A DNA stretch of 64,000 nucleotides from contig OX597820.1 in the NCBI GenBank assembly GCA_951406725.2, positions 47,926,001 to 47,990,000 on the forward strand, given 5' to 3'. Position 1 is the stretch's first letter; every line of letters begins with the position of its first letter. Position numbers and translations under genes: made by a program. This document shows positions 1-64,000 of this stretch, piece after piece. Under the pieces are notes generated by a model. The model was not told the origin of the DNA. It was given only the letters and a program-made list of their open reading frames with translations, and did no database searches. This stretch comes from Octopus vulgaris (Eukaryota).

Positions 1-17
1 GATAAATAAGTATACCC

Positions 18-478
<461 letters not shown>

Positions 479-774
479 CGTGATCTCCCCTGCCCTAGAC
501 GACAGATGCAGGATTTGGAATTTCTTGCCAAACAGCTAATCCAAATACCTTTTATCATAATGGTCATATGATTGCGGTATACATTTGCTCAAAGTCGACA
601 TTGACAGTGCAGGTGCACTGTAGAGGTGCATGTTGTGCCACATGTCATATGTTGAAGCAATTGCACAGTGACATGAGATAGAATGTTTTGTTGCAGAATA
701 CAAAGCACCTCCCGGTCTGGGAAAAAAAAGCCAGGACTTGCGATCGAGTGCGCAACATCCTAAGTACTATATAT

Positions 775-1090
775 CACCGTGATCACCGTGACCGACCAGG
801 CTATCAGATGTTGCTACACATCGCTGATCACAATGCGCTTCGCATTTTTTTTTTTTTAGCCTTCAAATGACGCCACCCCGCTGGCTAAGCGAGCAGGCTA
901 ACAGAAGAAAGAGTTAGAGAAAGTTGCGGCGAAAGAGTACGGCAGGGATCGCCACCACCCTCTGCCGGAGCCTCGTGGAGCTTTAGGTGTTTTCGCTCAA
1001 TAAACACTCACAACGCCCGGTTTGGGAATCGAAACCACGATCCTCCGATCGCGAGTCCGCAGCCCTAACCACTGGGCCATTGCGCCTCCA
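775..1090 (-). mobile_element. tRNA-derived SINE, head A + tail 2
   Basis: Minus strand reads TGGAGGCGCAATGGCCCAGTGGTTAGGGC (A box)...GTTTCGATTCC (B box). 14-bp TSD TAAGTACTATATAT at 761-774 and 1091-1104. Same tail as 39345-39630. Confidence 0.92.
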
Positions 1091-1267
1091 TAAGTACTAT
1101 ATATAGTGGTAGGAAATGGCAGCCTGATATTTGTTAGAAAGCACGTCAGAATGGGCAATAGAAGACTATATGGAAAACCGACACCCAAAGTATTGAATAG
1201 TTCTAATGACTGGAACGCGGAAATTGATGTGTTGAAATTTTTTTGTATTTTTCAAGCGATATCGGTT

Positions 1268-1478
1268 TCAAATTTTGCCAAAAGACAACAGTTTTGGGTA
1301 AGGGGAAAGTCCATTATATCGACGTCAGTACTGGACTTGTAACTTATTTTATATCACTTCGAAAGGGTGAGAGGCTAAGTTGACTACGGCGGAATTTGAA
1401 CTCAAAACGTAAAGACGGACGAAATGTCGCTAAGCACTTTGCCCGGCGTACTAAGGATTTTGGCTGCTGGCTGGCCTA
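1268..1478 (-). mobile_element. SINE C, older short-tail subfamily (diverged)
   Basis: Matches the SINE C core GAGTTCAAATTCCGCC...GTCGACTT found in the other copies. Confidence 0.8.
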
Positions 1479-1968
1479 TATTATTCAATCCAGATTGCAA
1501 CTACCCGACCTAACATTCAAGATTACATTGGCATAATAGTCTTGAATATCAGGGTGGTGATGTTGGATAAAGTGCCACATGTTAATTCCTTCGTTTCTTT
1601 ACGATAATCACGATGAGGCTAACGTTGTCTTCCATTCTTCCTTGTCCAATATAGGACAGATTTTTTGAGGATAAAGAAAATACAAAAGGCCCATTCATTT
1701 CTCTTAAAACGTCTGAGATGATTGAGTCAATCTCATACAAGCGGGATTTCCAGCATCAATTTTGCATTATTACTGAAATATCAACACTCTTCATTCCTCA
1801 TGGTACAGATTTAACACATTTTGTTATTTGTGCTACTGTTTGTTATGTTTTTCGCTGAAGAAGATTATATTCATTATATATACGCGTGTATATATACGGT
1901 GCTCCAGCATGGCCGCAGTCAAATGACTGAAACAAGTAAAAAAAAAAAAAAATACACAAGCACACTCA

Positions 1969-2031
<63 letters not shown>

Positions 2032-2184
2032 ACAAACACACACACACAAACACACACAAACACACACACACATGATAGTCTCCTATACGGTTCTGAAATT
2101 TACTGAATAACCTGAAAAGATGTTTTGTATATCCTGATCAAATATGTTTGCTGTTCATTAGCTCCCCCCCTCCTTGAAATCGAT

Positions 2185-2362
2185 ATTCACTCTGCAGGTA
2201 CACGGTGTACCACACGTCAGGTATCGAAGTGATCGCAGTGCAACATGAAGTGGTGCTTTCTGTCCTTTACTCAAGAACAAAAAGCACTAGCTGGTCAAAG
2301 AATTGAAATTATGATCTCTCAATCGTGAATGCAATGCCCTAACCATTAGGCCACTTGTCCTT
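2185..2362 (-). mobile_element. Diverged SINE with D-like head and a distinct tail
   Basis: Minus strand GTGGCCTAATGGTTAGGGC...TTGTTCTTGAG, similar to the 38734 head. Confidence 0.6.
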
Positions 2363-3229
2363 ATGTATATAAGGATATACATGCACACAAACAGACACAC
2401 ACACAAACACACACACACACACACAGTCATGCATACAGACACACATAAACGCATATATATGTATGTTTATGTTTGTGATCATGAGTATGTGTGTTTACGC
2501 ACCGACGCACTTCTGGGCTTGCACATGTAAATACCTCAATTTCTGCCACCCATATCATATATATATCATATCCCTTTGTATACAACCCTGGGTTTTTATG
2601 TGGTTCCCATTCCCTTCTGTAAATTAACGATCTAATTGTCTGTGCTATGTATTAACGAGGGTGCTACTATGTGATCGTTCGGTGTTCTGGAAATAAAAAC
2701 CACATTTATCTTTAATCAAATTGTCAAGTCTTAAACGAGAAAGATCATATTGAGCACTACAACGCAAGAAACACTTAAAGACATTGGATGACAATGAGTA
2801 GAATATTTTTCATTCTACTTCGTTTCAATCAATTAGCAGCCTCACTAATTTCTGGCACAAATTAAAATTTCGGAGCCCTCTTTAAACACAATTTAGCAAC
2901 ACCTCGTCAGTCTTTTACAATGTCTTTAAACAGAGATATTCAAAACAATCATCAATGTTTGGAGTTTTCGCTTTTTTCACGTTATGGACACAGAAATCTT
3001 TCAAAATCTCTTTAAATGTTAGGTTTTATGTCTGATCGCTCTATCTTGGCAACAAAATTATGATAATTGCATTACAAACATAATTCCTTTTCAGCCCTAT
3101 TGAGTTTCGGATATTTTTTTAGGGCTGGAGGGCTGAATCGTGACATAAGTTGAAGTACTGCTTTCAAAAATCAGAGCGGTTCTACAGCTACACATTCATA
3201 CACACACAGACACGCGCGCATATGGACAC

Positions 3230-3755
3230 CACCCTGGAAGAGTTTGTATGTAGGATGAATCTTAAACATATGCGCATTGCTCCCAGTTTGGGTTCCCTGT
3301 GTACATTTATTTAACGTTGCAGTGGAGAAGCGAATTCCTTCCTAAAACATACATAGCCTAAATGGTGGACAGAACTTAAGCAAATCTGAAAGTAAAAGTC
3401 GACTACTAGGGTTGCTGTTGGAACATAAGTAGAAGCTGGTTGTGAGTTTTCAGTTGTGTTTTGCGATCAGCAAACTGAAAGGAAGTAATCTCAAAAATAT
3501 CCATACAACCTAGAAGTACTAGATGCGTGCAGGCCTGTTTATGATGCTGCAAATATATATGTAAATTACAAATATATGTGCACTGTATTTATCAGGGAAT
3601 TTTTCTTCCTTACCACAGAATCACGGGCAGTGAGTAAAAAGAAATGACATTTACAAGCCATACAAAAACAGAGTAAAAGGTGTTCTAAAAGATTTTCAAT
3701 TCTACTTCTATCAAGAATAATCGCCTTGAAACTGTTCGAAAATTGAATACCTACA
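3230..3755 (+). mobile_element. Highly decayed LINE RT remnant (possible)
   Basis: AAGAATAATCGCCTTGAAACTGTTCGAAAATTGAATACCT resembles the RT-terminal 'LE.V..F.YL' motif; otherwise degenerate. Confidence 0.3.
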
Positions 3756-3851
3756 TACTAAGTGCGCGTGCAAAACAACAAAATACATACATATGTTTAT
3801 ATGAATGTTTATATGAATGTATGTATGTGTGCATATATATATATTTCTGTG

Positions 3852-3903
<52 letters not shown>

Positions 3904-4012
3904 TTGTAAGCCACGTGGGAATTTCTCCACTCTGAATATTAATTCGCATTATGCACAATGGTGTACTTTGTTCCTTGTTTCTATAGGGCATATTTTGCAC
4001 TCTCTCTCACAC

Positions 4013-4079
<67 letters not shown>

Positions 4080-4954
4080 CCCCCTCTCTCTCTCTGTATA
4101 TATATATATGCTGAAGTGCATATATTGAAATTAGTGGTGAAATAGAGATTTTATTGATATTGAAATTATCTACGTTGCATCATACTACATCTCGAGCAAT
4201 CATTAAATTGGTAAATAGCATCCTCTTTTATATCAACCTGTCTCATGCTCTTTTATCTTTTCTAAAAAGCATATACTTACATGCACTCATACACGCACAT
4301 ATATATTAAATCATTTTCATATATTCTGTGTATGTATATGTGCATACATGTACATAATGTAGTGTACTTATTTGACTTCGTTCGCGTGTTACCGTAAGTA
4401 TTTCTTAGATAACAACCTTAGTTGCTATAAGGTGTAAAGTAACTCTAGCGCCGCCACCGTCAGCACACATTCCACAGCTAAGCTATATCTACAATTATTG
4501 CAATTAGTCGAACCCAAATCCCTACCAATTGCAGCACCATCAAGAACACTATTAACTACACTGCTACCATCTCCTGTCTAATAGTTGCTTTCAACTTTAT
4601 CTTTTGTCAAACATACTTTCGAACTCTCCCCCACCGCCCGCCTATCCACCAACCAACCAACCAACCAACCAACCGATCAACCAACCAACCAGCCAACCAG
4701 CTAAAACCTCATCCAAATTCTCTTCTGTACACCACTTACAGTTGTTACCTACTCTCCCCTTATCCCAATCTGTAACCCAGTATTCAGTTAGGAAAAAAAA
4801 CCCAAAAAAAAAACAAAAAGATGAAATAAAATGAAGAGCACAGATGTTTGATCTTTCTTGAAAGGTCAATCAGTGCACAATCGATTTTTAACTTTTCCAC
4901 CTCTATCGACCCCTCAAACCCCCCGACCCGCCCAACGACCACCATTATTATTAT

Positions 4955-5478
4955 CTTCACCACCACCACCACCACCATCACCGCTACCATCAGGAAGTCA
5001 ATCAACCCACCCCCGACGCCATCATGATGTGCATTAAAATGTCGCCCACACCATACGTAACATCGCCATAATATATAACACGACGACGACGACGGCCACC
5101 ACCACCACCACCAACACCACCACAAGACCACAACTGCCTCCATAACTATTATGACGTTCGCCATTACCACCAACACCACCACCACCACCGCCGCCGCCAC
5201 TTTTACGATCACAATCAGCAGCAACAATACCAACGATAACGACCCGAGCATCACCGTCAACACTGCTGCATATTTTCTCCCATTCGCAAATAATTATCTG
5301 TCACTATCTCCTCGTAACACCGATTCTTTCTTTCTTTCTATCTTTCTTTCTTTCTTTCTTTCTTTCCTTCTTTCCTCCTTTCGTTCCTCCTTTCCTTCTT
5401 TCCTTCTTCCTTTCTTCCTTTCTTTCCTTCCTTCTTTCTTTCTTTCTTTCTTTCCTTCTTCCTTTTTTCCTTTCTTTC

Positions 5479-5511
<33 letters not shown>

Positions 5512-5589
5512 TTTCTTTCTTTCTTTCTTTCCTTCTTTCTTTCTTTCTTTCCTTCTCTCTTTCTTTCTTCCTTTCTTTCTTTCTTTCGT

Positions 5590-5621
<32 letters not shown>

Positions 5622-5690
5622 TATTTTTTCTTCCTCTTCCTCTCTCACTCTTTCTCTCTCGCTCTTTCTCTCCCCCTTTTCCATGTCCTT
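4955..5690. repeat. (CAC/GAC)n low-complexity tract followed by a (CTTT)n polypyrimidine tract
   Basis: Directly visible. Confidence 0.9.
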
Positions 5691-5969
5691 ACTCTTCCTG
5701 CCTTCTCCGTCGATTTCTTTCTATTTGTTTCTTTTTCTAAACAATCATCATCTATACTAACTTAACGTACATCCTCCGTTTCTTCACCTCAATTCAGAGC
5801 CACATTTAGATTCTCTCTTTCTCTCTCTCTCTCCCACTTACAAGGAATTTTACCTCTCGCAGCTCCTCAACAACTTCTGTTCAATCGCTAGTTCTCATCA
5901 CATGTCTAACCGCCCCCTTTCTCCCATCACCCCACCTCTGTATATGTGTGTGCGTGCGAGTATGTATGT

Positions 5970-6115
5970 AGGCGTGGCTATGTGGAGCAAAAAGGTTGCT
6001 TCCCAATCCGGGGTCAGTGCTATGGCATTCCAGCTTGGGCAAGTGTCTTTTACGGTCTCGAGCTGGTCAAAGCCTTGTGAGCGGTTGTGGTAGCCGGAAA
6101 CTGAAAGAATACCAT
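5970..6115 (+). mobile_element. SINE B 5' part (tRNA head + CORE-like segment)
   Basis: GGCGTGGCTATGTGG...CTTGGGCAAGTGTCTT...GGAAACTGAAAGAA, followed by (TA)n. Confidence 0.8.
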
Positions 6116-6212
6116 TATATATATATATATATAAGAAATAAGTGGAAATTTTACCGGTGAGTGTGTTAAATTATATGGCACAAAAAGAAAATGACTCTCC
6201 CCAGACACAACA

Positions 6213-6316
<104 letters not shown>

Positions 6317-7202
6317 GTGTGTGTATGTGTGTTTGTTAGGTGTATTCATATGCATAAATATATTTTCTTACCCCTATCTAAATAATTCTACCATCCTCTC
6401 TGAACGATCAAACAGCACACATCACACATATAACCACAACGCCTGCTCTTGAAGCTAATGGGTTCCAAGATAAAAATCAACAATATCAAAAGGAATATGT
6501 ATTTGGTTTACACTTGTGCTCACCGTCCTCGTAGATTTATAGATAGGCATTTCCGCTTTAAACATAGACATAACAAATTAGTAAGTATGCATACTCAGAA
6601 GATTATGTTTACCTGCACTGCATATACCAATCAAGTCATACCTCAAAAACACTTTCCTACTGAGGCAAGATTCCCCTTCAAAGACGTTACTACATGTCCA
6701 CGGAATCATATATTAGGCATATGACAAGTTGATCGAGTCAGTCAATTAAACAATCTGATGTGTAACATCGGCATGATGGAAGTTCGTTTTATCACTAGAT
6801 ATCATATTTTAGAAGTATGGGAAGCGCAGGGCTACAAACGTAACTGAAAGAGAATGTCAGCTTACTTTCTCTGAAGGAAAATATTGCTGGATGTCAAGAA
6901 AAATATGGACACCACAACGCGGAAAAGAGATTAATACCCAAAATTTATTACAGGTGTTACAGAAATCTACATCAGAGAAATCTGTCCCCTGGATGCAGGA
7001 GAGAAAATTTCTCCTGCGGCACCATTGAGTGACGCTCACTTGAAAAATCAACCAATGTTTCTGCCTGAATTTCTCCAATGTAACTCATATGCATAGCCTT
7101 TTCTTTGAATATTTGTCTCCTCCTTATTTATTCCATCGTTCCTCTTTATTTCTCTTTTATCTCATTTCATGTCTCTTTGTCGTATACTTGGCATACAACA
7201 TC

Positions 7203-7529
7203 AGTGGAGGCGCAATGGCCCAGTGGTTAGGGCAGCAGACTCGCGGTCATAGGATCGCGATTTCGATTCCCAGACCGGGCGTTGTGAGTGTTTATTGAGC
7301 GAAAACACCTAAAACTCCACGAGGCTCCTGCAGGGGATGGTGGTGATCCCTGCTGTACTCTTTCACCACAACTTTCTCTCACTCTTACTTCCTGTTTCTG
7401 TTGTACCTGTATTTCAAAGGGCTGGCCTTGTCACTATCTGTGTCACGCTGAATATCCCCGAAAACAGACGTGTCTATGGAGTGCTCAGCCACTTACACGT
7501 TAATTTCACGTGCTTCATGTACTTCCATC
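7203..7529 (+). mobile_element. SINE head A + tail 1 (internal deletions)
   Basis: A/B boxes; near-identical to 14415 and 26587; flanking CATACAACATC at 7192-7202 and 7530-7540. Confidence 0.92.
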
Positions 7530-7721
7530 CATACAACATCCATCCATACAAACATGCACACATATATGTGCACATGTACACATATATGTGAACATACAGA
7601 CATTTATGTGCACACGCACACATATGAGTAATTTTGCGGGATCGAGCGAGTTTATTCTTCAGAGGATGCATTGCAATGCTTTTGGTTGTAATTCTGAAAA
7701 AACACAAAAGAAAGAAAATGT

Positions 7722-7950
7722 ACGAGCTGGCAGAATCGTTTGCACGCCGGGCGAAATGCGTAGCCGTATTTCGTCCGTCGTTACGTTGTGAGTTCAAATT
7801 CCGCCAAAGTCGACTTTGCCTTTCATCCTTTCGGGGTCGATAAATTAAGTACCGGTTATGCACTGGGGTCGATGGAATCGACATAATCCGTTTGTCTGTC
7901 CTTGTTTGTTCCCTCAGTGTTTAGCCCCTTGTGGGTAGTAAAGAAATATA
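7722..7950 (+). mobile_element. SINE C with Tx1-like 3' tail
   Basis: CGAGCTGGCAGAATCGTT...GTCGACTTTGCCTTTCATCCTTTCGGGGTCGATAAATTAAGTACC...TTTAGCCCCTTGTGGGTAGTAAAGAAATA. Confidence 0.92.
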
Positions 7951-8297
7951 TATATTTATAAGTAATAATTTAAAATTTAGGTACACATTTTGTAGCATGA
8001 CGTTTGAAGCCCGTTCACTGTATTCGGCTAATAGATGTCATCAGCAGTGTGGATTTAAATGTCACTGGATTTACTTCAGTAACTGTTATGTCGCATGTTC
8101 GGATGACCTCTACTCAACTCTACTCTACTCTACGCTACTATGTTCTAGTCTACTACGACTGCTACTTCTCTCTAGAGAAGTAGACAAGAATATTATGTCC
8201 CTTCGATATCAATACTTCAGATTCAGGATTATTACCTGGTTATCCTGGTACAGGCCTGCATTCCTTGCGGGTCTGATCACTTGCCGTAGAGATATAC

Positions 8298-8508
8298 TTT
8301 TTTACTCTTTTACTTGTTTCAGTTATTTGACGGCGGCCATGCTAGAGCATCGTCTTTAGTCGACCAATTTGACACCAGGATTTATTCTTTGTAAGCCTAC
8401 TACTTATTCTATCGGTTCCTTTTGCCGAACCGCTAAGTCACGGGGACATAAGCACACCACCATCGGTTGTCAAGCGATGTTGGGGGCAGAAACACAGACA
8501 CACAAACA

Positions 8509-8598
<90 letters not shown>

Positions 8599-8772
8599 TA
8601 TATATATATACATATATACAACGGGCTTCCTTCAGTTTCGGTCTACCAAATCCACTCACAAGGCTTTGGTCGGCTCGAGGCTATAGTAGAAGACACTTGT
8701 CCAAGGTGCTACGCAGTGGGAATGAACCCGGAACTATGTGGTTGGTAAACAAACTACTTACCACACAGCCAC
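8298..8772 (-). mobile_element. Full-length SINE B with internal (TA)n(TG)n microsatellite
   Basis: Minus strand GTGGCTGTGTGGTAAG head, CCTTGGACAAGTGTCTT CORE-like segment, microsatellite, and tail ending CATGGCCGC...AACTGAAACAAGTAAAAGAGTAAAA. Confidence 0.92.
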
Positions 8773-8969
8773 TTGTACAATATATGATAATAGGTTGGTT
8801 CGTTTGCTATATTGTCATATAGCGTGTCGGCAAAAAGTACCCCAAAGTATAAGTACCAGAGTAAAACAATACTGAGATGGATTTCATCAGCATAACGCTT
8901 CGAAGCGATGCCCGACATGATATGATGGAAACAAGTAAAAGAATAAGAAAAATGTATGCACGTCGCTCA

Positions 8970-9127
8970 TGCGTGGCTGTGTAATTGAGAAGCTGTTATC
9001 CTAAAATGTGGTTTTGGGTTTCAGTCCCACTGTACGGCACATTCAGCAAGTGTCTTCCACTGTCGACCAGGGCTGATCAAATCTTGTGAGTACATTTGGT
9101 AGAAGGAAACTCTGTAGAAGCCCGTCG

Positions 9128-9194
<67 letters not shown>

Positions 9195-9480
9195 GCGCGC
9201 GCGCGCGTGTGTGTATGTTTGTGTGTGTATGTGTGCCTTCCTGCATTTGTGTGTGTGTTTCTGAGTGTGCTTTTGTGTTTGTTTCCTACCACCCTTCAGC
9301 AGCCGTTGTTGGTGTGTTTGCATCTCCGCAATTTAGCGCTTCGCCAAAAGGGATTGATATTATAATTATTAGGATTATAAATAAGTGCTGTGGGTCGAAT
9401 TTTAGCCACTAAATGTATCAAAACTGTTCCCCCCCCAGCATGGTTGCAATCCAAAGACTGATGCGAGTAAAAGATAAACG
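8970..9480 (+). mobile_element. SINE B (older) with internal microsatellite, inverted relative to 8298-8772
   Basis: Same head-microsatellite-tail order. Confidence 0.85.
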
Positions 9481-9859
9481 ATACAAAACCCAGTCATATA
9501 TACAAATATATTTGTACACGTAAATACAAACGCATTTACATATGAGTAAACAAATACTGTATGAGAAACATTTTTACCCGCTTCATATTTGCTACGTTTT
9601 TCCATTCCTCCTGTCAGAAACTTAGGCCTTTCCTACCTACACATTACATCATCGTAGCAGACATCAACACAGGCATACATACATACATAATACATACATA
9701 CATACATACATACATCCATACATACATACATACATACATACATACATACATACACATACAGGCTGTCTGTATTTATGGTTGTGTGGGCTGAATGTCAGGT
9801 TTTATTTCCTGCAGCCAACATTGATTTTTACACGACATTTTGTGATATAAACATAAACA

Positions 9860-10035
9860 TATTGATGATAATGATAACAACAATGACAACAATAACAACA
9901 ACGCCGACGATGATGATGATGATAATGATGAGGCTGAAAATAATAGTTACTATTACTACTACTACTACTACTGCTGCTGCTGCCGCCACCACCACCGCCA
10001 CCACCACCACCACCACCACCGCCTCCACCCCACCC

Positions 10036-10083
<48 letters not shown>

Positions 10084-10325
10084 TGACGACGACGACGACG
10101 ACGTTCGATATTTCCTTCCCGGAATGCTGTCTCTCTACAATTCTCTCCCATCTCATCTCATGTTTCCCTTACAGGCATAAGCACCCCTCTAGGCCAACAC
10201 GAATAACAACAACAACAACAACAACAACAACAAAGAACAACTACAACAGCAATAACAACTAGAACAACAGCAGGAGCAGTGACAACAACAACAACGACAG
10301 CAACAACAATGATAAGAAGAAGGAT
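9860..10325. repeat. Compound trinucleotide repeats (GAT/CTA/CAC/GAC/CAA)
   Basis: Directly visible. Confidence 0.9.
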
Positions 10326-11235
10326 AATGCGAAAGGAAATGTTTAACAGACTAGTTCATTAAGTTCATTTATGATAGCATGGTGCAGAGAACGTAACTTT
10401 CAGATCTTGCGTTTCATTTGAGAGTATAGAACGAAGAAAATTTGCCAATTGCTTTCATACTGGGCAGGTCTTGAAATGTTAAATTTTGATCCCCTCATGG
10501 CATATGATCATATCGAACAATCTCATTAAACTTTTGTTAAGTAATTGTTGCCCTTACAGATCATTAGTTTTCCCAGAAGAAAAGCGGTCAGTCTTTAGAT
10601 TAGCAAGCTACATATATCGTTCTGCCCTCTCTCTCCATTGAGGTCAGTGTACTAAAGCTTCAAATGGCCCTGTTGGTCTGGCTGTTACTACGTACAAAGC
10701 CTCACCGGATTTGATAATGTTTAGTCTCACTTCTGCCCAAGTATTTAGTCCATTTGTTTTGGTTCATTTCTGTCCAAATCAATCAGACTCATATAAATAA
10801 TTTAAGACATTCACGAAAATACCAGCCGTTGATTTTGTTTTGTTATGTAGTGTGTCTTGGAAAACATTATCTATCCAACATGACCTTCATTTCTGAAGAC
10901 CGTGGAGATTGACTTGGAAAACTTTTAATTGCTATATTATGTTCGTAGAAGAGTTAGGTTTTATTTTATGCATGCAAGCAGCGGCAAAACTCAAAAGCTG
11001 ATGCGCCGGGTGGCTGTCTGGTAAGATGTTTGGTTCGCAAGCAAGAGATTCAGTCTCACTGTGTGGTACCTTGCACAAGTGTCGCCTACTCTAACCCCGG
11101 GTCAACCAGTCTTGCACGTAGATTTGGTAAACGGAAAGTGAAAGACGCCTATTATATATGTATGTATGTATATATATGCACTCACTCACTCACTCATTAT
11201 CTCTCTCTCTCACACACACACGCACGCACACATAT

Positions 11236-11590
11236 ACAGGGTGTCCTCAAAGTTCCTGATGTGTTTCAATTTTTAATAACTTTCTTAGCTTTACAAATAA
11301 ATGCATGAAATTTTGATACAATATAAAGGACGTAAAAATTAATATGCCTAAGTCAAATTTTGCAACGCCACTACATCACATATGAAAATGACATCGCTTA
11401 AATAGTAGCCATTTTAGGCTTCGCACGGCCGTGCCCTTTCCAAAACTTGCACCATAACACCCTCAAGCGTTTCAGACCCCGCTCCTATGATTTCTCTATT
11501 GATGTTCTTCAGTTGTACCAGGGTCTCCGATTTGTTGATGTAAACCCTCTTCTTCAGGTATCCCCAGAAGAAAAGCGAAGTCTGTGGAAC
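11236..11590 (-). mobile_element. Tc1/mariner-superfamily transposase C-terminal relic with terminal TACAGGGTGTCC
   Basis: ORF 11414-11632 contains FFWGYLKKRVY...LVQLK, matching the DFFLWGYLK.KVY motif; TA-CAGGGTGT is a typical terminus. Confidence 0.8.
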
Positions 11591-11620
11591 GTGAGGGACA
11601 TTTAAAGTAGACCTCACACA

Positions 11621-11771
11621 TGGTTTCAGCAAGATGGGGCAACTGCTATTACCGCAAGAGAAATAATGCAGTTGCTACAGCAGAGCTTCGAAGAGAAAAT
11701 AATCTCCCACTACGGCAATGTCAACTGGCTTCAAAGAGAGAGTTTACCTAAAAGAACCGGAGACCCTGGTG
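11621..11771 (+). mobile_element. Tc1/mariner-superfamily transposase fragment
   Basis: Translates from 11621 as WFQQDGATAITAREIMQLLQQSFEEKIISHYGNVNW, the second catalytic Asp motif. Confidence 0.85.
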
Positions 11772-11820
11772 TAATATATATACACACACACACATAAAAG
11801 GGTATATTCACACACACACA

Positions 11821-11855
<35 letters not shown>

Positions 11856-12021
11856 ACACACACACTACACTTTATAATGTAAGTGCTGGATCGATCCACA
11901 CGACCAAAATCCTTCAAGCCAGTGCTCCAGCAAGGCCGTAGACCAATAACTGAAACAAAAATAAAAGATAAAAGGCCTCTGTTTACTCTGACTAAATGTT
12001 TACTGTGGTGAGGACAATAAT

Positions 12022-12194
12022 ACTCTTTTACTCTTTTACTTGTTTCAGTCATTTGACTGCGGCCAATGCTGGAACACCCCAGGACTTATTCTTTGTAAGC
12101 CTAGCACTTATTCTATCGGTCTCTTTTGCCGAACCGCTTAGCATCTGTTGTCAAGCGAAGTTGGGGGACAAACACAGACACACAAACACACACA

Positions 12195-12280
<86 letters not shown>

Positions 12281-12440
12281 CATATATACGACGGGCTTCT
12301 TTCAGTTTCCGTCTACCAAATCCACTCACAAGACTTTGGTCGGTCCGAGGTTGTAGTAGAAGACACTCGCCCAAGGTGCCACGCAGTGGGACTGAACCCG
12401 GAAGCATGTGATTCTGAAGCAAGCTACTTGCCACATAGTC
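12022..12440 (-). mobile_element. SINE B with internal (TG)n
   Basis: Head, CORE-like segment and tail match 8298-8772. Confidence 0.9.
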
Positions 12441-12585
12441 ATGAAGATGATGATGATGATAATGTGTGAATGATGGTGGTCATAATAGTGTTTGTGCTGT
12501 CGTTCAGCTCGCATGGGGCAGATTTACGATTATAGTGCTTCCCTTTTGGGCATCTTATCATTTCATATGTACACCGAGGACATCA

Positions 12586-12692
12586 GGCGCAGGCGTGGAT
12601 GCTGTGGTGAGAAGTCTGCTTCCAAGCCACATGATTTCGTGTTCGGTTCCACTGCCATGTACCTTGGGCAAATCATGTCTTCTAGCCGACCT
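12586..12692 (+). mobile_element. SINE B head fragment
   Basis: GGCGCAGGCGTGG...CCACATG...CCTTGGGCAA. Confidence 0.75.
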
Positions 12693-12759
12693 CATACATT
12701 CTGCATTTCACTTCAATGCTTTCACCATCTATCTTTCCACCAACCTATCCCACCGTCCG

Positions 12760-14010
12760 GCTATCTCTCCCCCTCTCTCTCTCTCTATATATATATATCC
12801 CCTCTCTCTCTCTTTCTTCCTCTCACTCTTTCTCTCTCTCGTTCTCTCTCTCTCTATCTTAATCGAGGCTTTAATCTCATTCTCTCTACCTCCCTCGCTT
12901 TCTAAACCTCTACTCTTTCACTTAAGTATCTCCTTTTCTAAATAAACACCAACTCGTATTTTCTTCTTTTCCTTCCTTCTTTCTTTCTTTCTTTCTTTCT
13001 TTCTTTCATTCTTTCTTTCTTTCTTTCTTTCTCACATTCCCCTCTCCCCCGCTCTCTCTCAAGCTATTTTTCATTCTCTTTACACCATTTTTTTATTACA
13101 TATATCAGTTTCTGTCACTTTCATCTTCATTCTTTCCTAATGCTAACCATTTTCTCCCTCTTAGCTTCTCTCTCTCTTTCTCTCTCTCTCCGCTCTCTCC
13201 TCTCTCTTTCACTCAGTTATTTTTCTTAGATTCTCTCTCTCGCCAGGTTTTCACTCCCTCATTTCACTCTTATTCTTATCTCTTTCTTTTTCACTCAGTT
13301 ATCTGTCTGTCTTTCTCTCTCTCTCTCTCTCTCTTCTTTCTCAGTTTCTATTAAATGAATAACTCTCTACGTTTACTTCTTTTATCCCCGCCCCTCTTGT
13401 TACTCTCCTTTTAAATCTCATCTCTATATCTCTTCTACCCCCACATTAATCTTTCAGCAACCTTTCCCTCTCTCCTCACCCCTGGCTCTCTCTGTACATT
13501 CACCGTCTAATTGTTCTCTCTTCACTGCACTCTATTTCGTCTCCTTATGAGTTTTCTTTATCCCCACTCTCTCTACCTCCTCGCTACACTCTCCTTATAA
13601 TCTTAATCTCTCTCTCTCTCTCTCGCTGGCTCTGTTCACTCTCTTTATCTCCACTCCCTTCTCACTCATTTTATTCTCTTTTCTATCTCATTCTCTTTTC
13701 TTTCCGAGGTCTTCTTTCTTTCTTTCTCTCTCTCTCTCTCTCTCTCTGTCTTTCTTTCCGTCTCTCCGTTTCTCTCGCTCTCTCTCTTCCCCTCTCTCCC
13801 TCCATCTCCTTCGCTTTCTGTCACCATTTGCAATTTAACACCCAGAACCCTCTCTCTCTCTCAGTCTCTCTCCCATTCTCACTCTCTCATCGTCTCTCTC
13901 TCTCTCTCTCCGTTTTACAGTCCCCCTCCCCTCTAATCTCTCCTCCTCTCCCTTTCCATGACACTTCGCTTCCCCCCTTCCCTCTCACATATTTCACACC
14001 TCTAACCTCC
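12760..14010. repeat. ~1.2-kb CT-rich polypyrimidine low-complexity tract
   Basis: Directly visible (CT)n/(CTTT)n mosaic. Confidence 0.85.
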
Positions 14011-14320
14011 AACTTCCTTATTTCTCACTTGCAAATTATTTGTCTTCCATATTTCATCAACATTCCTGAAATGTTCACCGTTATTTTATCTTGCTTCTCT
14101 TGTGAGTGATTGTTGTTGTTGCTGCTGTTGACAATGGTAGTGATAGCGGTGGTGTTGCTGCTATTGCAGTTACATTATTTTTGTTGTTGTTGTTGTTGTT
14201 GTTATTGTTGTTTTGTTCTTTAATTCGACTTAGTTACAGTTGATGATTTTCTTCATGTTGTTTTAGTTATTGTTACGAATGTCTTCGTCGTCGTCGTCGT
14301 CATCGTCGTCGTCGTCGTCA

Positions 14321-14359
<39 letters not shown>

Positions 14360-14414
14360 TCGTCATCGTCGCTGGTTTCGTCGCCGTACTAATCTTAATG
14401 TTTAGTTTTTTTTA

Positions 14415-14788
14415 TGGCCCAGTGGTTAGGGCAGCGGACTCGCGGTCGTAGGATCGCGGTTTCGATTCCCAGACCGGGCGTTGTGAGTGTTTATTGAGTG
14501 AAAACACCTAAAAGCTCCACGAGGCTCCGGCAAGGGATGGTGGTGATCCCTGCTGTACTCTTTCACCACAACTTTCTCTCACTCTTACTTCCTGTTTCTG
14601 TTGTACCTGTATTTCAAAGGGCCGGCTTTGTCACTCTCTGTGTCACGCTGAATATCCCCAGAACTACGTTAAGGGTACACATGTCTGTGGAGTGCTCAGC
14701 CACTTACACGTTAATTTCACGAGCAGGCTGTTCCGTTGATCGGATCAACCGGAACCCTCGTCGTCGTAACCGACGGAGTGCTTCCACC
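14415..14788 (+). mobile_element. SINE head A + tail 1
   Basis: A/B boxes; AATGTTTAGT repeated at 14397-14406 and 14789-14798 (probable TSD). Confidence 0.93.
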
Positions 14789-14846
14789 AATGTTTAGTAC
14801 TCATTGCTGCACATGATAGCTTTGCTATCACAGCCTGTAATGTTTG

Positions 14847-15172
14847 AAGGTGCGCGGCTTAGTGGTTAAGAACACACGGGTCATGATCTTAAGGTCGTCA
14901 GTTCGATTCCTGCGGTGCTTTGTGTTCTTGAGCGCGACACTTTATTTCACGTTGCTCCAGTACACTCAGCTGGCAAAGATTAGTTATACCTGTAATACAA
15001 AAGGGCCAGCCTTGTCACTTTCTGTATCACGCCGAGTCTCCCTGAGAACTACTTTAAGGGTACGCGTATCTATGGAGCATTCAGCCACTTGTAAGCGAAT
15101 TCCCCGTGCATGCTGTTCGGTTCATCTGTTAACCGCAACCTACGACATCGTCGTAACCGTCGGAGTGCCATT
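14847..15172 (+). mobile_element. SINE head D + tail 1 (older chimera)
   Basis: Head matches 38734 (GTGTTCTTGAGC...CACTCAGCTGGCAAA); tail matches 14600-14785 (AAAGGGCC...CTTGTCAC...GTCGTAACCG.CGGAGTGC). Confidence 0.85.
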
Positions 15173-15194
15173 TTTTAATGTTATTCTTGGTGCC

Positions 15195-15674
15195 TTCTTC
15201 TTCCGATCAGGACTCACGCCATTAGCCACAAAGAATAATCTCTAATTCGAACCTACTCTAAGCTACTAAGAATGCGTGTGGCAACTTGAAGATCCACCGA
15301 CCACACGCGATAGACGGGCGGTTGCAAGGGCGCGAAAGCTACGTTGTTATCCTCATTCCATAAACGGTGGCTTTTAACGAGTGGAGAGCTGAACCATCCT
15401 GGGGTACAGAGGATTCGAAATCTAGACTAGAGTCTGAAAGTTTACCAAACCAGAGTGGGTTACACCATGGTTCCTCTGCGTTGTGACAAAAGTAGGTAGA
15501 AAGAATGAGAGAAAATTGTGGTGAAAGGGTAGAGCGGGGTTCACACCCCTCCGCCGGAGACTCGTGGAGCTTAGGAGTTTTTGCTCAATAAACACAATGC
15601 CCGGTCTGGGAATCGAAACCGCGTTCTTACGACCGCAAGTCCGCTGCCCTAACTACTGGGCCATTGCGCCTCCA
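15195..15674 (-). mobile_element. SINE head A + long unrelated tail 3 ending in (GAA)n
   Basis: Head A at 15500-15674. Minus-strand continuation ends GGCGTGAGTCCTGATCGGAAGAAGAAG; the tail boundary is inferred. Confidence 0.7.
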
Positions 15675-15857
15675 CTCTTGTTGTTGCTGTACATGACAGT
15701 CGTTATTTTAGTTATTACTGTAGATGTGACTATTACTTTTGATTTTCTTATTATCTTTTCTTTGAATCATTAGACTGCTGCCATGCTGGGGTACCGCCTT
15801 GCAGAATTTTGTTCACTACATTACCGCTGTTGTTATTACTTCGATTATTCTTATTCC

Positions 15858-16125
15858 TCCGAGGCGACTTTGCCTCGGATCCTTTCGGGGTCGATAAATT
15901 TAAGTACCAGTGAAACACTGGGGTCGACGTAATCGACTAATCCCCTCCCCCAAAATTTCAGGTCCTGTGCATTTACTAGAAAGGATTAGTACCTGTATTC
16001 TTATTCCGACGGGGTTGACTTCCCCTTCAATCCTTTCAGGGTCGATAAATTGAGTACCAGTGAAACACTGGGGTCGATGTAATCGACTACGCGCCTCCCA
16101 CAAAATTTAAGGCCTATAGCAGAAA
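15858..16125 (+). mobile_element. Two tandem 5'-truncated SINE C copies (short tail)
   Basis: CCTTTC.GGGTCGATAAATT..GTACCAGTGAAACACTGGGGTCGA occurs twice. Confidence 0.85.
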
Positions 16126-16359
16126 GAAATTATTACTTATATTCTTTTTATTCTCGCTGTTGTTTTTGTTATTGTTTTGACGTAAAATTGTTGCCGTTGT
16201 TATTGTTGGTTTTCGTGTTATTCATGATATTGGCGTTGTTGTTGTTATTTTTATTGTTGGTGACGCTGCTATTGTTGTTGCTGTTGTTGTTTTCACGTGC
16301 GATTATCGCAATCGGTGTTGTTTTTGTAATTGTTGTTGTTATTGTTGCTGTTGCTGTTG

Positions 16360-16753
16360 TCCTTCTTCTTCTTCTTCTTCTTCTTCTTCTTCTTCTTCTT
16401 CTTCTTCTTCTTCTTCTTCTCCTCCTCCTCCTCCTCCTTCTTCTTCATCATCATCATCATCATCTTCTTCTTCTCCTCCTCCTCCTCTTTTTTCTTCTTC
16501 TTCTTCTTCTTCTTCTTCTTCTTCTCCTTCTTCTTCTTCTCCTTCTTCTTCTTCTTCTTCTTCTTCTTCTTCTCCTCCTTCTCCTTATTCTTTTTCTCCC
16601 TCTTCTTCTTCTTCTTCTTCTTCTTCTTCTTCCCTTTCTTCTTCTCCCTCTTCTTCTCCCTCTTCTTCTTCTCCCTCTTCTTTTTCTCTCTCTTCTTCTT
16701 CTTCGTCGTTGTCGTCGTCGTCATCAACATCATCATCATCGACATCATCAACC

Positions 16754-16791
<38 letters not shown>

Positions 16792-17035
16792 TTCTTCTTC
16801 TTCTTCTTCTTCTCCTTCTTCTTCTTCTTCTTCTTCTTCTTCTTCTTCTCCCTCTTCTTCTTCTTCTTCTTCTTCTTCTTCTTCTTCTTCTCTCTCTTCT
16901 CCCTCTTCTTCTTCGTCTTCTTCTTCTTCTTGTTGTTATTCTTCTTCTTTTTCTTCTTTTTCTTCTACTCCTTCTTCTTCGTCTTCTCCTTCTTCTCCTT
17001 CTCCTTCTTCTCCTTCTCCTCCTCCTTCTTCTTGA
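16360..17035. repeat. Very long (CTT)n/(CAT)n trinucleotide array
   Basis: Directly visible; source of the poly-Leu/Phe/Ser/Lys ORFs. Confidence 0.97.
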
Positions 17036-17379
17036 TGTTGGTATTGAAGGGGAGGGGCTTTTTAGTCGTTATTATTACTCTTACCAATGTCTGTGCTGTT
17101 GTAATTATTGCTCTTGTTCATTTTGACAACCTGTGTTTGCTAGTTCACAATATTGCTTCTGTTGTTGTTGTTGTTACACATCTTGTATTTGTAATTACCA
17201 TTGCTGTTGTTGTCGTTGTTATTGTTGTTTATTGTTGTAGATATTGTTTGTATGTTTGTATTTGTTGCTCGAAGAAAATGGCGAAGAGAATTATATCGTT
17301 AGTCGTTGCTGGTACAACTATTCTTGTTTTTATTGTAACCGATATGCATTGGTATTGAACTCAATGTTATTGCCTTTTT

Positions 17380-17381
17380 GT

Positions 17382-17420
<39 letters not shown>

Positions 17421-17532
17421 GTGGTGGTGGTGGTGGTGGTGGTGGTGACGGTGGTGGTGGTGGTGGTGGTGGTGGTGACGGTGGTGGTGGTGGTGGTAGT
17501 AATGGTAGTACTAGTAGTGGTGGCGGTGGTGC

Positions 17533-17569
<37 letters not shown>

Positions 17570-17715
17570 TGTTCTTGTAGTTTATATCGATGCTGTTTCC
17601 CTTGAAGTTGTTGATGTTCTTAACATATTTTCGCTGCTACAGTTACCTTTGTTATTGTTGCTGCTGTTGTTCGGGTTGTTGCTGTTTCTATTGCTGTTGC
17701 TGTTGCTGTTGTTGT
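17380..17715. repeat. (GTA)n/(GGT)n/(GTT)n repeats
   Basis: Directly visible. Confidence 0.9.
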
Positions 17716-18874
17716 AGAGCCGAGGTCTTTGTTGTTGTTATTGTTGCTTTTGTTGTTTACTTCAGTGCATTCCTTCACTGCAAAACTGTGTCATTTTTTT
17801 TTCTTCTCCTTCAGGTTATCGTTATTGCGACTTTTGTTGTTTCATTCGTCACTGGGCTATATTATTACTAAACATACTGTTATTCACGCTATAGTTGTTG
17901 TTGCTATTGTTGATGTTGGTGGTGGTGGTGGTGGTGGTGGTGATGGTAGTGATGATCGTGATGCACTGTCTTCGCACAAGAGGTGAGCCGAGTGCAAAAT
18001 TTTCTGAAGGCGAGCCCACCTATTTTCTCAATAAATACAATACTTCGATCTGTTGTTATCATCTTTGAGCGTATTTACATGTGTATATCCGCATGTATAT
18101 GTGTGTGCGTACGTACGTGTGTGCGTATATATACGCGTATAATTATATGATTATCAATATATGGCTCGAAATGTACGTGAATTGCTGGAAGGGAGGGTGT
18201 GTATATTCGTATAAGTATGAGGCATTGTGTTTTCTGTGTCAGGAATGGAGTGACGACATCAAGGATGGGAAGCACGATAATAGAACGAGGAGAGCGTGTG
18301 GTTTGATTCGGTTTTAGCTATCACTACACCTCACTCTTATGTGAACAACGCCTCCATAAACAACACCACCATTATTGTACCGATCCACACCAATCCCCTC
18401 GGTCTGTGAATTACTTTAATCAACTACATAACATCAGAATAAGGAAGAATTCTTTACTCACACACCTTTCAGGTTGATACGAATAAATATATATACGCAC
18501 ATATATATATATATTCAAACACACACAGACATACATGTACATGCATACATGATTACGCACTTCCATACATAAGTACTTACGTATATACATCAATACGTAT
18601 ATAAATACATAAGACACGTACGTATGCTTGCAAATGTACACAGGCGCCTGCACATGAACCAAACTTCCATTTATATACTTATTTTTCTTCTTATTAGATG
18701 AGAATTTTATTGGAATTACTCATGGACTTAGATTTTCGTGGCAAAGAATTTTTTCAAAAATTTATTAAACACACATATTGCGCGCACACATACATAGAAA
18801 AACATATATATATATATATATATAACATAAAATATATATTTAACATTATATATATATATATCTTTATTGTCTTA

Positions 18875-19272
18875 TATTTTATGTTTCAGTCATCAGACTG
18901 CGGCCATCCTGGAGCACCAGCTTGAATCTTCAGTCGAATGAATCTGCCCCAGTATCTAGCTTTAAAGCCTGTTACTTATTCTATCAGTCTATTTTGCCGA
19001 ACTGCTATGGAGACGCAAACACCCATATCGTTGACAAGCGGTAGTGGGGGGCTAACACAAGCACAAAGACACACATAAATACAGACGCACACACGCATGC
19101 ACACTTACACGCACACACACACATATGTATATATAGACAATGGGCTTCTCTCAGTTTCCGTCTACTAAATCCACTTACAACATTTTGGTCGGCTTGAGGC
19201 TAAAATTGAAAACACTTGCCCAAGTTGCCATGCAGTGGATCTGAACCCTGAACCATGTGGTTGGGAAGCAAA
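18875..19272 (-). mobile_element. SINE B (diverged)
   Basis: Same head/internal repeat/tail organisation. Confidence 0.85.
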
Positions 19273-19298
19273 GAATGGTGGTATATAGACTGTAAAGG

Positions 19299-19330
<32 letters not shown>

Positions 19331-19357
19331 ATATATATATGTATATATATATGTATA

Positions 19358-19394
<37 letters not shown>

Positions 19395-19865
19395 GTGTAT
19401 TTGTATATACATACACACATAATTCATACGTGCATATATATATATGTATACATGCATATATATATACATATATACATATATACATACACACAGACACACA
19501 CGCGCGCGTGCGAGCACACAGCACACACACACACGCACACACACACACACACACACATACACACGCACAAACACACAGGCATATATAACTTAACCAACAT
19601 ATACCACTATTCCCTATGTATTCTCCTTCTTCATCATATTTTCAACGGTGATGTTTTTCGCATATGTAAATGCTATCGCAAATAGACTTGCACTTATCTT
19701 TTGATGTTCCGAGAAAGCTATTTTATGCACAAATACTCTGTTCTCAGTGCATTGCGTCTTATAGCAAAATCGGCTGTAAGCTAATGACGTGCATTGCATA
19801 ATTTCCTGTTCTCATCTATATATACATGCATATATACATACATGTATACACACACACACACACAC

Positions 19866-19924
<59 letters not shown>

Positions 19925-19926
<2 letters not shown>

Positions 19927-20198
19927 CAAAATGGGACAAGAACGCAAAACATCCATCCAGAAGACGATACAAAAAAAAAAACCAGACGGGTCATTCAAAG
20001 CCTTTCATCTTCAGTCAAGAACCAGATCATCCTCGCAATTTTGGCTGATTAATCTTGAGATTGCTCCAATCTGGCCAGCCCCAAGGAAAAACTAAGCTAA
20101 ACACATTAGATTCCTTGAAAAAAAGCTTCGAATATATGCGAAACAAGGACGGAAAAATACGACAAAAATAATACGAAACAACAACAACAGCAACAACA

Positions 20199-20270
<72 letters not shown>

Positions 20271-20335
20271 GGACATCACAACAGGCGTCTTTCGACTAGG
20301 AAACGAATTGAATTCAGCTGGTGTGTTAGGAATTG
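19925..20335 (-). mobile_element. Penelope-like terminal-repeat-type fragment (putative)
   Basis: Starts after (TA)n; carries hammerhead-like words (minus CTGAAGA, CGAAAG); layout parallels 24700-25130. Confidence 0.4.
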
Positions 20336-21627
20336 TGTGTTACGGCAGAGAAAGAAAATGTAGATGTTGCCACGACTGCTGCCAGACCCAAAAGGGCCAG
20401 TAGGCGGCTAAGCGGTCACGTGAGAAGAGAAGAGAGAGGAAAAGAGGAACAAAGGAATTAAGGAGGGGAAGATGAGAGAGAAAAAGAGGAACAACGGAAT
20501 TAAGGAGGAGAAGAGAGAGAAAAAGAGGACCTTAGCTGTTTCTGTTCCACTACTATAACTTCTTTTTTTTGCCAAATAAACGCATGCGCGATATATTTGT
20601 TCTTCCCTCGATCTTATTCACTGTCCTTATTCTAACTCATGTCCATTTTCCGGAAATCTTTAGTCACACATCTATGACCTCTTCAACGACACTATTCATC
20701 TTCGTGTGTACTCTTGCTCCACTTACTCTATTCTGTTCTTTTATGTTGTGTAATCTTATATGCGCATGCTTTTGTATCTCTCTGTTACTGTATGTGTGTT
20801 TGTGTGTGTATATGGGTTCGCTTCATATGTTTGTATCAGTGCCGCTTATACAGTATTATATTTATATATATATATTTTTTAATCTATCTCTATTTCTTAT
20901 GTTTATCATAAGTATGTGCATATTTGTCCATTGTGTGTATATTACACAACATGAGGGAAACAACGGTACAGGAGTAAGAGGAGGGAGAGAAGATCCTCAA
21001 TGCTCATATGGAGCAAAAAAGCGCACGGCTAACAATTCCAGTAACGATATCCCAGCACTGCATGGGCTCCGCAACGACCATAAGGCGACCACTGACCCAG
21101 TGACAGGATCACCTACCTACTTCCTCTCTATGAGCGTACGCCCTCTGATCAAAATGTCCCCAGATGTTTGTGGCATCACAGAGGACCTTCTTAGTAGAAT
21201 CACTGAATGCAACCATGCCCACGACCTGACGGGATGCATAATAGGCATTATAGCCATCCACTGATGTTTATTTTGCTGTGGAGAAAGGTCTGGAAGTGAT
21301 CGGCGAGAGCGACGTGGTGTTTCGTGGTGTTGACACAGAAAAACTGGGCCTCCTCTTCAGATTGACTTGTGACAATGATTACTTAGATAAATATCACCTT
21401 AGTTGTTTCTGTGTGTTTGTGTATTATGTATGATGCAAGTCATTACATTGTCGCTAAATCTGTTTGAAATATCCCGCAAAGAACACCTACTCCCTTACGG
21501 GCAAAACTTATCGAGAGTGACGTAATAAACAAGTCACCAAGGGAAAGTCCTCATCGAAGTCAATTAGTAATTAGTGATGCTGTTTAAATCTCATTTCTCT
21601 TCTAATTGCTGAGCATAAATATAATAC

Positions 21628-22044
21628 CTATTTATTTACCACCCACAAGGGGCTAAATACAGAGGGGACAAACAAGGACAGACAAACGGATTAAGTCGAT
21701 TTCATCGACCCCAGTGCATAACTGGTATTTAATTTATCCACCCCGAAAGGATGAGAGGCAAAGTCGACCTCGGCGGAATTTGAACTCAGAACGTAACGGC
21801 AGACGAAATACCTATTTCTTTACAACCCACAAGGGGCTAAACACAGAGGGGACAAACAAGGACAGACAAACGGATTAAGTCGATTATATCAACCCCAGTG
21901 CGTAACTGGTACTTATTTAATCGACCCCGAAAGGATGAAAGGCAAAGTCGACCTCGGCGGAATTTGAACTCGGAACGTAACAGCAGACGAAATACAGCTA
22001 CGCATTTCACCCGGTGTGCTAACGATTCTGCCAGCTCGCCGCCT
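21628..22044 (-). mobile_element. SINE C dimer (Tx1-like tails) with 18-bp TSD
   Basis: TGAGCATAAATATAATAC at 21610-21627 and 22045-22062; one full and one 5'-truncated unit. Confidence 0.95.
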
Positions 22045-22537
22045 TGAGCATAAATATAATACTATGGGTTTCTGGCCCAGCACGAAGAACCTAACTGAAA
22101 CTTGGGAAGAAGGGATATTAATAACAAATTGAATGAACTTATCACAAATAATTCTGCACGATATTTTCAATATGACACTGGGATGAGTAAAAGACATGAG
22201 ATTCACTGCAACTCTTTACAACATCTTTCTACAATTCTCTTAACAACTTATCTCTCCAATTTTGAAGGTGCGAAAATTTCTCACAATGTATATTTTTCTG
22301 CAGAAGATTCATGCTAGAATGCTATTAAGAGAACCAGAAGGTATTCAGTTTGCTCTTATTAAGTGATTCTTGCTTCACTCACATGCATTTATGCATTTAT
22401 ACATGCATGCATACATAGACAGAGACAACCATGAATGAACATCTATATTTCTATATATAAATATATATATACATTCATTACAGGCGTATAAGCTTACATG
22501 TATGTATGTATGGATGTATGTATATGTATGTATGTAA

Positions 22538-22579
<42 letters not shown>

Positions 22580-23629
22580 GCACACACACACAACATATAT
22601 ATGTATACACACACAGACATAAATACATATACATATAATCACACGCACACACGCAAACACATGCAAACACACACGTGCACACATGAAATGAAGCTAAACG
22701 ATTCTTCTTTGCCTTTGTCTTTTATTTCCGCCCTCGCACCATTTTGCCCAATCCTATTGTCTTTCACACTTCCTTAACGCTCGCTCTCTTTTACATTCTC
22801 CCTATCTATAGATATAATTTTTTATCTTTTCCACAGATTTTCCGTTTGTCTGTATGTCGGTGTGAAATTGAAATTACGATTGTGATTCAATTTACCGTAT
22901 TTCTACTTCCATATCAATCCTTCCTATCTTCCCGTCTTTGATGTTTGTTTTAAGGAACAATTTACTTTCCTTCTATCTATAATACAAACCAAAGCCAATG
23001 CAAACCAGCATATCCCGAAAATTCTCTGGTGTGAGAAACGATTAACTACATATCTATAATTGTATCGGCGTTTCTAGTTGTTTGAACTTATCTTCACATG
23101 ATATATCATTCTTTACTTGAAGAAATGATATTAGTTAGTGGCATAATATCATAATTTCAGTTGAAATATCTTAAATTTATTGTTGGATATATCCGGTTAG
23201 CGTTTATTTAATATTTCTGAGACTATTAGCTAATTAGATTAACATTGTTGTAGTTATATTTTCATGTATGTATTTATTTTCTTTTTCGAGAAATGTTAAG
23301 GCGTTAGTGAAGTTCGTTTGTTGGACAAAATTCCTTGTGGTGGATAATTTTTGTCTTATTCAAGGATGCGATCAATTACAGATGGGATTTCCATGGTTTC
23401 AACATCTTAATCATTCGACAATGCTTGCGCACTACACACACACACACATATACACGTACATGTGCACACACTCACATAGACATAGACAACACACAAACAC
23501 ACACACTCACCCACTTACCCAGTCACCTCCGCCATTTTGAGTTTGTTTGTCGCACACATGATGTAAGTCTTCAAATTGTTAATATTCAAGTGTGGTGAAG
23601 CTTTGGTCCTTGCTTGAAGTACGTTCCCT

Positions 23630-23960
23630 AAAAAAGTAATCGAGAAGGTTGTGATCTGGGCTATTACTGGGCCAGATGTTGGCCCTCATAAAAATGACAC
23701 CTTCTCACCACGGAATGCCTGTGTTGATTTTGATCCATGGCATGGTGCAGAATCCTGGATAAGCACCACATTGTCATTCCCAAACTTCTGCTCCCTCCAT
23801 GGTAACAGAGAGTTCTTCAGGATGTCCAGATAGTGCCGATCTTCAAGCCAGACTCAGTGAAATGTGGATCCAGGACACTTCCATCACTCGCCAAGGATGC
23901 AAATATTAACATAGAGGCAGGATTCATCAGAAATGTTGCGTGTAATCACTCGAGAATATC
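23630..23960 (-). mobile_element. Tc1/mariner-superfamily (maT/DD37D-like) transposase relic
   Basis: Minus translation FGNDNVVLIQDSAPCHGSKSTQAF...NIWPSNSPD (frameshifted). Confidence 0.75.
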
Positions 23961-24173
23961 TGTGATTCACATCAGCGTCCACAAACATAAGAGTTTGTCC
24001 TGCACATTGATGCTTGGTGAATAATAGAATCTTTGGGCATCTCTTGATTCTGATTGCTTTGGCCTTGGTGGTCAGGTGACAGCATCGTCGAACAAATTCA
24101 ATTTAGAAATACTAAATAAAATTTCACAAAATTAATAAATATAATAAATATAAATATAATATAATAAATATAA

Positions 24174-24499
24174 ATTAGAAAACACACCTTTTATCAATTC
24201 AAAATGAAAAATTAAATTACATCATCTAGAAAATTACATATAATAGAAAAATAAAATATAATATAAAAAAAATATACCGATGATTAAGTAATGTGCTAAA
24301 TAATAAATAAAACGTATATATTTGGTAGAATAACATGTCGTTATTCTACAAAATATATACGTTTTATTTATTATTTTGCACATTACTTAATCATCGGTAT
24401 ATTTTTTTATATTATATTTAATTTTTCTATTATATGTAATTTTCTAGATGGTGTAATTTAATTTTTCATTTTGAATTGATAAAAGGTGGTTTTTTCTAA

Positions 24500-24500
<1 letters not shown>
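24174..24500. repeat. 327-bp near-perfect AT-rich palindrome
   Basis: Arms of ~161 bp; 5-nt loop ATGTC at 24335-24339 (GAATAAC-ATGTC-GTTATTC). Confidence 0.95.
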
Positions 24501-24575
<75 letters not shown>

Positions 24576-24578
24576 CTA

Positions 24579-24616
<38 letters not shown>

Positions 24617-24699
24617 ATAAATAAAATATATGCATACATACATATATGTACGTACCTACATCTACATGTATATATACATGCATATATAAATATATATAT

Positions 24700-25130
24700 G
24701 TGAGTACAGGACACCACAAATAGACGTAGAACTCAACGAGAAACGAAAACATAAAAACAAGGGAACGGACTTTTTTAACAACGAAAAAACAGAACGCAGG
24801 ACAAACAACACACGGAAAATTCCCCTTCACCAGCTGTCTCCGGCTCGACTCCATGCGTGTTTCGAAGGTAAGGACAGGACACGCTCGCCGGACTGGTCCT
24901 TCCTGCGAGGGAATTAAATAAAATTCCCATGCAGAGGGGTAAAAACAAGGAAAGAAAAAAATGTGACAAGAACAGGACGTAAAAGCAATACAAATAAAAA
25001 TACGAATACAAAATAAAAATACAAATATAAAAAATACAGTACACATAAAGAATAAAAACAGGACAAAAAAAAGCATTGAGGGCCTTTTTTAGCCTAGACG
25101 AGGAAAAAAAAATTCAGAGCGCAGGAATAA
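24700..25130 (-). mobile_element. Penelope-like terminal-repeat-type fragment (putative)
   Basis: Flanked by (TA)n; minus-strand CGAAAC...CTGGTGAAG words; internal hairpin GGGAATT...AATTCCC. Confidence 0.4.
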
Positions 25131-25140
25131 GTCGTCTTGA

Positions 25141-25193
<53 letters not shown>

Positions 25194-26586
25194 CATACAT
25201 ATATGCATACATACATATTTACATATACATATTTACGTGAATTGAATATTCGGATGAGATAAAATTTAAGAATAATATTTTGCCATTATAAAATGATAAT
25301 GTATAGAACGTTCGTAACATTTTTCGATGCAGTCATTTTATTTTTAACATTCAATGCAGCGTTTCCGATAACAACATACAATTGTCCATAAACAAATGGT
25401 ATTGCTGGGGAAAAAACTGAGTTATTTTACTCAATGTGTGGCACTGAAATTTATTGAATTTTATAACGAATGAAATAAGCCGGTAGATACGTAAACATAT
25501 ATATATATATAGAAATAAATGAATAATCATACAAATAAAAGAAATATTTGTCAAACGTAATTATTGGCAGTAAGGTACATTTTTCATAACATTCACTTTA
25601 CATCACTTTCAATAATGCAGTCATAGATTTAGGTTCTTCAAATTCGTGTTTCATTGCAGAAGCTTTATTTGAATTTTGCAATAGTATTACAGCGTTTTCT
25701 TTCCTCATTGTGTATGTTCAAGGTGCTGTCACTCCACAAACGTTAAATATGTCTACGAACTCCGTTGGACCGTGTCTGTATCTTCGCGTGAATGTATACA
25801 TTTTTTTTCTCTCTCTCTCAACTATGTATATAATGTCCACATTAAAATAAACAATGACTTCAATTATTATTTTTGTTTTTGCAAGCCCAGGTTCCTTAAG
25901 AAGGAGCAATACAATAGCTAGAGATTCGGTCATTCAAGTTGATTATTCCTAGGTAAAAGTTTGTTCGTTATTCTCGCTGATTAAAGTTGAATAAGGGCCT
26001 CGGAACCCACTGCAGCCCTTAACTACTGGTATGTATTCTTCTGAATGCCATCCTCCTATTTGGAACATTTCAAAATTATTGATTCAAAGCAGCATATTGA
26101 ATTCAAATAATTCAAGCAGCGTAAGTAATCCCTCCAAACTCTTTCTCCCCCACTCACTCTACTCTGGGGAATAAAAGATGAAAGCGCAGCCCTGTTTGCT
26201 TAAGCTTTGAGCTTTGATTATCTGTACGTAAAATAATAATGTTATGTCAACAACTGTTTCCTCCTGTTACAGTATAACAGTTGGTGTTTCAGGAGGAGGA
26301 GGAGGAGGAGGATTGTCATAATTTCCAGGTACTTAAATATTCAAGTAGTTATTGTGCTTATATAAAAGGCCCTGCACACTATTAAGGCATATTCCTTGAA
26401 ATGTGGGATGGCATGAATTCAAAGAGCAACTTAAATATCTGGATCATAGACGTAAGTTTCAGTAAAGGATACTGTTTGATCAACGATAACCAAAGTCTGA
26501 TTAACAAAAGACGTTATACAGTACCTTCAAGTTTCCACTTGTATATACAGTCATTGGTCGAAGCCACGTCCCAATAATAGGTTTCT

Positions 26587-26977
26587 GGATGGTATGGAAG
26601 CACTCCGTCGGTTACGACGACGAGGGTTCCGGTTGATCCGATCAACGGAACAGCCTGCTCGTGATATTAACGTGTAAGTGGCTGAGCACTCCTCAGACAC
26701 GTGTACCCTTAACGCAGTTTTCGGGGATATTCAGCGTGACACAGAGAGTGACAAGGCCGGCCCTTTGAAATACAGGTACAACAGAAACAGGAAGTAAGAG
26801 TGAGAGAAATTTGTGGTGAAAGAGTACAGCAGGGATCACCACCATCCCTGCCGGAGCTTCGTGGAGCTTTAGGTGTTTTCGCTCAATAAACACTCACAAC
26901 GCCCGGTCTGGGAATCGAAACGGCGATCCTACGACCGCGAGTCCGCTGTCCTAACCACTGGGCCATTGCGCATCCAC
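26587..26977 (-). mobile_element. SINE head A + tail 1, full length
   Basis: 13-bp TSD ATAATAGGTTTCT at 26574-26586 and 26978-26990. Confidence 0.95.
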
Positions 26978-27149
26978 ATAATAGGTTTCTATACACAAAA
27001 TGAATCTCAATAATGTTGTGTTGTTACACTGAATGTTTTGTCAAACTTCAGAGCTGCTGTGAACCAATTTTTTTTTCAAAGCTGAGTTTCTCCTGATTCA
27101 TGGTAGCTTGAAATTTTTGTTTGCCCAACAACGTGTATATATATACATA

Positions 27150-27318
27150 TATACGACGGGCTTCTTTCAGTTTCCGTCTACCAAATCCACTCACAAGGCT
27201 TTCGTCGACCCGAGGCTACGGTAGAAAACACTTGCCCAAGGTGCCACGCAGTGGGACTGAACCCGGAACCATGTGGTTGGTAAGCAAGCTACTTACCACA
27301 CAGCCACTCCTACGCCTA
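27150..27318 (-). mobile_element. SINE B 5' half
   Basis: GGCGTAGGAGTGGCTGTGTGGTAAGTAGCTTGCTTACCAACCACATGG...CCTTGGGCAAGTG. Confidence 0.92.
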
Positions 27319-27722
27319 TAATGTACACATTGTTTTCGTTTGTGTTGGGATTATCACATTAAAAAATTTTTCCCGTTTTTATTTACATTTCTCTATCTTG
27401 CTTTTTTATTCTTTCGATTGCGTTTCCACTGTCTCACTGCTGCTACGTTTCTTTCTTTCTAATGAACACCTTTTTATCCGTTATATATATGTATAGATAG
27501 CCAAAGACATACTGGTTAGGAATTACAGTGTATAATTAGAGTTAATAACAGTAAATTAGATCAGTTAGTAGTGGTATTATTGGTTAACAATATTGTTATT
27601 ATTGCCTGACCTATATATTGTGGTATAAATCCTTAAATCCTTAAAAATGTTTTAGCCCGAATGCCGCGGCCATGCTGGGGCACCACCGTATATAAACGTA
27701 TATAAACAAGAATCGTTTATTT

Positions 27723-27772
<50 letters not shown>

Positions 27773-28181
27773 GAGAGATAGGGGAGAAAGAGAGAAGGAC
27801 AGAAAGTGTATTTATCAGGAATTATCCGAAACGAGAAGAAAAGTGGCGTATAGTTTCGACAGAATATCTTAAAGTACATAAATTTGTCTTATACGTTCTA
27901 TAAAAATATGAAAGTACATCAGATACTTTCCACGGACGAGAAACCTCCTTCCAAATACACATAGCACGCTGTAGGATATGTAATATACAATTAGAGTATT
28001 ATTTCAAGAAAAGCAATTATCAAAGGCAATCATTTTATTTCTAGATTGCCCTTACTTCATTGCAAAAAGATGTTAGAGGTGAATTGCAGTTCAAGTTAGT
28101 GTTGAAGATCAACTACAAAGTGTGACAGACACACGCAATAATTTACTAATGAATCTCCCTCTCCGTGTCTCTCTCTCGTTA

Positions 28182-28223
<42 letters not shown>

Positions 28224-28341
28224 TATATGCATATATACATACATATATATATACATACACACACATACACATATATATATATAGATATATACACACACAT
28301 ACACCACCTACACGCGCAAACACACACGGATCTATCTATCA

Positions 28342-28400
<59 letters not shown>

Positions 28401-28992
28401 AATCTACTTGTCTGTCTGTATGTCTGTCTGTCTGTATGTATGTATGTATGTATGTATGTATGTATATACGTATGAATGTATAAATAACCTGTCTCCGTTT
28501 GGAGAACCAGCATAAGTACAATTTTAGGCCAAAGTTCTTCCTACATATATCAAAACGTATGTTATTTCTTTATTAAAATAACGATTCTAAGAAAACAAAA
28601 CTAGTCTTGGCAGATTCAATGTCTCGTTTTACATGTATGTCTATACATACATAAAACGTTGGCTGGCGATCGTTTGCTGTGAGATATACAATCAGCACAT
28701 CTATTCTTAAGCAGCTGTGACAGACAAACCGCCTTCCTTCCTCCTTTCTTCTCATCTAGCTTTGAATTGTATCTACCTTGACCAGCTTTACCTGATACCA
28801 ATAATTCGGGGAGAAAAATAACATATACTAATAACATTCCTATACTGGTCTTTTCTCGATCTCTATTGACCTATACAACTGTTAAAATTCTAACCTCATG
28901 TTTCAGTATATACAAGTCATAATCTGATCTGATACCAATTGTTTGCCTGTTTATATAGCGATACTATTATACACGCACCTGCTGAAGTGAAA

Positions 28993-29224
28993 CGGCGAGC
29001 TGGCAGAAACGTTAAGCACGCCGGGTGAAATGCGTAGCCGAATTTCGTCTGCCGTTACGTTCTTGAGTTCAAATTCCGCCGAGGTCGACTTTGCCTTTCA
29101 TCCTTTCGGGGTCGTTAAATTAAGTACCAGTTACGCACTGGGGTCGATGTAATCGACTTGATCCGTTTGTCTGTCCTTGTTTGTCCCCTCTGTGTTTAGC
29201 CCCTTGTGGGAAATAAAGAAATAT
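28993..29224 (+). mobile_element. SINE C with Tx1-like tail, full length
   Basis: Near-identical to the 7722 and 21812 copies. Confidence 0.93.
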
Positions 29225-29344
29225 GTAGTCAATCTTATTCAGGTAGTTATAACATCTCTGCGGTTTTAGCTACAGCTCAAATTAAAGTATAGGATGCAAG
29301 TCAAGCTGAGCATTAATGGTATGAATCTAATACCTTATGCCAGG

Positions 29345-29699
29345 TTATCTCCTTCAGTCATGAATGACGATGAGATTGTATCCAAAAAGTTGCCCTCCGA
29401 GGCACAAGTCGGGGTAAGGTTAGGTTGTTTAGGGAAGACCAACAATCGCCCATGCGTATCAGTTTCCCCACCCCACACTACCGATGTTATCGAAGGGAAA
29501 GGCAATAAAGTTGTGATGTCACTGGCACACAGTTGGTACCAGTGACGTCACAACTTATTGCTACAGCTGAGTGAACTGGAGCGACGTGAAATATAGTGTT
29601 TTGCTCAAGAACACAGCGCACAACCCGGTGCGGGAATCGAGCTCACTGCCTCATGGTTGTGAGCCCGACCTTCTAACCACTGAACCATGCCCCTTCACA
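29345..29699 (-). mobile_element. SINE head D + tail 4
   Basis: Minus strand TGGTTCAGTGGTTAG...CTCGATTCC...GTGTTCTTGAGCAAAACACT...CACTCAGCTG, then a unique tail. Confidence 0.8.
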
Positions 29700-29837
29700 C
29701 CTTATTTCAATAGGCGTAATATTACATATATAGCATATAAAATACAATATTATGCCTGTGTATGTATGTATGTATGTATGTATGTATGTATGTATGTATG
29801 TATGTATGTATGTATATATGTGTGTATGTATATATAT

Positions 29838-30551
29838 CAATAATAATAAAGGGTAAAATTAATTAATTAAATAGTAATTAATAATTTCACCAAGTAGTAT
29901 TCGGCATGTTAGTAGGACCATTTTTCGGTAAACTTATACAATATTTTATAATTATGAGTATAATTGTAATTAGGGTTCAGCAAAAATTTGCTTCACCACA
30001 TACCGAACTTTAGAAATAGCAGTCAAAGAACCTTAGCTATTTCTTCTACTATAAGAAGAAACTCCCGGACAACAAATACTCAAAACAAACCACGTAGACA
30101 CAGAGGAAAAACAATGTAATTCACTCGGTATTTGATTACCTGTGGACGCGTTTCGGAATTAGAGCGGTATGAAGAATGTAAAAATCACCTTTCATCCAAT
30201 AATTTTCCTCTTCAGCACAGGATTCCAAAATTTTAAATTTGAGAGCACTGAAAAAATTGAACATACCTATCCAATTCAAGTAGTATCAGACCTGTACCAA
30301 CGAATTCAAAAACATACGAATAAGGTCTCGCATCTTCCCTCACCCATCCACGTGTGTTGTCGAGTAAAAAATACTACAGAGAAAAACTGTAGTTTATTAT
30401 CAGGGAGAGAATGATATTATCAATAATAATAAAAGGTAAAATTAATTAATTAACTAGTAATTAATAATTCCACCAAGTATTCGGCATGTCAAAAGGACCA
30501 TTTTTCGGTAAACTCTAACAATATTTTATAATTATGAGTATAATTATAATT
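29838..30551 (-). mobile_element. Terminally redundant (~130-bp direct repeats, ~585-bp period) hammerhead-containing element; retrozyme or Penelope pLTR-like
   Basis: 29838-29972 is repeated at 30422-30551; hammerhead lies between the repeats; no ORF. Confidence 0.75.
30139..30221 (-). ncRNA. Type I hammerhead ribozyme
   Basis: Minus strand CCUGUG-CUGAAGA-GGAA...UUCC-GAAA-CGCG-UC-CACAGG: 6-bp stem I, intact core, extended stem II, palindromic stem III, GUC cleavage triplet. Confidence 0.85.
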
Positions 30552-30573
30552 ATATTCATAATTATAATTATAA

Positions 30574-30620
<47 letters not shown>

Positions 30621-30624
30621 TACG

Positions 30625-31155
30625 TATAAGGCAAATAAGAAAATGGACAGAATAAATAATCGACACACATCAAACAGTAAACATTCAATTATATCTATTA
30701 AATAATTAATTACAAACATATGTGTAAGTGATCCGAGTAAACGAATGAAATAAGCTAATAGATAGGTAAACATACACACACACTGACATATATATATATA
30801 TATATATATGAATAATAATAGATGAGTGTACAAATGCTAAACTCTTACAGCCGTTTCTACCATGACACTGCCAAATGTTCCAAGTTATCCTCATCACGTC
30901 AGTGATATACAGGGATTAGCAAACATTGGACAGGGATTGGACAATGGTTGAGCCCAAAGGCTTCTTCAGAGAGTGCAAATGTTAGGAAACTAATACGTGG
31001 GAAAGTAAGTTAAAATAATAGAGTCAGATAAAATAAAAATAAAAATAAAAGTAATGTAATAGAAATAGTAAGGGATGGTAAGAATTTCATTTGAAGGTGC
31101 TCTTATAGAAACGGCCGTAAGAGTTCAGTATTTGTATACTCATCTATTATTATTC

Positions 31156-31213
<58 letters not shown>

Positions 31214-31357
31214 TTACGTATCTATCGGCTTATTTCTTTCGTTTACTTGGATCACTTAACATATGTTTGTAATCAGTTGATAAATAGATATAACTGAATG
31301 TTTACTAGCTGATGTGTATCGATTATTTATCCTTTCCATTTTCTTATTTGCCTTATA
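30625..31357. mobile_element. Inverted repeat (~240-bp diverged arms), Penelope-like inverted pLTR arrangement
   Basis: 30625-30860 is the reverse complement of 31105-31357; both inner ends carry GAAACGGC(C/T)GTAAGAG. Confidence 0.75.
30841..30974 (-). ncRNA. Type I hammerhead-like motif with very long stem II
   Basis: Minus strand ACUCU-CUGAAGA-AGCC...~105 nt foldback...GGUA-GAAA-CGGCUG-UA-AGAGU. Confidence 0.6.
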
Positions 31358-31520
31358 AATCCTGGGTAAATTTCTAATTTACCCCACCCATACCTAGTAT
31401 TCAATTGCAATATTGCCATGCAATAGTAGTCACTTTGGTTATAAATACACAGCTACACATCCAGTAGTATATTGGATATTTAATATCTCTTATATGGTTA
31501 CTTAACATCTAACTCATACA

Positions 31521-31584
<64 letters not shown>

Positions 31585-31588
<4 letters not shown>

Positions 31589-31648
31589 TTACGTCTGACA
31601 AATATTTCACAAATACAAATAAAAGAAATATTTGTCAGACGTAATGAA
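31585..31648. repeat. Perfect 24-bp-stem hairpin
   Basis: TTCATTACGTCTGACAAATATTTC / GAAATATTTGTCAGACGTAATGAA with a 16-nt loop. Confidence 0.9.
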
Positions 31649-31814
31649 AATATCATTTGTTAGTATATTTTTGTAAAGGTATAAAATGTTTTCGAATATT
31701 ACTAAAGAGATGAAATCGAATATCTCTAATATCCTTACGGTTATCTCTCTCTTTCTCCCCTCTCTCTCGTCATTTATCTATCGATATATGGATAGATATA
31801 TAATAGGCATATAA

Positions 31815-31842
31815 GCAGATAGACAGGCAGATAGATAGATAA

Positions 31843-31930
<88 letters not shown>

Positions 31931-32000
31931 GTAGATAGATAGACAGACGGGCAGATGAATAAATAGATAATTAGATAGATAGAAATAAACAGATAGATAA

Positions 32001-32086
<86 letters not shown>

Positions 32087-32148
32087 GAATAAATAGACAG
32101 ACGTTCGTAAAGACAGAAATATTTCACTTCATTTCATGTGAATTTGTG

Positions 32149-32218
<70 letters not shown>
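31815..32218. repeat. (GATA)n array followed by an inverted (TATC)n array
   Basis: Directly visible. Confidence 0.95.
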
Positions 32219-33490
32219 ACCCGTTAAAAGGAGGGCTGGGCATGCCGTGGTTGATGATGCGCAGACACGCGCTGAGACTGCGACATCTCTGGCTCTATGT
32301 AGACGACGGTGAACAGGTGTGGTCGCCGTTTGTGAGGCACGCTTTCCCGCAGCTCGTCTCCATGACCGAACTGCAGTCGTGGATCAAAAAGAGGCCGAAG
32401 AAAGGCGAATGGCACCGCGAGTGTCGCGTTGCTCTCAAGCAACTCTGCCGTCCTGGGTCGACCTTGAGTGACTTCAACACAACCAAAGCATTCTATAGGG
32501 GTTTAGTGGAGGGGAGGTACGACGACGAGCTCGGGGCGAACCTGGACGTCGACGAGGAGTACCTGACCCGCCTGTTCAGGACGACTTTCGGGCCAGGGCC
32601 CATGGACAACTTCCAGAGATCCCTGGCCTGGCAGTGCTACCGAGAAGCGCTACCCGTTCGGGATAAGCTCTACAGACACGGCTCGAGAAACACGGGGCCG
32701 ACCTGCCTGAGATGCGGTCAGAGCGACGAAACCGTTCTGCACGCACTCGTGCAGTGTCCAACAATTTCCGACCTGTGGGCTTGTGTCGAACAACTGCTGT
32801 CACGTGTGGGACGAGTCGGTTTATCAGCTGAGTCTATCGTCAATATTGTCACGCCTCCTTCCTTCAAACGGGAAGGAAGAGCTATTTTCATCATCCTTGT
32901 GGCTATGGCGAAAGAATGTATCTGGTGGACGCGTCTGAAAGGATTGGAGACAAACACTTTCCTCTCTGGTCAATCTCTCATCAACTTCTTCAAGTACCAC
33001 TTGAAAAGGAAAGTGAGAGTAGAGAGGCAAGTTTTGTCTAGCGAATGTTTTAAAAAAAGATGGGTGAATGTAGCAAGAATGGCACGTATGAATGACGAAG
33101 CCACCTTGAGCATGATCCTATGAACCCAGAAATTGAAAACAGAGAGTTGCTTATTCGCAAAAAAAAAAAAAAAGAAATATAACATGTGACTCCATTGACC
33201 GAGGTTACCGTGGTCTTTTCCGTAGGCTTTTCTTTCCACGGGTAAACCTCACCTGTCCTCCCCTTTACACTTCATATTGACATTTCTGTGATAACGATCC
33301 CTATTGATCAATTTTTTTTTCCTCTCCCCCTTTTTTTTAACCCCCTTTTTTTGTCCCCTTTCTCTCCTTTTACGATCCCTTTTGATCGAAACTCCCCCTT
33401 TCCTTTTTTTTTTTTAAACCTTCAAAAGAAAAGCTCTACCTTGTAATTTGTTCTATCTGTGTGCAGCCCTGTGTGGCTAATAAAGAAACA
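32218..33490 (+). mobile_element. 5'-truncated L1/Tx1-clade non-LTR retrotransposon: ORF2 C-terminus + 3' UTR
   Basis: Uninterrupted ~300-codon frame to the stop at 33121-33123. Contains HPLKGGLGMP and a zf-RVT-like LAWQCYREALPVRDKL...CLRCGQSDETVLHALVQCP. T/C-rich 3' UTR ends AATAAAGAAACA. Flanked on both sides by (TATC)n. Confidence 0.9.
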
Positions 33491-33504
33491 TATCTATCTA
33501 TCTG

Positions 33505-33632
<128 letters not shown>

Positions 33633-33789
33633 CCTGCCTACCTACGAATGTATGTATGTATGTATGTATGTATCTATCTATCTATCTATCTATCTATCTA
33701 ACTATGCAACTGTCTGTTTGTCTGTCTATCTACACTCGTGTTACAATCCGTGAGACTACGACACAAGTGGACAGTGAACTCCGTGCATT

Positions 33790-34400
33790 ACAGAAAGCGA
33801 GTGGAAAACTTGTTTATCGGAAGAGAGCATCTCTGCAGTTGACACCCATTTGAAGGAGAGAATAGTATGTCTTCTCTGATCTGCAGAAAATTTCTTCAAC
33901 GAATGAAGACACTTTCTTTTCTTCTGATGACAAGGGATGAAGGATTAGCGTACATTTGTGACCCGGAAACGTAGGCTCAGCCCATGAAATGACGCCACAC
34001 CACTTCTCCAAGTCTTGTGGAGTCCAAGCGATTAGCATAGAAGTCATGCTGACTATTATGGAGACGACAAGGGCGTCATGCCATTGATTTTCTAAAAGTT
34101 TGTACGTTAAAAAGTCTTAGAGAAGCTACTAGAAGCTAGATCTAGCAGAATGATCTGGAAACAGTTCACATTCACTATGACAATGTCTCACCACAAACAT
34201 GTGAGGCAACAAAGAAAGCAATTGGCAAACTCAGCAGATTAATGTTACCCCCTATTCTGTGGAGGCTAGATATAGCACCTGCCGTACACACAAACACGCC
34301 AGCTACACATAAATGAACAACTATAACACAGTATAAATGAAATTTAGCATCGACTTCATCAAATAAATATTCTATTAATGTGTATCTTGCTGTGTATTCC
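33790..34400 (+). mobile_element. Decayed mariner transposase relic
   Basis: Frameshifted motifs resembling HTTSP...KVMLT..WD.KGV and LP.PPYSPDIAP. Confidence 0.55.
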
Positions 34401-34984
34401 ATAGACGCGTCTACATTTGAAACTAGCCTATGAAGAGAGACAGCGTGACCTCAGTGTGAACAGTTTTCTAATTCTTGAATATGCAATGTCACTGCAATAA
34501 TTTGGAAGAAGACATCTGCTGAAGATTCAATGGCGGGAGATGAAGTGCGAAAGGTCGCTACTGAGGCGTAAACTTCTAAACAAGCAGATCATGCTATACG
34601 ACGGTTGTCACATGTGCACATCTCCACCATATAAATATTTATATTTGCATCTACTTATTTCACCACACAAAAGCAGATATCCCGACACGTGAAGTGTTTT
34701 ACGATTATAAACTACATTTAACTTAAAAATAAATACATTTCCTGACAATTTCCTGAAATAGGTGTTGTTCCACAAAGGAAATCCTCAAATCCCACTCTTT
34801 GTTTATTCATTTAATAATGTATTCAGAGGAAATGACTTTTCTTGAAGGCAAGGCTTCAGTGATTTCTACGATGAACAGAAGCTGTTCCTCTTAAACAGGT
34901 GAATTCTGTAAAGACTTAACGTTGACTCTTATATCTGAATTCGATTTCGTTTCAACCTCTGGGTTTAGGTTGAACGTTAGTCTC

Positions 34985-34987
34985 ATA

Positions 34988-35038
<51 letters not shown>

Positions 35039-35400
35039 CTACCTACCTACCTACCTACCTACCTACCGACCGACCGACCTACCTGCCTACCTACCTGCCT
35101 ACCTACCTGCCTACCTACCGATCTACCTACCTACCTACTTACCTAGATACATACATACATACATACTTACCCACTTACCTACTTAGCTACCTACCTACCT
35201 AGTTACCGACCTACCTACCTGCCTACCTACCTACCTACCTACCTACCTACCTACCTACCTACCTACCTACCCACCTACCTACCTACTTATTTACATATCA
35301 AACTACCTATCTACCTACCTACCTACCTACTTACCTACTTACGTACCTACCTGCCTATATACCTACCTACCAACCTACCTACCTATCTACCTACCTAACT
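34985..35400. repeat. (TAC)n + (CTAC)n arrays
   Basis: Directly visible. Confidence 0.95.
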
Positions 35401-36554
35401 ATGCAATTGTGGTAAAGTGCGATACAAAAATATCTTGTGGGGATAAACTGAAATCGAAGTCACCGACGAATAGTATGTTTCGCAGCAAAATGGATTTCAT
35501 TAGGCGCACGCTAGGACCAGTTGGCACTTACATATCTGGCAACGATTAAGTCTGCCCGCCCCAAAAGTTGGATTAGCCCTTCCGTCGATCTTTCACAATT
35601 TTCCGTCAAACAAGTTTTATTTACTGGGCTTTCGTTAACCCAAATATATGGTAAAATGCTTTTATCTGAAGTTCCTTGCACTTCTAACATACCTGAAAGA
35701 ATGCAATTTTGAAATAGACACCATGAGTATACTCTTCGACCCACGCATACATACACACACACAAACACACATACACACACGTAGAATCACTCAGGCTCGC
35801 ACACACGCGCAGAGATGCACACATGCGTATATATTTGTATATATAGCGCAATGCTCACAGACAATCACCACGACATTTTGATTTACGGGTGTAGTACATC
35901 AGACGCCATTGTACGCTAATTCCGTCTCTCCAATTTCGTCCACAAGCGTTCAGTCTACTCGAAGAATATGTCCGAGTGCCTCAATAGAGAGTCCGACGCT
36001 CACATGCGCACACACGTACACGCACATACAGGCACACACACACACACGTGCACACACACGTATACACAGTTACAGAAAAACACACTTCCGCCAAAAGGTA
36101 TATATACGTACACACAAATATATACATGAACACTTACATAAACCTACCCATATATTGATAGACTTATCACAGTTTTACACAAACTATGGAAAAATAGGTA
36201 CAAAGATCTGTAGATTCATACATGTAAGCTCCTTCAGACACGTGATGCATGCACTTATACGTATACCTACGCACATACGTCTGCACATCTAACGTTTTAG
36301 ACCCTTAGAAAGGTCTTAATATGTGGACAGACCTTTATACATTAAAACGAATTTACATACAGATTTAGAAAAACGCAGAGACAAGCATACACGCACACAC
36401 ACACACATGCACACACGCACAGACACCCGCATGTATGTCTATGCAGAAATACTTCTAAATAAAGAAACATAGATATTTGTACAAGCACATATGTACACAC
36501 ACAAGTCTTCATTTTGCTGAAACTGACAAATACACAATTACTCTCTCTCTCTCA

Positions 36555-36674
<120 letters not shown>

Positions 36675-36847
36675 TAGATAGATATGTATTTATGTATTTA
36701 TGTATTCATGCGTGTATTTATATATGTATTCGTGTGTATATATACATATGCATACATATATATATATATACATATATGTCCACGCATCTACATACATTCG
36801 CATGTGTACATACCGATACACTTACGTACGTGACTATACATTATATG

Positions 36848-36903
<56 letters not shown>

Positions 36904-37973
36904 TTATATATTTATACATACACACATATATGCGCGCATATATTCATAGTCTGTGTGTGAGAGAGAGGGAGAGAAAGAGAGGGAGACTGAAAGAGAGAGA
37001 AAGAGAAAGAAAGACATGTACAAACATGTATATGTATATATTGTACACATTCATTTTTACAGCACCTACATACTCCTGTATATACGTACTAATATATACA
37101 CATCTACATCTACACTAAATCATGCGGGGTACACTTATTATAAATAAGGCCGTTAGGTCACTATATACACTGGCCGATGTGTTATTTTTTTTTCTATTAT
37201 TGGGGTTAAATTTCGTGAGAAAGGGGTCAGTTGTTTGGGAAAGCCATCAAACATACCTCATTACGTGTCGGCCATTTTGTGTCACAGTAAAACAGGAGAT
37301 GCCGAGGGGGATAAGGTGGGGAGCAGTCAGACAAAGCTAAGATATGTCTTGGCCATAATGACGCTGCACTGTGACTTAAATAAACAAACATTTACAAGGT
37401 TATTTGGTTTGGCGTAAAGATATATACATACATAAAATAAATGGCCGTGTGAGTAGTTAAATATGTCAAAGTGTGGTAGGGGATGTTTATAGGATGGTGG
37501 AAGTTGATGTGATTTTAGATATATATGTGTGAGTATGTGTGTTCGCAACGATATGGAGCAGTGCTTGTGTATGCACTGGTGTGTGTAGAGAGTGACTGAA
37601 GTGATAGCGTGTGTGTGTATGTTGTGTGTATGTAGTACAATAGATGTCGAGTGTGTCAGATACTAGTGTGTTTTTTTTGTATGCGTGTGTATGTGAGTGT
37701 GTGTGTGTTGTGTATAATTTGTGATGTGTTGTATGAGTAGATGTGGTGGATGTGATAGCGAATATAGGTGTGTATATCATGTGTGATGTAAGTAAGCATA
37801 CTATAATTTAGTGTATTTACGTGTGTGTGTGTGTGTGTGTGTGTGTGTACCTGCCTGTACAGCGTACTTACGTGTCGATATATACATGTGTATATGAATT
37901 TATCTATGTGTGTGCGCATAAGCTTCTATATACATATAAGGAAATTAATGCGTTAATATCTATGTACGTATAA

Positions 37974-38340
37974 GCGGCGATCTGGCAGAATTGTTAGCAC
38001 ACTGGGCGAACTGTTTAGTGGCAGTTGGTTCGTCTTTAGGTCCTGAATTCAAATTCTGATAAAATAAGTGTTAGTTGAACACTAGGATCGATATATTCGA
38101 CTTACTCCCATCCCAGAAATTAACGGCCTGGAGCCAGAATTTGAAACCATTATTTGTGCCGAGAGCTGGCAGAAGCGTTAGCACACGAGCATGTCGTCTC
38201 TTTACTTTCTGAATTCAAATTCTGACATTGCCTTTCATTCTTTCGAGTCCTATGAAATAAATGCCAGTTGAACATCTTGTCGATGAGATCGACCTACCCT
38301 GCCCCCAAAATTGCTGGCCGTATGACAAAATTCGAAACGT
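37974..38340 (+). mobile_element. Two tandem old SINE C copies (short tail)
   Basis: CTGGCAGAA..GTTAGCAC...GAATTCAAATTC...AAATT..AAAC occurs twice. Confidence 0.75.
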
Positions 38341-38495
38341 CATGTGTGTAACATGAGTGGGATCTATGTGTGTGGTTGTATGCGTTTCTACGTAGGTCTG
38401 TATGATTGTGTTATCGTGTTGTATATGTATGCATATATGTCCGCACCGACGTAGTGTATGTCCATATATAAGATAGACTACTTGTGTGTTTGCGT

Positions 38496-38532
<37 letters not shown>

Positions 38533-38733
38533 TGCAGCGTGTGACAAGTGACATATGTGTAAATGCATATGGATGTGCGTATTACTGTAAATATACGCAG
38601 TTGGCTTTGTCTGCCTACGAGATTGCGAAAGCATGTATTTGGAGTGCATGTTAGTTTGTGTCAATATGTATGTGAAATAATGTGGGTGTGTTTATGTCTT
38701 TGAGAAAGTATCATAGTGCTTTTATAACGTATG

Positions 38734-38993
38734 TGGAGGCGCGTGGCTTAGTGGTTAGGGTGTTAGCATCATGATCGTAAGATTGTGGTTTCGATTCCTG
38801 GACCGAGCGGCGCGATGTGTTCTTGAGCAAAACACTTCATTTCACGTTGCACCAGTCCACTCAGCTGGCAAAAATGAGTAACGCTGCGATGGACTGGTGT
38901 CCCGTCCAGCAGGGGAACACATACGCCATTGAAACTGGAAAACCGGGCCCATGAGCCTGGCTAGGCTTTAAAAGGGCGCATTAATTTTTCATT
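38734..38993 (+). mobile_element. SINE head D + V-domain-like tail
   Basis: 14-bp TSD TTTTATAACGTATG at 38720-38733 and 38994-39007; CTGCGATGGACTGGTGTCCCGTCCAG resembles the V-SINE segment. Confidence 0.88.
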
Positions 38994-39084
38994 TTTTATA
39001 ACGTATGGGTGTGCATACACACACACAGACATAATACACTTATATACTCATATACAAACACCGGTGTGTGTGTGTGTGTGTGTG

Positions 39085-39305
39085 TGAACACGTGGATGAG
39101 CGATTAGTGTTGCGCTCATGATCGTAAGATTATGGTCTCCATTCCAGTGCCGTGCGATGGCGTTGTGTACTCGAGCAAAACACTTCATTTCCTGTTGCTC
39201 CAGCTGGCAAAGATGAGTACTGCAAGGACGGATTTGAGTCCCGTCCAGGTGAAGGATATACGCCCCTTAGAATCCGGTAAACCGGCGTTATGAACACTTG
39301 ATCCT
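39085..39305 (+). mobile_element. Diverged copy of the head D/V-like SINE
   Basis: Aligns by eye with 38734-38980. Confidence 0.75.
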
Positions 39306-39344
39306 TTTTGGTGTGTGTTTATGTCTCTGTATGTATATATGTGT

Positions 39345-39630
39345 AGAGGCGCAATGGCCCAGTGGTTAGGGCAGTGGACTCGCGGTCGTAGGATCGCGGT
39401 TTTGATTCCCAGACCGGACGTTCAGAGTGTTTGTTGAGCAGAAACACCTAAAAGCTCCACGAGGCTCCGGCAGGGAAGGTGGTGGCGATCCCTGCTGTAC
39501 CCTTTCGCCCACTCTTTCTTCTGTTGGCCTGCTCGCTTAGCCAGCGGGGTGGCGTCATTTGAAGGCAAAAACAATGCGAAGCGATGTGTAGCAACATCTG
39601 ATAGTCTGGCCGGTCACGTAATCACGTGAT
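39345..39630 (+). mobile_element. SINE head A + tail 2
   Basis: Matches 775-1090. Confidence 0.9.
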
Positions 39631-42600
39631 GTATATATGTATCTGTGTATGTGGCTTTGTATATATGTATGTATATGTGTATATATATATGTATATATGT
39701 ATATAGCTTTATATTGGTGAGCAATATGATGGGTTTGTATTTTATATGTGTGATTACGAGTTGTGTGATATGTGTATGTGTGTATTTATGTATACATGGT
39801 ATTTAGGTTTGCATTTTCGTACAGAGGTGTGGTGTATAATCATTTATTTATATATGCATCTATTCATAAATGCGCGTATATATTTATATGTGTATATGTT
39901 CAAGAGTATATGCATCTGTGCATGAAGTAGGGATAAGGGATGGATAAACGATGGTGAAGAGAAGGTTGGAAAATCCTTCAGAGTAAATTTATAGAGAATA
40001 TGCAAATGATAGGGGACAGGGAAAGAAGGATAGGCGGAATTAAATATAAAAAAATGGGAGATTGTGGAAAACAAGGAAGGAAACCTAAAGAAGAAGGGAA
40101 AAAAAGGAGGAAGGGAGAAATGGAGTGGATAAAGAAAGGAGCTAAGGATGGCATTAAAGGAAATAGGAGAAACATTAAAAGATAGAAAGGAAAGAAAAAC
40201 GAAATGTGGGGGATGGGGGAGGAAGAAAACGAAGTAAGAAGGATGTGGAAAGTCCAATTCATGGACAGAAGGATAAGGAGGAGGAGGAGAGGGAAGAGGA
40301 TAAGGAGAAATAAAAAATTAAAGAAGATAAATAGGACAATGATGGAGGAATAAAATATGGCGATCGGGAGAGCGGGGGAAAGAAGCGAAAAGGAAGAGGA
40401 GATTTGAGAAATAATGAAAGAAAAAAACTCATCAATTTGTTGCAAAACATAAAATAGATAGATAAAGAAAACGGAAGTAAAAGAGAGGAAGATGGAAGAG
40501 AAAACTGAACAGAAGATGCGGCGAAAGAAATGTAGAGTTGAGAAATAGATAGACAGACAGAGAGGGAGAAGGAGAGAGAAAGTGTGTAAGAGAAAGAGAA
40601 GTGGCAAAAGAAAGGAAGACTGATATAAGCTAGTTAAGGCGATAGTGGAAAGAATTAAAACGATGCGATAATAAACAGGTTACAAGCAGACAGTGAGGAT
40701 GGAGCGTATGGGCTTGTAAAAGAGGTTACCGGCACAGAAATGGTCTGGGCCATTAGAAGAACTGTGGGAATTTAAAAGACTTTGATAAAAGGTGTTGTGG
40801 GAAGTGTTGTATTATCAGTAATGAAGCAGCTGCTGCAAAGCGTTGCGTGTGAATGGAAAAAAATTGTAGAGAATGAGCAGCAAATGAAGAACTTCTGAAT
40901 TGTGGGAAAAAGGAAGAGTTGGGGGGAAGAAAATGTTGTGGGATGAAAGAGTTGTTAGGATAGTGGAAGAGTTGTGGGAAGAAGGAAAGTGATGCGAGGG
41001 AGAGAGGAAAAGTTATGTGAAGAAACAAAGTGTTGTAGGAAGAACGCAAGAGTTGTGGGAAGAAAGGAAAAATTTTCCTATGGAATTAGAAAAGTTGTGG
41101 GGTTATGTTTTGTGGGAATAAAATTATTTGAAGGTAGGGGTTTTGAAGTAGGACACTGCAAAATTTGAAAGATTAGAAAATTGGTGGAATTGATTATTTT
41201 TGAAAATACAGAGTCTGCCGGAAAAAGACAGTACCCGAGAAAGAAAATATGGTTGCATTTATATTATTGCAGGAACGAAAAAAGGTCCATATGAAAAAAA
41301 GATGTGAGAATATTACTAAAATTGTAGTAGTTGTTGATCAAACAAACGTATGGTTAAAGATGTTCCAGTCATGGCCACCATTTGACCTGTGCATCTCGAA
41401 CTACAATATTTACTTTGTCCCACACTTTTCCCTACAGTAGGGGAGGGTAGGTATTTTCGATGCTCTTCGATCAGGACGATTGGTCAACTAGAAGTTCGCT
41501 TGTTGCTTTCGTGCTGTGTTGGCTTTATTCCTTTTTAGCACCATCGTTATCATCTGATCGGGCGACCCATTCATTGCAGACATACTGAGCCAGCAAAATA
41601 TCGAATGATTGACTGTAGCCGTTGACTGTTTGTTCTATGTTCATTTGCTTAGTATCTAGAAAAGTTCGTTATTGATCCAATAAAATGCATTTACCTAAAT
41701 AGTTCAGATCCACAATGTTGCATCACATGGCTTCAATCTACTCTTGATCGGGTGTTTACATATTATTTAACCCATATTTGGGACTTTCATAGGTTCTAGA
41801 ACTCCGGGTCAGAGTAGGCCTAGGTAGAATTGTAGCTAAGAAGTGGTTCCACATTCCTCAAAAACGCTGGAACTCTCGAACAAGGGCCCCAATCCTGCTT
41901 GCGTTTTAAAGTCATACTCTTGATCAGTCCTCATCAACTAAATCTATAATCATAATGAAATTTTTTTCAGCCGTGACCATCTACTTACTGTTTCAACAGA
42001 CAATATACAAAAAAAAAATACATTGCTCAATATATTTCCCCATTCTTAAAACAGCTGAGCGTGATCTGAAAAGAATTTAGTTGTTATTTCTTGTAGGTCG
42101 AGCGATTGAGTTGACTTTTTAATTGGTTCGTAAGTTTTAAGTCTGCATCGTCAATGTTATTGATTTGGCTGAAGATAAGCCTAACTGAAGTGACCGATAT
42201 ACGGCTACCATCCTAAATACAACCACAATTCATTTTACTCATGAGTATGTTTTCCAGGGTCACGTTAGCCACTGTATACTTTTATGAAACGTTACAGTGT
42301 GACTTGAAATACTTTAGGCTGCTATTTCTATAAGGTCAAGCGACGACTTAGATGTTCTCGGGTTGACTCGGTTGCTGCGTTACTCGAATCCACTTTCGAG
42401 TATTTGTAACGTCTAGTGCACGACACAATAAAGAATCTGTACCGTATCTAAAGAGACAACAAGAAGAAACGACATTTTCGACTGTTCATTTATATATACA
42501 TATACGCATAATTGTAAGTATGTATATAAAAATACAATAAGATATTCTAATAGCATATTAATATATTATCATATATTAAATACATTATAATATAGGTGAC

Positions 42601-42883
42601 TATAGCAATTAAAACCTAGAAGGCAAATTCATAAATAAGGGTCCAAACAGTACCTACAATATATGCATGTATTATACATACGCTAATATCGAACAGTGAG
42701 AATGAGTGCTCAACACCGCAGTGGTGGATAATTTTTTCTTTATTCGTGGTTTAACATGGCAGACAAAGGTTTCATGTGAAGAGGTTTTCACATGTTCAAG
42801 CGAACAAACATTTCCATGTAGCACGCTTGACCAATTGAGAAAATCTCTTGACAAGAAATCTTTGGTTGACTTGTTAATATATA

Positions 42884-42970
<87 letters not shown>

Positions 42971-43149
42971 CGTGTGTATTCATATAAATGTGTGCGTGTA
43001 TATAGTCTAAGAATTGTACAAAAACTTGGAAACCAGTGGATGAAGTATTATTGGATTCTCATCTTGAACACATGAATTGAAGTCTATAGAACAACACCTT
43101 CCGATTTCGAGTAAGTTGTATAATTATTCAACTGTCGGTTTATAAAGTG

Positions 43150-43337
43150 GTTTTAATCTTGGCTCGAAGTCAGTAGTTTTTAATGGGATGTGGCGAAATC
43201 GATTATAACGACCCCAAATCTCAATGAGAAATTACTTTATCGACCTCAGCGGAATTTGAACTCAGAACTCAAAGATGGACGAAGTGTGAATAAACATTTA
43301 GCCCGACATACTAACGATTCACCCAGATCAATGCCTT
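43150..43337 (-). mobile_element. Old SINE C
   Basis: CGACCTCAGCGGAATTTGAACTCAGAAC...CTAACGATTC. Confidence 0.75.
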
Positions 43338-43590
43338 AATTCAGTTCATAAATTAAAACATTACTCTATATTTTAATGCCTTGAATTTTTTTTTTTTTTT
43401 GATTATTTAGATTCAGAAATACACACATATACACTCACACATAATTATACACACACATACATGCGGGCGCACACACGGACACACACATACACACACACAC
43501 ACACATATATATATGTATATATATGTGTGTATGTGTGTATGTGTATATATGTATGTATATATGTATGAATGTGAGTACTTATATATATAT

Positions 43591-43633
<43 letters not shown>

Positions 43634-44076
43634 AAGAGGGTGATAATCAATTCCCCATCTATCCTGGCCACGTACATAATGTCTCTTACACCCCCACTCC
43701 CTTAATCACCCTCATTACCAAATCTTTATTCTCAATTCTTTCATCTATGCTTTTTATCTCTCCTCAAATCCCCTCCTTCTCTTACCCCATCTTTCTTACA
43801 TTCTTCCATCATCTATCCGAACTCTAACACTTCTGTTCCTTCAAGATTAAAGAATTACGAGACATATGCATCGTTTAATCTCCAACGTGTCGCTTCATTA
43901 CACGGAAGGCAGCTGTTAGTACTGACTAGAATTAGATCGCGGTGTTTGATGGTTTATAAGTACACACATATATGCTTACACAAACATACTATAACAATGG
44001 ACATATATCAAATTTAGTTAACACATTTCCATACATAGCTATGTGTGCGTATATATGTTTATACGCATATTTAATG

Positions 44077-44107
<31 letters not shown>

Positions 44108-44121
44108 ATTATATGTCTCTG

Positions 44122-44152
<31 letters not shown>

Positions 44153-44434
44153 GATAGATAGATAGATAGATGACAGCGTTTGTATGCATTTCTGTTTATG
44201 CATGCATATAAGCGCATATGTGTGTTTCTGTGTTTATATCCATACGTATGATATATATGCTTATACTATTTTGCATAATCAATATGTATATCCGCCTCAA
44301 AATTTTAATATTTATACATGCATACATGTATATTTGTGTATACAAACATGTATGTCTGTGTGTGTGTGTGTATGAGTGCGTGTGTGTGGCATGCTACACA
44401 ACCATGCACCTATTCCACACTTAATACGCACACA

Positions 44435-44530
<96 letters not shown>

Positions 44531-44622
44531 CACACACACATATATATATGTCTATACATACATTCAGATGAATATGGTACTTAAGTTGAGGCACCAGAAT
44601 TTAGTATGGAACTATGCATACA

Positions 44623-44715
<93 letters not shown>

Positions 44716-45049
44716 TCTGTCTATTTCTGTATATCCATACATATATGTGTATGTTTCTGTATAGACATACACACATATATATATATACATGTATGCATAC
44801 ATAAGTGCATACTTACCCACACACGATCACATATTTATATTTTCTCATTAATTCTGGTTACATTTTTACTTGCAAATATATGCACTTGAATGCAGGCATC
44901 CATACACGTGTTGGCACATGAATATATATTTTCAACAAACGCATTCATTTTCTGTCTGTCTGTCTGTCTCTCTCTCTCTCACACACACACACTAGCCTTC
45001 ACGCGTAGGCACACACCATACTCCAACAGTAACATACATACTGTGGCGC

Positions 45050-45134
<85 letters not shown>

Positions 45135-45338
45135 TATATATAAATATACATATATATATACATATACATATATGTATATGTGTATATATATGCATGTATA
45201 CATATATATATGTGTATATATATATAAATATATATATATATATGTGTGTATATATGTACATATATATGTATATATATGTACATATATACATATATATATA
45301 CATATATATATACATATATATATTTATATATGTGTATA

Positions 45339-45419
<81 letters not shown>

Positions 45420-45420
45420 C
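45050..45420. repeat. Long interrupted (TA)n array
   Basis: Directly visible. Confidence 0.95.
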
Positions 45421-46011
45421 TACGTATTTATTATTTTTTTAAAATTCGCAAGGATACACAATATTAGTACAACTGATCATCTTATCACGCAAGAATTCTC
45501 TAGAAATTGTAACAACACTATAATTATCATGTGATGGTCTTTATCAAGGTTTGTTGAGAAGTTGTAAGGGAAGACGTTATCAAAATATAATTATTTTCTC
45601 ATTAGTATCAGCGTCTTTGTTTTTCTGTCTTCTTTAACGGTTATTGTATTCAGAATTCCGACAGTCTCTGCACTGCACTCTGTCACTAAGAACATTCTTT
45701 TAGACAATTAAGAGCCTCAAATATACCCTTTGCTAGGAAGGAGTTTTAGAAATATATAAAAAAAATAAATAAAAAAATGTTTGTTTTTCTTTTTCAGTGT
45801 TTCGAGTCAGAATCTGCCCTTCATCCTCGATCAACATTATTATATAGACAGTAGTGTGTAATGCATACACGCACACGTACACACACACACACACACACGC
45901 ACACATACACACACAGATATGTGTGTGCATGTGGTTGTGTGTGTGTGAAAGTTCGGTTGAGACAAGCGGACGCTAAAATACACAGATACATACACATAAA
46001 CATATATAAAT

Positions 46012-46043
<32 letters not shown>

Positions 46044-46374
46044 TTATATATATATATATATGCATACAAATACATACACACATATGTATATAAGAATGCA
46101 TACACATATATTTACACACACACATATATGTGTGGGTGTGCGTGTGCGTACACGCACACTCATGTACATCTATAGATATATATCTATATGTTTATATATG
46201 TACATATATATATATGTAACTATATGTATGTATATATATATAAATATATACAAGTATATATATACTTGTATCCATATATATATATAATCTATCTATCTAT
46301 CTATCTACCTATCAATATATATATACATACATATGTGTATGTGTGTGTATGTACTCACACACACACACATAGAA

Positions 46375-46405
<31 letters not shown>

Positions 46406-46754
46406 TGTTATTAATTACATTCTCAGATTTCATTGTCTGGTTTATTTCTTGAAATTAATAAATGTGTACAAACATTATCCGTTACTGAATTTCAACGGAA
46501 AATGTCTTCAGACACGGCCACACAATAGAATTTCGTACAAATAGTTATATTATTGAAAGTATTGAATTACGAAATTCAAGCGAGCGATTCTGATTGATTA
46601 CACCCTCTTGTGTCACGATATCCATTCCCACTGAAATCGATTTCAAATATTTCACTTCTCGCCTAAAATTTATGGGACCTTATCTATGTTAGGCAACGTT
46701 GGTATCAGTACGATATGTAATACTAATAATAACACTGTGTTAACTAAATTTTAA

Positions 46755-47112
46755 GTTTTTTCTGTCATTGCTCAGTAAGTGTTATTTCCAGTTTGTTTCT
46801 ATCTCGAAATCAAAAGAAATGACTACTATTCCCTTCAAACTTTGCTTTTGGGACCTGGACATCAATGTTTTCAAACTCTTCTATTTTCCATCACATTTCT
46901 GATAGCTTCAGCGATGAGTTGCTTTAGCAGAAATATCGTTATAGCAATTACTCTGCTTAATACCACAGATTTGCTTGTCAGTTGTTTGAGCTTAACCAGT
47001 TGAGCATGTCCCTTAGTGGTTGTCAATATGTGCATCTCTGATCACGAGCAGGAGTAGTGCAGGAACATCATAGACATGTGCTAAGACGGACTATTTGAGG
47101 TTTGAATAAATG
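46755..47112 (-). mobile_element. Old fragment of the same family as 60593-60920 (probable R4/Dong 5' region)
   Basis: CATAGACATGTGCTAAGACGGACTATTTGAGGTTTGAATAA aligns with ATAGCCATGTGTTGAGAGGGATTCTTTGGGGTTTGAATAA at 60593. Confidence 0.55.
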
Positions 47113-47129
47113 TAACAAAAGCAATGTTA

Positions 47130-48030
47130 GAAGGAAATATTAGCCATTTTTCATACTCTCTAAGGGTAAGCAAACAGAAAATGACTATTGGTAATCAAGG
47201 ACATAAAATCGTGTTACACGGTTTCGTGAAACTTTTACTAAAACTGCTATAATAACTGTATAAGAGTTTTATTTGTTTCCATTGCACTACCAGATGCTCC
47301 ACAGTCCTGTACTTGATGAATATATAGCATTGTTCTTTTGAGATTGTAGAACTGTGTTTGTATACGACATCAATTGTGTGTTTGTATACGACAATTGTAC
47401 AACATTGAGGGAGTTTTATAGTTTTTGGTGTCGTTTTAATGTTTCATTTGTTGTGCAGATTATGTGCCATGCTAGCCACCTTGTTTTGTTGAGATGGCGT
47501 TAGTTTCGTATATGCTATCTTCTGGTATCGAGTAGGAATAATATACAGGCTGTGTTTAGTTGATTATGGTATCGTATGTAGGGAGAATCGAGTATCGATT
47601 GTGCAAAGGAATGCATTGTGCTATATTGTTTACCGGTGAAGTCGTAGATAATTCGTGATGTGAACTGGATTGTTATAGTATTAGTTTTGTAGAAAGAGCG
47701 TTCAGTTCGAGGTGTGCTATTCAATTTAACGTGTCTTGTGTTGGACATGATCTGTATTTGCCAGGTTTATCTTTTGGAGAGTGTGTAACATCGTGAGCCC
47801 TGGTATAATTTTCTATTTTCATTAATAGTTCTTACTAGACCTACTTTTCAACTTATTGATATTGTTTCCACTTCCATGCCCTATATCCTGGTTATTTCAG
47901 CATGAAAGTCTGCTATTTGTAGTTTATCTACCTTCTTCCGAGGATATATATGTGAGGTTTGTCATAGTACAGATATTATCGGGCCGGCTTTAGACCAATG
48001 TCTGTGACGTTTGTAACTGATTCGTTCTCA
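47130..48030 (-). mobile_element. Possible decayed Penelope-like (GIY-YIG) remnant
   Basis: Minus DVVYK...CYI-like words near 47320-47400; heavily degenerate. Confidence 0.3.
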
Positions 48031-50027
48031 CTTTCTATATACGTAACAATCCATTTACTTTAAACAAGACTTTATATATTTCCAAAAAAATGTTTAGAAT
48101 ATATTCAATATGACTTCCTTTATTAGAAGAGCAGTGAACGATAATAGAGTAGCAGTGGTTATTTACTGCCAGAACGAAAACGATGAAATAATTGTCGAAT
48201 ACAAGAAAACAAATGTAAGGAAAATAAACAAAATTCACAACACAGAAACAATGACAACGAAATAGATTCACTCATAAACACAAGTAATCACATTTTCACA
48301 CCCCCAGAAAATGCACAATTTCATAACATAATCAAATGTAACAACAGCATCAACAATAATAATAGTCGAATTTAACAAAAAATAAACAATAATTCTAATT
48401 TCACAATTTTGTTTTGAACAATACGAAATAGTGTTCCAACAATTTTTCGCTAATGTCACCATAATAGAAATGGAATAAATATATATGGTATATCAGAGAA
48501 AATAATCTTCAGGGAAATATGAAGAAAAGAAACGCTTCCCTTATCTGAGGTCCTTATCCAAATGAGAGCAAAGCGGAAAGTTCCTATTTTCCAAATCTTC
48601 TATGTTCTCAAAATCCTCTCTTAATACTCTTAGTGCAAAAAATGGAGGGAGCTCTGACAAATTGAGTATGAGACGAGAATGTATCATACATTTGCTCATA
48701 GACTTGTGACATAATTCATACGTGATGCAGCTCGAGAGTTATAATGAAAAACATATTAGATAATATTGCACCCCGGTTTATCGCCGGGAAAGGCAAAGGA
48801 GGAGATAAAGCAATAAACAGTAATAAGAGGAGGTGTTAGAGAATGCTGTTTCTAGAGTACGTCTTGACACACCACTGTTTGCAACGCCGGTGATAGCCAA
48901 CACAAAAAAAGAAAAATCGTTTCACCATCGGTTTAAGCGCCCACTTCGCTTCAATATCCAACACCACCATATCATAAGAGGTATTGGGGAAAAGATGAAC
49001 TACAAATAATAATGTAACTCCATCGATAGCAGCGGATAAAGTAAGAAAATAAATGCAAAATCCTTTAACGAGTTTATCCAAATAAAATGTAAGCAAAATG
49101 TTTTGGATAAGCCATCTCCTCATGAAAACGTGTTGTTTATAGGATTTCGTAGGACAGGCAGCCAATTGATGAGCAATGTACACCAGTAGTCCTTAAACTG
49201 ACAATAACTGTGCCTCTTGCCAATAAAAAACCTAATAAGTGAAATTTTTACTCCACTTTTCTTTGTTTATTAGAAAACACAATAGAGATTACATCGATGT
49301 AATTCTTCCTTTGCTGCAGAGTGGGAGAGCTTTAAAAGGTTTAAAACAAACTTAATTCTACTAAACATGGGTATTTATCCGACCCGTTTCCAATCCCGAT
49401 AAGAGCAGGGTCTGTCCAACGGAACCGTGTCTGTGTTATAAGAAACGATGATGTAAAAGGTTTGTAATAAAATCTACCGAAAAACCAAAAGCAGACTTGT
49501 GAGAAGAAGGGCTCCAATTCGGTAGAGCAACGAAAAGATAAACTTTTGGAGATACACCACCTTATAAGGCTTGGAACTGATCTGATTTATTTATCATTAA
49601 GACGCAGGTTTTTCCTCTCCTATTCTGACATACAAGATGATCAACCATGATCGACTATTTTCATTAATTGGTTGCATGCAGAGTACATGGAAACAAAGAA
49701 ACCAGTTTATAGGCTGCTGGTAAAACCAGATCATAGCTTCTCATCGAATACGTGGCGCAGTTACCCTAATTCGTTTATATTTCCTTTCCTTCATTTGTAT
49801 TTATGTATATATGCGTACTTTGTCTAATTTATCAGTTTACCAAAATTTTGATTTACCCTAACATTGTATAACATTTGTCTGCATCGTTTTTTTATATGTA
49901 ACTGTGTTTGTACGTCTCCTAACCTCTTGTAAACTTGTTTTTTTTTGTAAGATACATGTCAATGCAGAATTTGATCATTACCAACAATTAAATAAAATAA
50001 TTGCCGTTATTATTACGATTATGAAGA

Positions 50028-50910
50028 AGGCGGCGAGCTGGCTGAATTGTTAGCACGCCGAGCAAAATGCTTAGCGGTTTACGATCTGAGTTCAAATTCC
50101 ACTGTGGTCGACTTTGCCTTTCTTCCTTTCGGTGTCGATAAAATAAGTACCAGTTGAACACTGGGGTCGATGTAACCGTCTCATCCCCACCTTCCCATGC
50201 TACCCTTGTGGCAAACATTTGAATTAATTATTATTATGATTATTAAGAAGGTGGAGAGGTGGCAGAATCTTTAGTACGCCGGACAAAATGCTTAGTGGCA
50301 TTTCGTTCGTCTTTACCATCTGAATTCAAATTACGCCGAGGTCGACTTTGCCTTTCATCCTTTAGGGGTGGATAAATTAAGTACCAGTGAAACACTGGGC
50401 TCAACGTGATCGACTAGTCCTCTCCCTCAAAATTTCAAGTTTTGTACCTATAAATTAATTATTATTATGATTATTAAGAAGGTGGAGAGGTGGCAGAATC
50501 GTTAGCACGCCGAGTGAAATACTTAGCAGTATTTCGTCTGCCGTTACGTTGTGAGTTCAAATTTCGCTGAAGTCGACGTTGCCTTTCATCCTTTCGGGGT
50601 CGATAAATTAAGTACCAGTTACGCACTGGGGTCGATGTAATCGACTTAATCCGTTTGTCTGTCCTTGTTTGTCCTCTCTGTGTTTAGCCCCTTGTGGGAA
50701 ATAAAGAAATAAGAATCGTTAGGACGCCGAGAAAAATGCTTAGTGGCATTTCATCCGTCTTTGCAATCTGAGTTCAAATTCAGCCGAGGTCGACTTTGCC
50801 TTTCATCCTTTCGGGTTCGTTAGAATAAGTACAAGTCGAACACTGGGGTCGATATAATCGACTCATTCTCACTTCCTCCAAGCTGCCCTTGTGGCAAAAA
50901 ATTGAAACAA
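50028..50910 (+). mobile_element. Cluster of four SINE C units, one Tx1-tailed copy apparently nested in another's head
   Basis: Repeated core; AGAATCGTTAG duplicated at 50495-50505 and 50712-50722. Confidence 0.9.
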
Positions 50911-52584
50911 TGTTAATGATAATAATAATAATCATGATTGTTATTATTATTATTATTAACTATTGAATGTCATGTACTATTTAACCATGTCACTTTACAT
51001 TATCATACGAAATACTACAACAATAATAAAAGGATAAAGTGCACAACATCTGATAATGTTGTGAAAAAATTACCCTTTATTCACCTGCTGCCGAAGATAT
51101 AACTACTGAAGAGAATTAAGTCATTCCTATAATTCGCTATTTGTTGATCGAATGATTCTTTATGAAGTTAGCTGATTCAAGTAGCAAATTACACGTAGAT
51201 TTTGGTCCCGTATTTTAAACGTAATTTATTTGATGCTATACATAGAAAGCTAAACCATTTGTGCATTTTAAAACTTCATTATGAATTACGCTGTTTATCC
51301 TTATTTTGGTGTCTATTCTGATTAATTATTATCTCTCTAGTGTTTTATATGACTATATCTAGAGATCCTATCATTATAGGTATTACAGTTATCTTCTCAG
51401 AGATCTCGTATTTGCAATATTTCGCTTCATAATTAATATACAACATAATACGTAGTATTCTCAAATATCATAATATCAGTTATCTCACATTTGTCTGATC
51501 TTTCTTTTTTCCCTACAACAATATCAGGTCTTGTACAATTTATCTATTTATACCATCGTAGTATTTGCTGGTGTTTAGTCTCAGGTCGACTTAATTGAAT
51601 AGTCCTTTGATCAAATGTATTCTATGTATGATCATGTTGGGTTTGTATTCACTTAGTACAGTTGTATATATGGCTATATTATCTAAAGTGCCTTTTGTAT
51701 TATTAAAACGATAGTCTATGATTTGGTGTAGATATGTCTTTTGTTTCTGTTAAGTCGTTCGACCTTATACATGTTTCACTGTTAGTTTGTCTAACGATAG
51801 CAAAGTCCCAAATGATTCATAATATTTCATACACTTTTGATTCATTTCTTGATAGTACAGTACAGGATATCGAGTCAACAAATTCTTTGCAACATCTACA
51901 ACCTGATCACAGATAAATTTCTGCTATTACTCTTTGAGCTAGTAATAGCTAGATAATCTACTAAACTTCTGACATTTTATAGTAGCGTTGCCTAGCCGGG
52001 GTTCTCAGGATCTCTATCTCTCTGCAAGAGGTTGCAGAGGTTTCGTGTTAAATACTGATAAATAGATGAAATATATGCGAACGTAGTTTTATTTCATTTT
52101 TATGCATAATTATATATTCATAGTTTTATTATACGCAAATGGCATCTCTCTTTAGGAAGGGCAGCCTCTAGTGAGAATGTCCTCTTGAATGGAAATTGTA
52201 TAAGAAATTGGCCTAAACCTGTTGGTAGTTGAGTAGAAATGTCTCCAACCTTATTTGTGGCGTCTAACGGATATAGCATTACAAAATATTTCAAATGTAG
52301 TAATATGCATTGTTCAATCTTTTATTACGTTTAACTTTATCAACTTAAAAAAAGGAGTAATCAACATAACCATGTGTATAACATTTCTTACCTAAATGTA
52401 AAAGGATAGTTGTAACATTTGGTCTCGGAGTAAACTTCTCGAACTCCAACAATTCGTTATAAATTTTGAAGAATAATATGGGGATTGATGATGCAGTTAT
52501 ACTATTTAAAGAAACCTTTTTATTCTGATTACCTCTCTTGCATTAAATCTCTGTCTGTCTATTTCTCTGTTTGTCTTTCTGTCC

Positions 52585-52660
<76 letters not shown>

Positions 52661-53367
52661 GTCTGTCTGTCTGTCTGTCTGTTTGTGTGTCTGTCTTCAT
52701 TCATTCATTCTTCCATCCATCCACAGAAAATTATGTACGTATGCAATTTTTCACTTATATTTGTATATATGCCTGTACATGAATACGCATGTGACTGCAT
52801 GTATGTATGTATGTATGTATATATTTATATGCGTGTACGTATGTATGTTTGCATACATATTCACAAACACACCTAAATATGTGTGTGTGTGTGCGTGTGT
52901 GTGACGATGTGTGTATGTATTTTATACCTAAGTATTTATGACCTTCTATATTTAGCTAAGTGATAATTTCTTTATCCAAACATCTATCTCAATACTTCCA
53001 ACGATTTCCCTTTCCCCATTATTAAATTGCTACAGTTTTTAATCCCAAATTCCATTTCAATATCTTCCCTAAATCCATACAGACCATTGCATTATAGAAT
53101 CTATTTGATCTTCAATTTTACCAACAGCTTCCAGTTATCCATAAATAAATCGGGATCTACTCTACAAGCACGCACGCACACACACATCCCCCCCCCACAC
53201 ACACACGTACTCACACACACACAGTGCATGTGTTTATGCAAGTATGTTGTATGTATTTATGCATAAATACATAGATATATATTACATTATATATATATAT
53301 GTGCGTGTGTGTTTATATATACATATGATATTCATATATGTATGTAGGTATATATGTATATATGTAT

Positions 53368-53422
<55 letters not shown>

Positions 53423-54249
53423 TACATATATATACATACTTATTATATCTATGTATAAACGTTTATATATATTTTGTATACATCCATTTATGCGCCTGTA
53501 TATGTGTGACTGTGTGTCTGTGTTACCAGTCTTGTTAATACTAAATTATTATGCTTCTAACAAAAACACGGGGAACAATCTATCGCTATGATATATTCAT
53601 CTAGAGATCTTAAAGTTTCTCACATCTTCTCGAGTACAAAACTTCATTTCGGTTTCCATTTACCCATAATCTTTATAATTAACTTTCTTGTGTTCCCTGC
53701 TACTTCTGTATTTATGACGTATGGTACCGCTCTTATACATCTCAAGTTCAAGCAGCATCGAGGTGTTTTTTTCTGTTTCATCTATATGCATGGTGGCTGG
53801 TGGAGTGGGTTTAATCAACGGTTCTACCCTTTCTTGTTTCCGAAATTATGGATAATCTGAAGAATCGCTTCTCTATCGTTTTGTAGAACGATCATTGCTT
53901 TTCCTGTGTGGGTTGATTGTTCAGGGATAAATCTTCAGGGTACGATATATTTCTTGATAATTTTCCAGATGAAGCCTGGTTAATTTGAGAACACGGACTT
54001 ATTGCACTGAAACATCACCCTCAAGCGATGATTAGCAGCAGCAGCACCACCACCAACACCACAAACACCACCACCACCACCACCACCACCATCACCACGA
54101 TAAGCTCCAGCACCACTACCACAACTTATACCACCTGTTCTTTGATCCCAAGCTGATACCTGTTCTTGTCCTTCAAGGCGAAGAACTCCTTCACTAAATT
54201 CCTCACCTCGACTTGGTTAATGAAACGTCGCAAGCTCGAGAAATGAACG

Positions 54250-54590
54250 ACGATTCGGAACAATTAATAGTCCTCGTGAGATACTTTTCTGCAGTCCTAA
54301 CGTGTGTAAGCAGTGGTTAAAAATGAGCCAGCTTCCAGAAACTGTCGCCAAACATTGACGTTTCGAACATAAGACGATGCTCTGCGTCTGGTAGAGTTAT
54401 GAAGGAATAATTTACTACGAGTTCGTTCCGAACGAAGGAACCATCGATGTCAACCTGTACTCCGGACAGCTGCAGCTGATGTATGCCATTGTACAGCAAA
54501 CATACCCAGCGTTGGTTGACAGAAAGCGAGATCTTAAGCAGCAAAATAACGCAAGATTCATACTACTCGAACAAACGGGAACCAAGAATT
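54250..54590 (+). mobile_element. mariner (DD34D-type) transposase pseudogene fragment
   Basis: KQWL...KTMLCVW*SYEGIIYYEFVPNEGTIDVNLYSGQL...YPALVDRKRDLKQQNNAR. Confidence 0.85.
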
Positions 54591-54676
54591 TGAGCGTATA
54601 ATCTGGACTTAGTTCAACACAACAGAAACGAAACTGTAAAATCTACACATATTTTTACAATATGTATTTGTATATT

Positions 54677-54827
54677 TGTTGTATGGACGTCCCTAGACGA
54701 TGAAGTAGGCTAGCCAAATACGTAGATATAGTGGGAGAAGCCTAGACGTCAGAGTTCAGACTAGAATAGAGTAGCAGTCAGAGTGGAGAGAAGTTGAGTA
54801 GAAGGCATCCGAACGTGCGACATAACA
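54677..54827. mobile_element. Probable short solo LTR
   Basis: TGTTGTATG...CATAACA termini; 5-bp TSD ATATT at 54672-54676 and 54828-54832. Confidence 0.55.
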
Positions 54828-55668
54828 ATATTGATATTTCGAAAATATCCTCATTGCATGAAAGAATAGTTTTAATTTAGAAATTAAATGTGAATTATCT
54901 TAAACGTAAATTAAGCTGCATCTTCTGTATAGCTGTTCGTGCAAATTATGCAAGCAAACGCATTACGATTTATGATGATCAGGAAACAGTTTCTTTTTTG
55001 CTGAGAACGTATAAAAATATTGTCCAAGGTTCAATCGACAGCATGGCTATATATGTGTTCAATATATCATGTATTAAATACTGAAAATGATGTTAAAGAT
55101 ATAATTTATGAACACGAAATAATGTAGCTTGCAATTTATTTCAGAAATATATATGAAATACGTTATCCATTTTTGAGCTTGGGGCAATTATTTCATTGCT
55201 TAGCTTTTACAAGGGTCCCAAGTTGGTTGCAGGAACGAAGCTATCCTGAAACTGGAGAATTAACCAGAATGCTAGACTCCATTAAGATATCAGGTTGTGT
55301 GATATTAGACTGGACAATGGAGATAAGTGACCATCCGAATACATCACGACACGATTTGAGCTTGAAACGCTGAAACATATACCGCAAGGAACTCGTGGAC
55401 GCTTATTGCTTCTGCTCATTTCTCTTTAGGAAAGATACTTTATTTAACAGATACTTTATTTAACGGAGGGATTTGAAATACGAATCCCTTCCCCACACCA
55501 ACAAAAAAATCATATATCGCTAAGTGCTTCGTCGGATGTTCTAGCAACTTTGCCAATCCACAAAATCATGTTTATAAAAATATTCCAAAGATTGGAGAAA
55601 TGATGGTCCTTGCGCTCATCCTGTTTTAATTATTCTTGGAGAGGCTATGTGGTAAGTAGCTTGCTTAC

Positions 55669-57705
55669 TTCCGCACATGCGCTTTGGTGTTTCGCTTCAA
55701 CACTTGAACAAGGAGGACATGAGCTAGTGTGCTCCGTCCTAAAACTGAAAATTAAGAAGTCAGTCCGAGGTAGGTGATTGTGTTTGTTTTGAGGTGGGCG
55801 TGATTTGGAATTTTTTTCAATAAATTTCGCCCAGCTCAGGGACAATTTCGCCTGCTCTCAGCGGCTATTGTGATTTTTGCTTGTTGAAAAAATGTTGGGG
55901 GCGTATCCCAGCCCCAAAATTGAAGTTTGTTCCAGACATTGAAAATGTTTGTGGGCTATTGTGGTGAAGATTCGTCTTCTGTGGTTTTAAAATTCCAGCT
56001 CGGAGTACCAGCCAAAGAAGAGAGCCAGGAGTACCTGTGGCCGGAATTGTTTAGTTGCCATTTGGAACCATATTTTTATTTCTTCCGTGTTTTTCCTTCT
56101 GTTTTATGAAATGTCCTCTTTGTTTTCTTTTGTCTTATTTGTTTTCTATTTATTTTCGTTCGGAATTTTTTTTATTTCTTTCTTTGTGAACATTTGAACT
56201 TTCTTCCACATGGCGATAAAGAATGGTGCCGCTGCTTTGGAGTGGGAGATTGTCCCACACAAGCAGTGGTTAAAAGATATGGAGGAGAGGACGGTGGTGG
56301 TTAGAACTTATTCTAAAGTTCTTGATTCCGTCACCGTCTTCCCAAAGCCAGTTATAGAAAATGAACTGAAAGACTATTTGTCCTCTGTGAAATACATATC
56401 CCATGGTGTCAAACATGCAACCGTATGGTTGCTGTTTGACAGCTGGGAAAAGGCTCGCACATTTGCGAGTCAGCTTTTAGAGGGCAACGAATCAATAATG
56501 GGTATGTGGGTTGCTCCCAGGCACCGAAGCGGGTTGGATTGAAGATACCATCCGACGAGGACTGGGGGATAGCGGGCCCAGGCTCTTAAATGAAAGAGTA
56601 TTTCTGGCGGTCGATTGGGAAGGGTCGATTTTGACCCTGTGGATCACATCGGCCGCAACAGATTTGGTTTTTCCAAATTTTTTTTAAATGGCTGCCTGCA
56701 AGTATCCGGTGATACTTGAGGGACGTCCCCCCAAGTGTCACTCGTGCCTGTAGCCAGGCCGCATTAAAAAGAACTGCCCCAGCACCATGGTAAGGTCCTG
56801 GAACAGTCACTGGAAGCCACCTCCCCTACTCGGTCAAAGGGAGAGGTGGATGTGGTGAAGCCTCCTCAACCCAACAAGGATTAAAAAGGAAGAAGGCGGG
56901 CAACAAGAGTTGCCTGCCGAAGGACCCTAAGGCTTCGGGAGGTGGGGAGAGACTCCGGACAAAACGGAAGAGCCCCACTCTCCCGAAGTCAGGAAGAAAA
57001 GAAAGAAAAGAAAGTAGAAGAACGGGTCATCGCAGGGGAGAGATGATGTGCCGTCTGCATGTCCCGAAGTTGTGCCACCCACGGTGGAAGAAACGACCCC
57101 CACCCCTAAAGAAGATGAATTAATTATCTTTTTCTACAATAGTAGAAGAACATAAAGAGACAGTAAATATGCACTTCACAGGGGATCCCGAAAGGCCTCC
57201 GCAGATAGCTGTGGAGGTCATAATGTTTATTTTGTGGGAGAGGCTTAAACGATTTGAGGAGTGTCGCATATGGCCGGATGGCTCTTACACTGGAATGACT
57301 TACATGTCCTACATGAGTGAGGCATGGGAAATGGCGGGATACAGAAACTCAAGCGGCATTGAAGATAATGATGAATATATCGATGAGCAGGAGGTGAAAA
57401 GCCTCGTTAGAGGGTTTGAAACCTCATCTTGTATTATTTGTAGTGGTTTATAACCTCAATTGTGTTTTTTTAAAATAAAAACATGTTAAGTAAGAGATTT
57501 TAGTGCCTTCTTTTTGTAAGAAGTTTGAAACCTCATATTGATTTTTAAAAAAAGAAAATATGTTTTCGAGAAAAATACAATCGGCGGGTGTTGAGTTTCG
57601 TCTCTCATTTATTCATTTTATTTCATTTTCAATCAATTATATGTTTGTCTAACCCGCAAAGCTACACACTCTTTGTACTGTCTATTTGACAAATTTTATG
57701 AACTA
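55669..57705 (+). mobile_element. 2.0-kb ORF1-only non-autonomous L1/Tx1-like retroelement inserted in a SINE B head
   Basis: 15-bp TSD AAGTAGCTTGCTTAC at 55654-55668 and 57706-57720; disrupted gag-like ORF from ATG 56210; no RT or endonuclease seen. Confidence 0.85.
56210..57453 (+). pseudogene. Disrupted ORF1 (gag-like, CCHC zinc knuckle, K/E/P-rich linker)
   Basis: 56700-56780 reads KYPVILEGRPPKCHSCL*PGRIKKNCP, a degenerate C-x2-C-x4-H-x4-C; ORF pieces at 56210-56542 and 57169-57453. Confidence 0.75.
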
Positions 57706-57832
57706 AAGTAGCTTGCTTACCAACCACATAGTTCCAGGTTCAGTCCCACTGCGTGACACCTTCTACTATAGCCTCGGGCCGACCAAAGCTATGTGAGTGG
57801 ATTTGGCAGACGGAAACTGAAAAAAGCCTGTC

Positions 57833-57885
<53 letters not shown>

Positions 57886-58042
57886 GTGTGTATGTTTGTG
57901 CGTCTGTGTTTGTCCCTCCAACATCGCTTGACAACCGATGCTGGTGTGTTTACGTCCCCGTAATTAGCGGTTCGGCAAAAGGTACCGATAGAATAAGTAC
58001 TAGGCTTGCAAAGAATAAGTCCTGGGGTCGATTTGCTCAGTC
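57706..58042 (+). mobile_element. Remainder of the interrupted SINE B (5' stub at 55643-55668)
   Basis: Continues CAACCACATAGTTCCAGGTTCAGTCCCACTGCG, then (TA)n and the tail. Confidence 0.92.
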
Positions 58043-58684
58043 GCATCAGTCACATCAGTCGTGCCAATGGCATTTACTATTTGTTGATAATTGAAAACGC
58101 CGTTATATGTACATACACACGCACATGCACACGTAAACAATTTCAATCAGCTGCGCGGGTGCACAGACCTGCACACGTATATATACACCTACACATGCAA
58201 AATCGTAAACACTGACACACACACAGATAAGCATCTACAAACGCAGAAACTCACTCACCGAGAGAAAGAGAGAAGGGAGGAGAGAGAAAAAGAAAGAGAG
58301 CGAAAATGCGAGATAGAAAGAAAGAAAGAGGGTGAGAAAGAAAAGAGAGAGAGAGAGAGAGAGAAATAGAAAGAAAGAGAAATGGAGACGAAAGAACAAA
58401 GAAAACATCATCAAGAAAATATGATTGAGATTTTGGTCCGCCGTCCTAAAGAAATGTCTCCGGGCCGGCGTTTCACATCAAAGCGATCCTGGTGGTCTGT
58501 GATTGACATGTACTAGAAGTGATAATAGGTGTAAAGTTACTTGTTTGTAAACTTTCAGCCGTGTGTGATAGGAATGGTGTTTTGAAAGATTTCTGTCTGG
58601 GTTTGAAAAAGGATACTAAGTACACTTTACTGAGAAAGGGAGTGATGTTTGTACATGAATAGAACTTAATGCGCTGTTGATCTG

Positions 58685-58757
<73 letters not shown>

Positions 58758-58770
58758 ATCTATCTATCTA

Positions 58771-58811
<41 letters not shown>

Positions 58812-58814
58812 TAT

Positions 58815-58876
<62 letters not shown>

Positions 58877-59017
58877 CATCCATCCATCCATCCATCTATC
58901 TGCGCAAATACACACCCCACACAGAGTATATAAGTTAGATATATGTGTATGTGTATGTGCATGTGTACACGCACATACACATATATATGTGTATGTATGT
59001 ATGTATGCATGTATGTA

Positions 59018-59388
59018 TTTGTTTCAGTCATATGACTGTGGCCATGCTGGAGCACCGTCTTTAGTCGAGCAAATCGACTACAGGACTTATTCTTTGTAAG
59101 CCTACTACTTATTCTATCGGTGCCTTTTGCCGAACTGTTAAGTTACGGGGACGTAAACACACCAGCATTGATTGTCAAGCGATGTTGGGGGACAAACACA
59201 GACACACGAACATATGCACACACACGACGGGCTTCTTTCAGTTTTCGTCTACAAAGCCCACTCACAAGGCTTTGGTCGGCCCGTGGCAATAGTAGCAGAC
59301 ACTCGCCCAAGTTGCCGCACAGTGGGGCTGAACCCGGAACCATGTGATTGGTAAGCAAGCTACATACTACACAGCCACTCCTGTGCCT
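59018..59388 (-). mobile_element. SINE B with minimal, unexpanded internal repeat
   Basis: Full head and tail with only ~20 nt of CA-rich linker. Confidence 0.92.
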
Positions 59389-59914
59389 ATGTATGTATGT
59401 ATGTATGTATGTATGTATGTATGTATGTATGTATGTATATATATATGTATAAGAAAGCCTGATACTGTTTGCAAGAACAATATAAACACATTCCTTCTAC
59501 GCTACAATCGCGCGGAAAGAATTAGCTGTGAATCTCCTGACAGACTGTTTCAGGTTTCACTAACCGCTGATCAGAGAAAATATTTTCGGCTTCCAGCGTC
59601 AATAACATAAGTCAGTTGCTTAATAAAGCAGTCATAACATAGGCTAGCTCTTGTATATTTGTGCTTCTGCTGGGTCATGTGCCTAAAATAGATAATATTT
59701 AATAAATTACGGACCATCAAAAATAAAAATATAGAATTTAGGCTCTTCTAATGTACTAATTCAGACTGCAATATTTAGTAGCTGTCCTATGCCATCGATT
59801 GGGGAATAAAACTTCGTACGGCTACCGGAAAGCACTAAAAAAACGTGACATGGTCTGCTGGAAGCTTCCTCCATTTTTTTTAACGGCACGTAATAACCCT
59901 TTATAATATATACA

Positions 59915-60108
59915 TAAGAGCTGAAAGTTTTTGGTAGGGGCTAGTTGATTATATCGAGCCTAACGCGCAACTGGTACTTACTTTATTGACACCGAAATGA
60001 TGACATGCAAAGTCGATTTCTGCAGAAATTCAACCCAGAACCTAAAGAATAGACAAAATGCTGTGTTAAGCATCTAGCTAACGCTTCAACCAGCACATCA
60101 TCTGCTAG
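59915..60108 (-). mobile_element. Old SINE C
   Basis: AACTGGTACTTA...CAAAGTCGA...CTAACG. Confidence 0.65.
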
Positions 60109-60170
<62 letters not shown>

Positions 60171-60174
<4 letters not shown>

Positions 60175-60513
60175 GCACGCAGAGAACTCAAACCTCTGCC
60201 AAAACAACACCAACGTCCTCTCAACGATTATTCAGAGATGATTTTAAAAATGAGAATATCTGAAATAAACTCGGCTGCTCTGACAAAGGAGAATACTAAA
60301 AATGAACTCCATCGCTGTCAAAAATTAAGTAAAAAAAAATACAGGAAAAATAACCCAGAATCCTTGTCCAGTACTGGATCGATCCCCAAATATAATCAGT
60401 TCGGGCCAGTTACGAGGTCAAACATCCCTGATAGTTTCATCCGTATCCATCCAGCTCTTCTTGATGGACAAACAAATACGACTGAAACAATACCCCCGCC
60501 TTCGCTAAGACGG

Positions 60514-60517
<4 letters not shown>
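60171..60517 (+). mobile_element. HINE/DINE-1-like (Helentron-associated) non-autonomous element
   Basis: 5' AAACCTCTGCCAA subterminal motif echoed by 3' TACCCCCGCCTT; 3' stem-loop CCCCGCCTT-CGCT-AAGACGGGG at 60494-60515. Confidence 0.6.
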
Positions 60518-60592
<75 letters not shown>

Positions 60593-60593
<1 letters not shown>

Positions 60594-60920
60594 TAGCCAT
60601 GTGTTGAGAGGGATTCTTTGGGGTTTGAATAATTCACCTCTGGAAACATGGGTGGTTCTTTCAACATCCTTAAACAACCCTTATTCAGGGACCTTTTGAG
60701 CGGAATGGGCTACTCGACCTGAAGAAAATTCTAACTGGGCCCCACCTGCAAGGTCATGCGCTGTTTATCTTGATATGAGATCACCATGTCGCGCACGTAT
60801 GGTTGTGATGCATGTGCCTGGTGTACCCTTATCAGACGGGAAGTCATGATGGGTATATTGGGCTTCGTATATTTTACCCCAGTGTCACTTTGATGGCATG
60901 AACTACTCTCTCACTCAATA
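60593..60920 (-). mobile_element. Element terminus embedded in (AAT)n arrays; probable R4/Dong-type 5' end
   Basis: GC-richer block flanked by (AAT)n on both sides; second copy at ~47070; strand and clade are inferred. Confidence 0.55.
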
Positions 60921-60923
60921 ATG

Positions 60924-60984
<61 letters not shown>

Positions 60985-60989
60985 TAATA

Positions 60990-61325
60990 ATGGTTTCAAA
61001 TTTTGCTATAAGGCCAGCAGTTTAGGGAGTTACGGTTAAGTCGACTACATTGACCCCAGTGCTTATTTCATCGATCCCGAAAGGAGGAAAGGCAAAGTGA
61101 GCCTCGGCGGAAATTGAATTCAGAAGGTAAAGACGGACAAAACGCTGCAAAGTATTTGTCCGGCGGGATAACGATTCTGCCTATTTTGGCAAAAGCCCGC
61201 ACTTTTGAGGTGGGTGGGGTGTAAGTCAATTACATCGATGCCAGTAATTGGTTGTTACTTATTTTATGAACTTCAAAAAGATGAAAGAAAAACCTAAACT
61301 CGACGGAACTTGAACTCAGAACATA
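60990..61325 (-). mobile_element. Two tandem old SINE C copies
   Basis: CCCGAAAGGAGGAAAGGCAAAGT...CTCGGCGGAA...AACGATTCTGCC. Confidence 0.8.
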
Positions 61326-62299
61326 ATGAGTTTGAAAAATGACATTGGACCTTTTTATTCATCTCCATAATAATTTTGTTTGTTCGCCTCTTCAGTTAGT
61401 CCGGGAAAAAACGTGCTTACATTCTCAGTATACACACATGGAGGCTTTCTATTGCATAAAGTATGTTTCAATTATGATAAACGCTTTGTCTTGTATACAC
61501 GCACGTACACACACACACACACACATATATATATGTACAGAAAGCTACAAACAGATAAATAAATATATACAGACGTATGAATGTGTGTATGTGTGTATAC
61601 ATGTATGTGTGTATGTATACATATGTTCATAAGCACATGTTTGTCTCATGTCGTTTGGCGTTACATTAGTTTTTGCAGTAATCAATTAGACTGTTATAAG
61701 GAAAATTTTTCTTTGTAATAGAAGTACTCCTTAGAGAAAAAGCTACTAATTACTAACCCAGGAGGAAAAAAAATGAAATTCTGGTTGATTTGAAAACAAA
61801 ACAAATATTAGCCAGACTTACTGGCATAATTTGATAATAAAATTTTCCACCTGGATGAGTTCGCTGGTGAAAGCTAATGTCACTCTAGTTTTTCTCTACA
61901 GAAAAGTATGCCCTCATATCACCACGACGGTATATGAACAAGTTACTCTTTAGGGATATAGGCGACTGTGCTTAATTTTGCGACGTAGTTTCAATTTGAT
62001 TAAACATGTCGAATATCGTGAAGTCCATGCCTGGTTATAGATTGTAGATTACAGTCGGTTTGGTATTCGAATTTCACGAGCAAAAAGAAATACTTGCATG
62101 CTTGAAGTGCATGTCTTTTAGCATGTAAGTGCGACATTCCTACAACTTATGCCAACACGAGAAAATTTGAGGATTTATGTTTTCAGTCGAACACATATAA
62201 ACTAGTATATTCCTTTATACTTGTGACATAGCTCCATTTCGTACAAACGTTGCTACTTCCTATACTTTTCAAAATCTATATACAGTTCAAATGGAATTT

Positions 62300-63000
62300 T
62301 ATACTGTACTTGATTCGGGATCTAAATGAAATATTGGTATGTGTGAATCTTATCTTAGAGATGTTTTCCAGCAGATTGCTACAGGTTTCTACTCTAGGAT
62401 AATCAGACATTTAACTACTACATATATATCGACAACTATTTGCTATTCAATATACAGCCAGCTGAAATTAGTAGACTCCTTGTAAGAATTCGAGAATTGT
62501 GATTCTGCAGGATTTCAAAGCTCTTGTTGGACATCTTGAAATATACATTGGAAGTAGGATAATATGTATTGATTATTACAGGGAGGGTTCTACTGATTTT
62601 TGTGGATACATTTAGGAGTTGAAGAGGAATAAGCCAGATAACTGTTGAGAGTTGTTCTATGTAACTTCTGTAGTAGATACAAAAGAGGGCAAATTTACTT
62701 GCAATTCATCATATTGCTAGATGACATTCGGTTTAGCTCTACTGCAGTGTAGAATACCTGCATTATGTATTTTTCTATTCCTCAATAGTTTACATATATG
62801 CTTGTCACTATTGACTGTAAAATGCCAACAACCAAATGAAGATAACTATCATCTATCCGTTGAATTGAGCATTTCCCTTGCTCGTTATACTGAGTGAGAG
62901 TATATACCTTCCTATGTATCATTCTATGTATACATTCTTAAGTACACCATTTCGTCAATCGCAGCAGCTTCCAAGCTTCACCAATTCAATTCTCGACTAA
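62300..63000 (-). mobile_element. Decayed CR1-like LINE RT/3' region (possible)
   Basis: Minus strand remnants resembling E.VQ.RA.K and Y.ERL motifs. Confidence 0.4.
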
Positions 63001-63244
63001 ATTAAAAACAACAGTTTTAAAGAGGATACCTCCTGCTACACTTTGGCATAAATAGTTTGAGATTTGTTTCAGTAATAAAAAAGTTACATCAAAATATCTG
63101 AAACCTCAGCGGGGGTAGTAAGGCACCTATTCATCTTCAATTAACATATTTTTTTCAGTTCTATATTTAAGAGATGAGGAATCATATACATTATTTATAT
63201 TTTTTTACAATTGACGGATATTTGTCCTCATCTTGTTTGTTGTT

Positions 63245-63290
63245 AACACAACGTTTCGGCTGATATACCCTCCAGCCTTCATCAGGTTTC
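63245..63290 (-). ncRNA. Minimal type I hammerhead-like motif
   Basis: Minus strand GAAAC-CUGAUGA-A-GGCUG(GAGGGUAUAU)CAGCC-GAAA-CG-UU-GUGUU; one mismatch in stem I. Confidence 0.65.
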
Positions 63291-63344
63291 TTGGGGAAAT
63301 TTTGAACCTAGGTTCTCTTCCTAAGGTATTTTTCGATGTTTTTG

Positions 63345-63935
63345 TTATTATTATGTTTTCCCTTCTTTCTCCAAATTTTCTTCCAATTCTCACCGAGTGT
63401 TTTCCCTACACCTAGGGCAGAGAAGCTTATTGTATGCATTCCCAGATTACACAAGCAAATTAACAGGTAAAAATATGTATTTAAAAAATAAATAAATAAA
63501 TTCATGAATGGATGTTTGTTTTCACAGCGACAATGCTCTTCGCAGTTCTTGAGTCGTTCCAGTTAACACAATTTTTTGCACTTCCTGTAGGAATGGTAAG
63601 TCTGGTATCATTTATAAGTTTCAGTACCTTTTTTATCATTCCTAGAGATCCTACAATCACTGGTACTATGGTCGCCTTGAGATGCCACATTTTTTTCAAT
63701 TTCTATTAGCAGGCCTTTATATTTACTAATCTTGTCAAATTCTTTCGCCGCTATATTGTGATCGCAAGGAATACTCATATCAATTAATAAACACACCTTT
63801 TTGTTTGATCTTTTATAATAATATCCGGTTTATTAGTTTTGTCGGTATGTACGGAGAAGTCCCAGAGAATCGACACATTTTCTCCCTCAGTCACAGCTTC
63901 AGGATGTTGTTTATACCATTTGTCAGCGGTTATAA
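63345..63935 (-). mobile_element. R4/Dong-clade non-LTR retrotransposon 3' end (restriction-like endonuclease domain + 3' UTR)
   Basis: Frameshifted KWYKQHPEAVTEGENVSILWDFSVHTDKTNKPDIIIKD / CLLIDMSIPCDHNIAAKEFDKISKY / MWHLKATIVPVIVGSLG / LRRALSL* (PD-(D/E)xK RLE); ends at a short TAA run. Confidence 0.88.
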
Positions 63936-64000
63936 TGCCGACATATTGTCCAGTGTAAATACTGACCGACTCTGTCATGTCTTGCTTTATATTCTACAGG

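Follow-up and report, generated by a model that had tools for sequence, protein, structure and literature searches.

A 3' terminus common to an L1-group, probably Tx1-like LINE family and a young SINE subfamily of octopus, with older SINE tails matching a sister LINE clade

The LINE, its flanks and its relatives

The window analysed here is a 64-kb stretch of octopus DNA, and the sole LINE piece found within it is a 5'-truncated element at 32218..33490 (+), which belongs to the L1 group and is likely Tx1-like; it was found by tblastn with protein P0003 (67% over 301 aa). What remains of ORF2 is its C-terminal 300 aa (32218..33123, +), open to a TGA stop at 33123 and bearing a zf-RVT zinc finger (PF13966, E 2.6e-8); EN and most of RT are missing from this copy. 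The 3' UTR of 367 nt (33124..33490, +) has no poly(A) tail and closes with a terminal segment, 33439..33490 (+), that recurs at the end of young SINE copies and has an ungapped core at 33447-33488. Within this segment lies a predicted hairpin of a 4-bp stem and a 6-nt loop (33465..33478, +), directly followed on the 3' side by AATAAA (33479-33484) and then GAAA. The element is flanked by (TATC)n microsatellite on its 5' side (32149..32218, +) and its 3' side (33491..33705, +), the latter being entered by other LINE copies as well.

The preliminary description had assigned this LINE to the L1/Tx1 clade. Protein comparison bears out the L1 group, in the wide sense: among solved structures P0003 scored best with human L1 ORF2p (174 bits), with R2 at 88, and no CR1, L2 or RTE protein was among the matches, while in a separate search its residues 140-627 scored 256 bits with L041, a more distant relative, and 242 with a zebrafish 'pol-like protein', as against 174 for human L1. 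APE endonuclease, RT and zf-RVT domains were all found in LINE relatives; proteins named as Tx1 or L1 do not occur among the matches listed. The closest named relatives are those of Argonauta hians and Octopus bimaculoides. A quick tree, which has neither an L1 outgroup nor a named Tx1 element and in which the window row fills 25% of columns, joins the window LINE with four close relatives, including that of Argonauta (support 100), and makes this group sister to a seven-member clade that includes L024 (support 100). ORF1 of L024 has the CCHC knuckle PF00098 and no other family at its cut-off; a CCHC zinc knuckle in ORF1, instead of the vertebrate L1 ORF1 domains, is a Tx1 trait. Judged by zf-RVT, the P0003 scores, the domains of the relatives and the tree, Tx1 membership of the window LINE is likely.

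The (TATC)n on both sides, a repeat that makes up 1.9% of the window, points to a target preference, a feature of the Tx1 clade. The more distant relative, at L041:4240-4534, has a poly(A) end and runs on into a 5S rRNA gene, beginning near its base 21; this 5S-targeting element is on a contig binned as Fusobacteriaceae, and the 5S rRNA gene is among the Tx1 targets listed in PMC4494074.

The LINE family is abundant, and O. vulgaris has 80 L1-Tx1 families in all. About 13,700-51,000 contigs match it per sequencing run, with likeness to the window copy from below 90% to above 99%, and the stretch is present in 20 of the 24 sequencing runs listed (four organism labels and one small share). Summed contig depth over the tail is about as high as over ORF2, which is a hint only, as depth is no copy number. 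Metagenome and viral collections yielded no relatives of the window LINE, and a tail-pattern search of the same collections gave two loci, both of them chance matches in which all else is unlike.

Other observations concern the surroundings of the LINE and its protein relatives. The window is microsatellite-rich animal DNA. Inverted repeats at 30625-30769/31214-31357 (88%) and 30810-30859/31106-31155 (92%) delimit a MITE-like element of about 730 bp between (TA)n tracts (30625-31357). One interspersed family, 82-96% alike, occurs at 900-1090, 7204-7513, 14414-14786, 15486-15684, 26595-26978 and 39342-39613, and a two-part family with a microsatellite between its halves at 8315-8773, 12076-12438, 18882-19271, 27155-27313, 57706-58036 and 59020-59382. 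The O. bimaculoides model P0005, named 'rho guanine nucleotide exchange factor 10-like', has a first stretch of about 45 aa that is 83% identical to the LINE ORF2; this start would be either a mis-annotation or an exonised LINE fragment.

SINE copies and the terminus common to LINE and SINE

A SINE-body profile search of the window gave 20 matches; with three weak ones (E 0.013-0.36) dropped, 17 clear copies remained, five young and 12 old. Body likeness is 91.5% for the young copies and 73% for the old, and six body columns separate the two groups. A/B box-like motifs in the SINE head were seen by eye only, ARAGORN found no tRNA gene and Rfam gave no match at E up to 10. The window SINE may resemble Deu/Nin-domain SINEs in its central part; tRNA-Deu is a main octopus SINE class, at 60.9 Mb in O. 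vulgaris.

The young copy at 28993..29223 (+) is near full length, with its tail at 29159-29223, and that at 7723..7948 (+) is followed by (AT)-rich DNA; neither has a target duplication. Two others form a dimer on the reverse strand: the 3' end of 21812..22044 (-) joins the next copy's head at about base 53 (GTATTT), and the 3' flank of the second unit, 21628..21811 (-), starts with GTATT. Identical 18-mers at 22045-22062 (5' copy) and 21610..21627 (-, 3' copy) form the target-site duplication of the dimer, which (21610-22062, -) arose either by insertion into another copy's head or by template switch between two SINE RNAs. The fifth young copy, 50506..50711 (+), is inside an older SINE's head, between two 11-mers (50495-50505 and 50712-50722).

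Among the old copies, that at 50712..50910 (+) has a hairpin at 50884-50896, that at 1254..1471 (-) has a decayed hairpin tail, and two tandem copies at 37975..38349 (+) have hairpin tails; in another tandem pair, 60981..61329 (-), the first copy is joined to the second's head and the end is (ATT)n. The copy at 15792..15995 (+) and the fragment at 15986..16142 (+) share a tail type considered below. SINEs in the window cluster in tandem (50025-50958, 37975-38349, 60981-61329 and 15792-16142), with several of the joins at about base 11-14 of the next head.

The best local match of each young tail to the 367-nt UTR is the ungapped core 33447-33488, with 33, 32, 30, 34 and 33 of 42 nt identical. 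When the UTR was dinucleotide-shuffled 2000 times, no shuffle reached the score of four of the five copies, and 52 reached that of the copy at 21811. Shuffling of the last 66 nt gave 0, 4, 0, 0 and 0 of 2000 for the five copies. The 3'-terminal sequence common to the LINE family and the young SINE exceeds chance. A further CCTTGT aligns LINE to SINE across a 3-nt gap, and the 16 nt of the SINE upstream of the shared segment have no match to the UTR of the window LINE. The LINE end sequence quoted in the preliminary description is present at 33439-33490, and the similarity it reported stands up to the shuffled controls in four of five young tails. Its claim that the tails are collinear over about 50 nt to the terminus holds only with the 3-nt gap after CCTTGT, and not gaplessly throughout; the SINE tail it quoted is exact in one of five young copies, three of which lack AATAAA.

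A terminus seen in one LINE copy could be a SINE remnant that abuts it. Contigs placed on 33345-33512 came from four runs of four studies; the 32 listed pieces are the longest of about 19,860, so they are length-biased, and they favour copies resembling the reference. Seven of them span 33439 and have 31 or more letters to either side of it (five do so with 33447 taken as the join), and as they show 11-20 differences they represent other LINE copies. Another 20 start at 33421-33427, in LINE-only UTR that is absent from the SINE, and continue through the tail into the repeat; in this length-biased sample, 21 of the 32 run on into (TATC)n. Since diverged copies carry the join of LINE-only UTR to tail, the shared segment is the terminus of the LINE family and not a SINE remnant. 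That a remnant abuts this one copy, or that the match is fortuitous, is extremely improbable: the match is short and partly of low complexity, and one copy reached only 52/2000, but the same join occurs in diverged copies of four studies and four of the five SINE copies beat all shuffles.

Variation in the LINE family bears on its relation to the SINE. The SINE letter occurs as a LINE-family variant at 33452, 33454 and 33463, in 62%, 51% and 11% of summed depth (run X2). The SINE letters at 33464, 33470, 33471 and 33477, within the hairpin and next to it, are unlisted at 2%, although mapping bias to the reference may mask some variation, and the listed variants therefore come from LINE copies rather than SINE contigs. 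Loose contig ends before 33456 close with the four C's of the SINE, preceded by a LINE-like stretch. Behind 33493 there are 30 and 25 contigs with loose ends, some LINE members ending in unique AT-rich DNA and many in (TATC)n. AATAAA has no variant at 2% in the LINE family and varies in the SINE. A C at 33478, in 17% of summed depth (run X2), breaks the outer hairpin pair.

Older SINE tails, the sister LINE clade and the predicted hairpin

The older SINE copies had been described as having a different tail. This is true of primary sequence, as 11 of 12 old tails have no significant match to the window LINE end and the remaining one, that of 50712..50910, is matched or exceeded by 12 of 2000 shuffles; it is not true of anatomy, as the same small hairpin layout is kept. 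Most old tails share one layout, a 4-bp stem, a CTTGT-like loop, about 6 nt and GAAA.

Relatives of the LINE were fetched by protein similarity alone (42-45% to P0003), which gave 38 copies on contigs CAXXMW0100000xx (L003-L039, L044); they come from one record and few subfamilies and are not independent. The record is titled as an Arenicella MAG and contains 38 or more nearly intact L1/Tx1-like elements, arrayed head to tail at intervals of about 6.5 kb; its contigs are likely mis-binned eukaryote host DNA. No RNA gene or telomeric array was found beside the tandem copies in the loci scanned, and the SINE body was not found in this record. Each of the 35 sister-clade copies whose sequence is long enough ends with a C-rich tract, followed by an A-run, AGGC-CTNGT-GCC, then a second hairpin and AATAAA. 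The loop is CTTGT in 18, CTCGT in 13 and CTAGT in 4, and AATAAA lies at most 40 nt from the pentaloop hairpin, as in all 45 matches to the pattern. The second hairpin, noted in L004, L007, L013, L016, L024, L009 and L025, is longer, follows the pentaloop about 20 nt before AATAAA and varies in stem sequence among subfamilies with pairing kept; it is absent from the window LINE and SINE ends.

A profile of the 12 old tails, built before the sister-clade loci were seen, gave 40 matches in 364 kb, all on the sense strand and all at element ends; 30 fall at the end of the element itself and 10 at that of a neighbour. The best E was 0.0027, and the reversed control had no match. Five of the 35 sister-clade ends escaped the profile, which does not match the window LINE end or the young tails either. 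Taken singly, the old tails at 15938 and 16088 outscored 983-1000 of 1000 shuffles in comparison with each one of three relatives: the score was reached by 0, 0 and 1 shuffles for the copy at 15792..15995, whose tail best matches the sister-clade 3' end, and by 4, 0 and 17 for the fragment at 15986..16142, of the same tail type. Between six and eight of the 12 old tails have no match to a given relative's UTR at fewer than 50 of 1000 shuffles. The window LINE end and the five young tails show no significant sequence similarity to the relatives' UTRs, and it is therefore layout that links them to the sister clade.

Judged by these sequence matches, at least one old tail type is a 3' end of this LINE lineage. 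The direction would thus be from LINE to SINE with no need of a clade switch, and the partnership likely predates the young subfamily. The preliminary description had an old SINE, once served by another LINE clade, rejuvenated through capture of a Tx1 tail. Such a history is very unlikely. The dissimilarity of 11 of 12 old tails to the window LINE end would fit it, as would the (ATT)n at the end of several old copies and the abundance of Dong-R4, CR1 and RTE in Octopus vulgaris, as reported in the available text of PMC13282606. In 364 kb, however, the only matches of the old tails are to element ends in a sister clade belonging to the same lineage, and the layout is kept; a switch of the old SINE to this LINE group is thus not supported. 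The part of the proposal that gives the young subfamily a newer tail than the old copies does hold, and the events look like renewal of the tail within a long partnership, not a change of clade.

The transfer could also have run the other way, the young SINE supplying the LINE family with the terminal 50 nt. The window LINE family has a 6-nt loop and the young SINE a 5-nt one, which is the same as that of the old SINE, and the TG/TC-rich simple sequence upstream of the hairpin could have grown inside the SINE. Yet a record that lacks the SINE has hairpin and AATAAA at the ends of sister-clade LINEs, and AATAAA, invariant at 2% in the LINE family, is variable in the SINE, so that we regard this reversal as highly improbable.

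The 64-kb window has four occurrences of the motif of stem, loop, spacer and GAAA: one at the LINE end, two in young SINEs and one in an old SINE (the only exact fit among the 12 old copies); 3 Mb of random sequence gave no strict and 3-25 loose occurrences. Over 16 tails, three of whose rows are out of register in the MAFFT alignment, four named pairs were paired in 71.9% as against 52.7% when shuffled (0/500). All four stem pairs have changed on both sides, with a score of 0.465 against at most 0.238 with partners slid, although the hairpin was chosen by eye, post hoc and from related sequences, which inflates this control. Covariation is similar on the old tails and LINE relatives. Fold stability of the tails against shuffles was not significant at conventional levels in any case (z +0.59 to -1.95), and folds of 61-nt ends gave no shared significant structure. 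The shared stem-loop for which the preliminary description suggested folding is backed by covariation and by its end-specific position in the relatives, though not by stability above that of shuffles; covariation of the modelled hairpin is, taken alone, suggestive only.

A probable long partnership and its counterparts

We think it probable that the SINE is a long-term passenger of an L1/Tx1-like lineage, whose ends it resembles in old and young copies alike, copied by way of the predicted 3' hairpin. In stringent LINEs, as PMC4176376 and PMC3747384 describe them, ORF2p binds the 3' stem-loop and primes at the nick. By analogy, Pol III transcripts of the SINE would present the 3' hairpin, which ORF2p may recognise by its 4-bp stem and CUUGU-type loop, close to the RNA's end, at a distance of a few bases, and the SINE RNA would be copied into the genome through target-primed reverse transcription. 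The young subfamily would have arisen as the SINE gave up an older tail, of LINE origin, and took on the terminal ~50 nt of a newer family, perhaps by template switch or recombination.

Alternatively, the tail might be a LINE-derived relic, with a relaxed ORF2p and a hairpin that serves RNA 3'-end formation or stability. The hairpin is small and weak and stands just before AATAAA in all LINE ends seen, and most L1-clade elements are relaxed according to the accessible text of PMC3472496; against this, the SINE kept the hairpin with compensatory changes and lost AATAAA in three of five young copies and in old copies, and neither LINE nor SINE has, in the window, a poly(A) tail to recognise. We consider a relic quite unlikely.

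Within the favoured partnership, the young SINE is more likely to have been given its tail, and to be carried at present, by a sister family that has another target and a loop of 5 nt than by the (TATC)n family, because neither the (TATC)n context nor the 6-nt loop is common to the young SINEs. None of the five young SINE ends is within 587 bp of a (TATC)n array, whereas the window LINE lies inside one. Two of the five young copies are joined to the head of a SINE, and a third likewise starts at GTATT. The young SINEs and the window LINE family share no insertion signature, which counts against this family as the carrier but not against a stringent mode of action. A comparison of targets, suggested at the outset, brought out duplications of 11 and 18 bp in SINEs and no common (TATC)n context. 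In L2 elements the loop gives specificity (PMC4176376, in the part available). The (TATC)n family could itself be donor and carrier if SINE RNAs landed elsewhere, their 3' end being unable to pair with the microsatellite; identity of 71-81% to the very end, family variants shifted toward SINE letters and members that end in unique AT-rich DNA would suit this. It is nevertheless unlikely, given the fixed hairpin differences (a 6-nt versus a 5-nt loop), the 16 SINE nt preceding the shared segment, which are unlike the UTR, and the lack of young copies near (TATC)n.

A broader scenario, which we offer tentatively and would not quite put at even odds, is that an animal L1/Tx1 lineage kept stringent recognition of a CUUGU loop across ORF2s that are ~42% identical, and that the SINE tracked it by repeated tail replacement, each new tail tying the SINE to a family with another target, the SINE's own head included. 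If so, SINE subfamilies would form a fossil series of LINE 3' ends, and natural loop and stem variants would be at hand to study how specificity for RNA was lost in L1-type enzymes. The available portion of PMC4176376 poses the question whether the clade had stringent recognition ancestrally and mammals then lost it, which becomes testable on an abundant animal pair whose stems and loops vary naturally. A likely engine would also be named for the main octopus SINE class, tRNA-Deu, if the window SINE belongs there.

Shared tails are common where the partner is of the CR1, L2, RTE or I group (PMC3747384, PMC11481361, as far as their accessible text goes). The remark in the preliminary description that an L1-clade pairing is rarely reported was well founded, judging by the accessible sections of PMC3472496 and PMC3747384; those of PMC3472496 have three L1-clade shared-tail SINEs, in maize, sorghum and Chlamydomonas. 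A search of the open-access literature found neither a tail-sharing L1/Tx1 pair in animals nor a partner for octopus SINEs; Repbase, Dfam, SINEBase and Ohshima and Okada 1994, outside that scope, may record one. The kind of system is already well known, and what is added here is that old SINE tails match a sister LINE clade.

Several systems resemble the octopus pair in part. For ZfL2-1/ZfL2-2 and UnaL2/UnaSINE, the available text of PMC4176376 provides the model of the mechanism, with ORF2p on the 3' stem-loop and the loop as specificity; these pairs belong to the L2 clade and were shown by experiment, whereas the octopus pair is known here through its sequence. The crocodilian SINEU is thought to be mobilised by Tx1 (Tx1-Mar), with different Tx1 families at different sites, and the link there consists of shared targets and 5' heads, the SINEs bearing poly(A) and snRNA heads; the portion of PMC4494074 at hand mentions no 3' tail in common. 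From the same portion, Kibi in (TC)n, Koshi in (TTC)n and crocodilian Tx1 in (TTCC)n/(TTTC)n are likewise LINEs inside a simple repeat; the repeat is (TATC)n here, and that portion describes no SINE partner for those families. In mollusc conserved-domain SINEs one body likewise has several LINE-derived tails, by mosaic evolution, with CR1, CR1-Zenon, L2 and Nimb as partners and no L1/Tx1 group named in the available parts of PMC11481361, PMC4758252 and PMC4824008. The nearest counterparts are ZmSINE2/ZmSINE3 with LINE1-1_ZM (maize, sorghum) and SINEX-3_CR with L1-1_CR (Chlamydomonas), each of an L1-group LINE and a tRNA-type SINE in the accessible accounts of PMC3472496 and PMC3747384. As in those accounts, the last ~45-80 nt are common to LINE and SINE, and the hairpin has a variable, compensated stem and a conserved loop; unlike the plant and alga pairs, the octopus pair involves an animal and a target-biased, Tx1-like lineage without poly(A), from which both the old and the young tails would come.
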